Virus record (IMG/VR): IMGVR_UViG_3300027770_000038
Location: 1 to 64,000 of that record
Origin: a virus
Taxonomy: Duplodnaviria; Caudoviricetes
DNA length: 64,000 bases
Reading direction: 5' to 3' (one strand)
Of this stretch, positions 1-64,000 are shown in pieces. Position 1 is the first letter of the stretch. Each line of letters begins with the position of its first letter. The notes beneath the pieces were generated by a model, which ran no database searches, was not told the origin of the DNA, and saw nothing but the letters and a program-made list of their open reading frames with translations. The position numbers were made by a program, and so were the translations under genes.

Positions 1-149
1 TGGTGCAGAACCAAAAAGCGAGAAAAATTATCGAAAATTTCATCAGCCAAATTGAGAGTTGACAATGAACGTAGCCCTGCTTAGGGCCAACAGCCAGCAA
101 GGTCGCGCTTATAAGCCCCGCCAAGCCCACGGTCAAGAGGTTTTTTCTG

Positions 150-497
150 TTAATTTTGAGGTTCATAGAGGAGATAGCTTTCGGAACAAAGATCACAAAA
201 GATATGCCAAGCAGGAATCAAATGAATCCTGCCATCATCAGGAGCTTTAAACCAAGCATTATTAAAAATACTGCCAATTGCAGGGCTTCTTTCTTTGACG
301 CACCTATCTAATTCATCTTCATCAAGCAAAGTAAACATCAAAACAATATTTTTAATCTGGAGCCAGTAGCGATCTACAGTTGCCCAGTAACTTTCTTTTG
401 AATCAGGATAAATGTAATTACTAAAATCAATTTGAGCTTCAACTACCTTATGTTGAAAGTTCTCTTGATCTTGCGGGGCAACGCCAATGTAGCTCAT
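150..497 (-). CDS. hypothetical protein
   Basis: 115-aa ORF in tightly packed minus-strand gene run. Confidence 0.6.
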   Translation of the reverse strand: MSYIGVAPQDQENFQHKVVEAQIDFSNYIYPDSKESYWATVDRYWLQIKNIVLMFTLLDEDELDRCVKERSPAIGSIFNNAWFKAPDDGRIHLIPAWHIFCDLCSESYLLYEPQN

Positions 498-502
498 ATT
501 AT

Positions 503-757
503 TTATTCTACAACGCCATCATTAAAGTGACCAATATACAAAACACCAAAAGAACGCCCATTGAGATCATCATAAGCGAACATAAGATCAAACCCAAGCG
601 CATAATCTTTGCAGATCAACTCAATATATTTATAATGAGAAGGACTATATGCACTACCATCAATATTAAGGTTAGTATTCAAAAAACTTTGAAATTCAAT
701 AGCAGTTTTGGTTTTTCCTTTTTCAGGTTTTCCAATGACAATAACTTGCGTACTCAT
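503..757 (-). CDS. hypothetical protein, tandem paralog of 761-1039
   Basis: shares TQVxxIGK..KTKTAI.F..FLN, IELIC.DY.LG.DLMFAY and LYIG.FNDGVVE with the neighbouring ORF. Confidence 0.75.
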   Translation of the reverse strand: MSTQVIVIGKPEKGKTKTAIEFQSFLNTNLNIDGSAYSPSHYKYIELICKDYALGFDLMFAYDDLNGRSFGVLYIGHFNDGVVE

Positions 758-760
758 ATA

Positions 761-1039
761 TTATTCCACTACACCATCGTTAAAGTTACCAATATATAAC
801 CGCCCATCACTACGATCATTTGGATCGTTATAGGCAAACATCAAATCAGAACCAAGCATATAATCCCGGCAAATCAGTTCGATGAAATTGTATGAGTGTG
901 GATGGAAATATTCTTCACTTACGAGGTGTAATATCTTGTTGCTCTTTGGATCGACATCATTCAAAAAACACTTGAATTTAATAGCAGTTTTTGTTTTTTC
1001 GCTCTGCTGTTTGCCGATAATTGTAACTTGTGTATTCAT
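761..1039 (-). CDS. hypothetical protein, tandem paralog of 503-757
   Basis: same conserved blocks as 503-757. Confidence 0.75.
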   Translation of the reverse strand: MNTQVTIIGKQQSEKTKTAIKFKCFLNDVDPKSNKILHLVSEEYFHPHSYNFIELICRDYMLGSDLMFAYNDPNDRSDGRLYIGNFNDGVVE

Positions 1040-1042
1040 ATA

Positions 1043-1435
1043 TTAAATATACTTATAAAACTCTTCTGGTAAGATTACGTTTTCAAACACGCCAGTTTTT
1101 ATTATTTTAAATAAAGGAGCGATATCTTTCGGTTGATACAACGCCAGTCCGCAACCAATTTTTGTCAGTAAAAATTCATATTCTTGATGAGAGAATGCCA
1201 ACGCTAGGAAATCATGGACATGAACTTGAATTTTGTCAAGCGGCAAGGTCTGAATTTTTTTGTCTTTTGTGGGAATGCCGTAGGTTTGACCTACTAAGCC
1301 AGCCATACCATGCTTCGCGCCCCACTTCAAGGCTAATTTTGCGGCTCCTGCACCATGCCTAAATAATTCGTTGGCTCCATAAGTGAAGATTTGATTAGGT
1401 TCTAAATGAGTAATATTTTCTGGAGTGTATTTCAT
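1043..1435 (-). CDS. A1S_2505-family phage protein (macrodomain-like)
   Basis: TPENIT.L..NQIF.yGaN...RHGAGAA..A, G..GQTYGIPT and TKIGCGLA motifs. Confidence 0.8.
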   Translation of the reverse strand: MKYTPENITHLEPNQIFTYGANELFRHGAGAAKLALKWGAKHGMAGLVGQTYGIPTKDKKIQTLPLDKIQVHVHDFLALAFSHQEYEFLLTKIGCGLALYQPKDIAPLFKIIKTGVFENVILPEEFYKYI

Positions 1436-1453
1436 GTTGATATTATTATTCAG

Positions 1454-1717
1454 TTAATTCACGCTCTGAATAACAGTCGTAGTTTTACCATAGCCGCCGC
1501 TCTTCATTTCTTGAAAACCATCCACAGTAATATTCATGCCTTTATCGTTGTAAAACACATTGACTCCAGAACCGCTTATAGAAAAACCTTTCCAGTTCTC
1601 CTTTGGCCCATCACCAACAGGAACAAAATCAAATGATCCTCTGTAAGATGCCATCCAATATAGGTCTTTTGTTAGATAGCTATCGCTATCGTAATCGTAG
1701 TATGTTACTTTGTACAT
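1454..1717 (-). CDS. hypothetical protein
   Basis: 87-aa ORF in minus-strand run. Confidence 0.55.
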   Translation of the reverse strand: MYKVTYYDYDSDSYLTKDLYWMASYRGSFDFVPVGDGPKENWKGFSISGSGVNVFYNDKGMNITVDGFQEMKSGGYGKTTTVIQSVN

Positions 1718-1898
1718 ATTTATTTTTTACTTTCACGAATCTCAGGCAAGCTCTTCAAGATTCGATTAGCAAATTCTTCTAACTCATTACTGTCCTTGAA
1801 TTTAATAATAGTATCGTCTCCAATAAAAACCAACAATGATTCTTCGTAAGGATCTCCATCGGAATCGTAAAGACCATGATAAAATGCGTATTCCATAT

Positions 1899-2195
1899 TT
1901 AAAAACTCTTTGTATAATCAATACCATCGCCGGATTCATTTGAGAGTTGTCTTTTAATATTTTCTAATTCGCAGATGAGAGTTCTGAATGCTCTGTGTTC
2001 TTCTGCTAAAGAAATAGCAACAGTAAGCGCGGAATTGTAACCCATTTTATGACCAGCTAGATATGCATTCCGCGAAGATACATCATGCAAGACCCAGTTG
2101 TCAATACCTTGTTTTTTAAAATAATTTCCAAGCAGGATGGCAGCGTCCTTGACTTCTTGAGGGATTTCTGCCCACAAATTAGGATCTGGAGTCAT
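1899..2195 (-). CDS. hypothetical protein
   Basis: 98-aa ORF in minus-strand run. Confidence 0.55.
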   Translation of the reverse strand: MTPDPNLWAEIPQEVKDAAILLGNYFKKQGIDNWVLHDVSSRNAYLAGHKMGYNSALTVAISLAEEHRAFRTLICELENIKRQLSNESGDGIDYTKSF

Positions 2196-2743
2196 AATTA
2201 AATAAAATCAACTTCACCTTATTCACTTTAATCCCACATCTTTTTGCAATCTTATGTAGCGGCATATTATGCTCAAGTCTAAGATGCAATACGTTCATTA
2301 TTATAATTAAGTCTTGCGCTTTTTTACCTTCATTATAAGCACTGCTATCTTGAGAATAAAGATTATACAGTTGGGCTTCGTTCATTCTTCTTTGTTCATT
2401 TCTTTCAATTTCTTAGCCAAATCAAACAAATAATCAATCTCAATAAAATTACCACTAGCGACACAATGTTCACTGAATGTTTTTTTGTCAAGTATATAGC
2501 ACAAGGCTTTAATGTTGTGGCTTAAAGTTACAATTTTTAATTTATTTTCGTCTGTCATTTTCATATTAATCTTTCTTCTCCATCTTCTTCACTTCTGTAT
2601 CAGTAAAAAAACAACTATCTCCTTTATCATCTACAAAAAACTCAAACTCGCAACCTTTAACTATGCGTCGAGTTCCAGTGTATGTTACTTCATATTTTCT
2701 GCCAACGATGTCAGTGTGGATAAATTTATCGCCTTTTTTCATA

Positions 2744-2983
2744 TTATTCTTCTACTTTCTCATAAGTGGCTTCAAAGATATCTGGTTTGCAAGGATAGTG
2801 TTCTCCTTTGATTCCTGTGATGATAAAGTCACCGGGAGTAACTACATGACCTCCTTCTAGCGTTGAGATCCATCCAAGTACAATGTCTTCTGATCCAGAA
2901 AACTCCACCTCTACTTTGGGATGATCTCCATGTTTGAACCATTGCGTTGCTTCGATAACTATGGGTTTTTTTCTGTATTTCAT
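2744..2983 (-). CDS. conserved phage protein (KYRKKP..IEA.QW / PGDF.I.G..GE.YPCKPDIF family)
   Basis: recognisable phage motif set; start reassigned to MKYRKKP at 2983. Confidence 0.75.
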   Translation of the reverse strand: MKYRKKPIVIEATQWFKHGDHPKVEVEFSGSEDIVLGWISTLEGGHVVTPGDFIITGIKGEHYPCKPDIFEATYEKVEE

Positions 2984-2987
2984 ATTA

Positions 2988-3335
2988 TTAGGACCATCTT
3001 TTATGCTCTTCATGAACTTCTTCTATGCCGTCATAATCGTGAATATACCATTTAATATCATCAGGCACTTCAACAACCTTCAATTTAGAATAATGTCCAT
3101 CCGCTAAATCACCAAGCTGTTCGACAACTTCAACGAGGATTGGATCATTTCTTTCAATCTCCCACTCACCGAATCCATTTTCTTCTTTTACTTCATTTAA
3201 ATAATAATGAGTAATGGTTTTAACTTTTTCATCTTGTTGGGCTATGATGTTAAGCCCTCTTTTATCACCATATAATAGAACAGCTTCTTCACTAAGGCCA
3301 AAGCCGCCGTATTTTTTATTAATTACTATTTTCAT
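2988..3335 (-). CDS. conserved phage protein (KIVIN..YGGFGLS family)
   Basis: KIVINKKYGGFGLS, RNDP.LVEVVE.LG, YDGIE motifs; start reassigned to 3335. Confidence 0.75.
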   Translation of the reverse strand: MKIVINKKYGGFGLSEEAVLLYGDKRGLNIIAQQDEKVKTITHYYLNEVKEENGFGEWEIERNDPILVEVVEQLGDLADGHYSKLKVVEVPDDIKWYIHDYDGIEEVHEEHKRWS

Positions 3336-3843
3336 TTTTCTTTGAGGGCTGTTTGGTTTGCTTGCGACTTCCGGTGATTTCGTAGACTCCCCAGTCAATC
3401 TTATTTATTCCAAAGATGTAATCTTCAGGGATAGTCAGATAATGAACTTCAATGAAGTGCTTGATTGCTCTCTTAGCGTTGTTGTCTGAGTGATAATGCT
3501 TGCCGACAATCGGCGGGGCAAAGTTAGTGGGGCTTTCGCTCTTTTTCAAGCCTTTTTTCTTCGCCATTTTCGCCGCTTCCTTGGCGAGTTTTTCTTCTTT
3601 GATCTGTCTAGCGAGATGATTCTTAAGGGCAATGCCGCGAAGAGGCTTGACAGGTTGAGGTTTATTTTCGTTCTTCTTTAAAGGATTTCCAATGAAATCA
3701 GTTTCATTTGCAAAACCTCTACGTTTTTCCCATGCTTTGAACTTTTCGTTTATCATCGTGAAAGTTCCTTGCGGGATATCTGTTCCGCCAACATCCCACC
3801 ATGCGAAACTCTGTTTGATACTTCCTTTGTATTGATCGTTCAT
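3319..3843 (-). CDS. hypothetical basic protein
   Basis: 174-aa Lys-rich ORF. Confidence 0.6.
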   Translation of the reverse strand: MNDQYKGSIKQSFAWWDVGGTDIPQGTFTMINEKFKAWEKRRGFANETDFIGNPLKKNENKPQPVKPLRGIALKNHLARQIKEEKLAKEAAKMAKKKGLKKSESPTNFAPPIVGKHYHSDNNAKRAIKHFIEVHYLTIPEDYIFGINKIDWGVYEITGSRKQTKQPSKKNENSN

Positions 3844-3857
3844 TTTAGTAAGTATTT

Positions 3858-4076
3858 TTAGTAATTAAGTGTTTTGTTTTCTTGTGCGTCGTTGTAATTG
3901 TAAACTACACCGTCTCTGGTGCTGGTAATTTTTGCAGAAATTAAATCTTTTTGAATAGACTCTATTAGATCCATCGCTTCGGTGAAGCCCTCTCTATTGT
4001 GAGGAAACTGAAGGATACGAACGCTGGCATGAGTGTCAAGTTCCAATTCATAGCTCAAAAATATTTCATTCATCAC
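3858..4076 (-). CDS. hypothetical protein
   Basis: 72-aa ORF in minus-strand run. Confidence 0.5.
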   Translation of the reverse strand: MMNEIFLSYELELDTHASVRILQFPHNREGFTEAMDLIESIQKDLISAKITSTRDGVVYNYNDAQENKTLNY

Positions 4077-4233
4077 AAAAACAATTTACAATTAATAAAA
4101 CCGCAAGCATCCCAATCGCCACAACAGGCGGCGCAATGTCTACCCCCAACTTAAAGTGGAGAACGTAGGAGGTCAAGCAGGAAAAAAGAAAAGTTCCTAC
4201 GATCCAAAATAAAAGCCTTGACTCTTTCATGGG

Positions 4234-4455
4234 TTAGGGCATGATTCTGTACTTTTTCAGTTTTTTCTCGTACTCTTCGATCTGAGATTTTAGTTTTTTA
4301 ATGGTCTTCTCAGATTGCTCTGCATGGTCGCAGACGAAATAAAGGTCAGCAGTTAATTGCGCTGGCACGATTTCTGCTTCTTCCATTGTCTGGTCATTCT
4401 TGCCGGTGCGCCAATCATTGAAATTACGCAACCTAATTATTACATTTTTAATCAT
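4234..4455 (-). CDS. hypothetical protein
   Basis: 73-aa ORF with C-terminal coiled coil. Confidence 0.55.
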   Translation of the reverse strand: MIKNVIIRLRNFNDWRTGKNDQTMEEAEIVPAQLTADLYFVCDHAEQSEKTIKKLKSQIEEYEKKLKKYRIMP

Positions 4456-4530
4456 AATAAGTATGGGCAGAAAAGAGCCACATACGAAACACTATCGAAC
4501 TTAATGCTTTATATGTGACTCATTAAAATC

Positions 4531-5865
4531 TTACTTGACTTTTGGCTCTCTGTCTGAAACGCTGTGCGTTTTCCGCTTCTTTACCGGCTGCTCATAAGAA
4601 GACCTGTAGAGGCCACCTTGTGCGTCTTTCCAAGCTTGAAAGTCCGCGAAGAATTGCAAGGTTTGCGACATCTGTAAAGAAAAATCTGTAGAATGATAAA
4701 CTACACCGCCAGAAGGCTTGTCAAATGGCTCGCCGCACTTCAAGTTCTCAAACCAGCGCATCCAGCCATCACTGCCGGGAGGATACTTTTTGCTTGTTTC
4801 TGAATCAAAAAGAGGACTCAAAGGAGACCCTTGAGGATACTCAGCAGTAGCATGGCAACTATAGCATGAACTCATTGCATTGTCAAGGGGTCCATTTAGT
4901 CTGCCGTTCCAGCCTAGGTGAGTAGGCGGAAGCTCTTTGGGATCTGGATTGATAATTGTTTCTTTGAGATTAGTATTAATCATGGTTACAGTTGGGTGGG
5001 GATTGGCCTGATTGATGTTGTTAGTAGGATCTTGACCCCACATCACACCAACAGGAATCAAATTATTCCACTTGTCTGCATTATTAAGTTGACCATTGTA
5101 TTGAAAATTGCCAAGCACCCAACCAGAGGCAGAATTAGTATCTCTTACCATCACATCCATTTGAGTCAAAACGACCTGAATCTTTGACCTTGACAATGGC
5201 GCATCATTGAAAACGTAATTGCCGTAAGCATCCCACCAGATGCCATTAGTTAGGAAAGGCACTTGAGACTCAGCGACCTCCTTGGGAAAAGAAGTGAACA
5301 ACAATTTAAATAAAACCGCACCATGCTTAAATCCGCCATTCATCTTATTAACGTCAGGATTCTCATGGTCTTGCCATACTTGACCAATCGTATAGCCAGC
5401 TATATTATTATAAAACCCAACCGCCCAAGCACCAGCGGTAGAATAACTTTGATTGGGGCCAAACTGATTAATTCCAACTGGAGCTTCTCTTGTTAGGCCG
5501 TGATAACCTTCTCTACCGTTAGCAGAATAATGTTGAAATGGCATATGATACCAATTACGGGTTTTATTATTCTCTACTCGGAAATCAACTCCAGTATTGC
5601 CCTCGTAGCAATAAGATCGGATAGAAAGAAGGTACTTGCGCCAATCTTTCTTATAATCAATACTATAAAACTCTGGCAGTTTATTCTTAGGAAGAGTCTT
5701 GGGGTAACTCTGACTTAGCTTAAAGACTTCACTAGCGTTAGTAACTTCGCTAGGAGGAGCCATGTATCCAAAGTCTGGAAATGGCTTTTGCTTTTTTGGC
5801 TTGATTGAGAAGGCTAGACAGAATACAGCAATTAGGCTGACGATGATTAGTATTGGTTTCTTCAT
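4531..5865 (-). CDS. exported protein with a single c-type heme motif (CxxCH)
   Basis: signal-like N-terminus MKKPILIIVSLIAVFCLAFS (ATG at 5865 overlaps the thyX TGA); SSCYSCHATA near the C-terminus. Confidence 0.7.
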   Translation of the reverse strand: MKKPILIIVSLIAVFCLAFSIKPKKQKPFPDFGYMAPPSEVTNASEVFKLSQSYPKTLPKNKLPEFYSIDYKKDWRKYLLSIRSYCYEGNTGVDFRVENNKTRNWYHMPFQHYSANGREGYHGLTREAPVGINQFGPNQSYSTAGAWAVGFYNNIAGYTIGQVWQDHENPDVNKMNGGFKHGAVLFKLLFTSFPKEVAESQVPFLTNGIWWDAYGNYVFNDAPLSRSKIQVVLTQMDVMVRDTNSASGWVLGNFQYNGQLNNADKWNNLIPVGVMWGQDPTNNINQANPHPTVTMINTNLKETIINPDPKELPPTHLGWNGRLNGPLDNAMSSCYSCHATAEYPQGSPLSPLFDSETSKKYPPGSDGWMRWFENLKCGEPFDKPSGGVVYHSTDFSLQMSQTLQFFADFQAWKDAQGGLYRSSYEQPVKKRKTHSVSDREPKVK

Positions 5866-6494
5866 AATTCGAATGCGGAGATAGTATGCTCGAAAGGGTT
5901 GCCTTCGATACACTTAACTAATCTTAACATTTCAGCAGCAATTTCTCTAATTTCTTTTTGTGCATCAGGCTTGTTACGCAAGTTCAAGAAATGATAAAAA
6001 GACCGCCAATTAAACATCACATCGGCTTGAATTTGAGAGTTATAAGTCTTAAAGAAACGAGCAGATTCTTTCACTCGCTTTCTGTCAAAACCTCGCTCGC
6101 ACAAATTCTTAATGCACTGATGGTAAAGCCTATTGCCTTCTTCTGTGTAATTAGCGAGAGCAAGCTGCCAATCTTCAGGCCAATCGCTAGGAATTAAATA
6201 CTTATCTTCTTTTATTTCCTTGTAACGAGCAGACTCGCCGTTAATAGAAACGGCCACCCTATGTTTTAATTTATGAATGTGACTAGCTATATCAGAATCA
6301 ACTAAAAAGTGAAGAGAAGATTTCTCAAAAGGAGTGTGATGCCCCGCATCAGCAAGCATCTTAAGGAGTTTAGGAATTCTATTAATTTTATCTTCAGTCA
6401 AGTCTCTGCTTGTCGATGTCCAAGCTGAACAAGCAATAAGCTCGTCGTTTCCGTAATGTCCAATTAGTTCTACTGTATTTCTATTGTTGTTCAT
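5862..6494 (-). CDS. thyX: FAD-dependent thymidylate synthase
   Basis: GHHTPFE, KHRVAVSINGESARY (RHR..S....S.RY-type motif), N.RS..HFL.LR....AQ.EIR. Confidence 0.93.
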   Translation of the reverse strand: MNNNRNTVELIGHYGNDELIACSAWTSTSRDLTEDKINRIPKLLKMLADAGHHTPFEKSSLHFLVDSDIASHIHKLKHRVAVSINGESARYKEIKEDKYLIPSDWPEDWQLALANYTEEGNRLYHQCIKNLCERGFDRKRVKESARFFKTYNSQIQADVMFNWRSFYHFLNLRNKPDAQKEIREIAAEMLRLVKCIEGNPFEHTISAFEL

Positions 6495-7062
6495 GTAATT
6501 CGTATGTCTTTGTAATGTTATTGAATAAAATTTTTCCTTCTTTTACTAAAAAATAAGCGATATTTTCTAGTGACTGATGTATTTTTGAATGTTCTTTTTC
6601 GTCGCTGTATAAAAATAAATTTTCTAGTTTATTATTTAGTTTATCGCCATCAATATGATGAACGCCTTCTCCTTTGCCATTTTTTGTTCTATTTAGTTTC
6701 CTGCCAATATTTTTCTCTACTACTAAAATATGTTCTGGTCTATACATTTCCCATCCATTTGAAATTTCTAAATAATCTTTATTTTTAATATATTTATAGC
6801 CTCTAGTAGAAATATACTCGCATTTTTCTTTTCTATTATCGAAACGAGGCTTGTACGGATGTTTTTTTCCTTTCTTATGATTATTGCCAAACTGTTTTCT
6901 GAATTTTTCTCTATTTAAATTGAATTTACGTTTTCCTCTTAGCTGAATTGCATCCCATGTCCTATTTGGCAAAAGCTCCAGCAAAACCTTTTTTTCCATT
7001 GTCTCATAATGGTTTTTTACGATTGAATCTTCACTATCTGTCCATGCTTTATTTATGTTCAC
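6481..7062 (-). CDS. HNH homing endonuclease with N-terminal Myb/HTH-like segment
   Basis: EH.LV.E..IGRKL...E.VHHIDGDKLNN..ENL; N-terminal WTDSED..V...Y. Confidence 0.85.
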   Translation of the reverse strand: MNINKAWTDSEDSIVKNHYETMEKKVLLELLPNRTWDAIQLRGKRKFNLNREKFRKQFGNNHKKGKKHPYKPRFDNRKEKCEYISTRGYKYIKNKDYLEISNGWEMYRPEHILVVEKNIGRKLNRTKNGKGEGVHHIDGDKLNNKLENLFLYSDEKEHSKIHQSLENIAYFLVKEGKILFNNITKTYELHEQQ

Positions 7063-7144
7063 TATTTATTATATGGTACAGATCTAGCTTATTCAAAAAT
7101 AAAACATTATATTACTACCATAATAGCCTAGCAACTGAACTTTG

Positions 7145-7348
7145 TTATCGTTCTTGTCGTTGATCGTGTTTAAGAGTTTTTCTAATTTCTGCGTGAATTT
7201 TTTTGTTAATTTTGCAATTGCAACTATCCATCTTAGAATTACCGGGGCCAATTAATAGCCCGTCCCAATCGTAACAAAAATGCCAACCCTGACTAATTTC
7301 TTCAGGGCTTAATTGATTGAAACTAAGTTCTGCTTCCTCAATACTCAT
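7145..7348 (-). CDS. hypothetical protein
   Basis: 67-aa ORF, GWHFC.DWDGLLIGP. Confidence 0.55.
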   Translation of the reverse strand: MSIEEAELSFNQLSPEEISQGWHFCYDWDGLLIGPGNSKMDSCNCKINKKIHAEIRKTLKHDQRQER

Positions 7349-7354
7349 ATCATA

Positions 7355-7933
7355 TCAATCTTCTTGCTCTTCAGCAAATTTTTGTTCAAGATGGTACACA
7401 AATTCTGGGCCATTATATCCATATCCAGTGTCACCAAAATCATTATAATCATCAGGGAATTCGCCATCATAGATTAAATCTTCAAGATATTTGTTTCCTT
7501 TTTGATCAACACCGTATTGAATTTTTAATTTGTTTGGGTCAAACTCAGTGAAATCGTTCCAGAAATAGACATAATTAAATTTCATGTCGTGCGACCACCA
7601 GATATTTACTTCGCCTAATTTGTCTGGAGCATCCGGTACATAATTAGATCCGCCGCCTTTTTCAAATTCAAAATCTTCCCAATTAGAAGTCACAAAAACA
7701 GGCTTCTCATCATTAGAGATGTTGTCATCGCCTCCTAAGTAAACATCAATAGAATCTCTCTTGTCATTGTCAAAATAAGGGCAAGTCTCATAAACGTCGC
7801 CGCCCCAATAACAATCATCGCTTTCTTTGAAAGCTTCTTCGAATTGTTCTTGTGTTTGATCGGGAGTAGGGCCGGGAATGGTGTCTTGACTATATTCCAT
7901 AGTCCCACGCATCCAGATTTGAATCTTTAACAT
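7355..7933 (-). CDS. hypothetical very acidic protein
   Basis: 192-aa ORF rich in D/E and aromatics. Confidence 0.65.
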   Translation of the reverse strand: MLKIQIWMRGTMEYSQDTIPGPTPDQTQEQFEEAFKESDDCYWGGDVYETCPYFDNDKRDSIDVYLGGDDNISNDEKPVFVTSNWEDFEFEKGGGSNYVPDAPDKLGEVNIWWSHDMKFNYVYFWNDFTEFDPNKLKIQYGVDQKGNKYLEDLIYDGEFPDDYNDFGDTGYGYNGPEFVYHLEQKFAEEQED

Positions 7934-7936
7934 AAA

Positions 7937-8161
7937 TTAAGAAGTTTTCCAGTTAGAATTAGTACCGTCAGAACAATTAATAGTATAAGTGCAATAAGGA
8001 CTAGGGTTGCCCCAAGGATAAGGTACAGTATACGGTTGATTATTGTAACCTAAAATGCCTTTAAGTTGAGAATAAAGGTCACTTGCTTCTTCCATTGATA
8101 AGGCAATTTCTTGATCTTTTATTTTTAAGTTAACAGAGACAGTGGCAGATGGAGAACTCAT
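7937..8161 (-). CDS. hypothetical protein
   Basis: 74-aa ORF. Confidence 0.5.
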   Translation of the reverse strand: MSSPSATVSVNLKIKDQEIALSMEEASDLYSQLKGILGYNNQPYTVPYPWGNPSPYCTYTINCSDGTNSNWKTS

Positions 8162-8202
8162 GCTGTATTTTATCTCTTAATCCTATAAATCAAAGAAAAT
8201 AT

Positions 8203-8700
8203 TTATCTCTTTAGCTTAAAAGGCTTTAAATGTTTAATTTCTAAATTAAAACAATCAGCTTTAAATCTAAATCCGCAGTTTGAAGATGGGTCCAGTTCCC
8301 CTTCTTTGTAAAACTTGGCTTTATCATAAAAGTCTTCTCTCTTTATGCCTCCCAAAATCCAGCATTTACTAAAATCTTTTAGTATCCTAACAAAACCATA
8401 TACCTCGCAGTCTTGTGAAGTGTTGTAATTCGCCACAGAGCAGTAGTAACTAGGGTCTGGCTTGCTTGTGCATTGCTTTGTTTTGACATCTACAGTCCTG
8501 CCATTCCTTACCAAATCGTAATCATAAGTATTAGCCCTATCTGCATTGATATAATCAGCGACGATTATCTCTCCAAGGATACCATGAGCATTACCTTTGC
8601 CTTCAAGGATAGAGTTGTTAAGGACTCCAATTTTCTTAGCTTCTTCTTTAGCAAAGACAAGCTGAGAAGGCGTTGGAATGATTTCTATGATATCAGTCAT
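8203..8700 (-). CDS. restriction-endonuclease-fold (PD-(D/E)XK) phage protein
   Basis: G.LGE...ADY, YDYDL, VDVKTK catalytic-like pattern. Confidence 0.6.
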   Translation of the reverse strand: MTDIIEIIPTPSQLVFAKEEAKKIGVLNNSILEGKGNAHGILGEIIVADYINADRANTYDYDLVRNGRTVDVKTKQCTSKPDPSYYCSVANYNTSQDCEVYGFVRILKDFSKCWILGGIKREDFYDKAKFYKEGELDPSSNCGFRFKADCFNLEIKHLKPFKLKR

Positions 8701-8914
8701 GGATATCTATGTGTCGAGCGTTAAGTTCATCATACAAAATTGTATGAATGGTGTCAAGAGCTTCACTCACATTTTCGAAATCGTTACCGTGCTTGCGGTA
8801 GCTTCTTAATCTTTCAGCAAGATGACAAATCACTGCATACATATCAGCAGATTGGTTTGCTATTCTGTATTCTCTTTCCTCTTCAGGAAGATTGAATTCT
8901 AATGTTGCTTTCAT
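8693..8914 (-). CDS. conserved small phage protein (MKATLEFNLPEE family)
   Basis: characteristic N-terminus. Confidence 0.65.
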   Translation of the reverse strand: MKATLEFNLPEEEREYRIANQSADMYAVICHLAERLRSYRKHGNDFENVSEALDTIHTILYDELNARHIDIHD

Positions 8915-9465
8915 ATTCTAGAAAATTCTCCCATTAATTCTTTAGTTTTTGAATCTCTTTTAATCACAGCTTCTTCAATAGTGTCAAATAACCCAACAAA
9001 AATATCTTTACCATCTACTCGTATCGCGCAACGATATCTATTAGATTTTTTAATGAAAGAAATATTTTTATGTCCAGTGGCATTATTTCTTTGTCTTTTA
9101 CGATTAAACTGATTTTGAGACGCTGACGCAAGCCTTAAATTTCCCGCTGAATTATTTAATGTATTTCCATCTATGTGATCTATTTGTTTATCTAAAAAAT
9201 CAGTAGTATTATTGTGTATAGCGAATATAATTCTATGGACTGGATATTTTATATTATTAAGAATCAATCGAAAATATTTTTGTAAAGAAAGATACCCACA
9301 AGATTTGTCAGCAAATTTTGTATGCCAAGTGCGCCAATTAGCTGAATTTTTAAAATGATTCAATGGCCTTTTAGAAACCCACCTAAGACCGCTGGTAGCT
9401 AAAGAATCTATAACAAAACATTCTTTTAAAAAATTTAAATCTGGAAGAGGGTTGATTGTTTTCAT
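8911..9465 (-). CDS. HNH endonuclease with C-terminal AP2-like DNA-binding domain
   Basis: HRII, IDHIDGNTLNN..GNLRLA...QNQFN, YRC.I.V.GK.I.VG.F.TIEEA...R. Confidence 0.88.
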   Translation of the reverse strand: MKTINPLPDLNFLKECFVIDSLATSGLRWVSKRPLNHFKNSANWRTWHTKFADKSCGYLSLQKYFRLILNNIKYPVHRIIFAIHNNTTDFLDKQIDHIDGNTLNNSAGNLRLASASQNQFNRKRQRNNATGHKNISFIKKSNRYRCAIRVDGKDIFVGLFDTIEEAVIKRDSKTKELMGEFSRI

Positions 9466-9526
9466 TTTTGTAAAGCTAATGTAAAAGATTTAACCATATT
9501 GACTCTCAGGTGTCATTATTATTGGT

Positions 9527-9790
9527 ATGAAATATTTATTACTCATTCTACTCGCGCTCACAGTTAACGCCCAAGATAAACCAGAGCATCCTCCCGGTCA
9601 AGGAGGAAATCGTCGCAAACCTCCAGAATTTAGCAAGGAAATTCATGAAGAAATGTTGAAAAAGTACGATCTCAATAAAGATGGTAAGCTCGACAGAGAA
9701 GAAAGGTCTAAAATTTCTTCAGAGGATAAGAAAAAGATAGGCCCACCTCGCAAAGGTCCAAAGGGGCCACCTCCTCACAAAAAAGACTGA
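9527..9790 (+). CDS. small secreted EF-hand protein
   Basis: signal peptide MKYLLLILLALTVNA; EF-hand loop DLNKDGKLDREE; G/P/K-rich tails. Confidence 0.75.
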   Translation: MKYLLLILLALTVNAQDKPEHPPGQGGNRRKPPEFSKEIHEEMLKKYDLNKDGKLDREERSKISSEDKKKIGPPRKGPKGPPPHKKD

Positions 9791-9791
9791 C

Positions 9792-9829
9792 AAAAAACCC
9801 ACAGAGTTAAATCTGTGGGTTACTTGTTT
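9792..9829. terminator. intrinsic terminator between convergent genes
   Basis: AACCCACAGA-gttaaa-TCTGTGGGTT hairpin with an A-tract on one side and a T-rich tail on the other. Confidence 0.75.
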
Positions 9830-9839
9830 ATACTAATAA

Positions 9840-10136
9840 TTATTCAGCGATTGTGCTTGAATCATTGTCAGAAGCAGCATGCAAACGATCTGCTTGAGCA
9901 TTGATTACATCTGCGGCTGCTTGAATAGCCTCTTCAGTAGGATGTGGAGTGTTTAGTACCTTTACAGCTTCATCAGTGATTGAAGATAGTCGAGTAATGG
10001 CTTCTTGTAGGTTAGTTAGTGATGACATAATTTTGTTTATTTGTTGTTGCAACGATGCTTGATTTTCTAAGACTTCTTTAAATTGCCTATCCTCACAAGA
10101 GAAAAGGTTTATTAATTTCTGTAAAAAAAATCTCAT
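9840..10136 (-). CDS. hypothetical helical protein
   Basis: 98-aa Ala/Gln-rich ORF. Confidence 0.55.
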   Translation of the reverse strand: MRFFLQKLINLFSCEDRQFKEVLENQASLQQQINKIMSSLTNLQEAITRLSSITDEAVKVLNTPHPTEEAIQAAADVINAQADRLHAASDNDSSTIAE

Positions 10137-10192
10137 CGTTAATATATTATAACACTTATGAACTGAATTTTTGCGACAAATAAGAAACTTTT

Positions 10193-11218
10193 TTATTTAT
10201 ACTTGGAAATGACATCAAGTAGCGTCGTTACAAAAAGTCTTTTATCTAGCTTGCAAGCGTCTCCACTTGCTAGTCGCCCCTTCTCCACTACAGTGCTTGG
10301 ATTATTATAGGCGAAGCGCATGGTTTCTATCAAATGTTCTTCATCGTATTTTGACCATTTTGAGGCGGGAGCTTTCCAGTATCCCTCTGCTGGCACTTCT
10401 TTATAATTGACACAAAATGAATTCTCTTCTGTCATGAACTCAGATAATCCAGCATACTTAGCAGCAATCACTGGCCTCCCACAAGCCATGCTCTCATGTT
10501 GCATCAACCCCCAGCCTTCAGCGCTTACACAAGAAACAAAACAATCATTATCAGAATACCAGTCTTTCAATTGATTTCTCGTAAAAGAATCTTTGCAGAT
10601 TTCTATCTTACTGCCAGTAAATATTTTATCGTAACTTTCTTTGGGAGATATTTTGATTTTGAGTTTAACGTCTTTTTTATCTGAGAAAGCTTTATTGAAG
10701 CAGCTTACTACGTCTCCTAGTCTTTTGCGAGGGTCTTTATTCGCGGTTCCAAATACGAAGTGATCTTTAGCAACAGGTGGCTGATAATTAAATATTTCAG
10801 TATCGACGAAGAGATTAACGACATGAATAGGAACTTCGCATCCTTGAGCTTCAAAATTAGCCTTGTTCCACTTGTTTGGGACGATGATTGCTTTCATGTT
10901 ATTCATCTGCTCAATGAATATCTCGTTGATCCTTGTGCTTTCCCACATTGTCAGCATTACTCTATCTTTTCTAGGATTTAAAAAAAAGATAAAGTTTGAA
11001 AAATTTAATTCATTACAAGGCGGTAAAACTAATAAATCAAGATCTTCTTTAAAGACAGGGAGATTCTCAAAATACTTTTCAAACCTACCAGCATCATTAG
11101 AAAATGACCTTGGTTTTATTAAACAATTATACTTTGGAAGCTCTTCTAGTATACACTCTACCAAGGTATTATATCCTGATTCAAAATCAAAAAATGTAGA
11201 AACGCTTAACTTAGTCAT
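10193..11218 (-). CDS. GT4-family glycosyltransferase
   Basis: TMWESTRI, RKRL, EGWGL..HESMACGRPVI GT-B motif. Confidence 0.88.
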   Translation of the reverse strand: MTKLSVSTFFDFESGYNTLVECILEELPKYNCLIKPRSFSNDAGRFEKYFENLPVFKEDLDLLVLPPCNELNFSNFIFFLNPRKDRVMLTMWESTRINEIFIEQMNNMKAIIVPNKWNKANFEAQGCEVPIHVVNLFVDTEIFNYQPPVAKDHFVFGTANKDPRKRLGDVVSCFNKAFSDKKDVKLKIKISPKESYDKIFTGSKIEICKDSFTRNQLKDWYSDNDCFVSCVSAEGWGLMQHESMACGRPVIAAKYAGLSEFMTEENSFCVNYKEVPAEGYWKAPASKWSKYDEEHLIETMRFAYNNPSTVVEKGRLASGDACKLDKRLFVTTLLDVISKYK

Positions 11219-11820
11219 TTAATAAAATACCATGAAGCAAACCACTCATACCGAGTAGTTTGTAAATTATAATTGTTTTGAGCGCAAAACTCATTTACTG
11301 CTGGATTAACTCCAAATGCTGCTAATTTAATGCCTTCTGCGTTAAAAACATATTTATCTATTCCGTTTGAAGCAATATCAGGAATATCCTCCCAATTATT
11401 AAAATAATCATGCCCAGATACAATTCCTCCTGTCCTTACTTTCGGAAACCAATATTCTATATCCGCCTTGATAAAACTATATTTATGATTAGCGTCAATA
11501 TAAACAAAATCTAAAGACTCATTTTCAAAATCATTTGCGGCAAGTGAGGATTTTTTCTTTACTATTGTGTAGCGAGCTTGATATTCTGACAGGTTAGTGG
11601 CGCAATCACAAAGATTAGACATATGGTCTTCAGAGTTCGTTATGTCCTCATATTCTTGCGGGTCTTGCATTTCCCAAGGGTCCACCAAGTATAAATGGCC
11701 CAAATACTTAGAAAGTATTGTCTTGGCGTGTGCCCCTTTTCCAACTCCTACTTCTACACCTTTTCCTAAAGAGTTTTTTTCTTGGAACAGGGAGGATAGT
11801 TCTGATCTGTATTTTATCAT
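11215..11820 (-). CDS. class I SAM methyltransferase (Methyltransf_24-like)
   Basis: GVEVGVGKG, VDPW, DFVYIDANH.Y, GG.VSGHDY. Confidence 0.88.
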   Translation of the reverse strand: MIKYRSELSSLFQEKNSLGKGVEVGVGKGAHAKTILSKYLGHLYLVDPWEMQDPQEYEDITNSEDHMSNLCDCATNLSEYQARYTIVKKKSSLAANDFENESLDFVYIDANHKYSFIKADIEYWFPKVRTGGIVSGHDYFNNWEDIPDIASNGIDKYVFNAEGIKLAAFGVNPAVNEFCAQNNYNLQTTRYEWFASWYFIK

Positions 11821-11858
11821 ATTGTTAACTTATTTTACACATTGTAATATAATTAATT

Positions 11859-12479
11859 GTGAAAGTCTGCCTGACGACATTATATACTGATAATTTTAAA
11901 AGTTTTGCACCTTTAGCTATAAAATCTTTTGAAAAATTTTGTGAGTATAACAATTTTGAACTTCAAATCTATGATAAAGTGTTCGATCAATCAGTTCACC
12001 CTTCTTGGAATAAGCTACTCGCTGTGAAAGACTGTTTTTTGAAATATGATTATGTGCTTTGGAGCGATATAGATTCTCTGTTTTTAAATAATAAAAAATC
12101 TTTCTTAGACATAGCGAATATAAACGAAGAGAGTCCTTTCTTGTGTAGCTCAGACTGGAATGGAATTTGTATGAGTCACTTTTATATCAAAAATAATGAA
12201 TACAATAATAAATTACTGGATACTCTTTCGTTCCTAAAAGACGTTAAGGACAATGATTTTTTTGATAAAGGTTATGGCATGAAGTGGGAGCAGAACTGTT
12301 TGAAAGCTCTGCTGTATCATTTTAACTTAAATGTATCTACATTTCCTGACAATACCATCCTTGATTGTCGTGTCGAAAATATTGAAAAAAATACTTTCTT
12401 TTACCACTATTGTGTATTGAATAATCTAGAAAGAAAATCTTTAATGAAGGACCTCTATGAAAGGCTATTCATCCAATAA
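11859..12479 (+). CDS. GT34 (GMA12/MNN10-like) glycosyltransferase
   Basis: PSWNKL, YDYVLWSDID (DxD), WEQ motifs. Confidence 0.75.
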   Translation: MKVCLTTLYTDNFKSFAPLAIKSFEKFCEYNNFELQIYDKVFDQSVHPSWNKLLAVKDCFLKYDYVLWSDIDSLFLNNKKSFLDIANINEESPFLCSSDWNGICMSHFYIKNNEYNNKLLDTLSFLKDVKDNDFFDKGYGMKWEQNCLKALLYHFNLNVSTFPDNTILDCRVENIEKNTFFYHYCVLNNLERKSLMKDLYERLFIQ

Positions 12480-13253
12480 ACCTTTAATGTTTTTGCACAT
12501 CCTAGAAAACAGCGAATTTTGAGACAGAAGAGACTGTCTTGATATTATTTTTAAGATATGGTAAACCTTAGATTCAGCCATGTGCTTGCTATAAATTCCG
12601 CTATCTCCTCCTTCTCTGTCTTCATAATAAAAGTCTAAGTTCCAATCGTACTTGTGAAAAGCCTCTAATGGTTCTATATGTATTAGACTTGGGTTCTCTT
12701 TAGCAAGTTCAAAAGGCTTTCGCACTGACATTTTGTTCCAGTCGTAGTCATCATAGTCAGATAGATAAGATTCAAACCATAGGTCGAGGAATTTTGAATC
12801 CCTTTTGCTGATTATTAAAGCGTTACAAAGACCGTTTATCTGCCACTGATTAGAATCTATATGGAATAGAGCTTCTGTTCCTAATACAAAATCTTTATCT
12901 AAAGTAGGAAAAAATGGTTTATAGAAAAGCGTGTCTACGTCAGCATAGACTCCACCATATTCTTTCAACACTAGTAATCTAAAGATATCGGATTGATGTT
13001 CTACTCTCCATACTTTCTTTTTATTGCAATAGTAAACAATATCTGGGAGAGAATCATATTTAATCAATTCAACAAACTGTTTCGCCTTTTCCCACCATTG
13101 ATTATCTTTAGGCTCATAAAGATAATGCATATATATCTTAGGGTTTCCTTGCGTTAAATAACAACTTTTAATAGACAAATAATGAAAATACTCAAAAGGT
13201 TTTTTATTAAAATCTTCTGATAATCCAAATATAAAATGATAGATTTTATTCAT
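12465..13253 (-). CDS. GT32-like DxD glycosyltransferase
   Basis: KIYHFIFG, HQSDIFRL..L.EYGGVYADVD, LCNALI. Confidence 0.85.
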   Translation of the reverse strand: MNKIYHFIFGLSEDFNKKPFEYFHYLSIKSCYLTQGNPKIYMHYLYEPKDNQWWEKAKQFVELIKYDSLPDIVYYCNKKKVWRVEHQSDIFRLLVLKEYGGVYADVDTLFYKPFFPTLDKDFVLGTEALFHIDSNQWQINGLCNALIISKRDSKFLDLWFESYLSDYDDYDWNKMSVRKPFELAKENPSLIHIEPLEAFHKYDWNLDFYYEDREGGDSGIYSKHMAESKVYHILKIISRQSLLSQNSLFSRMCKNIKGLLDE

Positions 13254-14529
13254 TTTTTGTTAGCGACTTAAATAATATATCTGCTGGATTGTTTATCGAT
13301 ATTTGATCTGCAAGAGGAGGCATCATAACATAGTATTTTAATTTTGGGAGACTTCTCTTTTTTATTTGTATGTCAATATGAGACCAAGCTAGGCTATTTG
13401 TTTCTATAAGAATTGGTAAAGCAGATTTTTTTATCATGTAAGCGTGTGTACACATTGGAGGTTCTGTTGTTTGTATAATATTTTCGCTCACATGGAACCT
13501 TCCTTCTTCTGAGCATAGACAGCAGTGACCTATAAATGCATACTGCCAGTCTTCTGGGAGTTGAGATTTGTAATGAATTAGTTTCTCTTTGAAGTCATCA
13601 CATAGGACTACATCATCTTCTAATATTAGATACTCATTATAAGGCAAATAAGAAAGAACCTTCCATAGCATATAATGAGATAATATGCATCCAACGTGTC
13701 CTTGGCTTATAAAATGAGGAGTTCCATCGTCTGGACTCCAATTAGGCGCATCGTCTGTGTATGGTATTTTCGTAGAAAGGCCAAATTTTTTACCATGAAT
13801 GCCTTCAAAAAAATCTACTTCTAAATTGTGGTTTTTAAAATGAGATTCTGCATATTCTTTCCTTTTTGGCGTTTCTTTGAGAGTTAAACAAAAGGTTTTG
13901 GGAATAGTTACTTTGCCAAGTTTTTTATATAAAGCGCAAAAATTATTTTGATCATCGGAATTTGCTTTGTCAATAAGAATACAATTATATTCTCTTTCCA
14001 TTATTTTTTTCGCCCTTTGCGTCTGAAACCATGCAGCATCATCAAGCCATATATATCCTCCATTTTTTACTTTTGAAACATAAAGCTCTACGTCAGAACA
14101 TGAAGACTGTTCTTCATGATTACCATCTATATGAAGAATATCTATTTCAAAGTCTATTTTTTTAGCGAATTGATCTGATCTTTCTCTGCAAAGAGTTACA
14201 AATGAATGCAAGTTATTTTCTTCAATAAACTTAACGCATCCATTAAAGATAAAATCGTAGTTTAGTTCAGACCACCATTTTATAGCACTTGCATCTTTTA
14301 GATTTTCAATACTGGCTTCTTTGCACCAAGGATCGACTCCATAAATTTTTCCGAATCCATTTTGCTGTAAGGCTAATCCTTGAGAAAACAAAGACTTGCC
14401 TCCAAATACTCCAATCTCGACAATAACTTTGGGTTTATTTTCTATGACTAATTGGTACAGCTTGTTGGCTTTGTCAAAACTGCACCATCCCTCCAAAGAG
14501 GCGATCTTTGAAAAATTTAATCCTTTCAC
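13246..14529 (-). CDS. methyltransferase-GT25 glycosyltransferase fusion
   Basis: N-half VEIGVFGGKS / LHIDGNH / GGYIWLDD; C-half GHVGCILSHYMLW, LILEDDV, CTHAYMI, HID. Confidence 0.85.
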   Translation of the reverse strand: MKGLNFSKIASLEGWCSFDKANKLYQLVIENKPKVIVEIGVFGGKSLFSQGLALQQNGFGKIYGVDPWCKEASIENLKDASAIKWWSELNYDFIFNGCVKFIEENNLHSFVTLCRERSDQFAKKIDFEIDILHIDGNHEEQSSCSDVELYVSKVKNGGYIWLDDAAWFQTQRAKKIMEREYNCILIDKANSDDQNNFCALYKKLGKVTIPKTFCLTLKETPKRKEYAESHFKNHNLEVDFFEGIHGKKFGLSTKIPYTDDAPNWSPDDGTPHFISQGHVGCILSHYMLWKVLSYLPYNEYLILEDDVVLCDDFKEKLIHYKSQLPEDWQYAFIGHCCLCSEEGRFHVSENIIQTTEPPMCTHAYMIKKSALPILIETNSLAWSHIDIQIKKRSLPKLKYYVMMPPLADQISINNPADILFKSLTKNE

Positions 14530-14538
14530 AACAATATA

Positions 14539-15519
14539 TTATATCTCTTCTATAGCCTGTCCATCAAAATCAATATAATTTATATCTGCTACTGATTTAA
14601 AAGAACCGTGCTGAGAGTACAAAAATTTTTCTTTGATTAAATCAAAATTACTGTCAATAGTTTTAAAGTTTTTGTCAATGTAAAGACTCTTGTATTCGAT
14701 ATCGTTCATTAACTTCCCCATGAGAGCGTTAACTTTATTATTCTTTTCAGGATTTGATTTCCATAGTCTCTTAGGATAATATTCGTCTACTTCATTTTCA
14801 CCAGTGAAATGCATGAATTGATCTTCTATTATTAAACAATTTTTATTGTAATAGATTAAATCTCTATAGCCAGCTAATTCTAATCTAACTCCTAAATTAC
14901 AATCTTCTGCACCTCTTCTGGCAAAAAATTCATCGTAACCATTTATCTTTTCAAGATATTCAAATGGGAAACTAACATTTTGACCAAAGACCCATCCTCC
15001 TCCTACCTTTATGTTTTCTTCAGTTGGCTGATGCAAGCCTCTTGTGTCACAATCTTTTCTAGCGTAGCTTTCGATTCTATTATTGTTTACTACTATGTTG
15101 GAGACTTTATCATAAGCTCCACATAGTATTATTTTATTTTCTGCTGCTTTCCTGTGGTGATTTATCCATCCTTCTGTCAATGCGCTTAAGTCATCAACAA
15201 AAACGACATGTTCATTTTCGCTTACTATTAAACCAGTATTTCTTGTAGCAGAAGCGTCAAAAAAATTAGTTTTTGTTTTTCTGTGAATGCCTCTCCATAT
15301 AGAAGGCTTGGGCGCAATATGTAAGTATTGAAATCTATTATTTACTATCTTTCTTAATTTTTCTTCTCTGTCTTCTTGATAATGGATAAAAGAATCAATA
15401 AAAATAATCTGATCTGTCACTATATTATTTTCATATTGAGAGATAAGTGTTTCGACGAACCATTGGAACATTGGTTGCCTTCTGCAAGTGACGTATATTA
15501 TTGAAAGTTTTTTGTTCAT
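14539..15519 (-). CDS. GT2-family glycosyltransferase
   Basis: LSIIYVT, ATRNTGL, VVFVDDL, INGYDE.F...GAED. Confidence 0.82.
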   Translation of the reverse strand: MNKKLSIIYVTCRRQPMFQWFVETLISQYENNIVTDQIIFIDSFIHYQEDREEKLRKIVNNRFQYLHIAPKPSIWRGIHRKTKTNFFDASATRNTGLIVSENEHVVFVDDLSALTEGWINHHRKAAENKIILCGAYDKVSNIVVNNNRIESYARKDCDTRGLHQPTEENIKVGGGWVFGQNVSFPFEYLEKINGYDEFFARRGAEDCNLGVRLELAGYRDLIYYNKNCLIIEDQFMHFTGENEVDEYYPKRLWKSNPEKNNKVNALMGKLMNDIEYKSLYIDKNFKTIDSNFDLIKEKFLYSQHGSFKSVADINYIDFDGQAIEEI

Positions 15520-16115
15520 ATTAATTTATGTTTATGTAAATTATCTTCCGAATCTCTATCGTGAACAGTATGCAATTCTATAAAAACATCTTTCCATTGG
15601 TTCTGATGTAAAAGCACATTTAAACATGTATCATAAGGATGAGGAAAGCGTTCCATGCCATATTTTTTCCAACATTTATTAGGTATAAAATAAAAAGCCA
15701 TATTAGGTGCATTTTTATAAATACTACCATTTAATTGATGTTTGTTAGGATATACAATACAATTTTGGTCTTTTATTTTTTTTATTTCAGAATCCCATCC
15801 ATTCCCAATTAAATATGCATCATCATTCGCAAAGAAGACCCATTCTGCGTTCGTCTCTTCTGCCATTTGATTAAGGAATGTTTCAATTGAAGTATAGCCA
15901 TTAAGCCTTGGAGCTATTTTTATATTAACATTTGGATATTTTTCAAAATCTTTAATTCTAGCAATTGATTCACTATCATCATCATCAAATTTTATATAAA
16001 ATTCAATTTCGCTTGGATTGTCAGATGTCCCATAAACGCTTTGCATTAATTTTAATAGAAGATCAGGTCGTTTCCTAGAGCATAAGATAAAACTAATAAA
16101 AATTTTATTATTCAT
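15516..16115 (-). CDS. GT2-family glycosyltransferase
   Basis: ISFILCSRKRP, FDDDD, FFANDDA; start set to MNNKIF. Confidence 0.78.
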   Translation of the reverse strand: MNNKIFISFILCSRKRPDLLLKLMQSVYGTSDNPSEIEFYIKFDDDDSESIARIKDFEKYPNVNIKIAPRLNGYTSIETFLNQMAEETNAEWVFFANDDAYLIGNGWDSEIKKIKDQNCIVYPNKHQLNGSIYKNAPNMAFYFIPNKCWKKYGMERFPHPYDTCLNVLLHQNQWKDVFIELHTVHDRDSEDNLHKHKLI

Positions 16116-17530
16116 TTTAATGTTATTACACATGACTTTTCATCATTAAGCCCTAAACTAACAATAAACTGGTTTTCGTTTTCAATGGCACCGCATGGGA
16201 ATACTACTAATGGACTATTGTCTTTTAACATTCGTTCGTCTGCTTCGTTACCGTACAGAATTGGTTTTTCAGAAATCTCGGTTATTTTAAAAGGTGGTTT
16301 ATCTTCAAATTTGTAATACCCCATGAAGTACCTTCTTTTTGCGCCTTTCCAAGGTAAGCTGCTGTGAAAGAAGCCGTGATAATGTCCGTCCTTTAAAAGA
16401 GGATTACTCCCCATGCGACATTCGCCAAATTTCCATAGTTTGCTTATATCTTGAAAGTGCTTGTATTCTGCGACGACTTGTCCTTTTATGTGATCTATTT
16501 CCAGAACTACATGAGGGTTCATTCTGTATTCTAGCATTAGTTTATCATCATAGATAAACCATGTCCAGTTTTTTTGATGATTTGTATTGCTCGTTATAAG
16601 AGATCCATTGCCATCATAATTAATATGCAGATTATCTATATGATTAAAATACTCATCAAATACTAAAACTTTTTGATGAATGCACCCTCCCCTATCTTTA
16701 ACATAATTGGCACATCCTATATAGTATTTATTTTTAAAAAATATGACTCTAGGGTCTTCGTATTGCTCGTTCTGGAGTTCATCTTTTATTTTTAAAGGAA
16801 TTTCTTGTCTAATTTCAAAATTTGAATCTAATTGATATAGTTTAAGAGTATTATTGAATTCAAGAGGCTTATCATTAGTAATTTTTGCATGCCTCGCCAT
16901 TAAATAATGATTTTCGTTTCTTGAGAATATGCAGGGATTGAAGAAGAAATTTTCTTTATCATAAGGAAGATTTAGTATTTTTACATCTTGCCCTTGGTTA
17001 AAGATGCTCCTGTTTAAATATGCTTCTGCTGATACGCCTTCATTTTTTGAATCTACTCCAAAGGTCCATAAATCCACTTCTGGGCATTGGTCTACTATAA
17101 TAGGTTTATTGATTCCGAATTCAATTAGAGTCTGTTTATTGTATTCGCTAGAAACACTTACTACATTTACTAAACTATTATTAATCTTTGCGACAAGTTC
17201 ATCTGGGACAGTGTCAAGATTATCATAAGTTCTTCCTACAATTATCCTGTTTTCTGTTTTTACTTTGAATTGATCAATTATGTGATCCCAATTTTGTGGA
17301 TCTGCATCTATTATTACTTCTGAATAAGATAACAATCTTTGCTTATGCTGAGAAAGAAGTTTGTTAAACTTGTTGTCTGCATCTATAGAGTTATCTATTT
17401 TATAAGTCTTCCACAGGATATTGACTTTGTCATTTATTAACTTATAGATGTGTCTCTTGGCGTACATCGCCAAATCAGAATCTCCTGATGGACTGATATA
17501 CAAAACATTTTTATAATTAATTGACTCCAC
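16112..17530 (-). CDS. GT4-like N-terminal domain fused to a GH130-like beta-propeller
   Basis: C-part FFNPCI, YEDPRV, QKNWTWF, VVFPCG; N-part resembles the N-termini of GT4 proteins (V.VSSEYNK...E.G..KPI.V). Confidence 0.65.
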   Translation of the reverse strand: MESINYKNVLYISPSGDSDLAMYAKRHIYKLINDKVNILWKTYKIDNSIDADNKFNKLLSQHKQRLLSYSEVIIDADPQNWDHIIDQFKVKTENRIIVGRTYDNLDTVPDELVAKINNSLVNVVSVSSEYNKQTLIEFGINKPIIVDQCPEVDLWTFGVDSKNEGVSAEAYLNRSIFNQGQDVKILNLPYDKENFFFNPCIFSRNENHYLMARHAKITNDKPLEFNNTLKLYQLDSNFEIRQEIPLKIKDELQNEQYEDPRVIFFKNKYYIGCANYVKDRGGCIHQKVLVFDEYFNHIDNLHINYDGNGSLITSNTNHQKNWTWFIYDDKLMLEYRMNPHVVLEIDHIKGQVVAEYKHFQDISKLWKFGECRMGSNPLLKDGHYHGFFHSSLPWKGAKRRYFMGYYKFEDKPPFKITEISEKPILYGNEADERMLKDNSPLVVFPCGAIENENQFIVSLGLNDEKSCVITLK

Positions 17531-17552
17531 GAATTATTATACATTAAAAAAC

Positions 17553-17592
17553 AAAAAAGGTAGCAGGATTTTAGCCCCGCTACCCTTTATTT
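17553..17592 (-). terminator. putative intrinsic terminator downstream of rIIB
   Basis: imperfect GGTAGC..GCTACC hairpin next to an A-tract (T-tract on minus). Confidence 0.5.
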
Positions 17593-17655
17593 ACTTTAAC
17601 TTATTTTTTTCTCTAAGATATCCTATATATACCAAAATGATAAATAAAGTAATCA

Positions 17656-18540
17656 TCATTGGGCTTTTACTTTACCTTTAAAGCGTCCTAATTCATCTCT
17701 TACATTATGGAAAGAGACAAGCACCGAATGGCTTTCAGCTTCCTCTTCCTCTTCTGCGGGGCACTCGTCGCAATGGCAAGGCTCAGTGTAGCTATCGAAC
17801 TCTTCTTTTTTGCTATACTCTTCAGTATAATGATCAGGAAGCTTCTGAGCGTACTCGGCTACTACTTTGTACTTGCAGGTACGAAGCTTCTGACAATCAG
17901 AGTCCTTTGGAACACTAACTACATCAGAAGGGTCAATTTCAACAATTAGAAGACGACTTGCGCCGCCTCCAAAAGATCTAGCATATTCCAGAGATCCAGC
18001 ATGAAAGCCAGAAGAGCAACCGACATCAGCATCATCACAAACAGAATTGCGGACCATCTCAAGAGTATTACCAACACCGTTATCAAAAGTATCAGTATGG
18101 TGATCTCTCCAATTAGAATTGACTGACTTATAAGCCAAGAAGTTACCATTGGGAGTGATAGGCATAGCCTTATGCTCAAGGAATGAATAAAGTTCATTCA
18201 CTGCCCTCTTAGAAGGGTTCTTCATAAGCTTATCCAAAAAGGCGACTACAGGTTCAAAAGGCAAGCCCTCCTTCATAAAAGAAAAGATCTTATCGCAGAC
18301 ATAGTTATGAACTGGTTGCCCAGCATACTTAATAGAACCATTCTTAATCTCAATGTTACCATGAGAATACTTGTTGATAGCTTTAGGGATATCGACAAGA
18401 GCGGGGATCTTGTCGAACTGTCTGTCCATTATAGCTTGTTTGATGGCGGCATAGTTAGGATGCCCATCGTTCAAGGTATGGCTAATCCCGTCGAAAACGA
18501 CGGTAATAGAATTGTTAGTGATAATGTATGGGATGTTCAT
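17656..18540 (-). CDS. rIIB-like protein
   Basis: NPS.RAV.ELY.FL, PITPNGNFLAYK.V, CSSGFHAG, PSDVVSVP.D....KLR.C.Y.V; directly follows the rIIA-like gene. Confidence 0.85.
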   Translation of the reverse strand: MNIPYIITNNSITVVFDGISHTLNDGHPNYAAIKQAIMDRQFDKIPALVDIPKAINKYSHGNIEIKNGSIKYAGQPVHNYVCDKIFSFMKEGLPFEPVVAFLDKLMKNPSKRAVNELYSFLEHKAMPITPNGNFLAYKSVNSNWRDHHTDTFDNGVGNTLEMVRNSVCDDADVGCSSGFHAGSLEYARSFGGGASRLLIVEIDPSDVVSVPKDSDCQKLRTCKYKVVAEYAQKLPDHYTEEYSKKEEFDSYTEPCHCDECPAEEEEEAESHSVLVSFHNVRDELGRFKGKVKAQ

Positions 18541-18547
18541 TTTATTG

Positions 18548-20755
18548 TTAGTTGAAGATTGACAGGATGGTTTTGTCTGTTTCAGGTTTATTTGCCCAGT
18601 CAAAGAAGCTAGTATCGACGAGCGAAAGTAACGGATATTTATTAAAGAAATTGTTTAAATTGTCAAATAGATTAACTTGCGTACCGGAAGAATAAGCTAA
18701 CAGAAATAAATTAACGCAATGAAGACTATTGAGAGCTTCATGAAGATTAATGAATGTTGTTTGCTTTCTGATGCTTATTATCTTTTCGTATTGTTTTAGG
18801 AAGTCTTGAATGTCTTGACTGTTAATAACTGTTTGAGAGTCCTTCTGGCGGCGAAATAATGCTACCGCTCCTCTTTGACAACAAGATGTCTCACTGCGAT
18901 TAGTTATTATGTAATTAATGAAATCATCTAACTGCCCTTTAGCCTTTAGGCCGTCAGCTACCGTCTTAATAATCCAATCTTTTAGTTCGATAAGATTAAT
19001 GTTGTTATTGATCTTCTTAGGAACTTCTTTAAAGCCGATAAAGTTTGCAGAGACATTAGCGAAACTACATATATCATTTAAACTTATAATCAAACGATCA
19101 AGCCCAACAGGCGGGTCAGAGACGTATTCAAATCGGTGAATCTTCATCCAAACGCCGGTATCGTTATTAAGGTCAACAACTACAGGATTCCAATGGCTAG
19201 AATTAGTATTGCATTTAATATTCTTGGTTAAATCTAAAGTAAAAGTATGCTTAAGATGTTTCTTGTTCCTAATAGAAGGAGTCTTAGCGCTGTGATTAAC
19301 AAGTCTAACAGGCACAGAAACCTCAATCTCAGAAAGCTTCTTGAAGATATAACCGTCAAGACCTCTCTTAGCTAAAGCTTTTTCCCAAAGCTCTTGATCT
19401 TGGACAGTAATGACATTAACAGTTTTATAGGACTTTTTGTTTACTATAACATCGATCATCCTCTTCTTGAGATATTTGCTTTCGCAATCATCAATGACAT
19501 TCAGGTGATCTTCTCCTGAAGATAGCTTAGTCTCTAAATAGAAGTTCACTCCTTTCCTAGAACGCCGCCCCGTAAAATAGTGCCTGATGACGGCGGGTTC
19601 ATGCCCGTCAGGCAGGTTCTCGTCTTGAGAAAAATGAAAATCTACATCAGGTTCAGAGACATCAAGCCCTTTCCAGTTACATTTTTTACCAAGGAAGCTA
19701 AAAGCATTACCGTGACTGAATAGATTACAAAAAGTCTCTTGAAAAAGTCTTTTGGCCTCAAAGATACTTGCAGCGTTTTCAATCTTGCCATTGATCTTTT
19801 CAATTAACTCAGAGAAGAAACCATCAAGCAGTTGAACAAGATTCTTCTTGGTGAAGTCAGTGTATTGAAGGTCTTCTCTAGAAGCAGAGACTTCAACAGT
19901 GCCAATATCAACATAAAAGATAAAATTATAAGCCAAAGACGGTGCGTAGCAATCTCTACCAACCTTTTCAGAGAATAAATTCTTAATCTCTTGAGACATT
20001 ATACTGCTATTGAAGGGATAAGCGACATTGCCCATAACGACCACTGATGGGAATGAGGTAGCGGAATACTGCTTATGAGAGAAATACTTCCAGTTGGTTC
20101 CCTCAATAGTAGCATTGCCAAGAGAGATTTCAGAAGCCTCAATCCCTCTGACCTCTACTTTGCTGCTCCAGAACTTGAAGAAATTCTTGATCTTCTCAGT
20201 AAAATCATAAATGTCTGCATACTTAACAGGAACGCAAATCTCAACGCCATTAGGCTCACTAGTCTCTTCCTCGTTCATCTTAGCGATCATGCCAATCTGA
20301 GAAGGATCAATGTAAGCATTGTAAGTGAACTTCTTACCGTTAACGTAAGAGTCGATGACGAAGTTGTCGCCATAAGCAAAAGCAGACTTGGAGCCAAGGC
20401 CAAGTTGCCCGATTAACTTATTAGACTTGCGTTTGGTAGATTCGCCATAGTTTGCATAAATGTCACGAATCTCTTCTTCGTTCAGACCATTGCCAAAGTC
20501 CCGTACCCTGAAGGTAGGGTCAAAAGAATTTGGGGCGGTGATGACGATTGCTTGGTCTTCTTTGCCAGCCTCGACGTTGGCATCGACAGCATTGGCGGAA
20601 TACTCTCTGACGACCGCAAGGATCTTGTCAGAATAGAGTTGGTTGCGTAAAACCCCAAAGATATGGGCTAGACCGTCCTGCTTGATGCCGAAAGATACGG
20701 ACTTGAAGTTTTCCGACAGCATCACAGAATTCTCGTTTTTCGGAGCAATTTGCAT
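18548..20755 (-). CDS. rIIA-like protein (GHKL ATPase N-terminus)
   Basis: LYSDKILAVVREYSANAVDA, RDFGNGL, YGESTK, G.LGLGSKSAFAY. Confidence 0.88.
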   Translation of the reverse strand: MQIAPKNENSVMLSENFKSVSFGIKQDGLAHIFGVLRNQLYSDKILAVVREYSANAVDANVEAGKEDQAIVITAPNSFDPTFRVRDFGNGLNEEEIRDIYANYGESTKRKSNKLIGQLGLGSKSAFAYGDNFVIDSYVNGKKFTYNAYIDPSQIGMIAKMNEEETSEPNGVEICVPVKYADIYDFTEKIKNFFKFWSSKVEVRGIEASEISLGNATIEGTNWKYFSHKQYSATSFPSVVVMGNVAYPFNSSIMSQEIKNLFSEKVGRDCYAPSLAYNFIFYVDIGTVEVSASREDLQYTDFTKKNLVQLLDGFFSELIEKINGKIENAASIFEAKRLFQETFCNLFSHGNAFSFLGKKCNWKGLDVSEPDVDFHFSQDENLPDGHEPAVIRHYFTGRRSRKGVNFYLETKLSSGEDHLNVIDDCESKYLKKRMIDVIVNKKSYKTVNVITVQDQELWEKALAKRGLDGYIFKKLSEIEVSVPVRLVNHSAKTPSIRNKKHLKHTFTLDLTKNIKCNTNSSHWNPVVVDLNNDTGVWMKIHRFEYVSDPPVGLDRLIISLNDICSFANVSANFIGFKEVPKKINNNINLIELKDWIIKTVADGLKAKGQLDDFINYIITNRSETSCCQRGAVALFRRQKDSQTVINSQDIQDFLKQYEKIISIRKQTTFINLHEALNSLHCVNLFLLAYSSGTQVNLFDNLNNFFNKYPLLSLVDTSFFDWANKPETDKTILSIFN

Positions 20756-20789
20756 GATTTACAAGTGTTGAGTTCCTACCGACAGGGAT

Positions 20790-20818
20790 ACCTTAGTCTA
20801 GGCAAAAGCGAAGCGCAA
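20790..20818 (-). promoter_or_regulatory. sigma70-type promoter for rIIA
   Basis: TTGCGC-17 nt-TAAGGT on the minus strand. Confidence 0.45.
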
Positions 20819-20833
20819 GGGATTTTCGAAAAT

Positions 20834-21034
20834 TTATTTCTCCGACAAGGCAAGTATCTGGTCAAGGCTTTCTTTGACTCTTATGCCTTGAGAGTTGCTC
20901 TTGGTATAGATTATGCTATGGACCTTGCTGGGCTCAATGGAGACCACTGCGTCCAAGTTAATGAGAGCAGGAATATAATCTTTTTTGTTGTCGTGAGTAA
21001 GGTCGAGCAAGTGGAGCTTGATTAAGTGGGCCAT
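20834..21034 (-). CDS. small FlbD-like phage protein
   Basis: LINLD.V.SIEP..........VKESLDQI pattern. Confidence 0.55.
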   Translation of the reverse strand: MAHLIKLHLLDLTHDNKKDYIPALINLDAVVSIEPSKVHSIIYTKSNSQGIRVKESLDQILALSEK

Positions 21035-21035
21035 G

Positions 21036-21374
21036 TCAATTATTAATTGTTAGTAATTTTTGGTAACCGTCTTCGACTGTCGAGAAAAAGTTCTTCTGAA
21101 GGTAAAGACCTTCTACTGTCTTGCCCTTGTCTTCTAAAGTCAAGAGATTAAATTGCTCTATCGTGAAATCTCCCTCTGAATTCTCTTCGTAATTGGCGAA
21201 CATTACATTAAAATACTTTTCACTCAAATAATCTTCAGCGTCTTTAAATTCACCAGAGATGTAAAACGTGGAGGTTTCATCCCATGTGCCATCTTTTCGT
21301 AGACAAACGCAGATCTTTGTGTTATTTTCGTCTACTTTGCCACGAAATAAGAAGGCATTTATTTTTTCTATCAT
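21036..21374 (-). CDS. hypothetical protein
   Basis: 112-aa ORF. Confidence 0.55.
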   Translation of the reverse strand: MIEKINAFLFRGKVDENNTKICVCLRKDGTWDETSTFYISGEFKDAEDYLSEKYFNVMFANYEENSEGDFTIEQFNLLTLEDKGKTVEGLYLQKNFFSTVEDGYQKLLTINN

Positions 21375-21385
21375 AAAAATTAGGG

Positions 21386-21456
21386 AGCGAGTAGGTTGAA
21401 TCGAACATCCATGTCGAATTTGGAAAAATCGCGCTTTACCATTAAGCTATACTCGC
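21386..21456 (-). tRNA. tRNA-Gly(UCC), no encoded CCA
   Basis: GCGAGTA/TACTCGC acceptor, D-arm GCTT/AAGC, anticodon loop TT-TCC-AA, TTCGATT T-loop, U73; one mismatch each in anticodon and T stems. Confidence 0.85.
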
Positions 21457-21532
21457 ATTAAAAACGTTTTACCAACAAACTAATATCCCAATAAAGCGGT
21501 TTTAAGGTTGACCGCAAACCTTTGTTCCTATT

Positions 21533-22228
21533 TCAGAAATTCCATCTAATCCCGCCCATTGCCATCACAGCGCCATTTAGCTCCTTGACAGCAAAGTTAT
21601 AATTCTTTACGCTGAAATTGTTGTCATAATAACCAACTTCGGCAAAAGGCTCAAGATGATTGAAAAATACTCTTGACACGCCAACCTTTGCAGAAACAGT
21701 CTCGTAATCAGAGAACTTGCCGTACTCAAGAACAGGAGTAATTGTAAACCAACCGAATGCATCAGTAGGACGCTTCAAGCCGACGATGTAACCGCTCTGC
21801 TCAAGGTTGAGATCGTAGCTACCCTTGAGATAAGGAGTGACAACGACATTCTCTAAGGCTACGATTGCGGCAACTTCAGTTGAATTTGGAGCATTTGGAA
21901 TCGCGGTCTGGTGGCGAAACGCTTGAGCGTCAGCGCGGAGAGTGAGCCCCTCAATCAGCTTAAATCCCCTGCCAAGGCCAGCCATCCAGTGAGATTCATC
22001 TAGTCCATTAGAAGTAGGAATAATCGTACCTCCGAGATAGGCATCAATCGTGTGATAAGTTGTGCCTAGGTTCACTCCAGCAAAAGCCTGTGCGTCAGTA
22101 CGAGCAAGGCCATTTACCATGTAGTGGGTGGTATAACCAGCCTCTGTACTCGCTTTTAGATTTTCGGCAGAAGCCTTAGTTGCGAATAGTGAGACGATCA
22201 ACGACAATAACGTTAGAATTCTTTTCAT
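21533..22228 (-). CDS. outer-membrane beta-barrel protein (TorF/gcw_chp-like)
   Basis: signal peptide ending ASA, amphipathic beta strands, C-terminal GGIRWNF (terminal Phe BAM-type signal). Confidence 0.75.
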   Translation of the reverse strand: MKRILTLLSLIVSLFATKASAENLKASTEAGYTTHYMVNGLARTDAQAFAGVNLGTTYHTIDAYLGGTIIPTSNGLDESHWMAGLGRGFKLIEGLTLRADAQAFRHQTAIPNAPNSTEVAAIVALENVVVTPYLKGSYDLNLEQSGYIVGLKRPTDAFGWFTITPVLEYGKFSDYETVSAKVGVSRVFFNHLEPFAEVGYYDNNFSVKNYNFAVKELNGAVMAMGGIRWNF

Positions 22229-22269
22229 AACACCTTATTTTATGCGAGGGATCAAGCTTTATCAAAAGT

Positions 22270-22554
22270 TTATTCGTACCCTTCCATCTCAAAACAACCA
22301 AACCCTGCTTGATGCTCAAAAGTAAGGAGTCCGCACCTCTTGCTGCGAAGATTAGTGCAGACTCCATAGTCTAAATTTAAGTCTTTACTTACTTTGTCAT
22401 ACAGGGGAATAAAATGCTTGCAGCCGACACTGCAATCAAGGTAAAGATAATTGCCATCTGCCCTTGTTATTTTCCCCCCATATTCAGCGTAATCAGTATC
22501 TAATACTTTACAAAAGTCAAAAAGGTTGATTTGATTCTGCTTCTTTTTCTTCAT
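22270..22554 (-). CDS. Cys-rich small protein (DUF3027-like)
   Basis: CSVGCKHF.PL...YGVC.N.....G.LTFEH..GC. Confidence 0.55.
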   Translation of the reverse strand: MKKKKQNQINLFDFCKVLDTDYAEYGGKITRADGNYLYLDCSVGCKHFIPLYDKVSKDLNLDYGVCTNLRSKRCGLLTFEHQAGFGCFEMEGYE

Positions 22555-23479
22555 AACGCTTCAGGTAATCTTGGCCTTTACCTGTAAGCATTCTACCCTT
22601 TTCTGCAATTTGTATCAGATTATTTCTCAATAACCAAGTTTCAAAATCTTTCTGCAAACTGGAACGAGTCATTCCAATAATCGCAGAGAGATTGGTGAGA
22701 GTCATTTCTGGTTTGATTTTAAGAGTTTGCAAGATTCTCAATTCAATTTGATTCAGCCCCAGAGGCAAGATAGTAAGCTTATCTTTTAGAAGCTGCCAGT
22801 CTTCATTAGTAAAGATTCTTTCTTGCTTGGTTTTGAGATAAGAATCAATCTTGTTAGCCATGACTTGCGCCTGTCGAGCGTTGCCTCTGAGACAAGAAGA
22901 GATATCATGTAAAGAGTCTTCATCAAAAACACAATTCACGCTTCTCTTTATTATTTGAGACAGGTCATTGTGAGAATACTCTTGAAGTTCAACTCTTTCA
23001 AGACGATCAAGGAGAGCATGGAAAATTAACTGAGGCTCAGTTGTGCAGAATAAGAAGCTTTGGACAGAGAAGTCAAAATCAACAGAATAGTCAGGAAGAT
23101 TGAGTGTATTCTTATTAACCGGATTAGGATTAAAGAGACTCAAGAAATTAATCTGAAGAGTCTTGGGAAGTTCACTAGCTTCATCAAAAAGGATAGTGAC
23201 TTCCTTGTTCGCTATCGCAGGAACATAAATATCATTAAAGAAACTTTCGGATGAACCAATAGTTGCACAGTTAATCTCAATAAGAGGCTTGCACTTAGAC
23301 TTATCTGCCTTAAGTAGGTTTCTTGCATACTGCTTTGCAATTGTAGTCTTGCCAGATCCTCGCGGAGCGACAAAAAGGAAATTAGGGGAAATCTGACTCT
23401 TGTCGTAAATATCAAGATAAAAATCTAACTTATTCTTAACTGCTTCCTGACCAATGATTGAATCAAAACGATTGTTCAT
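22517..23479 (-). CDS. RuvB-like AAA+ ATPase
   Basis: F..IIGQE, Walker A PRGSGKTT, Walker B LFDE, CTTE, LLDR, RGNAR, C-terminal wHTH with E.WL...GR.LT. Confidence 0.82.
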   Translation of the reverse strand: MNNRFDSIIGQEAVKNKLDFYLDIYDKSQISPNFLFVAPRGSGKTTIAKQYARNLLKADKSKCKPLIEINCATIGSSESFFNDIYVPAIANKEVTILFDEASELPKTLQINFLSLFNPNPVNKNTLNLPDYSVDFDFSVQSFLFCTTEPQLIFHALLDRLERVELQEYSHNDLSQIIKRSVNCVFDEDSLHDISSCLRGNARQAQVMANKIDSYLKTKQERIFTNEDWQLLKDKLTILPLGLNQIELRILQTLKIKPEMTLTNLSAIIGMTRSSLQKDFETWLLRNNLIQIAEKGRMLTGKGQDYLKRYEEKEAESNQPF

Positions 23480-23480
23480 A

Positions 23481-23720
23481 TTAAAATTCTTCTGAGATTG
23501 AGAAAGAAACGACTGGCTTTGCAGGATTCTCCTGCTTGGGAGGAGTTGTGGTTTGATGTGGGTTTTCTCCCTCGTCGATCAGGTTCACCTGTTTGGCGAA
23601 CTTGACGCTGATTGGGATCTTCGCAGCATCGGTCATCTTCTCGCGAAGCTGCAAAATGCTAACGAATACAAGGTTTTTGCCGCCAGTAGGACGGCCTCTG
23701 GTCTTCAAGAGTTCACTCAT
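23481..23720 (-). CDS. small putative DNA-binding protein (RGRP motif)
   Basis: KTRGRPTG N-terminus; has its own promoter. Confidence 0.55.
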   Translation of the reverse strand: MSELLKTRGRPTGGKNLVFVSILQLREKMTDAAKIPISVKFAKQVNLIDEGENPHQTTTPPKQENPAKPVVSFSISEEF

Positions 23721-23728
23721 CGGCGGAC

Positions 23729-23757
23729 AGACTAGATCAAGAGTTCCGAAAGGTCAA
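23729..23757 (-). promoter_or_regulatory. sigma70-type promoter, near-leaderless
   Basis: TTGACC-17 nt-TAGTCT, 8 nt before the ATG at 23720. Confidence 0.65.
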
Positions 23758-23766
23758 GGGATAGAT

Positions 23767-23994
23767 TTAGAAAATCTTTCCAAATCTTATCTGCTCGTTT
23801 TTCCCGCAGATCAAGACCTCCAAACCAAAGACCGTGGTCCTGCTATCATTAGTATTGTTTACTAAATGAGCCTCCAAGTCTTTCTCAAATTCTTCAAGAA
23901 GATGAGAAGGAATAATTACAGCATTAAAATACTCGCCGAGTTTGTATCCTCTGCTTTGAGCTTCTTGAATCGATTGTTGAATTTTTTGTAACAT
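23767..23994 (-). CDS. hypothetical protein
   Basis: 75-aa ORF. Confidence 0.5.
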   Translation of the reverse strand: MLQKIQQSIQEAQSRGYKLGEYFNAVIIPSHLLEEFEKDLEAHLVNNTNDSRTTVFGLEVLICGKNEQIRFGKIF

Positions 23995-23995
23995 A

Positions 23996-24598
23996 TTAGT
24001 AAAGGAACCACTGCCAATCTCTGTGCTTGCTCTCTATATTAATGATAAATGGATGAGAATTGGGTTTCTTGGGTTTTTTAATTAACGCCATTTCAAATTC
24101 TTCAAGAGTTTTATTAGATTTTAAACTATTGATTTTGATATCGCAAGCTACCATGTTTTCCCAAGTGTTCTTGCCGTTCCTTGAGACAGGTATCAGGTGA
24201 TCTATATTTGCCTCGTCCTTCGACAATCTTCGGCCTGTATACTGGCAGGTCCAGTTGTCTCTTTCAAGGATTGCTCTTTTGGTTAATTTAGTATGGTAGA
24301 TTGGAACTTTCGAGAAGTTCTTGCTGATAACGACTGTGGGAATTCGAAACGTCTGATAAGGAGAGGAGATTGAATAATCGAAAGACCGAACTGGCAAAGT
24401 CTCCCAAACTTCCCACGAAACTGGCCTGTAATCTGGGCTTTCAAAATCATATTCTCCATCCACTAAAGGATAATTAACATCCATAGCAGAGTATGTGCCT
24501 TTGAATACTTTGCTGATAGCGGTTTCAATGCCTTCAGTTCCAATGCCCATCCAGTTTTTATTTAATTTTAGACAGGTTAGATTTTCAATGGCGAACAT
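23996..24598 (-). CDS. HNH endonuclease (McrA/HNH_5-like)
   Basis: IPTVV, AILERD.WTCQYTG, NIDHLIPVSR.GK.TWEN.V.C...N..K. Confidence 0.88.
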   Translation of the reverse strand: MFAIENLTCLKLNKNWMGIGTEGIETAISKVFKGTYSAMDVNYPLVDGEYDFESPDYRPVSWEVWETLPVRSFDYSISSPYQTFRIPTVVISKNFSKVPIYHTKLTKRAILERDNWTCQYTGRRLSKDEANIDHLIPVSRNGKNTWENMVACDIKINSLKSNKTLEEFEMALIKKPKKPNSHPFIINIESKHRDWQWFLY

Positions 24599-24601
24599 AA
24601 C

Positions 24602-25024
24602 TTATTTATACTCTTCGAATGTATTCTCTCCGTTTGAATCAATGGAGTAAAATATTTTCTTGGGATTTAAAAATTTAATCAGATTTTGACAAGAAGTACA
24701 AGGCTTAGAATTTCTAATCTCTCCGTTTCGGTCTATCCTTGTGGTTACTAAATTTGTCTTAGAGAAGTCAATGTTAGTGAGATTCTTGAACTTTATGAAA
24801 GCATTCAACTCGGAGCAAGTATATTTGTCTGATATTTGCTCTCCGTTAGTGCCTGTTTTGGGGTTTCTGCGATTGGTAGGATTGCTTTTTTTAGAGTTCT
24901 TGCCAATAGTAATTATACGATTCTTATGAAAGATGAATGAAAAGTGTTGGCATTTCAAGTCAGAATCAAGTTCGTGCAAAGCCTTGGTGAGGCTAATGCA
25001 CTTTTCCAAATTCGCCATTTTCAC
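24602..25024 (-). CDS. Zn-dependent cytidine/dCMP-deaminase-fold protein
   Basis: II.IGKN, CSELNA (HAE variant), SKPCTSC. Confidence 0.7.
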   Translation of the reverse strand: MKMANLEKCISLTKALHELDSDLKCQHFSFIFHKNRIITIGKNSKKSNPTNRRNPKTGTNGEQISDKYTCSELNAFIKFKNLTNIDFSKTNLVTTRIDRNGEIRNSKPCTSCQNLIKFLNPKKIFYSIDSNGENTFEEYK

Positions 25025-25357
25025 AAACTTTTATTCTCTGCTTTTTTTATGACTTCTTTTATGAAGGAAACGTAAAAAGCGTCTTCTTTCTTAGAGATTT
25101 TCATCTCGTCGATCATGTCTTTCTTCCATTTGGGAAGCTCTTTGTAAAGTTCGTCCCAAGCTTTAGAGTATTCGTTATCAATCTTTTTTGATTTTGACAT
25201 AGTCTTCTTCGATGCACTGCTTAAGTAATTTCAAATAATGAGTAAAAAATGATTCTCCAATCTTAGAAGGGTCGTTAATCTTATCTTGACGATCTTTCTC
25301 ATAACTGGCTTCGATCAACTGCTGGACTAGTTTTAGAGAGTTTTCCATATATTTGAA

Positions 25358-25387
25358 ATATTATCGGGCAAAATTAGGAGTTGTCAA
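25358..25387 (-). promoter_or_regulatory. sigma70-type promoter
   Basis: TTGACA-18 nt-TAATAT just upstream of a small ORF with ATG at 25348. Confidence 0.55.
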
Positions 25388-25394
25388 CTTTTTT

Positions 25395-26351
25395 TTACTT
25401 GGTCCACTTTAATTCTTTCAAAAGCTCGTCTATTAGATCTTTTTCTTGTTTGTCTAAGTCTTTTTCAAATTTATCTAAAATTTGATTTAAAGAATAAACT
25501 TTGTTTGGCGTTTCTTTTTGCTTGACTTTGAATTCTTGGATGACATCAACAATTTTAACTAAGGGAGATTTGTATTCGTCAACATTATCTTTATGAGTGA
25601 ACTTTGCAATATCAAAAGCTTTGGGAGTCAACACTTTTATTAAAGCGACAAATGCAGATCCAATCATATCAAAGATAGAAAATGCAGCGGCAGCAACTGG
25701 GTTTACCATAGCGAGGACTCTCAACACAAGAAAAATAACTCCAAAAACAATAATAATTGTGATTGCACTCATGAAAAACTTTTTTAATCCCCAAAATACA
25801 GCATTAAGGCCGAACATCCCGCTCATTGAATCTAACACTGCTTTATTTTGATCTGCTTCTTTGGCGACCTCTTTAGATTTGTCGGTCAATTCCCAAAGTT
25901 GATCATCGTATTGTTCGTTTAACTCTACTTTTTCTTTTTGTAATTTATTAATTAGCTCGTCTCTTTTAAGGAGTAATTCTTGCCCTTTCTTACGTTCTTC
26001 TTCTACTGCGGAATTTAATAAATCGACTGTTGCTTTGATTCTATTTATCTCGTCTATATGAGGCGAGCCAACAATAGAAACTACTCTTTCGTTTAAAGAC
26101 TTCGCCGTATCAACTTGAATTGGCGGATTGGTTACTTGATTAAGAGAGTATTGGATACCTTGCGCCAACGCAGAGGTTTGAATTTTTTTGCCTTTGTCGT
26201 TCTTTTCTATATCTACAAGAGTGTTATCTACTTTCTTCTCTTCTTTGGCAATGATCTTTTGATTGTCATCTATCTGCTTAGAAGGCTTAATTGTAGAGAA
26301 GCATCCAGTTAGTATTAACAGGATGAAAGGCAGGAACAGAAGCTTCTTCAT
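25395..26351 (-). CDS. lipoprotein with coiled coil and C-terminal transmembrane helices (u-spanin-like topology)
   Basis: lipobox LTGC; long coiled-coil segment; hydrophobic FFMSAITIIIVFGVIFLVLRVLAMV and a second hydrophobic stretch. Confidence 0.6.
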   Translation of the reverse strand: MKKLLFLPFILLILTGCFSTIKPSKQIDDNQKIIAKEEKKVDNTLVDIEKNDKGKKIQTSALAQGIQYSLNQVTNPPIQVDTAKSLNERVVSIVGSPHIDEINRIKATVDLLNSAVEEERKKGQELLLKRDELINKLQKEKVELNEQYDDQLWELTDKSKEVAKEADQNKAVLDSMSGMFGLNAVFWGLKKFFMSAITIIIVFGVIFLVLRVLAMVNPVAAAAFSIFDMIGSAFVALIKVLTPKAFDIAKFTHKDNVDEYKSPLVKIVDVIQEFKVKQKETPNKVYSLNQILDKFEKDLDKQEKDLIDELLKELKWTK

Positions 26352-26365
26352 GCCTATGATTACAC

Positions 26366-26388
26366 AAAAAAGCCGCCTTTCGGCGGCG
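26366..26388 (-). terminator. intrinsic terminator
   Basis: GCCGCC-gaaa-GGCGGC followed by TTTTT on the minus strand. Confidence 0.8.
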
Positions 26389-26398
26389 TGAGTGTTTT

Positions 26399-26650
26399 TT
26401 AATCTGGTCTAGTAGGGTATAAGCCTTCGGTACAAATTATATATTTTAAATTTGTTCCCTCTACTATCGGGGTTTTATTTAAATTAGGAAGGCAGAATGT
26501 AATTCTTCCATCTCCTCCATATTGAGTGCCTACAATAGAAAACAATGCAGTGTATTGCTGAATTGATAAAGTTTGACCATCGCAGTACATATAGTCTTTT
26601 GGACAAAAAGTTCCTGCGAATAGTTTAATATTTCCCATGTATTCTTCCAT
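26399..26650 (-). CDS. stand-alone phage tail collar domain protein
   Basis: G.I.LFAG.F.P..Y..CDGQ.L.I.QY.ALFSI.GT.YGGDG..TF.LP.L; YIIC..G.YP.R. Confidence 0.88.
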   Translation of the reverse strand: MEEYMGNIKLFAGTFCPKDYMYCDGQTLSIQQYTALFSIVGTQYGGDGRITFCLPNLNKTPIVEGTNLKYIICTEGLYPTRPD

Positions 26651-26660
26651 AGATTATTTA

Positions 26661-27167
26661 TTACACTAATTTAAAAATATTGCTAGGTTTTCCTCTACTA
26701 TTTTTCTTTTCACCCACTTTTTTAATAGTATTGCCGATGACCATTTCTTTAACTTTAAGATAAAGTTTATGATAAGGAATTTTATTTGTAACAAGTAGAT
26801 CCTTCATGGAGAATTCTCCATTTGGAATCTTTAACTCCACTTGAGTAGTCTCGACTTGTTCTTGCTTGTCGGCTAACATTTCTTTATGCCTGTTAATGGC
26901 GACATCCAGAGAAATGCAGTCAAAACCAATCCTGCCAAAAGAATTACTGTGAGGATAGACCCACTTAGCCTCAATAATATTGCCATGAAGCACAAACTGA
27001 TCTTGCCTCTTAGGCTTAACTAATTCATACTTTTTGGTTTTAGTAGCTTCTTTCATTTTCTCATAAATCATCCAGCCTCCTTCAAGCTCATTTATGAACT
27101 TAAATAGGTAGTGTTTATAAGTGAATTCTTTTGGGACCAAGAGATAACCGTCTTTATCTTTTTCCAT
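26661..27167 (-). CDS. hypothetical protein with C-terminal wHTH-like segment
   Basis: FSMKDL...KKNSRGKPSNIFKL. Confidence 0.55.
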   Translation of the reverse strand: MEKDKDGYLLVPKEFTYKHYLFKFINELEGGWMIYEKMKEATKTKKYELVKPKRQDQFVLHGNIIEAKWVYPHSNSFGRIGFDCISLDVAINRHKEMLADKQEQVETTQVELKIPNGEFSMKDLLVTNKIPYHKLYLKVKEMVIGNTIKKVGEKKNSRGKPSNIFKLV

Positions 27168-27390
27168 TTTTTCTGTATACTTTGTTATATTTAGTAATTA
27201 TCTGCTTTAAGAGATTGCTTTCTTTGGAGATTACTACATATTCGTTTTCGACTAGATGTAGGAGGTCTCCTGCTTGAAAGTTGTCACCCATTTTTGGTTG
27301 GTGATACTTTGGAAGTTCTTTTTCTTTGAGTTCTATGATGTTTATTGGTCTGTTCATGATGCGCTGGCTTATTCCAGCTAATTTCATCAT
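27154..27390 (-). CDS. hypothetical protein
   Basis: 78-aa ORF. Confidence 0.45.
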   Translation of the reverse strand: MMKLAGISQRIMNRPINIIELKEKELPKYHQPKMGDNFQAGDLLHLVENEYVVISKESNLLKQIITKYNKVYRKNGKR

Positions 27391-27428
27391 AATTGGTTTT
27401 GAATCGTTTGCTAAAACAATTTCTAGGT

Positions 27429-27614
27429 TTACTTCCTTTTCCGTTCATGTTTTTCGTTTATCAACAGAGAGGCCATTATTTCTAGTCTAGTTTTCTCAGA
27501 ATACTGGGTCCAGTCAGCGATTTGCTGCCAAGACCTTCCGCATCCTGTACAAAAACCATCTTTTAATTTACAAAGTCTGATGCAAGGGGTTGAGACCTTA
27601 GCAGCAGTGTCCAT
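27429..27614 (-). CDS. DUF1289-family protein
   Basis: TPCIRLCKL..GFCTGCGR...QI.DW....E..R..I. Confidence 0.82.
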   Translation of the reverse strand: MDTAAKVSTPCIRLCKLKDGFCTGCGRSWQQIADWTQYSEKTRLEIMASLLINEKHERKRK

Positions 27615-27784
27615 TCTTTTGTTGAGTTATCTGTTTCCTGCCGTCAACGGTGTCGTAAAATTTAGTATAATAGCTCTGAATAATCTTATCAATATTTTTA
27701 ACTATACGATTTGGTTGTTCGCTGGCATCAACATTTTTGATACTTTGCGCCAGTTCATTTAAGAGTTTTTTGTTTTGCAAGAAT

Positions 27785-28135
27785 TTAGTCTCCTTTTTCG
27801 ATTCTGTAACTGTCTTCGTCGAAGTGCTGGGTGCTGATTTCAATAATTTCACTATCTTTTAGGGCAGAGAATTGATGGATCATCCCTACTGGGATATGGA
27901 AGGTATCACCTCGACCCAAAGTAGTCCAGTAGTTCCTTGCAGTTTTTTCGTCCATGCCGTAATGTAAGACAATTTTTCCGCTTTGGATGTAGAAAGTTTC
28001 ATCTTTAATCTTGTGGTAATGAAGACTACACTTGCGATCTTTAACGACGAAAAGAATTTTACCGCAATACTTTTCATTATTAACAATCCACTTCTCATAT
28101 CCCCAACCTTTGGGCACAAAATGCAGTTTTGACAT
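27785..28135 (-). CDS. cupin protein (mannose-6-phosphate isomerase C-terminal-like)
   Basis: VPKGWGYE.W, SLHYHKIKDETFY, IP.G.IHQF, EIST. Confidence 0.82.
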   Translation of the reverse strand: MSKLHFVPKGWGYEKWIVNNEKYCGKILFVVKDRKCSLHYHKIKDETFYIQSGKIVLHYGMDEKTARNYWTTLGRGDTFHIPVGMIHQFSALKDSEIIEISTQHFDEDSYRIEKGD

Positions 28136-28136
28136 A

Positions 28137-28340
28137 TTACTTAAGAAAAGATTCTATTTTCTTTATGGTCCCGTAATTGTTGTAAACATAATCAAAAATC
28201 CAATCTTCTGCCCTTTCAGACATATCTAATTGAGAAAGCAAATTGCTATATAAATCATTTTGCTCAATTTTTAGTTTATTTATTTTATTGCGAGTGTCTT
28301 TAATTAGTTCTCGTTGTTGAGTTGTAAATTTCATATCCAA
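28137..28340 (-). CDS. hypothetical protein
   Basis: 67-aa ORF. Confidence 0.5.
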   Translation of the reverse strand: MDMKFTTQQRELIKDTRNKINKLKIEQNDLYSNLLSQLDMSERAEDWIFDYVYNNYGTIKKIESFLK

Positions 28341-28678
28341 AGCGCTTGAATTGCTACTACTATACCGCAGAGTAATAATAAGGTTAAAGTTTTTGCATTT
28401 ATCTTTTCGTTAAAATGAAAAGAAGTTAAAATCGTAAATAGTATAATCCCTATCCCAAAAGTAAGGATTCGATTAGGCCAAATTAAACCATTGAAATATT
28501 CATTAATTAATTTAATAGCTTTAATAGTTATTAATGTAGTGGGGACGCTTATCCATATCAAATAGTATTGGTATTTATTAAACCATTCTGATATAAATTG
28601 CCCATGAATTTGATACCACCCAATTACATAAACTATACTAAGCAATAAAATTCCTAAAAATAATTTCATTATATCCAA
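28331..28678 (-). CDS. small multi-pass membrane protein
   Basis: four hydrophobic segments, SMR/DMT-like size. Confidence 0.65.
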   Translation of the reverse strand: MDIMKLFLGILLLSIVYVIGWYQIHGQFISEWFNKYQYYLIWISVPTTLITIKAIKLINEYFNGLIWPNRILTFGIGIILFTILTSFHFNEKINAKTLTLLLLCGIVVAIQALWI

Positions 28679-29319
28679 AGAATGTCATAATACTTCGCGA
28701 AAAGCATTAAGCCGTTTTCTTTTCTTTCATTAAGCTTATTGGCCTTTTCCATGTACTCTCCCCAAGCTTGTTTTTCTTCAATAGTCTTTTCGGAGTTGAG
28801 ATTAAGACCTTTTGCTTTAAAAGAAAGACTCTCTGGCAATTCGCAAAACTTATCTCCATCAATAATATACTCAAAAGCAAAAATCATTTCATCAATCGCG
28901 AAATTCATTTCTTTTACGCCTTTTTCTTCAGCGGCTGTCTGCTGTTCGCCTTCAAGCAGATGGAAGTTGTCTGGCAGGAAACAACAAGAGATTCCAGTTT
29001 TACCCTTCTTCTTAAAATATTTAAGTCGAGGCAAGATGAAAAGAGCAATATTATATCCTAAACAATACACATCATCGTCAGAGACTCCATAACGAATCTT
29101 CTGATACTTGCATTTCGCCCACCAGCGAATTCCACTAGGCCAATACCTAGCTTTCCACCCCAGCCTAAAAGGGATAAGGTCAAGCAAAAAATCTACATAC
29201 TTATTATAAACTGGTTCATCAGAATTAAACATAAGATCAAAAGCTTTTTCGTTTTCTTCGGCTATCTTTTTATGTTCAGCGACTTCTTCTGGTGTCCTGA
29301 AATCAAATTCCTTTTGCAT
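28669..29319 (-). CDS. conserved hypothetical phage protein
   Basis: ILPRLKYFK, IDEMIFAFE, GL.LFAKYY..LW. Confidence 0.65.
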   Translation of the reverse strand: MQKEFDFRTPEEVAEHKKIAEENEKAFDLMFNSDEPVYNKYVDFLLDLIPFRLGWKARYWPSGIRWWAKCKYQKIRYGVSDDDVYCLGYNIALFILPRLKYFKKKGKTGISCCFLPDNFHLLEGEQQTAAEEKGVKEMNFAIDEMIFAFEYIIDGDKFCELPESLSFKAKGLNLNSEKTIEEKQAWGEYMEKANKLNERKENGLMLFAKYYDILWI

Positions 29320-29689
29320 TGTAGTTGTCTATATATTTTTTAATGTTTTCAGCGCCTACTGGATTCATAGAATGGACTTCGTATGCTGGGTGAGAGACTT
29401 TTTGATCTTGACAAACCTCAACCAAATACTTAGCGCAATCGTAGCCAGTTTTTTCTTTATACTTAGCATAGTCAATTTTATTGGTTTCTAGGATTATTTT
29501 AAGATCACGATAATGTTGCGCCCCAAGGTCATGATCATAACAGACAAAAGATGGAATCCCCTTTATCTTTATTATATCCCTAAATTGAAAAAAGTCACGG
29601 GCAATTATCCATTCATAATTAGGAATATTTACCCAAGTAACGTCGCTTGGGAAACGGATATCATCGAGAAACAAATAATAATTATTCAT
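29303..29689 (-). CDS. cyclic-phosphate-processing receiver-like domain protein
   Basis: LFLDDIR.P, YDHDLG, KTGYDCAKYL, VHSMNPVGA.NI. Confidence 0.8.
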   Translation of the reverse strand: MNNYYLFLDDIRFPSDVTWVNIPNYEWIIARDFFQFRDIIKIKGIPSFVCYDHDLGAQHYRDLKIILETNKIDYAKYKEKTGYDCAKYLVEVCQDQKVSHPAYEVHSMNPVGAENIKKYIDNYNAKGI

Positions 29690-30432
29690 AGATCTTTATA
29701 AGATTTAACCTCAATCTTGTCATTAGTGAAAGTCAACCATTGATTTAAATGAGTGTCAATACAATAGTTTTCAGTCTTTGCGTACTTTGCAACTCCTCCC
29801 TGTCTACGAGGTGTATGCCCAACAATCTGATTAAGTCCTTCAACAGGAGCGAACTCCTTATCAAAGTCTAGCCAAACGATTCCTCCTTTATGATAATGGC
29901 CTCCTCTAGCTCTGCCAGCAGCATAAAACCAATGGTTATCGCCACTAATTAATTTAACATTTGCTCGTTCTCTTTCTTTAATTAGAAAAAGATTAATGTC
30001 AGAAATGTCTTTTGCTGTTGGATCGATAAAATCAGGACAAAGACCCGCATGAGTACATAGGTAACCGTCTACCCATGCAAACCAATTAAATTTTTTACAA
30101 ATACTAAAACGATTTTCTCCAAATGCTTCAGATATAGCATTGTATTTTCTATGTTCGTACCCACCGCACATTGTATAAGTGTTGTAAACAAGATAATGTA
30201 GATCATGATTCCCAAACAATGTATGATTATTTGAAGAAGATAAATAGCGTATTAAATACTCAGCAGTTTTTGCATAATGATGAGTTTCGTCATATTCAAA
30301 ACTATCAAACCAATCGCCAAGAACGAGATTAATATCTGCGCCCTCTGCTTTGATAATTTTATCCAGTTTATCCACGTTGTTGTGGATATCTGAAATGATT
30401 AATATTTTCTTATCTGTGCTTGAAATTGTCAT
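29686..30432 (-). CDS. calcineurin-like metallophosphoesterase
   Basis: SDIH, LGDWFD, GNHD, THAG, QIVGHT; start MTISS at 30432 because the upstream part of the listed ORF is a tRNA. Confidence 0.88.
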   Translation of the reverse strand: MTISSTDKKILIISDIHNNVDKLDKIIKAEGADINLVLGDWFDSFEYDETHHYAKTAEYLIRYLSSSNNHTLFGNHDLHYLVYNTYTMCGGYEHRKYNAISEAFGENRFSICKKFNWFAWVDGYLCTHAGLCPDFIDPTAKDISDINLFLIKERERANVKLISGDNHWFYAAGRARGGHYHKGGIVWLDFDKEFAPVEGLNQIVGHTPRRQGGVAKYAKTENYCIDTHLNQWLTFTNDKIEVKSYKDL

Positions 30433-30439
30433 TTGAAAT

Positions 30440-30514
30440 TGGAGCCACGCTACGGAATCGAACCGTACTCTGAGGTTTACAAAACCCCTGCATCGCCGAC
30501 TATGCTTGCGCGGC
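30440..30514 (-). tRNA. tRNA-Thr(UGU) with encoded CCA
   Basis: GCCGCGC/GCGTGGC acceptor, GCAT/ATGC D-stem, GGGGT-TTTGTAA-ACCTC anticodon arm, TACGG-TTCGATT-CCGTA T-arm, TCCA end. Confidence 0.92.
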
Positions 30515-31405
30515 AATTTGCTGTAATTTAAAGATCGCTAAATCTTTACTCTTCAATTCTATGTCAAAGTCAACAACTTGTCCAAAGTTTTTTGGATGAT
30601 TTATTGGCATGTCTGCGTGTTTGCGAGTGCCATCTACTCCTTCAGAATAATGGAACAGAGGCTTGGTGGGCCAAGTGCGGTAAGCGTCATTGAAAGCTTC
30701 TTCGTCAGATTGATCACCATGCAAGAGAGATTGGTGCAAGGAGTCAAAGGTTACAGGAATACCGTGACGCTCATAAAAATACTTAATTAAGTTCTTGACT
30801 GACCAAGTGCCATTCTTGTTGTCGTTAACTTCAAGCACCAGTCTATCTTTTACGTTTGGCTTGAGGCGATTGTAAACCGACATAAATCTTTGAGACAATT
30901 CTTCTGGGTCGCCATCTTGTCTAATGTGAATGTTTAAAGGCGAACGATAATCTTTAGGACAGTCATAGAGATCGAAGAGCATAGCGTGTTCATCTAGGTC
31001 TCTAATTGAGTTGTTGATGACTTGTTCTTTCTGGGAAGTAAAGCTAACGAACTCAGGAGGATGGGAAGATATCCTTAAGCCTGATCTTTTTATCTCTTTC
31101 TTAGTCTCATCAATGATGTCAAAAATTTCTTTCGCATGGTCAAGTTCAGTGAGATCAATATCAAGGTCAGGATGACTGAGAAGAGGAGTAATCTCGCTAG
31201 AAAGTCTGTAAGATCCAATTCCGCTTTGAGCGCAATGAGAAATCGTTTTAAGAGTAACATTGAAATTATTTAGTATTCTGTTAGAGAGGACTTTCATCCC
31301 TTCCTCTCTGCCAAGGGCCTTGAATCTTGTGTAGGTCAGCGTTTGGAATTTCTCCCCTTTTTCGGACAAAACAAGGGAAATGCAGCAAAGTCCATAATTT
31401 ATCAC
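30500..31405 (-). CDS. uvsE: UV damage endonuclease
   Basis: GLCC, YRLSS.I.P, R.S.HP, NIH, RLVLE.ND, P.TFD.LH, FHYSEG, HAD, DIE.K.KD.A. Confidence 0.9.
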   Translation of the reverse strand: MINYGLCCISLVLSEKGEKFQTLTYTRFKALGREEGMKVLSNRILNNFNVTLKTISHCAQSGIGSYRLSSEITPLLSHPDLDIDLTELDHAKEIFDIIDETKKEIKRSGLRISSHPPEFVSFTSQKEQVINNSIRDLDEHAMLFDLYDCPKDYRSPLNIHIRQDGDPEELSQRFMSVYNRLKPNVKDRLVLEVNDNKNGTWSVKNLIKYFYERHGIPVTFDSLHQSLLHGDQSDEEAFNDAYRTWPTKPLFHYSEGVDGTRKHADMPINHPKNFGQVVDFDIELKSKDLAIFKLQQIAAQA

Positions 31406-31441
31406 GCCCTCACTTTAGCTGGCTCCAAGGGAAAAACAAGG

Positions 31442-31669
31442 TCAAAATTCAGAATCTTCTTCTCCCATCCTCTCCATTAGCTTGTCGATTCGGCTGACCT
31501 CTGCTCCAGCCTTGTTCTTCAAACAAATGAGATGATTTAAATGAAGAAGAGTTTCTTCCCCGCTTTTAGACTCTCTGACGAGTTTCATCGTCGCTGCGAT
31601 TTCCTTCTTTAGCCAAATAGAAGTTTTCTTAATCATTAAGCATTGCTGCTTGGCTTCTTTTTCAGTCAT
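31442..31669 (-). CDS. hypothetical protein
   Basis: 75-aa ORF. Confidence 0.5.
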   Translation of the reverse strand: MTEKEAKQQCLMIKKTSIWLKKEIAATMKLVRESKSGEETLLHLNHLICLKNKAGAEVSRIDKLMERMGEEDSEF

Positions 31670-32118
31670 TTGGTTAATTTTATTTCTTCTAAGATGGCTA
31701 GTAAATCATCATCATATTGACTAGTCCATCCAGTATTAAAACCGGCTTGATCTTTAGCAAGAGTTTTAATCCACCCCTTGGAATTGCTCCCTACAGTTTC
31801 GTTAAAAACTCCGGTCTCTTCGCAAACAAAACCACTCAAAGACTCTGCGTTGTTGACAATGGTGCGAATTTCTTCGCTGCGTGTCCCTGCGTAGTAGAGG
31901 CGAAGAGTCCCAAACTTTTCTTTGGTTTGCAAAACGATGAAAGAGTCCTTGTCTTCTGGAGCCTTCTCTTCATTTATGTATTTTAAAGAACGTTCAACTC
32001 TCAAAAACGCCCAATTTAATATAAAAAACCAGCCGTCAGAACAGTCAAACGAGTGGCCTTTGCCTTCGAAAAACGGAGAGAAACGTTTACAAAGATAATT
32101 TTCTAGCTTTACATTCAT
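31666..32118 (-). CDS. conserved phage protein (C.DGW / Q.KEKFG.LR.Y family)
   Basis: CSDGWF, QTKEKFGTLRLY, AE..S..VCEE.G, GWIKTL. Confidence 0.72.
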   Translation of the reverse strand: MNVKLENYLCKRFSPFFEGKGHSFDCSDGWFFILNWAFLRVERSLKYINEEKAPEDKDSFIVLQTKEKFGTLRLYYAGTRSEEIRTIVNNAESLSGFVCEETGVFNETVGSNSKGWIKTLAKDQAGFNTGWTSQYDDDLLAILEEIKLTK

Positions 32119-32468
32119 GTTCTTTCAGATAGGTCTTCAATTATTGCTTCTGAGGTGTCCCATTTAAGATACTTTTCTAAAGCCATTATATCAAATAATT
32201 CATCTTTCGCCCAAAGAACTTCTTTGTAGTCCCCTAGAGTAGATTCTCTGTCACTTATGGAGCCCATGACAGCGCAAGAAGTATAATTATAAGCAAAATC
32301 AAGAGTAAAATACTGATCTTCTGTTTCGCCTTTCCAAATTTCGACCAACAGTTCCAGTTTTGTGTTAAAGAATTTCTCTACTAAGCAAAGTCGATCAACC
32401 TTTAGGCCTCTCATGTACTCAGAAGGATCTTCTTTTCGTGCTTTACTATTACTTGTGGATTTATCCAT
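32115..32468 (-). CDS. hypothetical protein
   Basis: ORF in minus-strand run, start uncertain. Confidence 0.5.
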   Translation of the reverse strand: MDKSTSNSKARKEDPSEYMRGLKVDRLCLVEKFFNTKLELLVEIWKGETEDQYFTLDFAYNYTSCAVMGSISDRESTLGDYKEVLWAKDELFDIMALEKYLKWDTSEAIIEDLSERT

Positions 32469-33076
32469 ACTTTATGACCTTTTTCTTTTGCTTTTAAACA
32501 GAAGCCAACGTCTTCCATGCAGAAGTCGTGAGCGTTACCAATATTAAAGAAGATCGGCTGGAACCAAGGATAATCCAAACTCTCAAATACGCCTTTCTTA
32601 ATTAGTATAAAACCAAAACCAGTGTAGTCAGCTACGAAGGGTTTTGTTTCGCCTACTATATCTTCTCTCTCAACGAACTTAAAGTAACCATTTTTTTCAA
32701 AAAACTTTTCGTCCCAATCCACAACAGTCGCAAACTTTTTGGGTTCTCTTGAGCCGTCTGCCATTAAGTATAATCCAGACGCAATATCAACCTCCATCTG
32801 AAGAAGTTTAATAAAGTCTTCAGGTTTGAAGATGATATCAGAGTCTATCCATAACATGTAATCATAATCGAGCTTTCCGCCCCAAGGCTTTTGCTGCTTG
32901 CCAGCTTGGACGTTGCCGCCGACGCACATGTTCCTAACATAGTAAATATTACATGATTCTTTCCTTGACAGGAAGACGGTAATTCCATTGTGGAGGCACC
33001 AATGGTAAAATTCAATGAATGAGTCAAAAAAAGACCCGGAAAAACTGTTTCCGGGCATACAAATAACTAACTTCAT
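32411..33076 (-). CDS. GT-A (GT2-like) glycosyltransferase
   Basis: YDYMLWIDSDI, YTGFGFILIK.GVFE, EDVGFC, V.HEK. Confidence 0.82.
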   Translation of the reverse strand: MKLVICMPGNSFSGSFFDSFIEFYHWCLHNGITVFLSRKESCNIYYVRNMCVGGNVQAGKQQKPWGGKLDYDYMLWIDSDIIFKPEDFIKLLQMEVDIASGLYLMADGSREPKKFATVVDWDEKFFEKNGYFKFVEREDIVGETKPFVADYTGFGFILIKKGVFESLDYPWFQPIFFNIGNAHDFCMEDVGFCLKAKEKGHKVWINPQVIVKHEKKILLST

Positions 33077-33083
33077 AAAATAA

Positions 33084-33230
33084 TCACTTCTTCGGCTTCT
33101 TCTTTTCTTGATTTAGGCAGACGGCGACACGCTGCTTTGGGTTTGGAAATTCGTTCTTTGGAACTTCGCTCATGCAACGCTCCATGAATTTCTTTGCGTC
33201 TTCGTTCTTGCGTTTGTTTGGTACGGGCAT
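33084..33230 (-). CDS. small phage protein (MP.P...E....F..RCM...EFP...QR.AVC family)
   Basis: 48-aa ORF translated by hand: MPVPNKRKNEDAKKFMERCMSEVPKNEFPNPKQRVAVCLNQEKKKPKK. Confidence 0.65.
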   Translation of the reverse strand: MPVPNKRKNEDAKKFMERCMSEVPKNEFPNPKQRVAVCLNQEKKKPKK

Positions 33231-33380
33231 ATTATTTGATTTTAATTTTTAACTGTAAATTTTTGTTTGATTTTTCTTGAATGTAATCTTTAGCTGCTAT
33301 CTTCCCTTCTTTAGTATATGGAAAAGCTCCATATGTGTAATTGTTTTTGTTTGAGATTATCATGTAGAATTTTTCTCTTT

Positions 33381-33644
33381 TTAGTTTTGGCATTTTTTAT
33401 CCTTTATTTTATCAATCCTAGACAAAATTTCGGTAATCTTGTCTTCCTCTATCCTTTTTCTAGCCAAAAAGACTTCAAGATTTTTATAAAGAGATTCCAA
33501 CTTTTTTTCTCTTGCTAAAGAAAATCCTTTTCGTTCAATTCTATCTATTTCATCGAGAACTTCAGCGGTCTTATTAATCCACCAAGCAGTAGTTTCCTGA
33601 AGTAAAAGAGCATCTTCAAAAATCTTATTTTCTTCAGCAGTCAT
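33381..33644 (-). CDS. hypothetical coiled-coil protein
   Basis: 87-aa ORF preceded by a GTGTAAT motif. Confidence 0.55.
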   Translation of the reverse strand: MTAEENKIFEDALLLQETTAWWINKTAEVLDEIDRIERKGFSLAREKKLESLYKNLEVFLARKRIEEDKITEILSRIDKIKDKKCQN

Positions 33645-33684
33645 CTCAGCTATATATTATATTACACATTCTATTTTATCATGT

Positions 33685-34344
33685 TTATTTGGCTAGTTCT
33701 GGCTCAACCTTGAACTCATAATGCATAAGCTCTTCATCGCCAGCAGTCCACTTGTGAGCTAGCCCTTCGCAAGAGAATTCTTGGCTGAAAGGTCTCCATG
33801 TTTTTGACTCTGGAGGTAACGATGATCCAATGAAAGCTCCTGAATCGCGCCAGACTATTCTATTGTTTGGTTGAGCGAACATCTGCCCGCCTTCACCCCA
33901 AAAAATATGAGCGCACTTGTGCCCGCTTGAGATTTCAGAGTATCCTAAATTATAATCCTCTCCATTGCACCAATCAATCGTAAAAGCGTACTTAGCTACA
34001 TGTTTGCTTTTATCTTTAAGCAGCATATAAGCTGAAGCGTTTTTAAGATAATCAAATCGGTGTACTGAAAAATAATAACTAAAACAATCCCAAAGTTGAA
34101 TCCAATGCAACTCAAAATTTGTTTGAGGCTCAAAAGTCTTTGATAAGTAATGAATTGGAACTCTAGCAAACTGCGCCCCGAATTCACTCATTACATTAAA
34201 TAGCAAGCATCTTCTAGAAATTGAAACCACTGAGAATATTTCTACAGGAATCCATTCTCCAGTTGTTCTTGGCAGTGAGTCGTTAAGGAACGAGGTATCT
34301 AAATATGCTGTTTGAGTTGGTATTGATGTAGTTAAATAAGCCAT
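33685..34344 (-). CDS. conserved hypothetical phage protein
   Basis: GA.FARVPIH, QLWDCFSY, FTIDW, HKCAH, AQPNNRI.W.D. Confidence 0.7.
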   Translation of the reverse strand: MAYLTTSIPTQTAYLDTSFLNDSLPRTTGEWIPVEIFSVVSISRRCLLFNVMSEFGAQFARVPIHYLSKTFEPQTNFELHWIQLWDCFSYYFSVHRFDYLKNASAYMLLKDKSKHVAKYAFTIDWCNGEDYNLGYSEISSGHKCAHIFWGEGGQMFAQPNNRIVWRDSGAFIGSSLPPESKTWRPFSQEFSCEGLAHKWTAGDEELMHYEFKVEPELAK

Positions 34345-34350
34345 AAAAAC

Positions 34351-34372
34351 AAAACCCCGCCCGTAGGCGGGG
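34351..34372 (-). terminator. intrinsic terminator after hsp20
   Basis: CCCCGCC-tacg-GGCGGGG followed by TTTTGTTTTT on the minus strand. Confidence 0.8.
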
Positions 34373-34378
34373 AGTAAC

Positions 34379-34720
34379 TTAAGTTACTTTTACTTTCTTC
34401 GGTTGGTAAGCTCCTTTTACAGGAACAGATAGCGTAAGCAGTCCATTCTCAGCGGAGGCTTTCAAAAGAGAAGCGTCCGCTGCGGTAGGAATCCACAGCG
34501 AGGCTTCAGCTTTTCTTTTTCCATTGGACGCTTTAATAGCAACCAAATCACCAATTTCATTTTCTCTCTTAACGGTAATATCTAGATCTTCTTTCGCAAA
34601 ACCGGGTACTTCGATTTCGGAAACATATTCTCCACTCATCTTATCTAAGATGAAAGAGTCTTTATTATAAAGATCTAGTTTTTGAGTTTTCCCATCATTT
34701 GTTTGAATATAGTATATCAT
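34379..34720 (-). CDS. small heat-shock protein (Hsp20)
   Basis: EVPGF.KEDL.I, A..ENGLLT.SVP alpha-crystallin motifs. Confidence 0.85.
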   Translation of the reverse strand: MIYYIQTNDGKTQKLDLYNKDSFILDKMSGEYVSEIEVPGFAKEDLDITVKRENEIGDLVAIKASNGKRKAEASLWIPTAADASLLKASAENGLLTLSVPVKGAYQPKKVKVT

Positions 34721-34734
34721 AAACAGTTTCCTTT

Positions 34735-34751
34735 AGCAAGAATCATGCCAA
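34735..34751 (-). promoter_or_regulatory. sigma54 (-24/-12) promoter of hsp20
   Basis: minus strand TTGGCATGATTCTTGCT versus consensus TGGCACG-N4-TTGCW; 14 nt before the ATG. Confidence 0.75.
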
Positions 34752-34821
34752 CCTTAAAACCCGCCTTTTTACTGCTTATTTGAGACATTCTGAGACAAAA
34801 TTGGCTGTCACAGTGACAGAG

Positions 34822-35307
34822 TTACACGCCCGTGCTTCCAAATCCGCCCGTTCTTTCGGTTGTAGACAAGGATTCAACTTGCTGCCAATCAATAGCGTGA
34901 TACTTTTCAATAATTAACTGAGCAATTCGATCTCCAGCTTTAATATTAAAATCAAAATTTGAACCAGCAATATTTGGAGTAAGTCCCATCATGCTTGCGA
35001 GATCAATACTCAAATTCATTAAGACGACTTTAACTTCTCCACGATAACTAGAATCTACAACTCCAGCAAGGACATCAATGCCATTCTTAACTGCTAGACC
35101 ACTACGAGGAGCAATTCTCGCGTAGTATCCTTCGGGCACTTCGATTGAAAGACCAGTGCTAACGAGAGCGCGACTCATCGGTTTAACCCTAACGTTTTCA
35201 GTCGCGTAGAGGTCATAACCTGCGTCTCCAGTCTTTTGGCGAGTTGGAGTAATCGCTAGATTATTCAGCTTTACGAATTTAACAGGAACTATTGATTCTA
35301 TAGCCAT
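34822..35307 (-). CDS. dut: dUTPase
   Basis: GDAGYDL, RIAPRSGLA, AGVVDSSYRGE, GDRIAQL, R.GGFGSTG. Confidence 0.95.
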   Translation of the reverse strand: MAIESIVPVKFVKLNNLAITPTRQKTGDAGYDLYATENVRVKPMSRALVSTGLSIEVPEGYYARIAPRSGLAVKNGIDVLAGVVDSSYRGEVKVVLMNLSIDLASMMGLTPNIAGSNFDFNIKAGDRIAQLIIEKYHAIDWQQVESLSTTERTGGFGSTGV

Positions 35308-35756
35308 GATTGTAAATGAGATTTGATCTTGGAGATGTTTTCTTCTTTTAGCTCTTGGTAATGAATTTTATAAAAATCAAATACTTCTTTGAATTTATTG
35401 CATTGCTCGTATTCTTTGATATAGAATACTCTTTGGATCTCATGAGCAACTATGTCCTTGGCGCAAGCAAAGCAAGGAGAAATTGTCAAGCATATGCTCT
35501 CTGCCTCTCCTTTCCTTATCAATGACAAGGCGTTAGTCTCCGCATGAATCATTATTTCTCGCTTCTTCGGACGATTCTCTTCCTTCTTCATCCACTCTTT
35601 GACAGCGAACCCTTTTTTCAATCCGTTGTAGCCGGTTGAAATGACCCTTCCCTCTTTATTTAGAATGCAAGCTCCGACTTTGGTGTGAGGGTCTTCGCTT
35701 CTAGACGAAGCAGCAAGGGCCATCATGCAACCATATTCGTGCCAAGAAAGTCTCAT
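35298..35756 (-). CDS. dCMP deaminase
   Basis: RSED..TKVGA, TGYNG, HAETNA, SPCFAC; start set to MRLSW. Confidence 0.9.
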   Translation of the reverse strand: MRLSWHEYGCMMALAASSRSEDPHTKVGACILNKEGRVISTGYNGLKKGFAVKEWMKKEENRPKKREIMIHAETNALSLIRKGEAESICLTISPCFACAKDIVAHEIQRVFYIKEYEQCNKFKEVFDFYKIHYQELKEENISKIKSHLQSWL

Positions 35757-35833
35757 GGATAATATTGTCGCAAATCGGCAAAGAAAAGTCAAGTTTATTT
35801 GGAGCTTTTTCTGGCATTCTTCTATTATTAAAT

Positions 35834-36250
35834 ATGACAATTTCAGATGCGTCTACAAAATTATATCAATGGTACTTTCAGAATGATAGTTTCTGTGAGA
35901 ACGATTTCACTAAACTGCTTACCATTTCAGAAAACCCAGAATCTGAAAGGGCTTGCGTGTTGTGTGCGCTTGAGGAATTTGAGAAGAACGGGATCGTAAA
36001 AAAGGCTAGTTTTAAAAATAATAATTATTGGATTCTCTCTAAGAAGTTTGACGCATACGAACAAAGCGTGACCATCTCTCCCAAAACTTCTTTTGTCATC
36101 TCGGAAGTAATCAATTCTTACTGCTCTCTGATTGAAAATGAATCTGAAAGATGCAACCCAATTTCGATCAGCGAGAAGGACATCAAGAACCTTCTGGTAA
36201 TTTTCAACGACTTGCGCGAAAAAACTTTTGACAAAACCAAGACCTCATGA
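35834..36250 (+). CDS. hypothetical protein, first gene of the plus-strand arm
   Basis: ORF from MTISDA. Confidence 0.6.
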   Translation: MTISDASTKLYQWYFQNDSFCENDFTKLLTISENPESERACVLCALEEFEKNGIVKKASFKNNNYWILSKKFDAYEQSVTISPKTSFVISEVINSYCSLIENESERCNPISISEKDIKNLLVIFNDLREKTFDKTKTS

Positions 36251-36257
36251 CTAGGAT
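36228..36257 (+). promoter_or_regulatory. sigma70-type promoter upstream of the structured ncRNA
   Basis: TTGACA (36228-33)-18 nt-TAGGAT (36252-57); the -10 overlaps the loop of ACCTCAT/ATGAGGT. Confidence 0.6.
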
Positions 36258-36262
36258 GAGGT

Positions 36263-36690
36263 AGTTCTTTATCTGGGTGAACAGCCTACTGGGGACATCC
36301 CAGTTCAAACGCATCAGAGACATCAGGCCCGTAAAAAGACCCTAGTCAACTGGATCTAAGAAATCCAACGCCATTTCGGGAAAAGGCGACGTTCCGCAAG
36401 GAGAAGACTTTGAAAAAGCTGAAACCTCATTTTTCTCAAAAGAAAAAGCTGGCAGTTCCGTCCTAAGAGAAATCCCACCCGCAAAGGTAAAGAACTTAAA
36501 CAAAGAGTTAGTCATTAGCTAGGCTCTCTTGAGAGGGCCGAAAATCTGATAAACAGACTGCGAAGGATTGAAATGGGTAACTCTTGATTATTTTGAAATC
36601 TCTATTTTAATTTAGAGATGACAAGCCTTTCCTATTTTAACTCAAAGAAAAATCATAAAGCTGGCAGTTCCTTTTACAAACCAGCCTTTC
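36263..36690 (+). ncRNA. unassigned multi-domain structured RNA (or transcription-linked origin)
   Basis: 460-nt gene-free gap; long-range helix 36263-36279/36476-36496, second domain 36503-36585, many hairpins, GNRA loop, G-U pairs favouring the + strand. Confidence 0.65.
36445..36671 (+). repeat. 15-nt direct repeat AAAGCTGGCAGTTCC, 2 copies
   Basis: exact copies at 36445-36459 and 36657-36671. Confidence 0.85.
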
Positions 36691-36709
36691 TTAAATACTA
36701 TATTTTACT

Positions 36710-37342
36710 ATGTCTAACCAGTTTCTAGGTATTGCAGGTGTTGCTACTGTCGGTAAGGATACTTACTATAAATTACTAAAAGAAATTTGCTTAGAAGACT
36801 TTGGAGTAAACGTAGTTAGATTTTCTTTGGCAGATTCTTTAAAAAAAGACTTGTTCTCTTTTATCTTAGAAAAATACAATGTTGATATTTTTAATTGCTC
36901 TACTGAAGACAAAAACAAAGTAAGACATGAGTTAGTAAATCACGCAAGGACAATGCGGCAAAATACTAAAGGTAGGTATTGGATAGAAAAGCTTCAGTCT
37001 GAAATCGAAGCTTATAAAAAATCTGAAAATTTTAAACAGTCAGATATTTTTTGTGTAACTGATATTAGACACTTCGAATATCCTAGCGATGAAGTCGTCT
37101 GGTTAAAGGAAGAAAATAAAGGGTTTTTAATTTATGTTGAAAAATTTTTTGAAGACGGTTCAGTTTGCGCTCCTGCAAACGATGATGAGAGAAGAAATGA
37201 TCCTTTTCTTAGAAAAAATGCTGATCATTCTCTTTGTTGGAGGCATGGATGGCCTGAAAAATATTTAAAAGATTTAGTCAAAAAGACCCTTGACATTTCT
37301 ATAAAAAAAGGTAAGCTTTATACACATGATAGAATCAACTGA
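36710..37342 (+). CDS. deoxynucleoside monophosphate kinase
   Basis: GIAGVATVGKDT P-loop, SLAD.LK, R..L, YWI, VTDIR...E. Confidence 0.78.
   Translation: MSNQFLGIAGVATVGKDTYYKLLKEICLEDFGVNVVRFSLADSLKKDLFSFILEKYNVDIFNCSTEDKNKVRHELVNHARTMRQNTKGRYWIEKLQSEIEAYKKSENFKQSDIFCVTDIRHFEYPSDEVVWLKEENKGFLIYVEKFFEDGSVCAPANDDERRNDPFLRKNADHSLCWRHGWPEKYLKDLVKKTLDISIKKGKLYTHDRIN
37290..37317 (+). promoter_or_regulatory. sigma70-type promoter, near-leaderless, for the sigma factor gene
   Basis: TTGACA-16 nt-TAAGCT, 8 nt before the ATG at 37326. Confidence 0.6.
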
Positions 37343-37913
37343 CAACGAACTTGTAACAAAGGTAAAACTTCATCAATGCAACCAATCATTAAAAACTCTT
37401 ATAGAAAGGCATTCTCCTCTTTGTTTTGACATCTTTAAGAAGTATAATAAAATTCTTCAAGAAAGGGGGATAAGCCCAGAAGATCTTGTCAATGAAAAAG
37501 ATTACATTATTTATAAATGTACTCTTAATTTTGATGAAAATCAGAACAGTAAGTTTTCGACTTGGCTGGCTAATCATGTTAAATACAAATGTTTAACAAA
37601 CATTACAAAACACAAATGGACAATTTCTCTTGATGATGAAAATCAAAAGACATTAGCAGCAAATCTCTGTCAGCAGTCGAATGATTTTGAAGAAAAAAAA
37701 GATTATATCTTTAATCTACTTTGTCAAATGAAAGACAAAAGACTTGAAAAGATAATCCTGTTAAGATATTACGGAGACAAGTCCTCTCGCAAATGGAAGA
37801 ATATATCAAAAGAACTTGGAGTCACATATCAGACAGCAATCACTTTGCACAAAAAAGCTCTTGAATTTTTAAAGACTAAAATTGAGAGCAAAGAGATGCA
37901 AGATTTTGTATAA
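37326..37913 (+). CDS. sigma70-family RNA polymerase sigma factor
   Basis: L..LIERH..L, FD....SKFSTWL (region 2), LRYY...WK.I.KELGVT.Q....L..KAL (region 4 HTH). Confidence 0.82.
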   Translation: MIESTDNELVTKVKLHQCNQSLKTLIERHSPLCFDIFKKYNKILQERGISPEDLVNEKDYIIYKCTLNFDENQNSKFSTWLANHVKYKCLTNITKHKWTISLDDENQKTLAANLCQQSNDFEEKKDYIFNLLCQMKDKRLEKIILLRYYGDKSSRKWKNISKELGVTYQTAITLHKKALEFLKTKIESKEMQDFV

Positions 37914-37963
37914 ATTGTCTTTACTTTTCCTTCGCGAGGAGCTAGTATTTATTTGCATAAATT

Positions 37964-38335
37964 ATGCCTACTCCTACTCCTAATACTAGCAATACTGAAA
38001 GCAATACAATTCGACGAGAACTTGGCGCACTTTGGAGCCGTAAAGGCTCTAGTGGTTCTGAGTATCTAACCGGGAAATTCCGCCTTAAGGACATCAAGGA
38101 TAACTTTGATGAAGTTAAGATTATTGTTTTCCCAAATAACAAGAAGAAGAACGATGGCTCTCCTGATTTTCAGATCTTTATGGAGAAGGCCCAATATGAA
38201 ACCCTCACTGGAACTCAAGGCGCTCCTGCTTCTGAACCCGCTCCAGCAGCAAAGACTCTCCCTCGCGTAGCAACGGTTAAGCCATTTCCAAAGGCCGCAG
38301 TTAGTCAAGTTAGCGCAGATGATGATTTGATCTAA
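37964..38335 (+). CDS. putative single-stranded DNA-binding protein (DUF736-like)
   Basis: GALW.RK....EYLTG, F.N..K....PDF.I, Pro/Ala linker, acidic tail DDDLI. Confidence 0.7.
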   Translation: MPTPTPNTSNTESNTIRRELGALWSRKGSSGSEYLTGKFRLKDIKDNFDEVKIIVFPNNKKKNDGSPDFQIFMEKAQYETLTGTQGAPASEPAPAAKTLPRVATVKPFPKAAVSQVSADDDLI

Positions 38336-38336
38336 T

Positions 38337-39416
38337 ATGAAATTTGCCTTACATCTTCCAGTAAATTCGACCAGCTTTGGTCAGGTTTCTATTCAGCTTC
38401 TTAAAGAGATCTATTCTTTGAAGTTGGAGCCGTCATTATTTATGATTGGCGCTCCTGACTTCGGGCAGGAAGAGATTACGGAAGATTTTAAGAACTGGTT
38501 TAATTCTTGTTTGAAGAAAGGTCTTCGATATCATTCAAGAAAAGATCCAATTTTTAAATTATGGCATATTAATGGTTCGCTTGAGTCTTATAGTGACAGG
38601 CAATTTCTCCTTACGTTCCACGAACTTGATGCCCTCACTCAGGCTGAAATTAATATCTTAAAAAATAATGACAAGGTATTAGTTTCCTCTCCTTATTCTG
38701 TGAAGGTATTCAACGAGCATGGGGTAGGTAATACTTCTTATCTGCCCCTGTTCTTTGATGCAAAGAATTTTAAAGCCACAAACAAAACGTATTTTAATGA
38801 CGGAAGGGTTACGTTTAATCTCTGTGGTAAGTTTGAAAAGCGCAAACATCATGTAAAAGCTATTCGTGCATGGGTCAATAAGTATGCAAACAATAGTAAT
38901 TATTCTTTGCAATGCGCTCTTTATAACAACTTCATTTCTCAAGAAGATAACACCAAGCTGATCAACATGGCGGTGGAAGGAAAGAAATTCTTTAATGTTA
39001 GTTTCTTCGGCCACATGGCTCAGACTAATCTTTACAATGAATTTCTAAATTCAGCAGATGTTATCCTTGGAGCTTCTGGCGGTGAAGGATGGGCTTTACC
39101 AGAGTTCCAATCTGTTGCAATCGGCAAGCATTCCGTAATTGTTAATGCTCACGCATATACTGCTTGGGCAAACGACAAGAACTCTGTTATGTTGCAAGCA
39201 TCTGGGAAGACTCCCGCTTATGACAATATGTTTTTCCATGAAGGACAAGAATTCAATCAAGGAAATATTTTTGAATGGTCTGAGGACGCTTTCATTGAAG
39301 GCTGCGAAAAAGCTATCGCCAGAGTCAAGCGAAGCAAAATAAACCAAGAAGGATTGAAGCTTCAGGAGCAGTTCACCGTCAAAAAAACCACGGACCAAAT
39401 TTTGTCTCTCTTTTAA
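38337..39416 (+). CDS. GT4-family glycosyltransferase
   Basis: GKFEKRK, SGGEGWALPEFQS.A.GK. Confidence 0.82.
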   Translation: MKFALHLPVNSTSFGQVSIQLLKEIYSLKLEPSLFMIGAPDFGQEEITEDFKNWFNSCLKKGLRYHSRKDPIFKLWHINGSLESYSDRQFLLTFHELDALTQAEINILKNNDKVLVSSPYSVKVFNEHGVGNTSYLPLFFDAKNFKATNKTYFNDGRVTFNLCGKFEKRKHHVKAIRAWVNKYANNSNYSLQCALYNNFISQEDNTKLINMAVEGKKFFNVSFFGHMAQTNLYNEFLNSADVILGASGGEGWALPEFQSVAIGKHSVIVNAHAYTAWANDKNSVMLQASGKTPAYDNMFFHEGQEFNQGNIFEWSEDAFIEGCEKAIARVKRSKINQEGLKLQEQFTVKKTTDQILSLF

Positions 39417-39417
39417 T

Positions 39418-39762
39418 ATGCCTGTTTACATTTTTCAAAATCCCAAGACAAAAGAATACAAAGAAGTTTTTCTTTCGATTGACGCAGAGAAGGTCTACAG
39501 CGAAGGCGAGGTAAAATGGCAAAGGATTTTCCTATCTCCTAATGTAAGTGTAGATACTCAGATAGATGCAAACTCTGAGCAAGATTTTGTTGAAAAAACT
39601 AAGAGAAAGAATTATAATCTTGGTGAAATGTGGGATGCTTCGAAAGATCTTTCTGAAAAGAGAGAAAAAGAACGTGGAGTAGACCCTGTTAAAGAGAAGT
39701 CTCTAAAAGAATATTCCAAGAAACGTCGTGGCGCAAAGCACACGAACAGAGTCGTACTCTAA
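39418..39762 (+). CDS. FmdB-like small phage protein
   Basis: MPVY.F.....E..EV, WQRIF..P; lacks Zn-ribbon cysteines. Confidence 0.55.
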   Translation: MPVYIFQNPKTKEYKEVFLSIDAEKVYSEGEVKWQRIFLSPNVSVDTQIDANSEQDFVEKTKRKNYNLGEMWDASKDLSEKREKERGVDPVKEKSLKEYSKKRRGAKHTNRVVL

Positions 39763-39815
39763 TTTTTTTTGATTTCCCAAAGCAGTTTATTGTCAGTGTA
39801 ATTTATTATCCCTAT

Positions 39816-42713
39816 ATGAGCAAGGCTATTAACTTCCTAGATGAAATGGCGAACTTTACGTTCGTTACAAAATACGCAAAATACGATGAAAAGAAGAAGC
39901 GTAGAGAAACATGGGACGAGACTGTTACAAGAGTCGAGACCATGCACTTGAAGAAATTCAAATACCTACCAAAAGAAGACAAATATGAAATCTCAAAAGC
40001 TTTCGACTTGGTTAGAGAAAAGAAAGTCACTCCTTCAATGCGGAGTATGCAATTCGGCGGCAAGGCTGTTGAAGCGCATAATGGAAGAATTTTTAATTGT
40101 CTTTCAAAAGATACATCATTCATTACCTCTAATGGCGTAAAGAAATTTTCTGACTTTTCTGATGGAGACAAAACGATTGTTTTAACTCATAAAGGTAATT
40201 GGAAAAATGCAACTGTAAAATATTTTGGAGATGATTTTCTTTATCCAGTTACAGTTTCTAGGTGCAAGAATAAACAAACCATTTTCGCTACTAAAAACCA
40301 TCGATGGATTCTTAAAGACGGCTCCTTTGTCTCTTCTCTTGAAGAAGGACTCGCTCTAAGAGGCGCAGAAGACATCTTCTCTTCTTTTAATTATGACAGT
40401 GCTTCTCCATTGGAAAAGCTATATTGGTGCTATGGATATGTTTTTGGAGATGGCTCGATAGTAAATAGCAAAAATAATTCCTATTCAATGGTCCGACTTT
40501 GCAAGAAAGATCAGAAATATCATACTCGTTTCGAAGAGATTGGATTTAATACGTCTTTACCTTTGTCATGTAATGGAGACTTTTTTGCTTACACCGGATC
40601 TTATTTAAAGACTGCTCCAAATCCAGAGATTGATTCTCCAGAAATGATTAGAGCATTTGTTGCTGGCTATTGTGATGCAGATGCTGCTAAAAACTCAAAT
40701 TCTAATAGAAACTATAATACTGACAATAGATATTCAAGCATTCAAGCCAGCGGTGAAAAACATATTGATTTTATAAGATCATGTTTCCCAATTGCAGGAA
40801 TTTATATTGTATCTGAAGAAGATCTAAGCGGAGAAAAGACTAACTTTGGAATTAGGACTTCTCCAACAATTAGATTTAGAATTTTTAATGCTCCAAATAA
40901 TAAAGAAAATAGCAATACTCCTTTTGTTGTTTCTTCTATTGGAGAACCTGTTTTTGGAGAAACTTGGTGTTTAATTGTCGAAGATGATGAATCGTTTGTT
41001 TTCCCAAGCGGCTTGGTTACTGGCAACTGCGCTGTACGCCATATTGATTCTATTCGTTCTTTTGCTGAGTCCTTTTATACTCTTCTTTGTGGTACTGGTG
41101 TTGGATTTGGCATCACTGATAAGCTGCTCAATCGGCTCCCTGATCTCGTTAACGCTAAAGACAAGACAGGAGCGGTAATCACTTATACTGTAACTGATAA
41201 TATTGAAGGTTGGGGCGACTCTATTGAAGCTCTATTAAATTGTTATTTCAAGAATACTGCTTATTCTGGGCGCAAGATTGTTTTCGATTATAGCAAAATT
41301 CGTCCAAAGGGCGCGAAGCTCAAGACTGGCGGCGGAAAAGCTCCCGGTTACAAGGGGCTCAAGAACTGCCATTTCAAGGTTAAGCTCTTGCTTGACACTA
41401 TTATTGAAGACAGCAATCAAACTCGCCTTAAGACCGTCAATGCCTATGATATTTTAATGCATTGCGCTGACGCAGTCTTGTCAGGAGGCATTCGCCGCTC
41501 TGCTTGCAGTGTCATTTTTGATGCTCAAGACAAGGACATGATGAACGCAAAGACTGGCGACTGGTTCCTTGACAACCCCCAGAGAGCTAGGTCAAATAAT
41601 TCAGCAATTATTATTCGCGGCAAGACTTCTTATGCAGAGTTTGAAACTCTCATTAATAAGACTAAAGAGTTTGGTGAGCCGGGATTCCTATATGTTGTTG
41701 ACGAGGATCAGCTTTTAAATCCTTGTTTTGAAATCTCGTTTATTCCTATCACTAAAGATGGACGTTGTGGGTTCCAGTTCTGCAACCTTACTTCTATTAA
41801 TGGCGCTAAAGTTAAGTCTCTAGAAGATTTTAAAAACGCTTCTTGGGCAGCTTCATTGATAGGTACATTGCAAGCAGCATATACATCTTTCCCTTATCTT
41901 GGCCATACATCAGAAGAATTAACTGAACAAGAAGCCTTGCTTGGGGTTTCTATCACTGGAATGATGGATAATCCAGACATTCTTTTCAATCCAGAATATC
42001 AAAGAGAAGCTGCCAAGGTATGTGTCAATACTAATATTGAATGGGCTAAGAAGATTGGAGTCAATCAAGCCTCTAGAGTAACTTGTATTAAGCCAGAAGG
42101 AACCAACTCAATTGTATTGTCTGCTGCTTCTGGAATTCACCCTCATCACGCTCGCAAATACTTCCGCCGAATTCAAGTCAACAAGGAAGATAACGTCTAT
42201 AAGTTCTTTAAGATGTTTAACGAACACGCTTGCGAAGAGAGCGTTTGGAGCGCAAACAAGGTAGATGATGTTATTACATTTCCTATTGAAGTAGATGAGA
42301 ATGTCAAGATTAAGTCTGGACTTAATGCCATTGAACATCTAGACCTTATTAAGTTGACCCAAACTAATTGGGTAAATTGCGGGACAACCGAAGCCAACAA
42401 GAAACCATTAAATCATTCAGTTAGCTGCACAGTTATCGTTAAAGATGACGAATGGAAGACTGTTACAGAATACCTTTACAAGAATCAAGAATACTTTACT
42501 GCTGTTTCATTACTGCCTTACTCTGGAGATAAAATTTATCAACAAGCTCCAATGGAAGCCGTCATAACCCCTGAAGACGAAGAAAAGTTCAATAAGCTTC
42601 AGGCAGAATGGTCACAGGTTGATTTCACCAAACTTATTGAGGATGAAGACGAGACAAGTCATACTCAAGAAGCTTCTTGCGCTGGAGGGAAATGCGAGCC
42701 AGTTAGTTTGTAA
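39816..42713 (+). CDS. nrdJ: class II (B12-dependent, monomeric-type) ribonucleotide reductase with intein
   Basis: RRETW.E, PSMR, FNC, GTGVGF, GGIRRSA, RSNNS, GEPG, NPCFEI, CNLT, TCIKPEGT, C-terminal CAGGKCE. Confidence 0.88.
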   Translation: MSKAINFLDEMANFTFVTKYAKYDEKKKRRETWDETVTRVETMHLKKFKYLPKEDKYEISKAFDLVREKKVTPSMRSMQFGGKAVEAHNGRIFNCLSKDTSFITSNGVKKFSDFSDGDKTIVLTHKGNWKNATVKYFGDDFLYPVTVSRCKNKQTIFATKNHRWILKDGSFVSSLEEGLALRGAEDIFSSFNYDSASPLEKLYWCYGYVFGDGSIVNSKNNSYSMVRLCKKDQKYHTRFEEIGFNTSLPLSCNGDFFAYTGSYLKTAPNPEIDSPEMIRAFVAGYCDADAAKNSNSNRNYNTDNRYSSIQASGEKHIDFIRSCFPIAGIYIVSEEDLSGEKTNFGIRTSPTIRFRIFNAPNNKENSNTPFVVSSIGEPVFGETWCLIVEDDESFVFPSGLVTGNCAVRHIDSIRSFAESFYTLLCGTGVGFGITDKLLNRLPDLVNAKDKTGAVITYTVTDNIEGWGDSIEALLNCYFKNTAYSGRKIVFDYSKIRPKGAKLKTGGGKAPGYKGLKNCHFKVKLLLDTIIEDSNQTRLKTVNAYDILMHCADAVLSGGIRRSACSVIFDAQDKDMMNAKTGDWFLDNPQRARSNNSAIIIRGKTSYAEFETLINKTKEFGEPGFLYVVDEDQLLNPCFEISFIPITKDGRCGFQFCNLTSINGAKVKSLEDFKNASWAASLIGTLQAAYTSFPYLGHTSEELTEQEALLGVSITGMMDNPDILFNPEYQREAAKVCVNTNIEWAKKIGVNQASRVTCIKPEGTNSIVLSAASGIHPHHARKYFRRIQVNKEDNVYKFFKMFNEHACEESVWSANKVDDVITFPIEVDENVKIKSGLNAIEHLDLIKLTQTNWVNCGTTEANKKPLNHSVSCTVIVKDDEWKTVTEYLYKNQEYFTAVSLLPYSGDKIYQQAPMEAVITPEDEEKFNKLQAEWSQVDFTKLIEDEDETSHTQEASCAGGKCEPVSL
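40098..41027 (+). mobile_element. 310-aa intein with LAGLIDADG-type endonuclease in nrdJ
   Basis: starts CLSKDT, block B ATKNHRW, YGYVFGDGS and FVAGYCDADA, ends LVTGN before extein Cys. Confidence 0.9.
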
Positions 42714-42764
42714 ACTTTTGTGTCTTTTTTATTCATATGGTGCTTCTAGCGTGTAGAGTATTAT

Positions 42765-42932
42765 ATGAACTTTACTGTTGGTTTTTCCAACGAAATTAAA
42801 GCATTAAAAAAGCAAGATGACTGCAAAAAATACAGTCAATTAAAAGACAGCGACTTTCTATTTCAGAGAGTCGCTCTTTTCTTGTCTTAACGCCTTAAAA
42901 ATGTAAAAACCGCTATTGAAACTTATATTTAA
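42765..42932 (+). pseudogene. possible frameshifted remnant of a small phage gene
   Basis: 41-aa ORF; two 1-nt shifts extend it to LKDSDFLF-ESRSFLVLTPKNVKTAIETYI; preceded by a GTGTAGA motif variant. Confidence 0.35.
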
Positions 42933-42940
42933 TAACTAAT

Positions 42941-43225
42941 ATGACACCAGCAACAGGAGCGACTATGGATTGGCAAACTTTATTTAATATAGCATTATCT
43001 ATTCTCAGCTTCTTAGCTGCTTGGATTTTCAAAAGGAACTTCCAAATGATAGACAAACAAGAAAACAAAGTATCAGATCTTGAAAAGAAGATCTACGGCA
43101 TCGAAATAGCACTTCCTAAAGAATACGTCAATAAAGAAGACCTTAATAAATTCTCAGAGAACATTAATGCTAGATTTGATAAACTAGAAGTTAAGCTTGA
43201 TAATATCATTGAAAGAAGTAAATAA
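42941..43225 (+). CDS. small membrane protein with coiled coil (holin-like)
   Basis: N-terminal TM LFNIALSILSFLAAWIF; LP.EYV.KED...F...I..RFDKLE.KLD. Confidence 0.6.
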   Translation: MTPATGATMDWQTLFNIALSILSFLAAWIFKRNFQMIDKQENKVSDLEKKIYGIEIALPKEYVNKEDLNKFSENINARFDKLEVKLDNIIERSK

Positions 43226-44025
43226 TGCTTTCCTTTTTAGTATTAAATTACAATCGACCTAAAGAAACTGAACTTTGTTTAAAATCAATTAAGCAATTTA
43301 CTAAGTTCAATCACGAAATAGTTTTACTAAATAATGGCGGCGAAGACCACGCTGCCATTTTTTCTTTTTTCAATCAAGGATTAATTGATAAACTCATCTT
43401 AAGGAAAAAAAATTCTGGCTGCGGGTTAGGGACAAGAGAGCTTTTTAATGACTTTAATCTTGATAATGATTATGTAGTTTATGTACAATGCGATCAGTTC
43501 ATGGTTAGAGACTTTACTATTGAAGAGTTCAATAGCTACAAACAAGCATTAGATCAAAATAAATCTGCTGCTCATGTTGACCTTTCTGGAAATCAAGGCA
43601 ATGGCAGATATTCTGAAAGAGCGCACTTAACTAGCAAAAAGTTCTATAACTCTATTCCCAATTCAAAAGGTGGCCCCGGACCTTATGCAAACGAGTTATG
43701 GACAGAAGAATCAATTCAAAATTTCTATAAAGATAATCAGTTAAAATTCTTTGTGGCTACATTGTTGTTTGCTGATAACGGCAAGGTTTCAATACGGGAA
43801 TACCCTTGCGGCGGAAGGCTCATCCAACACACAGACACAAAAGAAGTAATTATCGATTCTCCAATCAAGCAAAGGATAGATTTCCCCAATGTAAAGCTCA
43901 CAGACGGAGAGTGGGAATCTATTTTAAATGACACTTGGATTAACGGTACAATCCCAGAAGGCCATAAAAATAATTCTTTTTTATGTTGGAAAGATTCTTT
44001 GGGGATTGATATAATGAATGGATGA
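43225..44025 (+). CDS. GT2-family glycosyltransferase
   Basis: LVLNYNRP..T..CL.SI, VLLNNG, N.GCG.G, YVQCD. Confidence 0.78.
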   Translation: MLSFLVLNYNRPKETELCLKSIKQFTKFNHEIVLLNNGGEDHAAIFSFFNQGLIDKLILRKKNSGCGLGTRELFNDFNLDNDYVVYVQCDQFMVRDFTIEEFNSYKQALDQNKSAAHVDLSGNQGNGRYSERAHLTSKKFYNSIPNSKGGPGPYANELWTEESIQNFYKDNQLKFFVATLLFADNGKVSIREYPCGGRLIQHTDTKEVIIDSPIKQRIDFPNVKLTDGEWESILNDTWINGTIPEGHKNNSFLCWKDSLGIDIMNG

Positions 44026-44864
44026 AAGTCTACCTTTGTGGAATCACACAAAATCAAAAGAAAAATATAGATGATTTAACTAGGGACTGTTACAAGGCTT
44101 TTGATGGTTTAATTTACGTTGATGGCGGCTCCACAGATGGAACTAAAGAACTTCTAGAAGAAAGAAAAGGTTGTGGTCAAGTTATCTATCGTAAATGGAC
44201 TAATGATCATGACTTTCAGATGAATGAGTTCTTGCGCCAAGGCCCACTTAAGATTGGCGACTGGTTCGTCCTCAGAGATTCTAGAGAAAGATTTAATCCT
44301 GAATGGGTCGCAGGGATCAAAGAGCTAATTCAAAAAGCTAAACAATCAAATATCAAGTCTATCTATAACTATGGCAAAGGTTTCGCCTTTGAATACTATG
44401 ATGACATGTTCTTTCATGGCTCTCCTCATTGGGGTTTAGTTGGAGCCAGACCACAAGCCGTAGACCTATCTCAATTCTTCGACGAGAATAAAAAAGAACA
44501 TACTTGGAGACTAAGAGATGGAGAAGACGATCCCGAAAGAGACGAATCTTATTACATTGACCATTTCTTTAAATACTATTATGTATATGGCAGAAGCAAC
44601 CACCTCCTCCTAGGTAGAGAGAATAATCAAGAGGGCTTCCAAAGAGCGGAGGAAAACAGAAAACAATTTAGAATGTACTGTCATTCTATAGGTTTAGAAT
44701 TTAATACTGAATCTTTTATTAAATACGCAACTTCTGGAGGGAAATATGATTCTAGATTTATAGAGTTTATTAATTCAGAAGATATTCTTAAAGATTTTTA
44801 TAGGAATAAAATCTTAAACGAGCCAATTAAAAGCATTCAAAGCAATAGATATTTTAGAATTTAA
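44022..44864 (+). CDS. GT2-like glycosyltransferase
   Basis: VDGGSTDGT.ELL, W..DH..Q.N, LRDS.ER. Confidence 0.75.
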   Translation: MKVYLCGITQNQKKNIDDLTRDCYKAFDGLIYVDGGSTDGTKELLEERKGCGQVIYRKWTNDHDFQMNEFLRQGPLKIGDWFVLRDSRERFNPEWVAGIKELIQKAKQSNIKSIYNYGKGFAFEYYDDMFFHGSPHWGLVGARPQAVDLSQFFDENKKEHTWRLRDGEDDPERDESYYIDHFFKYYYVYGRSNHLLLGRENNQEGFQRAEENRKQFRMYCHSIGLEFNTESFIKYATSGGKYDSRFIEFINSEDILKDFYRNKILNEPIKSIQSNRYFRI

Positions 44865-45625
44865 TGAAATTTTCTTCTTATACTTCTGCGTTTAATCTCA
44901 TTAAGATGGGCTTTGATTGGCAAAATTCTATCCTGAATTATTCACAGTTCATGGATGAGGTAGTTATTGCTATAAACACTTCAGAAGATAACACATTTGA
45001 AAGCGTCAGTAAGTTTCTAGAAGAGAAAGGCATTTCTAACGTCATTCTCTGTCAATGCGCTTTCGACTACTCTGATCTGGCGTTTGATGGTAAAATTAAA
45101 AACTTTGCGCTGCAACACACTTCTGGAGATATAAAGATTTCTTGCGATATAGACGAAAGATTTCCTTTGAACCAAAAGGATTTATGGCGCACTGTAGGAG
45201 AGTATTTATTATCTCAGAATGAAGTTTCTGCATTTTTAATTCCAAGTATTAATCTATGTGGAGACATTTACCACTATAAAGACATTGGGTATAAATGGTA
45301 TATGCATAAAGATGGGCTTTATCGTGGAATTGTTAATTTCGCTAAGAGACAAGATGGTAAAATAGATACCGATAGAAGCGATACCTGTGAGCTTATAGAC
45401 GCTAATGGGAACCTTGTTCAAACTTTAAAATTTAATAATTCAATAGAAAGTCTTAGAGAAGGACAAATTCCTTATGTCTTTCATCACTGGGCTGTAGATA
45501 AAGACCAAAGGATAAAGCAAAATGAATTCTGGCAACCTGTCTGGTCTAATCGCGCAGGTAAAGAAATAAACACAAAGACAGACTTTTTAAAAATGCAAAC
45601 AAAAGAACACCAATTAAAAATATGA
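44864..45625 (+). CDS. GT2-like glycosyltransferase
   Basis: DEVVIA..TSED.T, KNFALQ, CDIDER. Confidence 0.75.
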   Translation: MKFSSYTSAFNLIKMGFDWQNSILNYSQFMDEVVIAINTSEDNTFESVSKFLEEKGISNVILCQCAFDYSDLAFDGKIKNFALQHTSGDIKISCDIDERFPLNQKDLWRTVGEYLLSQNEVSAFLIPSINLCGDIYHYKDIGYKWYMHKDGLYRGIVNFAKRQDGKIDTDRSDTCELIDANGNLVQTLKFNNSIESLREGQIPYVFHHWAVDKDQRIKQNEFWQPVWSNRAGKEINTKTDFLKMQTKEHQLKI

Positions 45626-46260
45626 GAGACAAGTTGTTTAATAAATGCATTTCTTCAGTTCATAATGCAAATTTAAATTTATCAAAATTAAATGAGCATG
45701 TTTTAAAACAAGAAGGAATGAGCAGTCAATTTCAAAGACACTTACTAAATAATGTTTGTGATTTTGATGGTTGTAAATATTTGGAAGTTGGTTCTTATCT
45801 TGGGTCAACAATATGCTCCGCAAGCTTTAAAAATAATGGAGATTTTTATGGAGTAGAAAATTTTAGTGAATTTGTCACAGAAAATGATTTTACAGCAACC
45901 CATAGAAAAGAACACGTTAGAGAAAATTTATATAAAAACATATCTGCATTAAATCAACCAACTGTAAAAATACTAGAGAAAAACTTTTTTACTGATAAAA
46001 TAGAATTAGATAAAAAAATAAACATCTTTTCTTACGATGGAATCCATCGCGAACAAGCGCATTTTTTAAATTTAAAAATAGCAAAAGATTTTTTAGATGA
46101 ATATTTTATTTATATTGTAGACGATTGGTTTTGTAACGTGAGTTTCCCCAAAAAGAACACCTTTAACGCAATAAATAGTTTTAATTTTGAAGTTTTATTT
46201 TATTCAGAATTGCTAGACAGAACTGGAACAGGCCTTTTCTTGCTCAAAAATTATAGATAA
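45622..46260 (+). CDS. class I SAM methyltransferase
   Basis: YLEVGSYLGST, FSYDG.H, IVDDW. Confidence 0.82.
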   Translation: MRDKLFNKCISSVHNANLNLSKLNEHVLKQEGMSSQFQRHLLNNVCDFDGCKYLEVGSYLGSTICSASFKNNGDFYGVENFSEFVTENDFTATHRKEHVRENLYKNISALNQPTVKILEKNFFTDKIELDKKINIFSYDGIHREQAHFLNLKIAKDFLDEYFIYIVDDWFCNVSFPKKNTFNAINSFNFEVLFYSELLDRTGTGLFLLKNYR

Positions 46261-46357
46261 AACTAATTTAGTTGTTCAAAATGGAAGCAAATAGCACTAA
46301 GCATAAATTAAAACGTGGCATATTTGACAAATGACAAAATAAAAACGATTATAGAGT

Positions 46358-46906
46358 ATGGCTAAAAAATTATATGAAATTGGAGTCGGTCATTTAGGAG
46401 TTGCTTATGGGGCTTTATTATGGGATAATCCAGAATGGGAGGTCGTGATGTTCGAACCTCATCCTGTATATTACAAAGATATTTTAAATGCTATCATAGA
46501 TAAAAAAAATGCTACTGTTCATAACGTGGCAATTGGTGATTTTAACGGAGAAGTAGAATTTTTTGAAAAAGACACAAGCTCTTTCATTAAAGACATAAAT
46601 TCTCCAATTTTACAAACAGGACATTCTACGGAACAATCTTTGAATTCCTTTGCAGTTCAAGTAAAAAAAATATCTGAGTTTGATAATGGCGATATTGATT
46701 ATTTAAGAGTAGACACGGAAGGGGCAGAGTATTTTGTTTTAAAATATTTAAAAAGTCGGCCAGAAATAATTAATATAGAAACGCACGGAGACAACGCTCA
46801 ATATATAAATCCATATCTTTATGAAATTGAAGAGTGGATGGAAAAAAATAATTACTCTAAAACATCTATAGATAACTGCGATTCAATATATAAAAGAAAT
46901 TATTAA
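46358..46906 (+). CDS. FkbM-family methyltransferase
   Basis: EIGVG, FEP.P, NVAIGD, IDYL.VDTEGAEY.VL, IETH. Confidence 0.85.
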   Translation: MAKKLYEIGVGHLGVAYGALLWDNPEWEVVMFEPHPVYYKDILNAIIDKKNATVHNVAIGDFNGEVEFFEKDTSSFIKDINSPILQTGHSTEQSLNSFAVQVKKISEFDNGDIDYLRVDTEGAEYFVLKYLKSRPEIINIETHGDNAQYINPYLYEIEEWMEKNNYSKTSIDNCDSIYKRNY

Positions 46907-46908
46907 TC

Positions 46909-47220
46909 ATGAATAAAAAAATTAATATTAACTATGAAGATATAGTTAAAAAACACATCTTGTACACCTTTATTAATCAATACAGTAATCAACTTTCGCA
47001 TTCAGATTTACTAGAACTTCTTTTTAAAATCTTTTCAAGAAAAGAAAAAGCCATTCAAAGATTAATTAAATATGTAGAAAGCGAAGTGGAATCAAAAGAA
47101 CGGCCAATAAAAAAAGTTTTAAACAACATATCAATGTTTGCTATCCTTTTCGCAAGATACATAAATAAAAATGATGAGGGCGTATGGCTAGAAGGATATT
47201 CAGAAAACAAACCATTTTAA
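46909..47220 (+). CDS. hypothetical protein
   Basis: 103-aa ORF inside the glycan cluster. Confidence 0.5.
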   Translation: MNKKININYEDIVKKHILYTFINQYSNQLSHSDLLELLFKIFSRKEKAIQRLIKYVESEVESKERPIKKVLNNISMFAILFARYINKNDEGVWLEGYSENKPF

Positions 47221-47262
47221 ATATATAAGACAATACAGCGTATAAAATTTTTAATTAAAAAT

Positions 47263-47970
47263 ATGAAAATAGAATGTGTCTGCGTCTCCACCGATCATGA
47301 GGATTTTTTAGAAAATGTCATTCCTTTAAATAAAAATCATTTTGATGAATACCATATAGTAACGAAAAAAGAAGATTATAAAACTATCGATGTCGCTAAT
47401 AGACATGGAGTAAATCTTATTTTCTCAGAACTTTTCACAAAAAACAATAAAAAATTTAATAGAGGCGCTGTCTATAACGAAGTCTTTAAAAAATTAAAAC
47501 ATAACGATTGGGTCGTGCTTTTAGATTCGGATATAGTTTTACCTTCTAATTTTAGAGCTTGGTTTCAATATTTTAATGAAGAATGCTTTTTTGGAGCCAG
47601 AAGGATAGACGTACCAACAAAAAAATTATTTTTAGAAATAATTGAATCTAAAAAGGTTCCAAATGATAGCATCGTTTTCAGAGGCTATGGGTATGGATAT
47701 TTACAAATTTTTAATACACAGTCAGAAGTATTTAAATCTCTTGGAGAATCCCCCTATTCAGAATGCTACGATACCGGAGAAGGAGATTGGATTTTCAGGA
47801 ATCAATGGGGAGATCTAATATATAATCCACCTCTTAACGATAATCCTCATGCAGAAAAAAATAGTAATGATTTTGGAAGCAATCTCTTAAGAGAATGCCC
47901 TTTTCAAGTTTTGCATTTGGGTATCCCCGGTGTTAATGGCAACCAAAGACGAGTAGAAAGATTTGAATAA
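47263..47970 (+). CDS. GT-A glycosyltransferase
   Basis: FNRGA.YN, WVVLLDSDI.LP, GYLQIF, HLG. Confidence 0.75.
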   Translation: MKIECVCVSTDHEDFLENVIPLNKNHFDEYHIVTKKEDYKTIDVANRHGVNLIFSELFTKNNKKFNRGAVYNEVFKKLKHNDWVVLLDSDIVLPSNFRAWFQYFNEECFFGARRIDVPTKKLFLEIIESKKVPNDSIVFRGYGYGYLQIFNTQSEVFKSLGESPYSECYDTGEGDWIFRNQWGDLIYNPPLNDNPHAEKNSNDFGSNLLRECPFQVLHLGIPGVNGNQRRVERFE

Positions 47971-48556
47971 TATGGGGAATATAAATAAATTTAAAATACA
48001 AGATTATATACAAAAATATAATACGTTAACGTTTTTTGAAACTGGATCTGGCGAAGGAAAAGCAATAGGAGAAGCTAGGAAACACAAATTTCAACAAATT
48101 TTTTCTACCGAAATCATTGAAATGCAAGTCTTTAGGCTTAATGCTTATTTTTCAAAAGATCCAAGAGTTTGCATTTTGTGTGGAAATAGTCCTTCTATTT
48201 TAGAAAAGATACTACCTAAAATAAAGACAAATATTTTGTTTTGGTTAGATGCCCATTATCCGGGAGCAGATATAGGATTGGCAAAGCATGATGACGAAAA
48301 GAATTTAAATATAAGACTTCCATTAGAAAAAGAAATAGAAGTTATTTTTAATACAAGAAAAGATTTTAATGATGTTATTCTTTGCGATGATTTAAGGATT
48401 TACGAAAGCGGCCCCTTTCAAAGTAAAAACATGGATGAAGCCGGTTATGGACATATTAAAAAATACGGGCTTGAATTCATGGAAAAATTAAATGATAAAT
48501 ATAAAATCATAAAGCATTATCAAGATGAAGGATATTTAGAAATTATTCCTAAATGA
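47963..48556 (+). CDS. SAM methyltransferase-like protein
   Basis: FFETGSGEG, STEI, G.S..IL, FWLDAH, ILCDDLR. Confidence 0.75.
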   Translation: MNNMGNINKFKIQDYIQKYNTLTFFETGSGEGKAIGEARKHKFQQIFSTEIIEMQVFRLNAYFSKDPRVCILCGNSPSILEKILPKIKTNILFWLDAHYPGADIGLAKHDDEKNLNIRLPLEKEIEVIFNTRKDFNDVILCDDLRIYESGPFQSKNMDEAGYGHIKKYGLEFMEKLNDKYKIIKHYQDEGYLEIIPK

Positions 48557-49377
48557 AAAAAGCAATAGGCTTTAACTTGGGGCAGAGAGGCGATTTATGT
48601 ATGAATAGTGTCGTCGCTAGGCAGCTTAAAGAGCAATTACAAGACGTACACCTAATTCTTGGAATTGCAAAAAAATACGCAGACACCGCTCCGTTGTTTT
48701 TCAACCACCCACATATAGACAGCATTCATATATATGAAGGATACGACGATTGGCCCACGCAAGAAGATAAAAAATATTTAATAAATCAAAAATTTGATTT
48801 AATTTTTCACGGCCTTCCTAATCATACAAGAGACGATTGGTGGAAATTTTTTCATCAAACAGAAGAGGTTTGCTTAATGAACGGACTTAATAAACCTAAA
48901 TCAACAAAATGTTTTTTAACAAAATGGTTTGATACAGAAAAAGGATTTAAAAACTTCATCGCTTTCGCTCCTTTCGCTGGATTTTATAATAAAAAAAACA
49001 ATGAGAAAACTCTTTCTTTTGAAAAAGCTCAAACAATAGTAAATGACATAATTTCACTTGGATATAACGTCCTTCAACTTGGCGGTCCCGACGAACCACA
49101 ACTTAAGGGCGCAGTTAAGATAAACGTTGATTATTTTTCTAATATCAAAAATATGCTTAGTTGTAAGGCGTTAATACATACAGACACTGGGTGTGGATGG
49201 ATTGCGTCAGCTTATGGATTCCCATGTGTTGGTTTGTATTCTAATCAATATTATGGAAAAGAATTCGTCAAAAATATACAGCCCACAAACGAAAACTCAA
49301 TTTATTTAGACGATATTTGCTGCAATTCTATAGATAATATAAAAGTAATACAGGCTTTAAAAAATATTTTTTTATGA
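48553..49377 (+). CDS. GT9 (heptosyltransferase-like) glycosyltransferase
   Basis: RGDL, NHPHID, VLQLGG..EP, IHTDTG..WIASA...P.VGLY. Confidence 0.78.
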   Translation: MKKAIGFNLGQRGDLCMNSVVARQLKEQLQDVHLILGIAKKYADTAPLFFNHPHIDSIHIYEGYDDWPTQEDKKYLINQKFDLIFHGLPNHTRDDWWKFFHQTEEVCLMNGLNKPKSTKCFLTKWFDTEKGFKNFIAFAPFAGFYNKKNNEKTLSFEKAQTIVNDIISLGYNVLQLGGPDEPQLKGAVKINVDYFSNIKNMLSCKALIHTDTGCGWIASAYGFPCVGLYSNQYYGKEFVKNIQPTNENSIYLDDICCNSIDNIKVIQALKNIFL

Positions 49378-50057
49378 AAAATAGAGAATACGGAATTCGA
49401 ATGGGCGGGAACGAGTATGATTTTGAAAACCTCATTTCATCATATGTTTCTAATTTAGAAAAAAAACAACAGTTCTCCTATCTTGAAGTAGGGATCGCAG
49501 ACGCTAAAACCTTTAAATGCGTTTTTGATATCGCCAAAGAAAATAATAAAAATGAAGCTGACTTATATTTTATAGGCGTTGACATAAAACCTGCGTACAT
49601 AAGCGAAGCCAAAGTTTGGAATGCGACATATGGCGACGAATTAAACGTCATAACCATAGAAGATCCAAAAATAAATTATGATGAGTTAATTAAACAAAAT
49701 CATGCGAACTTCATAATTTGCGAGGCAAATGAATTCCTTAAGAATTTTTTAATTAGAGAAATAGATATTTGCTTTATTGATGGATGTCATGGATATGAAT
49801 GCGTAAAAAACAATTTCTTAAATGTAGAAAAGAAAATAAAAAAAGGCGGATATGTTATTTTCCATGATTCTGGATTTCTAGAACAAGGAAGCGATTATCA
49901 ACCACATTGCAATGACTGTATAAATGTTAGAAAAGCTATTAAAGAAGTAGGCCTTTTGGATAATAAATATGACGGTTGGTGCTATATCAAAGAGACTCAA
50001 GGCTCAAGGAAAATAGGACTAGACGGGAATAGTTCTTCTATATTTAGAAAATTATAA
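49374..50057 (+). CDS. class I SAM methyltransferase (Methyltransf_24-like)
   Basis: YLEVGI, GVDI, IDICFIDGCH.Y, GGYVIFHD. Confidence 0.85.
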   Translation: MKNREYGIRMGGNEYDFENLISSYVSNLEKKQQFSYLEVGIADAKTFKCVFDIAKENNKNEADLYFIGVDIKPAYISEAKVWNATYGDELNVITIEDPKINYDELIKQNHANFIICEANEFLKNFLIREIDICFIDGCHGYECVKNNFLNVEKKIKKGGYVIFHDSGFLEQGSDYQPHCNDCINVRKAIKEVGLLDNKYDGWCYIKETQGSRKIGLDGNSSSIFRKL

Positions 50058-50076
50058 AATACAAAACTTAAGTTAG

Positions 50077-50910
50077 ATGAATGTTAAGTATACAGAAATT
50101 ATAGAACAATACGGAAAATTTAAAATTACTCCGGGATATGGTAATCTCTCGGATAATTTATTTTTGACTCCGTTAATGAAAAAATTTCAAGATATCGAAG
50201 TCGAAGTAGCAGATGAAGAGGTTAACATTTCAAGAGCGCAAGTATTTAATAATTTAGCTAATGTGCAGATTAAAAAAGTAACAGAAATAATTAAAACAAC
50301 CCCAATTACGAGAGGCAAGACTCATATATCTCAAGCTATTTTGGATTATTACGGTATTGAAGACGTTAATTATTTGCCATTTGTTAAGGTCACTCAAGAA
50401 GAAATTGAATGGGCAAAAAAGTTTTTAGAAAAATACTCTAACCCTTTAGCCATCGTACCTACAAATAGCTGCTCTTGGGACAGAACAAATTATTTCGCTC
50501 AAGTACGAACTTTTAATTTTGAAATGTGCAAGTTCTTTATCTCTCATTTTGGTAAAAAATACACGCTTTTACAGTTTGGAGTCGATTCTAATTATTATAA
50601 AACGATGACGACAAGTTTTTTTAATTTGCCTAATGTCGTTCATATTAAAAATTTAAATATAAGACAGCTTGCCGCTTGCTATTATGTAATTGGGAAAATA
50701 ATAAGTTGCGATACTGGCGATCCTTATTTAATGGTTGCTGTCGGCGGTAAAGTTCTAGAAATGGTCCCAATGGATATACCTCATATCTATAAGCACTGGG
50801 AATATAATTATGTTGACGAAAGTTTATGGAAAGGCGAAAAAATCAGAGCTAAATATTTTGATATGAAAGACTATAAAAAAACACTAGAATATATAAATTT
50901 TGATTTTTAA
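50077..50910 (+). CDS. GT9-like glycosyltransferase
   Basis: GNLSDNL.LTPL, L.IRQLAA, ISCDTGD.YLM.AVG. Confidence 0.68.
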   Translation: MNVKYTEIIEQYGKFKITPGYGNLSDNLFLTPLMKKFQDIEVEVADEEVNISRAQVFNNLANVQIKKVTEIIKTTPITRGKTHISQAILDYYGIEDVNYLPFVKVTQEEIEWAKKFLEKYSNPLAIVPTNSCSWDRTNYFAQVRTFNFEMCKFFISHFGKKYTLLQFGVDSNYYKTMTTSFFNLPNVVHIKNLNIRQLAACYYVIGKIISCDTGDPYLMVAVGGKVLEMVPMDIPHIYKHWEYNYVDESLWKGEKIRAKYFDMKDYKKTLEYINFDF

Positions 50911-50990
50911 AATGAAGGAACTTAAAGATAAGCGCTATATAACTAAGCATTATTAAAACAAAGAATATTTAGAAATTGTTCTTAAATAAA

Positions 50991-51797
50991 ATGAAAGATA
51001 AACAAATAATTATTGGTTCTCAAGGAGGAGGACTAGGAGACAACTTGCAGATAACTCCTCTTTTTAAATATTTTGAGAATGGAACTTTAGAAATAATTAA
51101 TAATGATTACGGTAAAGACCTTTCTTCGGTTTATGAAACAATTGCTAAAATTGAATTTAAAGACAGCCCAATAAAACAAGAAATTTTTTTCTCTAAATAC
51201 GGCAATCCTGAACGGTCAAAGGCGTTGAGGAACGGAGCCTTAAATTATTTAACTATATTTGGAATAGAAAACGAAGTTTCTCCAATCCCTAAAGTCAATT
51301 TAAATCTAGAAGAAATTCAAAAAGCTAAACAAAAACTATCTAATTATAAAAATCCAATAGCATTAGTCACATATGGTGGAGGATATAAGAAAGACGACAC
51401 CCTTCAGATGTATCCAGAATATCGACTCCTAGCAAAAGAAAAATGGCAATTTATAGTAGACCAACTTAGCCAAAAATACACAGTATTACATTTTTTCAAA
51501 GGAGAAAATTTAATGAAATTAGAGAACTGCATAGAAATAAATAACCTTTCTATTTATGATCTAAAGCATTATTTTGCAGTTATAGGCAAATATCTAGGGA
51601 TAGACACTGGTTCTTATCATCTTATGTTGGCAGTAGGAGGATTTGCTCATGCGATTGTACCGGATTTATCTTGGCAGCATCAATATTATCCCCCCAATTG
51701 GCAATACGACGAAGAGCTATGGGAAAAAGAAGGCAGTATGAGAGTTAAATATTACAATAAAGACAGAGAATGGCAAAACGTTTTAAATTATCTATAA
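50991..51797 (+). CDS. GT9-like glycosyltransferase, paralog of 50077-50910
   Basis: GGLGDNL.ITPL, LGIDTGSYHLMLAVG; start set to MKDKQ. Confidence 0.72.
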   Translation: MKDKQIIIGSQGGGLGDNLQITPLFKYFENGTLEIINNDYGKDLSSVYETIAKIEFKDSPIKQEIFFSKYGNPERSKALRNGALNYLTIFGIENEVSPIPKVNLNLEEIQKAKQKLSNYKNPIALVTYGGGYKKDDTLQMYPEYRLLAKEKWQFIVDQLSQKYTVLHFFKGENLMKLENCIEINNLSIYDLKHYFAVIGKYLGIDTGSYHLMLAVGGFAHAIVPDLSWQHQYYPPNWQYDEELWEKEGSMRVKYYNKDREWQNVLNYL

Positions 51798-51801
51798 AAA
51801 T

Positions 51802-52560
51802 ATGAATATAAATTATCCAGACCAAACAAAAAATATAACAATTTATAAAACTCAAGATGATAAAAAATGTTTAATTTTTTCTGTATATGGCGACGGCGGA
51901 AGATCACAAGAAGAACTGAAAAGACATCAAGTCGTGATGGATAGCCAAGAAAAAGTATTTGCAAAATTAAATATCCCATTAAATAGATTCTATCATAATT
52001 TTAATTACTACGGAATGGGCCCTAAAATAACTGAAATAGTTAATTCTTTAATTGATAAAATAGACTATTTTATTATTCTAGATATTGATATATGCCCTTT
52101 AAGAAGCACTTTTGTTAGTGATATTATTGATAAAATCAAAGACGGAAACACTGTCTTTGGAGGAGCGCAACAATCAAATCATATCGCCGTAAATGGTACA
52201 AAAAATCATTTGTATGCAAGCCTATCATTTTTTGGCATTTCTTCGGCTATATATACCAAATTAGGATTTCCAAGTTTTGAAAGTAATCACAGAGGAGACG
52301 TAGCAGAAGAAATTGGGTGGATGATCGAAGAAAAAGGACACAACCTGTGTTTATCTTTCCCGTCTTCTTTTATTGAAACGACTACTGAAGAACAGCAAAA
52401 GTATGGAGTCCCAGCATTTTGGGATTTAGGCAATGGACATAAGTTCGGACTAGGAACCACTTATGGAGATTATGTTTTTCATGCAACGATGCAAAGTGTA
52501 CCGAGAAGCACTGATTTATTTGTAGAAAAATGTATTGAAGTTTTAAAAAGCAACATTTAA
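51802..52560 (+). CDS. GT-A-like DxD protein
   Basis: FIILDIDICPL, RGDVAE, FGLGT.YG..VFH. Confidence 0.6.
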   Translation: MNINYPDQTKNITIYKTQDDKKCLIFSVYGDGGRSQEELKRHQVVMDSQEKVFAKLNIPLNRFYHNFNYYGMGPKITEIVNSLIDKIDYFIILDIDICPLRSTFVSDIIDKIKDGNTVFGGAQQSNHIAVNGTKNHLYASLSFFGISSAIYTKLGFPSFESNHRGDVAEEIGWMIEEKGHNLCLSFPSSFIETTTEEQQKYGVPAFWDLGNGHKFGLGTTYGDYVFHATMQSVPRSTDLFVEKCIEVLKSNI

Positions 52561-52562
52561 AA

Positions 52563-53477
52563 ATGACAAATATAATATTTGGCAAAAATGGCTTCGTAGG
52601 CAAAAGTGTTGAGACGACAGGAGAGACCCCAACAAAAAACGAATGCGATTTAAAAAATTACGAATCGACTTTATCTTATTTAAATAAATTTAAAGATCAA
52701 AAAATTAATATTATAAATCTTGCCGCAAAAGTCGCAGGAGTACTTTATAATAAAAATCACAATGTAGAAATGCTATATGAAAATACTTTAATATCATTAA
52801 ATTTAATCAAAGCAATAAAAGAGTTGAATCTTGATTGTTATCTCCTTTCAATATCTAGTGTTTGCGCTTATGATGAAACACTTACAATGGAAGAAGGTAA
52901 ATATTTCAATGGGCTTCCATCAGAAAATAATTTTGGATATGGAATTTCAAAGAAAATTTCTTATCTATCGGCGAAAGCTTTACAGATAGATAATCCTAAT
53001 TTTAAATTCGCTTGTCTGATTCCTACAAATATGTATGGAGAACATGATAACATAAGCCCACAGTTTTCGCATGTTGTTCCCGCTCTATTTATGAAAATGC
53101 TTAAAAAAGACGAGGAAGAGGCGAATATTTTTGGAAACGCAAATAACGTTAGAAATTTTTTATATGTAAAAGATCTAGGCAGAGTTATTGATTTTTTCGT
53201 TAATAAACAAGCTGAAGGATATTATAATATGGCTTCAGACGAAGGAGTAAGTATTTTTGATTTAACAGAAAAAATAAAAAATATTACAAACTGCACAAAA
53301 AAAATAAATTTTAATTTTTCAGGACAATCGAATAGTAGGATTGTTAAAAATGATAAAATAAAAATCTTTTATCAACAACATGGAAAAAATTTACAGATTA
53401 CCCCTCTTGACGAAGGTTTAAAAAATACTTACGAATGGATTAAAGATAAAAAATATGAAATACCCTCTACAAACTGA
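52563..53477 (+). CDS. GDP-sugar epimerase/reductase (Fcl/ColC-like)
   Basis: G..GFVG, DL, LAAKVAG..YN, SSVC.Y, YGISK, PTNMYG.HDN, SHVVPAL, R.FLYV.D. Confidence 0.85.
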   Translation: MTNIIFGKNGFVGKSVETTGETPTKNECDLKNYESTLSYLNKFKDQKINIINLAAKVAGVLYNKNHNVEMLYENTLISLNLIKAIKELNLDCYLLSISSVCAYDETLTMEEGKYFNGLPSENNFGYGISKKISYLSAKALQIDNPNFKFACLIPTNMYGEHDNISPQFSHVVPALFMKMLKKDEEEANIFGNANNVRNFLYVKDLGRVIDFFVNKQAEGYYNMASDEGVSIFDLTEKIKNITNCTKKINFNFSGQSNSRIVKNDKIKIFYQQHGKNLQITPLDEGLKNTYEWIKDKKYEIPSTN

Positions 53478-54624
53478 TAACTTTACTTTTTGGGACAGAG
53501 TTAAAGCAGCTTTGTTCGTGCTTAATAAAAAGAATAGACTGACCACTGGGCCAAAAGTTCTTGAACTAGAAAGAAAATGGGAAAAAATTGCTGGTATCCA
53601 AACAAAATGCGTTGCTGCTTCTTCTGGGTCAACAGCTAACCATCTCTTGGTTGAAACGTTTATTCAAAGCCTTAATCTTAATCCCAAAGATATTATAGTT
53701 TTCGTTCCATCGACTACTTGGGCATCGTCAGTAAGCCCTTGGATAATGAGAGGATGCAAAGTCGTTTTTGTAGACATTAATCTTGGGGACTTTAGTTTTA
53801 ATTATGATGAATTAGAAAAGAAGCTTGAATCTTACAAAAATCCAAAAAAGATTAAAGTAATCTGGCCTACCGCATTGATTGGTTTCGTTCCTAACATAAA
53901 TAAGTTAAAAGAGCTAAAAGAAAAATACAATACATATCTATTTGCTGATCTTTGTGAAACTACAATGGGAAACTATTATGGCAAAAATATTCTTAGTTGT
54001 TTTGATATGGCGACTACTTCTTTCTTTTGGGCACATCAAATCTGCGGAATTGAGATGGGAATGCTCTTTATGCAAGAGAGCTTTATTAAGAACTCTGAGC
54101 TTTATATAAACGCCCAAATGATTCGCAGTCACGGCTTAACTAGAGTGCTTCCAAAAGGCAATGTAACTCGAAAGACAATAGAAGACAGCGCACCAGAAGT
54201 TGATCCTGAGTTCTTGTTTTATAAAATAGGCACTAACTACAGGACTACTGATTTAAATGCTTTTTTTGCATTGATGGATACAGAAAAGTATTATGCATAC
54301 ATAAACGAAAGACGAGAGATCTGGGAATATTTTATCGCTAATCTTCCTCTAGAATATAGAAAACTTAATTTAAATATCGTTCCTTTTTGTCTTCCTTTAA
54401 TAAGCGAAACTAAATCAATCAAGGAAATAAAGAAAAAATTAAACGAAAACGGATGGGAAACTCGTCCAGTGATTTGTTATCTGCCAATTAATCCTGCGTT
54501 TGAACAGTTCGCCAAAGGAGAAAGGTTTCCAAATAGTAAATTCTTAAATGATAATGGATTTTATGTTGGATTAAATAAAGATATTACTTTCAAAGATATC
54601 GACAAACTGATTTCTCTACTATGA
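53455..54624 (+). CDS. PLP enzyme, ColD-like GDP-4-keto-6-deoxymannose 3-dehydratase
   Basis: DegT fold (SSGSTAN, D.CE..G); His at the catalytic Lys position (SFFWAHQI..IE.G); RSHGLTR.LP like ColD RAHGWTR.LP. Confidence 0.75.
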   Translation: MKYPLQTDNFTFWDRVKAALFVLNKKNRLTTGPKVLELERKWEKIAGIQTKCVAASSGSTANHLLVETFIQSLNLNPKDIIVFVPSTTWASSVSPWIMRGCKVVFVDINLGDFSFNYDELEKKLESYKNPKKIKVIWPTALIGFVPNINKLKELKEKYNTYLFADLCETTMGNYYGKNILSCFDMATTSFFWAHQICGIEMGMLFMQESFIKNSELYINAQMIRSHGLTRVLPKGNVTRKTIEDSAPEVDPEFLFYKIGTNYRTTDLNAFFALMDTEKYYAYINERREIWEYFIANLPLEYRKLNLNIVPFCLPLISETKSIKEIKKKLNENGWETRPVICYLPINPAFEQFAKGERFPNSKFLNDNGFYVGLNKDITFKDIDKLISLL

Positions 54625-55541
54625 AAATAGCTTCATTTGGAGCTAGATTTTTTGGCGGTCAAATTTCTAGAATAGAAGAGGGCTTTTGTAAATTAGGACA
54701 TGAAATTAATTTTGAATGCCCTGACGTTATTTTCAGTAATGATCCGGGTTTTTATGAAAAAGCATACAAGTTAAAAGAAAAGAACCCAAAAGCAAAACTA
54801 ATATTTAACGTATTAGACCTGCCTCCTCATTATATAGACGAATCTAAATACGACATCTCTAGGTATCCTTACATAAATAACCCAAATAGAGACTTCAATC
54901 CAGAAAAATTAATAAACTGGCTTAAAAAAGCAGATATTATTACCTGTATTTGCGAAGAAGTAAAATGGCAGATAAAAAAGTGGTGCGGATTTGACAGTGT
55001 AGTTATTTTCAATCCAATCAAAGATGTTTCTTTTTTAAATCTTCCTCTACAGAATAAAGCGAAGAATCAAAGAGGCATTCCTTATAAATACCTATACGTT
55101 GGAAGAGCTTGCGATATGAACAAAAGATTCAATCTCGTTTATCAAGCAATAGCTAAACTTGGAGACCCTGCTGACTCTTTAGCTATCATTGGCTCAGAAA
55201 ATCCCGGTTGGGGAGACTATTATGGCGTATTTGAAGATGAAGTTTTAAATTACTTTTATAATTCTGTAGAGTATTTAATGTTTCCTTCTGCTTTTAAATC
55301 TATTGGTCTGCCAGCTTTAGAGGCTGTAGTTTGCCAAACAATTCCAATAGTAACTAATGACGATCCAGTAACCAAAGAGTTTTGGGCCGAGATAGGAGTA
55401 GATGCCAATAAAATTGCAGAATCAATTTCAAACCCTGACTGGAATCAAAAAGCTAAAAAATTTGTAAAAGACAACAGCGACCTATATAAACAAAAATTCG
55501 ATAAAGTGACTATCGCTGCTAACATATTAAATCTACTATGA
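54621..55541 (+). CDS. GT4-family glycosyltransferase
   Basis: LYVGR....KRF, MFPS...IGLPALEA. Confidence 0.75.
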   Translation: MKIASFGARFFGGQISRIEEGFCKLGHEINFECPDVIFSNDPGFYEKAYKLKEKNPKAKLIFNVLDLPPHYIDESKYDISRYPYINNPNRDFNPEKLINWLKKADIITCICEEVKWQIKKWCGFDSVVIFNPIKDVSFLNLPLQNKAKNQRGIPYKYLYVGRACDMNKRFNLVYQAIAKLGDPADSLAIIGSENPGWGDYYGVFEDEVLNYFYNSVEYLMFPSAFKSIGLPALEAVVCQTIPIVTNDDPVTKEFWAEIGVDANKIAESISNPDWNQKAKKFVKDNSDLYKQKFDKVTIAANILNLL

Positions 55542-56296
55542 AAATTGGAATTTTAGGATGTGGTTATGATTGCGTAAACGATTTAGACAATAGGCTGGCT
55601 CCTTGGTTTGAAGCAGCAAAAGAATCTGACATAATCTTTTCTTTCGTCTCTTGCATGTTTAAAGAGTATAAAGATATAAACATAAATACTGATAACTCTA
55701 AAACCATTCAGTATTTTCAAAAATTAAAAGATAATGGATTTATTCAGTTTTTTAACACTAGCGAGACGGCATTGATAGAGTCTGACGCTAGAAATTTGGC
55801 ACTGTTTCCTCTGTTACAAGAAAAAGTTGATTGCGTCTGGCTATTAGATTTGAGCGATGAATACTATTCTTTAAAAGAAATAAAAGCAATAATCTCTTAT
55901 ATATCTAACGAGAAGTTCAACCAATGGTATGGTATCAACTTTAAGAATTATATATTAGACGGCAAGCAATGGATTGACGACTTTTGCCCTCCAAGAATAT
56001 TCTTTAATTCTAGAGGTTTAAATTTGGTTAAATTTTATTGGGATAATGACATGATATATACAAATGGAATAGATGAGCTTAACTATAAATATTTAGTAAA
56101 TCAAAAAATCCCAAAACATTATGCTCATGTCAAACATATGACTTGGTTGCACTCAAATGGAAAACTAAAAGTAGAATATCAAAACAAACATTTCGGCCAT
56201 TGCTCCTATAAATGGAATCATGAAACTAATGAATTAGAAATAGATAGAAGCTTTTTTGTAAAAAACAATATCCCTCAACCTATAATACATACATAA
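55538..56296 (+). CDS. GT2-like glycosyltransferase
   Basis: E.DARN.AL, WLLD.SDE.Y, PPRIF. Confidence 0.65.
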   Translation: MKIGILGCGYDCVNDLDNRLAPWFEAAKESDIIFSFVSCMFKEYKDININTDNSKTIQYFQKLKDNGFIQFFNTSETALIESDARNLALFPLLQEKVDCVWLLDLSDEYYSLKEIKAIISYISNEKFNQWYGINFKNYILDGKQWIDDFCPPRIFFNSRGLNLVKFYWDNDMIYTNGIDELNYKYLVNQKIPKHYAHVKHMTWLHSNGKLKVEYQNKHFGHCSYKWNHETNELEIDRSFFVKNNIPQPIIHT

Positions 56297-56298
56297 CA

Positions 56299-57351
56299 AT
56301 GAAAAATATAATTATAACAGGAATTTCCGGTCAAGATGGATCTTACATGCTTGATTATTTGCTTGAGAATACCGATTATAACATTTTTGGTGCAGTTAGA
56401 AGGCTTTCTGTACCTAACTATTCTAATTTCTCACAACATTTAAACAATAAAAGACTTAGTCTTGTAACCGTTGATCTTTCTGATTCTCAATCAATTGACA
56501 ACATAGTAAGAGAGATAAAGCCTGATTACTTTATTAATTTTGCAGCGCAATCTTTCGTAGGTTCAAGCTGGCAAATTCCTGAACAAACATTTGACGCTGG
56601 CGCTATGGGCGTGTTAAGGTGCCTTGAGGCTGTGCGTAAGCACTCTCCAAAGTGCAGATTTTATAATGCTGGAAGTTCTGAAGAGTTTGGAGATGTAAAG
56701 TATACCCCTCAAGATGAAAAGCATTCATTGTCTCCAAGATCTCCATATGGAGCCGCAAAGTGCGCGGCGAGACATATAGTAAAAGTGTATCGTGAGTCTT
56801 ATAATCTTTTTGCAATTCAAGGCTATCTTTTTAATCATGAATCTCCAAGAAGGGGAGAAGAGTTTGTAACTCGAAAAATCACCAAAGGAGTAGCCAGAAT
56901 TTTTAAAGCTATTAAAAATGGACAGCCTTTTGGGCCTATCCATTTAGGAAATGTTGACGCAAAAAGAGACTGGAGCCATGCTATAGATTTTGTTGATGGA
57001 GTATGGAAGATGCTTAACCAAGCACACCCCAATGAGTATATACTTTCTAGTAATGAAGCTCATACAATTAGAGAATTCATTGAACTAGCATTTAAAGAAG
57101 TTGGGATAGAGGGATTTTGGCACGGCCAAGGGACCAACGAAGAATTCTCCATCTCGACTGAATACGCCATTAAAAACGAAGTCAACTCCTCTGTTCTGGT
57201 TAAAATTGATCCAAAATTCTTTCGCCCAGCAGAGGTAGAGCTTTTACTTGGAGACTCTTCCAAAGCTCGCCTAGAATTAGGATGGAGCCCAAAATGGTCT
57301 TTCCATCAATTAGTAAAAGACATGGTAATTTCTGATCTGAATCAAACTTAA
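56299..57351 (+). CDS. gmd: GDP-mannose 4,6-dehydratase
   Basis: ITGISGQDGSY, AAQSFV..SW, SSEEFG, PRSPYGAAK, FNHESPRRG.EFVTRKIT, KRDW.HA, RPAEV. Confidence 0.95.
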   Translation: MKNIIITGISGQDGSYMLDYLLENTDYNIFGAVRRLSVPNYSNFSQHLNNKRLSLVTVDLSDSQSIDNIVREIKPDYFINFAAQSFVGSSWQIPEQTFDAGAMGVLRCLEAVRKHSPKCRFYNAGSSEEFGDVKYTPQDEKHSLSPRSPYGAAKCAARHIVKVYRESYNLFAIQGYLFNHESPRRGEEFVTRKITKGVARIFKAIKNGQPFGPIHLGNVDAKRDWSHAIDFVDGVWKMLNQAHPNEYILSSNEAHTIREFIELAFKEVGIEGFWHGQGTNEEFSISTEYAIKNEVNSSVLVKIDPKFFRPAEVELLLGDSSKARLELGWSPKWSFHQLVKDMVISDLNQT

Positions 57352-57743
57352 TGTCCATTCAACAAACAATTGTAGAAAAATTTGTCAGAAAAAACGAAGT
57401 AGACTGGGCTAGGGATATGAAGGCTGCTACGGCGCTTTTAAAAATTTTCCCTGAGCATGGGTTTTGGGAATGGCTTGAGCCGCACCCAACAGTTTCTAAT
57501 CTTGGATTTTTTCGGTCTAAAAAGAACTTAACAATACTAAAAGACAGATATTCCCTTTTCCTTCAACGGAAAGACCTCAAGGAGTCGAAAGAAAAGCTGA
57601 AAGAAAGCTTTGACTCAAAGGTCGCGACCAGCTATAATCAAGAGGACAGCAAAGTGGGCGAAGACATTCCTATCGTCAAAAAGCCCAGAACTTTAAAAGA
57701 ATTTCTTAATCATGGCAAAGCCCCCGAAACAACAGCAACCTGA
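57351..57743 (+). CDS. hypothetical protein
   Basis: 130-aa ORF directly upstream of the recA-like gene; ends KPRTLKEFL. Confidence 0.6.
   Translation: MSIQQTIVEKFVRKNEVDWARDMKAATALLKIFPEHGFWEWLEPHPTVSNLGFFRSKKNLTILKDRYSLFLQRKDLKESKEKLKESFDSKVATSYNQEDSKVGEDIPIVKKPRTLKEFLNHGKAPETTAT
57610..57638 (+). promoter_or_regulatory. sigma70-type promoter for the recombination/replication genes
   Basis: TTGACT-17 nt-TATAAT inside the upstream ORF. Confidence 0.7.
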
Positions 57744-58863
57744 AGAAAAAAACTCAAGCATTGGAGCTTCAAGCAGACTCCAATCTATTCTTAATCACAA
57801 AGATCACAAAGATGATCACTTTAATTTTGAAGAAGCAGTGACTTGGAAGATCTCTACTGGGAGCTTGCTTTTAGATGCTGCGGTAGGTGGAGGCATCACC
57901 CCTTCTCTTATCCGTCTTTGTGGACCAAATAATGAAGGCAAAACACCCCAAGCGATAGAAATTTGCAGAAATTTTCTTTTAGAAATCCCGAAAAGTAGAG
58001 TAGTCTGGGTCTTAGCAGAGGGTCGTCTCTCTAAGGAAAACAGAGAACGCTGCGGGATCAAGTTCGTCACCGATGCATCAGAATGGACTGACGGCTCAGT
58101 GTTTATCCTTGAATCTAATGTTTATGATTTAGTAATTGACGTTATTAAAGATCTTGTCCTTAATAATGAAGAAGATAATCGTTATTGTTTTGTTATTGAT
58201 TCTATGGACGGTCTTATCTTAAAGAGAGATAAGGATACAAGCCCAGCAGACGCGAGCAAGGTTGCCGGAACTCAAGTCATCAGCAAGAAGCTTCTACAAT
58301 CACTAAGTATTGGAATGTTTAAGCATGGTCATCTAATGATCGCGGTTAGCCAGATTACTTCTGAAATTAAAATCGATCCCTATGCTAAAAACGCTCCGAG
58401 AGGAGGAATGTTCAGCGGTGGAAATGCATTATTGCATTGGGCTGACTTTATCCTAGAGTATAGCACGACAGCAATGGGCGACTATATCCTTGACAACCCA
58501 GCAGGGAAGATGAATGATGGCAAGACTAAATCGATTGGTAAGTATTCCAAAGTAATGATCCAAAAATCTACCAGCGAAGCTACTCGCAAAAACATCGTTC
58601 AATATCCTATTAAATTTGGAAAAAAGCCTTCTGGCATCTGGGTTGAGTATGAGATTCTTGATTGCCTACTCATGTGGGATCTTGTCGTTGCAAAGGGGGC
58701 TTGGATTACGGTAGATGATTCTTTAGTTGAAGAACTTAAGAACGTTGGAATTGAAATGCCCAAGCAGCACCAAGGGAGAGAAAACTTCAGAAAATGGCTT
58801 GAAGAAAATGAACAGGCCACCAAATATCTTTTTGGCAAGCTAAAAGCTGTCCAATCAAAATGA
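57712..58863 (+). CDS. RecA/UvsX-like recombinase
   Basis: ISTGSL.LDAA.GGG, Walker A GPNNEGKT, VIDS, SQ, GGNAL.H.A, GAW. Confidence 0.88.
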   Translation: MAKPPKQQQPEEKNSSIGASSRLQSILNHKDHKDDHFNFEEAVTWKISTGSLLLDAAVGGGITPSLIRLCGPNNEGKTPQAIEICRNFLLEIPKSRVVWVLAEGRLSKENRERCGIKFVTDASEWTDGSVFILESNVYDLVIDVIKDLVLNNEEDNRYCFVIDSMDGLILKRDKDTSPADASKVAGTQVISKKLLQSLSIGMFKHGHLMIAVSQITSEIKIDPYAKNAPRGGMFSGGNALLHWADFILEYSTTAMGDYILDNPAGKMNDGKTKSIGKYSKVMIQKSTSEATRKNIVQYPIKFGKKPSGIWVEYEILDCLLMWDLVVAKGAWITVDDSLVEELKNVGIEMPKQHQGRENFRKWLEENEQATKYLFGKLKAVQSK

Positions 58864-59279
58864 AGTTATATTCTGTAACCGGCAGGATAATTAACAAAAA
58901 TGTTTCTCAATTTTTAATAGATTGGGACAAACGATCTCGCTCTAAGATTCAGTTCCAAGTTAAACAGTTTCTTAAACCATTTTGGAAAACTCATGTTTGT
59001 TATGAAGAGTTCCCGGTATTCGGAAGTAGAATGAAAGTAGACTTTATTAATATTTCCCGCAAAATAGCGATAGAAGTTAATGGAGATCAGCATTCTTCTT
59101 TTAATAAATTCTTCCATAACAATTCTAGATTGAATTATCTTAACTCTATAAAAAGAGACTATAAGAAATCTGTATGGTTAGAGAAGAACGGTTTTCAACT
59201 ATTAGAGTTAGAGACATCTGATTTAAATAAGTTAAGCTACGATTATATAAATCATACATTCAAGATATCACTGGTGTAA
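58860..59279 (+). CDS. DUF559/Vsr-like PD-(D/E)XK endonuclease
   Basis: EE.P, VDF......AIEV.G.QH, RD..K..W...NG..L.E. Confidence 0.75.
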   Translation: MKLYSVTGRIINKNVSQFLIDWDKRSRSKIQFQVKQFLKPFWKTHVCYEEFPVFGSRMKVDFINISRKIAIEVNGDQHSSFNKFFHNNSRLNYLNSIKRDYKKSVWLEKNGFQLLELETSDLNKLSYDYINHTFKISLV

Positions 59280-59287
59280 TATAAGCT

Positions 59288-59572
59288 GTGGCAAAAAATA
59301 AAGAATTCCAGTTTCCAGATAGTATTCTATCTCAAATAGATGAATGCTCTCAAGGAGGGTTTTTATTATTCACCTTTGATAAAAAAGGAATGCCAGAAGT
59401 GAGATCTAAATTCGATAATGCACAGAACGCAATGGCTATGCATTATTATATTAATAATTGGCTTAGTGCTGTTGAACAAATCAATTTAGAAAACACGATC
59501 CATAACATTATCGCTGCTGATAAAGAAGATGATGAAGACGATGATAATGAAGACGGTCCTGCTAGTAAGTAA
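59288..59572 (+). CDS. hypothetical protein with acidic tail
   Basis: 94-aa ORF preceded by GTGTAAT. Confidence 0.6.
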   Translation: MAKNKEFQFPDSILSQIDECSQGGFLLFTFDKKGMPEVRSKFDNAQNAMAMHYYINNWLSAVEQINLENTIHNIIAADKEDDEDDDNEDGPASK

Positions 59573-59588
59573 CTCTTTTTTTAGTTAA

Positions 59589-61073
59589 ATGAAACTTTCC
59601 TCTATTAAGGTAGAGCAATCCTTGCTTGGTTCGCTCATTAAAAATTCAGAATCATTCTACGATATAGATCATTTTATATCAGAGATTGATTTTACAAACG
59701 ATGTAAACGGAACAATATATTCGATAATTCGCCAGATATGCAACGCTAAAGAAAAAATAGATAAAGTCATTCTGGCTCAGAAAATTCAGAATCTTGGCAT
59801 TTCTTTCCAAGAAGATCTTGACATATATGATTATATCGATTGTCTTTCTTTAACAGTTTCAAATAAAGATTCTGCTATTAAATACGCTCAAGAGTTAAAG
59901 CAGTTTTCTATTCGTCGTGATATAAAAGGCATGGCGCAAAGAATAATAGAAACTGTTTCTACCAATCCTGAGAAAAATGCCAGTCAAATCATAGCTGAAG
60001 TAGACTCTATATATGGCGAAAAGATTAATTCTTTTGATGCTACTGAAGAGATTAGAAATATCTTTGATGACATAGAGGTATTTATAGAAGAAAAAGGTAA
60101 TAATCCTCAAGAAGAATCAGGCATAGATTTGCATTATCCAGAGTTCGCAAGGCTTTATGGAGGCTTGAGAAACGGAAATGTTTATGCAATCGTCAGTCGC
60201 CCCGGTCAAGGCAAAAGCTCGTTCTTGGTTGAGATGTCTCTTGGAGCTTATTTAAAGAATAAAAAGGTTAGCGTCCTTTACCTTGATACAGAAATGTTTT
60301 CACAAGATGTGAAACTCCGTATTGCAGCAGCGAAAACTGGAGTGCCTTTCTGGTATATTGACACGGGAAACTGGCGTAAAGATCCTGAGATGGTTTTCAA
60401 AATCAGAGCTTTCTTAAAAGAGTTTAGCAAATATAACTATACTCATCATTGTGTTGGTAATAAAGGAATTGACGAGATTATATCTTTTATCCGTAGATGG
60501 TATTACAGTAAAGTTGGAAGAGGGAATCCTGCTCTTATTTGTTATGACTACGTCAAACTTACCGGAGAAAAGGTCGGCCAAAACTGGGCAGAGCATCAAG
60601 CCATTGGCGAAAAGATAGATAAACTTAAAAAGATTTCAGAAGAAATTAATGCCCCTCTATTCACTGCAATGCAAATGAATAGATCTGGTGAAAATTTTAA
60701 TAGAAATGCTGGAGACGTAACCGATGATAGTTCCGCAATCGCCTTGTCTGATCGGCTTCAATGGTTTGCCAGCTATGTTGCGATTTTCCGAAGAAAAACT
60801 CTTGACGAAATAGAGCGCGATACGCCAGACTTCGGCACACATAAATTGATAACTTTAAAGAGCCGCTTCCAAGGCAAAGATGCTGCTGGACATCAGGATC
60901 TTATGAGAAGGAGAAATGATCATGGCGATGAAAAATATGTTCAAAACTTTGTCAACTTTCAGATTAGTAATTTCAGCGTAGAAGAAAGGGGTTCCTTGGC
61001 TAACATTATTGAGAGAGAGCGTCAGACATTTTCATTGAATGATACCAATCCCAATGATGGTTCTTTGTTATGA
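59589..61073 (+). CDS. dnaB: replicative DNA helicase
   Basis: EQSLLG.L N-domain, SRPGQGKS Walker A, LDTEM, YDYV, Q.NR, K.R.G. Confidence 0.9.
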   Translation: MKLSSIKVEQSLLGSLIKNSESFYDIDHFISEIDFTNDVNGTIYSIIRQICNAKEKIDKVILAQKIQNLGISFQEDLDIYDYIDCLSLTVSNKDSAIKYAQELKQFSIRRDIKGMAQRIIETVSTNPEKNASQIIAEVDSIYGEKINSFDATEEIRNIFDDIEVFIEEKGNNPQEESGIDLHYPEFARLYGGLRNGNVYAIVSRPGQGKSSFLVEMSLGAYLKNKKVSVLYLDTEMFSQDVKLRIAAAKTGVPFWYIDTGNWRKDPEMVFKIRAFLKEFSKYNYTHHCVGNKGIDEIISFIRRWYYSKVGRGNPALICYDYVKLTGEKVGQNWAEHQAIGEKIDKLKKISEEINAPLFTAMQMNRSGENFNRNAGDVTDDSSAIALSDRLQWFASYVAIFRRKTLDEIERDTPDFGTHKLITLKSRFQGKDAAGHQDLMRRRNDHGDEKYVQNFVNFQISNFSVEERGSLANIIERERQTFSLNDTNPNDGSLL

Positions 61074-61987
61074 GCGATATAAAAGAAATACTTAACAACA
61101 TCGGTTATCAAAACCTTAAAGATTTTGGCAGTTGGTATAGAACTCGTCCAATTTATAGAAGCTCTGATAATGATACTGTCTTAGCCATAAATAAAAACAC
61201 TGGTTACTGGTATGACTACAAATTATGCAAAGGGGGTAGGTTAAGTGAATTAGTTCAAATCACGCTTAATCTAAACGATCTATCTCATGCAGATAAGATG
61301 CTTGCTGAGAAGTTCAATTTCACAGGAATTGTATCTAATCCAGACAAAACAATTATCAGTCAAGTAAAGATTTATAATGAGTCAATGCTCGATGGTCTTG
61401 TAAAAGATCACTCTTATTGGTTCAAAAGAGGAATCAAAGAAGAAACCGTAGCTGAGTTCAAAGGAGGGACAGCTAAGAAAGGGAACATGATTAATCGTTA
61501 TGTTTTTCCTATTTACAATCCTTCTGGCAAAATTGTAGGATTTAGCGGCAGATCGCTTGTCGATTCAAATAGATCTGATTTCATAAAATGGAAACATCTT
61601 GGAGCCAAAAAAGAGTGGGTTTACCCAGCGCTCTTTGGCAAGAATTCTATCTCCGAAAGCAAGACAATATTTCTAATTGAAAGCATTGGAGACATGCTGG
61701 CTTTATGGCAAGCTGGTTACAAGAATGTTATTGTCACTTTTGGATTGGCGATCTCTCCCAAAATAACAAAATTTCTTTTAGAGAACTCTATTCAGCAAGT
61801 GGTAGTCGCATTTAATAATGATTCTTTTAATAATTCTGCTGGTAACGAAGCTGCGAAAAAAGCTCGGTCTAAATTATTAATGTTCTTTGATGAAAACCAA
61901 GTGAAGATAAAGCTCCCTACTAAAAAAGACTTTGGATTAATGGGCAAAAATGAGATAGACTTATATATGAAGGAATTCAATGGATAA
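61070..61987 (+). CDS. dnaG: DNA primase (TOPRIM)
   Basis: RYVFPI....G.IVGFSGR, KW.H, LIESIGD.LAL...G, AFNND...G..AA. Confidence 0.85.
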   Translation: MSDIKEILNNIGYQNLKDFGSWYRTRPIYRSSDNDTVLAINKNTGYWYDYKLCKGGRLSELVQITLNLNDLSHADKMLAEKFNFTGIVSNPDKTIISQVKIYNESMLDGLVKDHSYWFKRGIKEETVAEFKGGTAKKGNMINRYVFPIYNPSGKIVGFSGRSLVDSNRSDFIKWKHLGAKKEWVYPALFGKNSISESKTIFLIESIGDMLALWQAGYKNVIVTFGLAISPKITKFLLENSIQQVVVAFNNDSFNNSAGNEAAKKARSKLLMFFDENQVKIKLPTKKDFGLMGKNEIDLYMKEFNG

Positions 61988-62906
61988 GAAAGAAGTCTAC
62001 CTATCTGCGTCCAGAATTAAAGCTCTTGAAACTTGTTCATGGTCTTATTATTGTAAGTATCATTTAAACATTCCCGAGAAGTCTAATTCAGGAGCGAAGC
62101 GCGGTACAATTTGTCACTTAGTATTTGAGTTGCTTCTTAACCCTCGCCATAAAGAACTTTATGAGGAAATCATTGCCTCTGGCGATCCTCTCTCTTGCGC
62201 TCCAGTAGGCAGGTTAGTAATAAAACACGCTACAAGAGAAGGGATTAACAATCTTGAAGACATAGCATTAATCAATAAAATGATTCTTGTCGGTCTTAAG
62301 AGCGACTTCTTTCCAAAGGGCGGCGACATTCAAAACCCAGAGTTCGAATTCAAAATCGAAAGAGACGGCTATAAGGCCAGAGGATTCATTGATCTCCCAA
62401 TTCTTTATAAGGAAGAAAAGAAGAGTAAGATTAGAGATTACAAGTCTAGCAAAGCAAAATTCAAGGGAGAAGAGTTGACAGCCAATGTACAGGCGATGCT
62501 ATACTCTATCGCTTCTAAAATTTATTGGCCTGAGTACGAGCCAGAAGTAGAATTTATATTTCTCAGATTTCCTAAAGCACCAGTGCAGCCGGTAAAATTT
62601 ACAGATGATGAATTGTCAGGATTTGAGGTTTACCTTAAGCATGTTTACGGTAAAGTCAGTAACTTCTCTGAGCAAGATGCAAAACAAAACTTTGCCGCAG
62701 ATGACGTAAAGAGTAGATGGCTATGTCAGGCAGGAGCTACTTGGGTTTGTCCCTTTAAGAACGAGATGTGGTTTTATTCTATTTACGACAAGAACGACAA
62801 ATTTGTAAAAAGCTTTTTCACGGCAGAAGAAGCAAAAGCAGCAAAGAAAGACGATTCTCAAGTTATTAAAAAATTTAAGTATGAAGGTTGCCCCAGATGG
62901 AAATAA
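61980..62906 (+). CDS. PD-(D/E)XK nuclease (RecB/Cas4-like)
   Basis: LSASRI...E.C...Y, GT.CH, E..F, RGFID, RDYKS, Q...Y, C-terminal Cys residues. Confidence 0.82.
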   Translation: MDKKEVYLSASRIKALETCSWSYYCKYHLNIPEKSNSGAKRGTICHLVFELLLNPRHKELYEEIIASGDPLSCAPVGRLVIKHATREGINNLEDIALINKMILVGLKSDFFPKGGDIQNPEFEFKIERDGYKARGFIDLPILYKEEKKSKIRDYKSSKAKFKGEELTANVQAMLYSIASKIYWPEYEPEVEFIFLRFPKAPVQPVKFTDDELSGFEVYLKHVYGKVSNFSEQDAKQNFAADDVKSRWLCQAGATWVCPFKNEMWFYSIYDKNDKFVKSFFTAEEAKAAKKDDSQVIKKFKYEGCPRWK

Positions 62907-62915
62907 CTCTTATTT

Positions 62916-63677
62916 ATGAAAATATTACCTCTTTTTAAAAGCCATTATAGCATCGGCAAATCAATATTAACGCTAGATAAGGCCGGATCTTCTTCTAAAG
63001 AAGGCTCCTCTTCTATCGTAGACATCGTTAAAGAAAACAAACTGGACCAAGTTTTCCTTGTAGAGGAGAATATGAGTTCTTTTCTTGACGCTTTTAAAAA
63101 CTTTAATTCTATTAAGGTTCCATTCTATTACGGACTTAGACTAGAGCTATGCCCTGATACAAACGAAAAGACTGACGAGTCTTTGAAAAAGTCCAGTAAA
63201 ATTATCATCTTCGCTAAAAATGGCAATGGATACAAGAAACTCATTAAGATATTCAGTATCGCCGCGACAGATGGTTTTTATTATACACCAAGAATAGACG
63301 AAAAGACCTTGACACAAGAGTGGGATGAAGCTAGCCTAAAATTATGCGTCCCATTCTATGACTCTTTTCTATTCAAAAATACAATGTCTTACTCCTTGTG
63401 CTGCCCAGAGTTGAAGTTCACAAAGCCTACTTTTTTTACTGAAGATAATGATCTTCCATTTGATCAGATAGTAAGGCAAAAAGTAATCAAATTCTGCGCT
63501 GATCAATACGAGACAGTTGCCAGCAAAAGTATTTATTACGAGACAAGAGAAGACTTTAAAGCCTACATGACTTTTAGATGCATTAATAACAGAACTACCC
63601 TTAACAAGCCGAATTTAGAACACATGTGCAGCGCTGAATTTAGTTTCGAAAGCTGGAAGGAGGCTGATTCTATATGA
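62916..63677 (+). CDS. PHP domain of DNA polymerase III alpha, stand-alone
   Basis: SHYSI.KS, G.R, AKN..GYK.L.K..S.A...GFYY.PRID; ends at 253 aa without a polymerase domain. Confidence 0.82.
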   Translation: MKILPLFKSHYSIGKSILTLDKAGSSSKEGSSSIVDIVKENKLDQVFLVEENMSSFLDAFKNFNSIKVPFYYGLRLELCPDTNEKTDESLKKSSKIIIFAKNGNGYKKLIKIFSIAATDGFYYTPRIDEKTLTQEWDEASLKLCVPFYDSFLFKNTMSYSLCCPELKFTKPTFFTEDNDLPFDQIVRQKVIKFCADQYETVASKSIYYETREDFKAYMTFRCINNRTTLNKPNLEHMCSAEFSFESWKEADSI

Positions 63678-64000
63678 TGGAAAATCTTCTTCGTTATGAT
63701 AAAGATAAAGTCTATACTTTTATAGACTTAGAGACCGAGAATTTATGCCTTAGCTTTATAAATAATCGCCCTTGGCAATGCGGCATGATCAAAGTTAAAG
63801 GAAATGAGGTCTTAGAAACTTCTGATATTTATATTAAATGGGATAAGCCTATTAATGTTAGCAAAGAAGCTGCCCAAATTACTCGTTTCGATCAGTACAA
63901 ATATAATAAAATTGCTATCCATTCTAGCGAAGCTATTAAAACTATAGCACATTGGTTAGAAAATTGTGATTATATAATCGGGCACAATATCTTAAACTTC
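63674..64000 (+). CDS. DnaQ-like DEDD 3'-5' exonuclease, partial (runs off the window)
   Basis: hand translation MMENLLRYDKDKVYTFIDLETENL...EAAQIT...IIGHNILNF (ExoI DxE and ExoII GHN..F). Confidence 0.82.
   Translation, partial: MMENLLRYDKDKVYTFIDLETENLCLSFINNRPWQCGMIKVKGNEVLETSDIYIKWDKPINVSKEAAQITRFDQYKYNKIAIHSSEAIKTIAHWLENCDYIIGHNILNF

What the first reader, a model, noticed from the sequence alone, without database searches (positions are those of the whole stretch)
36228..36620. Unassigned large structured ncRNA with its own promoter near the strand switch
Seen: a 460-nt ORF-free gap in a densely coding genome. TTGACA-18-TAGGAT predicts a start near 36263, exactly where a long-range helix begins: AGTTCTTTA-TCT-GGGTG (36263-79) pairs with CACCC-gcaa-AGG-TAAAGAACT (36476-96), closing a 234-nt domain. 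Inside: ACTGGG/CCCAGT (36288-304) within GCCT/AGGC; a junction AGTC/GACT (36344-409) holding GGAT/ATCC, CGCC/GGCG and TTCC-GCAA-GGAG; and TTTTTCT/AGAAAAA (36430-47). A second domain AAGAGTTA/TAACTCTT (36503-85) holds GGCTCTC-ttga-GAGGGCC and TCTG/CAGA, followed by ATCTCTA/TAGAGAT (36598-619). G-U pairs and the GNRA loop favour a + strand RNA. It lacks the hallmarks I know for tmRNA, RNase P, 6S, group I/II introns and hammerheads. Inference: a new phage ncRNA class (scaffold, decoy or ribozyme) or a replication primer RNA.
Basis: partly seen in the sequence, partly recalled or inferred. Interest (0 to 1): 0.8.

Follow-up and report, generated by a model that had tools for sequence, protein, structure and literature searches.

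The report
New structured RNA in lake phages
The gap holds a real gene for a roughly 410-base, elaborately folded RNA that matches no known RNA family, is better conserved than the protein genes around it in a group of uncultured T4-like phages, and carries two identical short 'tails' that change together from one phage lineage to the next.

Summary
Window 36251-36709 has no conserved ORF and carries a sigma-70-type promoter (36228-36257).

I found 45 distinct homologous sequences in 14 clusters, all from viral or metagenome contigs. None came from 185,579 prokaryote species genomes or 50,697 cultured-phage records.

Across one representative per lineage, 52 of 81 proposed base pairs show changes on both sides (shuffles 38.0 +/- 3.2; 0 of 500 reach it). 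Within the main clade the RNA is 89-95% identical, against mostly 77-87% for flanking genes. Rfam 15 gives no match in any lineage.

GCCU pairs with AGGC at 36384-87, and AGTC/GACT is not conserved.

One feature is new: a hairpin-plus-tail module occurs twice. The tail (AAAG, 4-6 variable bases, NAGUC) is identical in both copies of a genome, differs between lineages, and both copies are missing together in one lineage.

Best reading: a new class of stable, trans-acting phage RNA whose two tails bind one lineage-specific partner. The function is inferred, not shown. Rivals are an antitermination leader and an origin RNA.

The parts
36228..36257 (+). Sigma-70-type promoter of the RNA (TTGACA, 18 nt, TAGGAT). 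It lies in the last codons of the upstream ORF and just after them.
   Evidence: 10 of 12 consensus positions. A comparable hexamer pair is found upstream of the element in 12 of 15 lineage representatives. TTGA is invariant in alignment A2.
36263..36672 (+). Proposed RNA gene, about 410 nt. The 5' end is inferred from the promoter. The 3' end is approximate, just after tail 2.
   Evidence: Block of 89-95% nucleotide identity against mostly 77-87% for flanking genes. Covariation. In L078 a hairpin plus T-run terminator follows tail 2. In L108 a tRNA gene starts about 13 nt after tail 2.
36263..36279 (+). 5' strand of the long-range closing helix P1 (36263-74) and P1b (36275-79). It pairs with 36476-36496. 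The first 8 nt (GUUCUUUA from 36264) match the published BoxA consensus.
   Evidence: P1b: 5 of 5 pairs show changes on both sides, 97.3% of cells paired, and about eight different sequences all pair. BoxA consensus GYTCTTTAANA read in 10.1101/091223, section 12.
36284..36387 (+). Core subdomain. It comprises P2 (36284-87/36384-87), variable hairpin P2a (36288-36304), P3 (36328-31/36377-80), the invariant GCCCGUAAAAAG (36327-38) and UCAA (36346-49), and hairpin P5 (36351-67).
   Evidence: P2: 3 of 4 pairs with changes on both sides, 95% paired. P5: 5 of 5, 92.5% paired. P3 is invariant in 15 of 15. Core 36318-36470 is 97-99% identical within the main clade.
36388..36462 (+). Second subdomain. 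It comprises P6 (36388-91/36459-62), the P7 hairpin with GCAA loop (36392-36403), the P8 hairpin (36430-47) and module 1.
   Evidence: P6 and P8 are less well aligned in distant lineages. P8 hairpins with other sequences are visible.
36445..36459 (+). Tail 1 (AAAGCTGGCAGTTCC), the 3' part of module 1.
   Evidence: Exact 15-nt direct repeat with 36657-71.
36476..36496 (+). 3' strand of P1b (36476-80) and P1 (36485-96).
36503..36585 (+). 3' domain D2. It comprises stem D2-P1 (36503-10/36578-85), D2-P2 (36512-15/36573-76), hairpins D2-P3 (36522-39) and D2-P4 (36545-57), and the conserved junction strands AGCUAGGC and UGCGAAGGAYUGAA.
   Evidence: The D2 stem (P1+P2) has 9 of 11 pairs with changes on both sides and 87.9% of cells paired. 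D2-P4 has 4 of 4. D2-P2 shows nine different pair sets, 4/4 paired in 19 of 20 rows.
36598..36619 (+). Hairpin ATCTCTA/TAGAGAT, specific to the main clade. It is not a canonical terminator because no T-run follows directly.
   Evidence: Only 43.6% of cells paired over all lineages.
36631..36671 (+). Module 2: the conserved CCUAUU... stretch, a small hairpin and tail 2 (36657-36671, AAAGCTGGCAGTTCC).
   Evidence: Invariant in the 13 sequences of A1.
36673..36701 (+). Separate promoter-like site (TTTACA-17-TACTAT) for the downstream kinase-like gene (ATG at 36710). It is not part of the RNA but it bounds it.
   Evidence: Conserved in the 4 main-clade members scanned. Other lineages have promoter-like sites at other distances after tail 2.

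Best explanation
This is the gene of a previously undescribed, stable, structured phage RNA of about 410 nt (380-470 nt across lineages).

Transcription. Host sigma-70 RNA polymerase transcribes it from a conserved promoter. The gene sits at the head of the rightward gene block: a small winged-helix-like ORF, then the RNA, a dNMP-kinase-like gene and a small sigma-like gene. The phages are uncultured and T4-like.

Fold. The RNA forms two domains.
- A 5' domain is closed by a 17-bp long-range helix (P1/P1b). It holds a branch with the invariant GCCCGUAAAAAG...UCAA...CGGGA core (P2, P3, P5) and a branch carrying module 1 (P6-P8).
- A 3' junction domain (D2) has invariant junction strands.
- A hairpin and module 2 follow.

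Function. I read it as a trans-acting scaffold or decoy RNA. The invariant junctions build a fixed tertiary fold. The two identical tails (AAAG, 4-6 variable nt, NAGUC) are twin recognition sites for one lineage-specific partner, either a dimeric or bivalent protein or a nucleic acid.

Shown: the gene, strand, promoter, secondary structure, conservation, the twin modules and their concerted change.
Inferred: that the RNA is stable and acts in trans, that the tails are binding sites, and what the partner is.
For: Homologues. 45 distinct sequences in 14 clusters come from viral and metagenome contigs.

Structure.
- In A3 (20 sequences), 84.5% of cells are paired against 73.7 +/- 0.6 in shuffles. 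47 of 81 pairs change on both sides against 31.8 +/- 2.8. Both are reached by 0 of 500 shuffles.
- In A4 (15 sequences, one per lineage), 52 of 81 pairs change on both sides against 38.0 +/- 3.2. There are 119 further pair types against 106.3 +/- 4.6. The covariation score is 0.344 against 0.162. All three are reached by 0 of 500 shuffles, and the slid controls score 0.086-0.124.

Conservation. The RNA is 89-95% and its core 97-99% identical, against 77-87% for flanking genes in 5 main-clade relatives. One exception is the L035 kinase gene at 92%.

Not coding, not known.
- No conserved ORF.
- No Rfam family.

Own transcription unit.
- The RNA's promoter is found in 12 of 15 lineages.
- Promoter-like sites for the next gene follow tail 2 in 7 of the 17 sequences scanned, including the 4 main-clade ones. 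L078 has a terminator there.

Neighbours are often stable-RNA genes.
- A tmRNA gene lies just upstream in L019 (127 bits) and L050.
- A tRNA gene lies 13 nt downstream in L108 (71.6 bits).
- The protein-coding neighbour downstream varies: kinase, sigma or another ORF.

Twin tails.
- An exact direct repeat of 11-18 nt, about 180-280 nt apart, is present in 15 of 19 sequences examined. It takes 11 different forms.
- L102 and L116 lack both modules together.
- The motif occurs only twice per record, with no antisense copy. This holds in the window and in 4 partial phage records.

RNA libraries. Contigs from 4 of 4 RNA-library runs laid cover parts of the element.
Against: - There are no mapped 5' or 3' ends and no abundance measure. 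The RNA-library data are contigs, which can also derive from DNA.
- No partner for the tails was found.
- Predicted accessibility of the tails equals the average of the RNA (0.45 against 0.45).
- The MFE z-scores are weak (-1.6 and -0.7).
- In the main clade there is no clear terminator after tail 2. L010 has none, and the window has only a 5-bp hairpin. Read-through into the kinase-sigma genes is therefore possible, which would fit a cis role.
- In L078 the sigma-like gene starts 12 nt after the terminator with no recognisable promoter.
- The first 8 nt of the RNA match the BoxA consensus.
Confidence: 0.5

Rival explanations
1. The RNA is a cis-acting leader of the rightward operon, working by processive antitermination or attenuation. 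In this reading the 5'-terminal BoxA-like octamer loads host Nus factors onto RNA polymerase as in rRNA operons. P1 later sequesters that octamer. The module 2 region decides between termination and read-through into the kinase and sigma-like genes, and so times late gene expression.
For: - GUUCUUUA at 36264-71 matches the first 8 positions of the gamma-proteobacterial BoxA consensus GYTCTTTAANA, 8 of its 10 specified positions (passage of 10.1101/091223).
- GUUCUUU is kept in 10 of 15 lineage representatives, although other helices vary freely.
- Its position directly behind a promoter and ahead of a conserved gene block is itself conserved.
- L078 has two hairpins and a T-run between tail 2 and the sigma-like ATG, with no promoter seen.
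- Tail 2 forms the 5' half of a terminator-like hairpin in the window and in L013.
Against: - In 7 of the 17 sequences scanned, including the 4 main-clade ones, a promoter-like site for the next gene follows tail 2.
- In L108 the next gene is a tRNA.
- The octamer GYTCTTTR is not enriched in the window: 22 found against 15.6 +/- 3.7 expected.
- L044, L102 and L081 lack the octamer, and L078, L080 and L108 carry changed forms.
- About 400 nt of intricately conserved structure is far more than known antitermination leaders need (recalled).
- The host, and therefore its BoxA, is unknown.
Confidence: 0.2
2. The element is a replication origin with a structured primer or activator RNA. The promoter-driven transcript primes or opens the origin at the divergence point of the two gene blocks. 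The twin motifs act at DNA level as binding sites (iterons) for a phage initiator that co-evolves with them.
For: - The element sits at the strand switch, where the cumulative GC skew has its minimum (-1.25 at 34-36 kb).
- The two identical motifs change together between lineages, as protein-binding sites would.
- The position between divergent operons is conserved.
Against: - The GC-skew minimum is confounded by the switch of coding strand.
- There are only two motif copies, about 200 bp apart, rather than a tandem iteron array.
- Compensatory changes that keep G-U pairs on the + strand show selection on RNA folding over the whole 400 nt, which a primer does not need.
- L102 and L116 keep the RNA but lack both motifs.
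Confidence: 0.08
3. The RNA is a ribozyme or self-processing RNA. The invariant junction nucleotides would form an active site, and the two identical tails would be twin processing or ligation sites. Cleavage at both would release or rearrange the segment of about 210 nt between them.
For: - Invariant single-stranded nucleotides lie in multi-helix junctions. GCCCGUAAAAAG, UCAA and CGGG are invariant in A3, and AGCUAGGC and GCGAAGGAYUGAA are nearly so.
- The two tails are identical and each follows a hairpin.
Against: - No match to any self-cleaving ribozyme or intron family in Rfam.
- No joints or rearranged forms were seen in the contigs laid (table 5: none).
- There is no direct evidence of cleavage.
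Confidence: 0.07
4. This is not an RNA gene at all. The region would be a small protein gene, or DNA conserved for some other reason.
For: ORFs of 39, 57 and 42 aa lie on the minus strand within the gap.
Against: - None of these ORFs is conserved. The longest ORF differs in strand, frame and place in each of 15 lineages.
- The substitutions are paired across helices and not spaced by three.
Confidence: 0.02

Closest known systems
GOLLD and ROOL, the 'ornate' large phage and prophage RNAs
   Same: - Phage-encoded, several hundred nucleotides long, with multi-domain covarying structure and unknown function.
- Often found beside tRNA genes (passages of PMC12286853 read). Here a tmRNA gene (L019, L050) or a tRNA gene (L108) adjoins the element in some lineages.
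   Different: - No match in Rfam 15. That GOLLD and ROOL models are in that library is recalled, not verified.
- This RNA is smaller, about 410 nt against 659 nt and over 800 nt.
- It sits at a fixed syntenic place between protein genes of one phage group.
- It has twin co-varying tails, which I did not see described for those RNAs.
- Homo-oligomer formation was not tested.
BoxA / Nus-factor antitermination leaders (rRNA operons, lambdoid nut sites, the suhB leader)
   Same: - A promoter-proximal octamer matches the BoxA consensus.
- The 5' strand later pairs with a distant 3' strand.
- Hairpin-plus-linear-motif modules occur twice.
   Different: - Known BoxA elements are short linear signals. 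Here there are 400 nt of conserved structure.
- Both modules lie on one transcript.
- The downstream gene usually has its own promoter.
- Factor binding was not tested.
Immunity RNAs of the P4 CI and P1/P7 c4 type (recalled knowledge)
   Same: Two similar direct repeats flank a structured, processed RNA on one transcript and co-vary between related elements.
   Different: - Those repeats are complementary to a segment of the small RNA. Here no complement to the tails is conserved at any fixed place in 11 lineages.
- No Rfam match.
- The RNA is five times larger (recalled size).
Origin transcripts and primer RNAs (T4 origin transcripts, ColE1 RNA II; recalled knowledge)
   Same: A promoter-driven non-coding transcript at a strand-switch and skew minimum.
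   Different: Deep covariation over two domains and invariant junctions. There are two motifs only, and they are dispensable in L102 and L116.

Membership tests
Any Rfam 15 family (4227 models, including tmRNA, RNase P, 6S, introns, self-cleaving ribozymes and riboswitches) | Score at or above the family's gathering threshold | tested here: not met
   The window scan found only two tRNAs, elsewhere. In the region at E<=10 the best score was 18.8 bits against thresholds of 40 or more, with hits scattered over unrelated eukaryotic families. Nine divergent loci at gathering threshold and six at E<=1 gave nothing inside the element.
GOLLD / ROOL ornate phage RNAs | Fit to the family covariance model (shared consensus structure) | tested here: not met
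   No hit. That the library holds these families is recalled, not checked.
GOLLD / ROOL ornate phage RNAs | Phage-encoded, large, extensively covarying, near tRNA genes | tested here: met
   These are traits of the loose kind, not of either family.
GOLLD / ROOL ornate phage RNAs | RNA-only homo-oligomeric assembly | not testable with these tools
   Needs native gels, SEC-MALS or cryo-EM.
BoxA / Nus antitermination leader | BoxA consensus GYTCTTTAANA shortly behind the promoter | tested here: inconclusive
   The window matches 8 of 10 specified positions, the first 8 in a row. GUUCUUU is kept in 10 of 15 lineages. The octamer is not enriched in the window. The host is unknown.
BoxA / Nus antitermination leader | NusB-NusE binding and terminator read-through | not testable with these tools
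   Needs EMSA and reporter assays.
P4 CI / P1 c4 type antisense immunity RNA | A segment of the RNA complementary to both flanking repeats | tested here: not met
   The helix search of each tail against its own element in 11 lineages found no complement at a conserved place. Duplex scan.
Iteron-type replication origin | Tandem array of three or more initiator sites beside an AT-rich unwinding region | tested here: not met
   There are two copies only, 212 nt apart. Both are absent in L102 and L116 while the element persists.
CRISPR mini-array or RNA anti-CRISPR repeat mimic | Repeats of about 28-37 nt separated by a spacer of about 30-40 nt (recalled) | tested here: not met
   The modules are about 180-280 nt apart and the 'spacer' is a conserved structured domain. 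Likeness of the modules to host CRISPR repeats could not be tested because the host is unknown.

The most novel reading that the evidence does not exclude
The two identical tails are programmable 'specifier' segments: a fixed AAAG...NAGUC frame around 4-6 freely evolving bases. Through them a conserved RNA chassis recognises a lineage-specific target twice over. The target could be a host or phage nucleic acid, or two RNA copies in a self-assembling multimer. That would make this the first phage RNA class with a guide-like, retargetable recognition element built into an ornate fold.
Probability: 0.2. Interest if true: 0.92.

Novelty: categorically new. Interest (0 to 1): 0.82.

Why it matters
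Large RNAs with conserved tertiary architecture are rare, and almost all of them turned out to be ribozymes, riboswitches or RNP cores. A few, such as GOLLD and ROOL, remain unexplained and were recently found to form RNA-only cages.

This element adds a new class, for four reasons.
- It is better conserved than the surrounding proteins across phage lineages whose proteins share only 30-55% identity.
- It sits at a fixed place beside the nucleotide-metabolism and sigma-like genes of an uncultured group of large T4-like phages.
- It appears in contigs of RNA libraries labelled freshwater, lake and river.
- It carries twin tails that change in concert.

The twin tails give a concrete experimental handle. 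Swapping or mutating one or both tails tests for a partner, which makes the function directly approachable. If the tails are retargetable recognition elements, the RNA may also be useful as a tool. On a coarse view it joins the loose group of ornate phage RNAs, but no family-level relation to any of them was found.

Tried and rejected
Internal partner for the tails.
- Duplex scans and an exhaustive search for helices of at least 5 bp in 11 lineages gave hits in single lineages only. Examples: the CUUAUCC stretch before module 2 pairs perfectly with the tail in L092, UUCCUA pairs in L019, and UUCCUU pairs in L078. L108 and L109 keep the same upstream stretch with different tails, so this pairing does not covary.
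- The MFE pairing of AGCUG (36417-21) with CAGUU of tail 1 holds in the main clade and L077, and at 4 of 5 pairs in L044. It fails in L019, L074, L076 and L078 (row P8y).
- A near-palindrome in the tail (GCUG-N-CAGU) exists in about half of the lineages only (my reading).
- A 4-5-bp match between the tail's CAGUC and D2's GACUG is possible but too short to test.

Other tests that led nowhere.
- Predicted unpaired probability of the tails equals the RNA average.
- A trans target elsewhere in the phage: no antisense copy at up to 2 mismatches (3 for the 17-nt L078 motif) in the window or in the partial records G001-G004. These records are 27-63% complete, so absence is weak.
- Folding energy gives z -1.63, -1.38 and -0.70, which is not informative.

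Searches for relatives.
- Cultured relatives: blastn of the element found nothing. tblastn of two neighbouring proteins found nothing. rIIA is at most 35% identical to any cultured phage.
- Prokaryote genomes: 18 pattern hits, none confirmed. nhmmer found only two matches of 24-28 nt, and those inspected lie in coding DNA.

Upstream ORF as partner.
- The model has pLDDT 83.8 and a winged-helix-like fold. The best Foldseek E-value is 0.014 and none reaches 0.001.
- Its putative recognition helix is acidic (my reading).
- The ORF is absent next to the element in L074, L078 and L080, and present in L102, which lacks the modules.
- So nothing supports it as the partner.

Sequencing runs.
- 18 RNA-library runs hold part of the stretch. 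I draw no habitat or abundance claim from them.
- In the four runs laid, no contig covers 36713-37015. The contigs of X2 and X3 stop at 36712 and 36702. This may hint at a 3' end, or it may reflect strain variation in the kinase gene. Contigs cannot tell the two apart.

Literature.
- Four searches and passages of three papers turned up no description of this RNA.

Full report
THE REGION

Between the + ORF 35765-36250 and the + ORF 36710-37342 lie 459 nt with only short ORFs of 36-57 aa. The upstream ORF probably starts at the ATG at 35834, judged from alignment A5. The consensus scan finds TTGACA-18-TAGGAT at 36228-36257, the best promoter-like site in 35500-37200, and a second site, TTTACA-17-TACTAT, at 36673-36701.

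KNOWN FAMILIES

- Rfam 15 (4227 models) at gathering thresholds finds only two tRNAs elsewhere in the window.
- At E<=10 the region gives seven scattered sub-threshold hits to unrelated families.
- The same holds for nine divergent homologous loci at gathering threshold and six at E<=1.
- ARAGORN finds nothing in the region.

HOMOLOGUES

- The kinase-like neighbour brought 13 IMG/VR loci with 71-97% protein identity. Their intergenic DNA is 87-99% identical to the window.
- nhmmer then found a far relative, L019.
- Patterns from the invariant core found further loci: 21 metagenome stretches, 22 viral stretches and 44 viral stretches.
- After removing duplicates and chance hits there remain 45 distinct sequences in 14 clusters, defined as at least 85% identity over at least 350 nt.
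- The scan of one genome for each of 185,579 prokaryote species gave 18 pattern hits, none of which is the element.
- Cultured phages have no counterpart of the element or of two neighbouring proteins.

The window's phage carries rIIA-, UvsX- and DnaB-like genes, so it is a T4-like phage without close cultured kin. Its rIIA is at most 35% identical to any cultured phage.

CONSERVATION

In five main-clade relatives the RNA is 89-95% identical to the window and its core (36318-36470) 97-99% identical. The upstream ORF, kinase and sigma-like genes are 77-87% identical, with one exception: the L035 kinase gene at 92%. Across clusters the neighbouring proteins share 30-55% identity, yet GCCCGUAAAAAG, UCAA and CGGG stay invariant. 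No ORF is conserved in the element.

STRUCTURE

- On 20 sequences (A3) my 81-pair model has 84.5% of cells paired (shuffles 73.7 +/- 0.6) and 47 pairs with changes on both sides (31.8 +/- 2.8). The covariation score is 0.312 against 0.166. Each value is reached by 0 of 500 shuffles, and the slid controls score 0.086-0.106.
- On one representative per lineage (A4, 15 sequences) all five measures exceed every shuffle: 52 of 81 pairs with changes on both sides (38.0 +/- 3.2), 119 further pair types (106.3 +/- 4.6) and covariation 0.344 against 0.162. The slid controls score 0.086-0.124.
- The best helices are P1b (5/5 pairs changed on both sides), P2 (3/4), P5 (5/5), the D2 stem (9/11) and D2-P4 (4/4).
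- P3 (CCCG/CGGG) never varies, so it is neither supported nor contradicted.
- G-U pairs, such as U-G in 13 of 15 at the first D2-P2 pair, together with the promoter, fix the + strand.

- GCCT pairs with the distal AGGC at 36384-87.
- AGTC/GACT is kept in 3 of 15 lineages.
- CGCC/GGCG overlaps the better-supported P2.

The terminal hairpin 36598-36619 is specific to the main clade.

EXTENT AND TRANSCRIPTION UNIT

- Invariance runs on to 36671.
- A promoter-like pair precedes the element in 12 of 15 lineages. The -10 hexamer ends 5-6 nt before P1, so the RNA probably starts at the P1 strand.
- After tail 2, 7 of the 17 sequences scanned have a promoter-like site for the next gene, including the 4 main-clade ones.
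- L078 has two hairpins with a T-run. The window and L013 have a terminator-like hairpin made from tail 2 itself.
- In L108 a tRNA gene follows within about 13 nt.
- In L019 and L050 a tmRNA gene lies just upstream.
- Contigs from four RNA-library runs of four studies cover parts of the element. This shows presence in such libraries, not transcription.

THE TWIN MODULES

A unit of a hairpin, a purine-rich linker and a 13-18-nt tail occurs twice: inside the P6-closed branch (tail 1, 36445-59) and at the 3' end (tail 2, 36657-71). In 15 of 19 sequences examined the two tails are an exact repeat, and I count 11 different forms. They share the frame AAAG, 4-6 variable nt, NAGUC. L078 and L080 are outliers with a purine-rich tail.

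- L074 shows two mismatches between its copies.
- L081 has a reduced form of the module.
- L102 and L116 lack both modules while keeping the rest.
- Module 2 carries a 6-9-nt insert relative to module 1 in most lineages (my reading). The duplication is therefore old and the copies have evolved in concert.
- The motif is found nowhere else, and never in antisense, in the window or in four partial phage records.
- No conserved internal complement exists.

Concerted change of two sites, their joint loss, and the lack of an internal partner point to one external partner recognised twice. Its identity is open.

MECHANISM

I favour a stable trans-acting RNA, a scaffold or decoy with twin recognition tails (0.5). 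Four things support this:
- its own promoter;
- frequent separate promoters for the next gene;
- stable-RNA gene neighbours;
- a degree of structural conservation typical of RNAs with tertiary folds.

The main rival is a cis-acting antitermination or attenuation leader (0.2). The first eight bases equal the published BoxA core, the element heads a conserved gene block, and L078 shows a terminator directly before the sigma-like gene. An origin or primer RNA (0.08) fits the strand switch and skew minimum, but not the covariation or the dispensable motifs. A ribozyme (0.07) cannot be excluded. A protein gene is excluded for practical purposes (0.02).

COMPARISON AND NOVELTY

The nearest kind is the group of ornate phage RNAs GOLLD and ROOL: phage-borne, large, covarying, near tRNA genes, function unknown. 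This RNA fits no family model, is smaller, holds a fixed syntenic position, and has the twin tails. I found no description of it in four literature searches. Sequence cannot be searched there and supplements were closed.

I rate it a new RNA class. Its existence and fold I hold at about 0.9; its mode of action is inferred.

Noticed in passing
L019:3537-3953 and L050:1-154: A phage-encoded tmRNA gene (Rfam 127.3 and 61.3 bits; ARAGORN also calls it) lies directly upstream of the element in one lineage. The window has none.
   Followed up: partly
L108:1310-1382: A tRNA gene (71.6 bits) starts about 13 nt after tail 2, between the RNA and the kinase-like gene. RNase P cleavage there would set the RNA's 3' end in that lineage.
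   Followed up: partly
L102:10884-11358 and L116 (same element): A natural variant of the RNA lacks both hairpin-tail modules. Module 1 is replaced by a plain GC-rich hairpin, and the kinase-like ATG follows the terminal hairpin. It is useful as a natural deletion control.
   Followed up: partly
window 35834-36250 (+): The upstream ORF is conserved next to the element in 10 of 13 lineages checked but has no Pfam or PHROG family. Its AlphaFold model (pLDDT 83.8) has a winged-helix-like fold with only weak PDB matches (best E 0.014). The protein is acidic. The listed TTG start at 35765 is probably too far upstream, since homologues align from the ATG at 35834.
   Followed up: partly
window 36673-36712: The -10-like hexamer TACTAT (36696-36701) lies only 8 nt before the kinase-like ATG (36710) and no Shine-Dalgarno sequence is visible. 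L019 shows the same arrangement. The downstream genes may be expressed from leaderless or near-leaderless mRNAs.
   Followed up: no
window 37326-37913 (+): A small (195 aa) protein has a weak Sigma70 region 2 match (E 1.4e-5) and is conserved two genes downstream of the RNA in all lineages with enough flank. By size and context it may be a T4 gp55-like late sigma factor (recalled comparison). It has no tblastn match in 50,697 cultured-phage records.
   Followed up: partly
window 34000-38000: The cumulative GC skew reaches its minimum (-1.25) exactly at the switch from minus-strand to plus-strand genes, where the RNA lies. This could mark an origin or merely reflect the change of coding strand.
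   Followed up: no
window 18548-20755 (-), 57712-58863 (+), 59589-61073 (+): rIIA-, UvsX- and DnaB-like genes mark a T4-like phage. The best cultured-phage rIIA matches are only 28-35% identical, so this is a deep uncultured lineage with an unknown host.
   Followed up: partly
window 21384-21456 (-) and 30440-30514 (-): Two phage tRNA genes: Gly-tcc and Thr-tgt.
   Followed up: no
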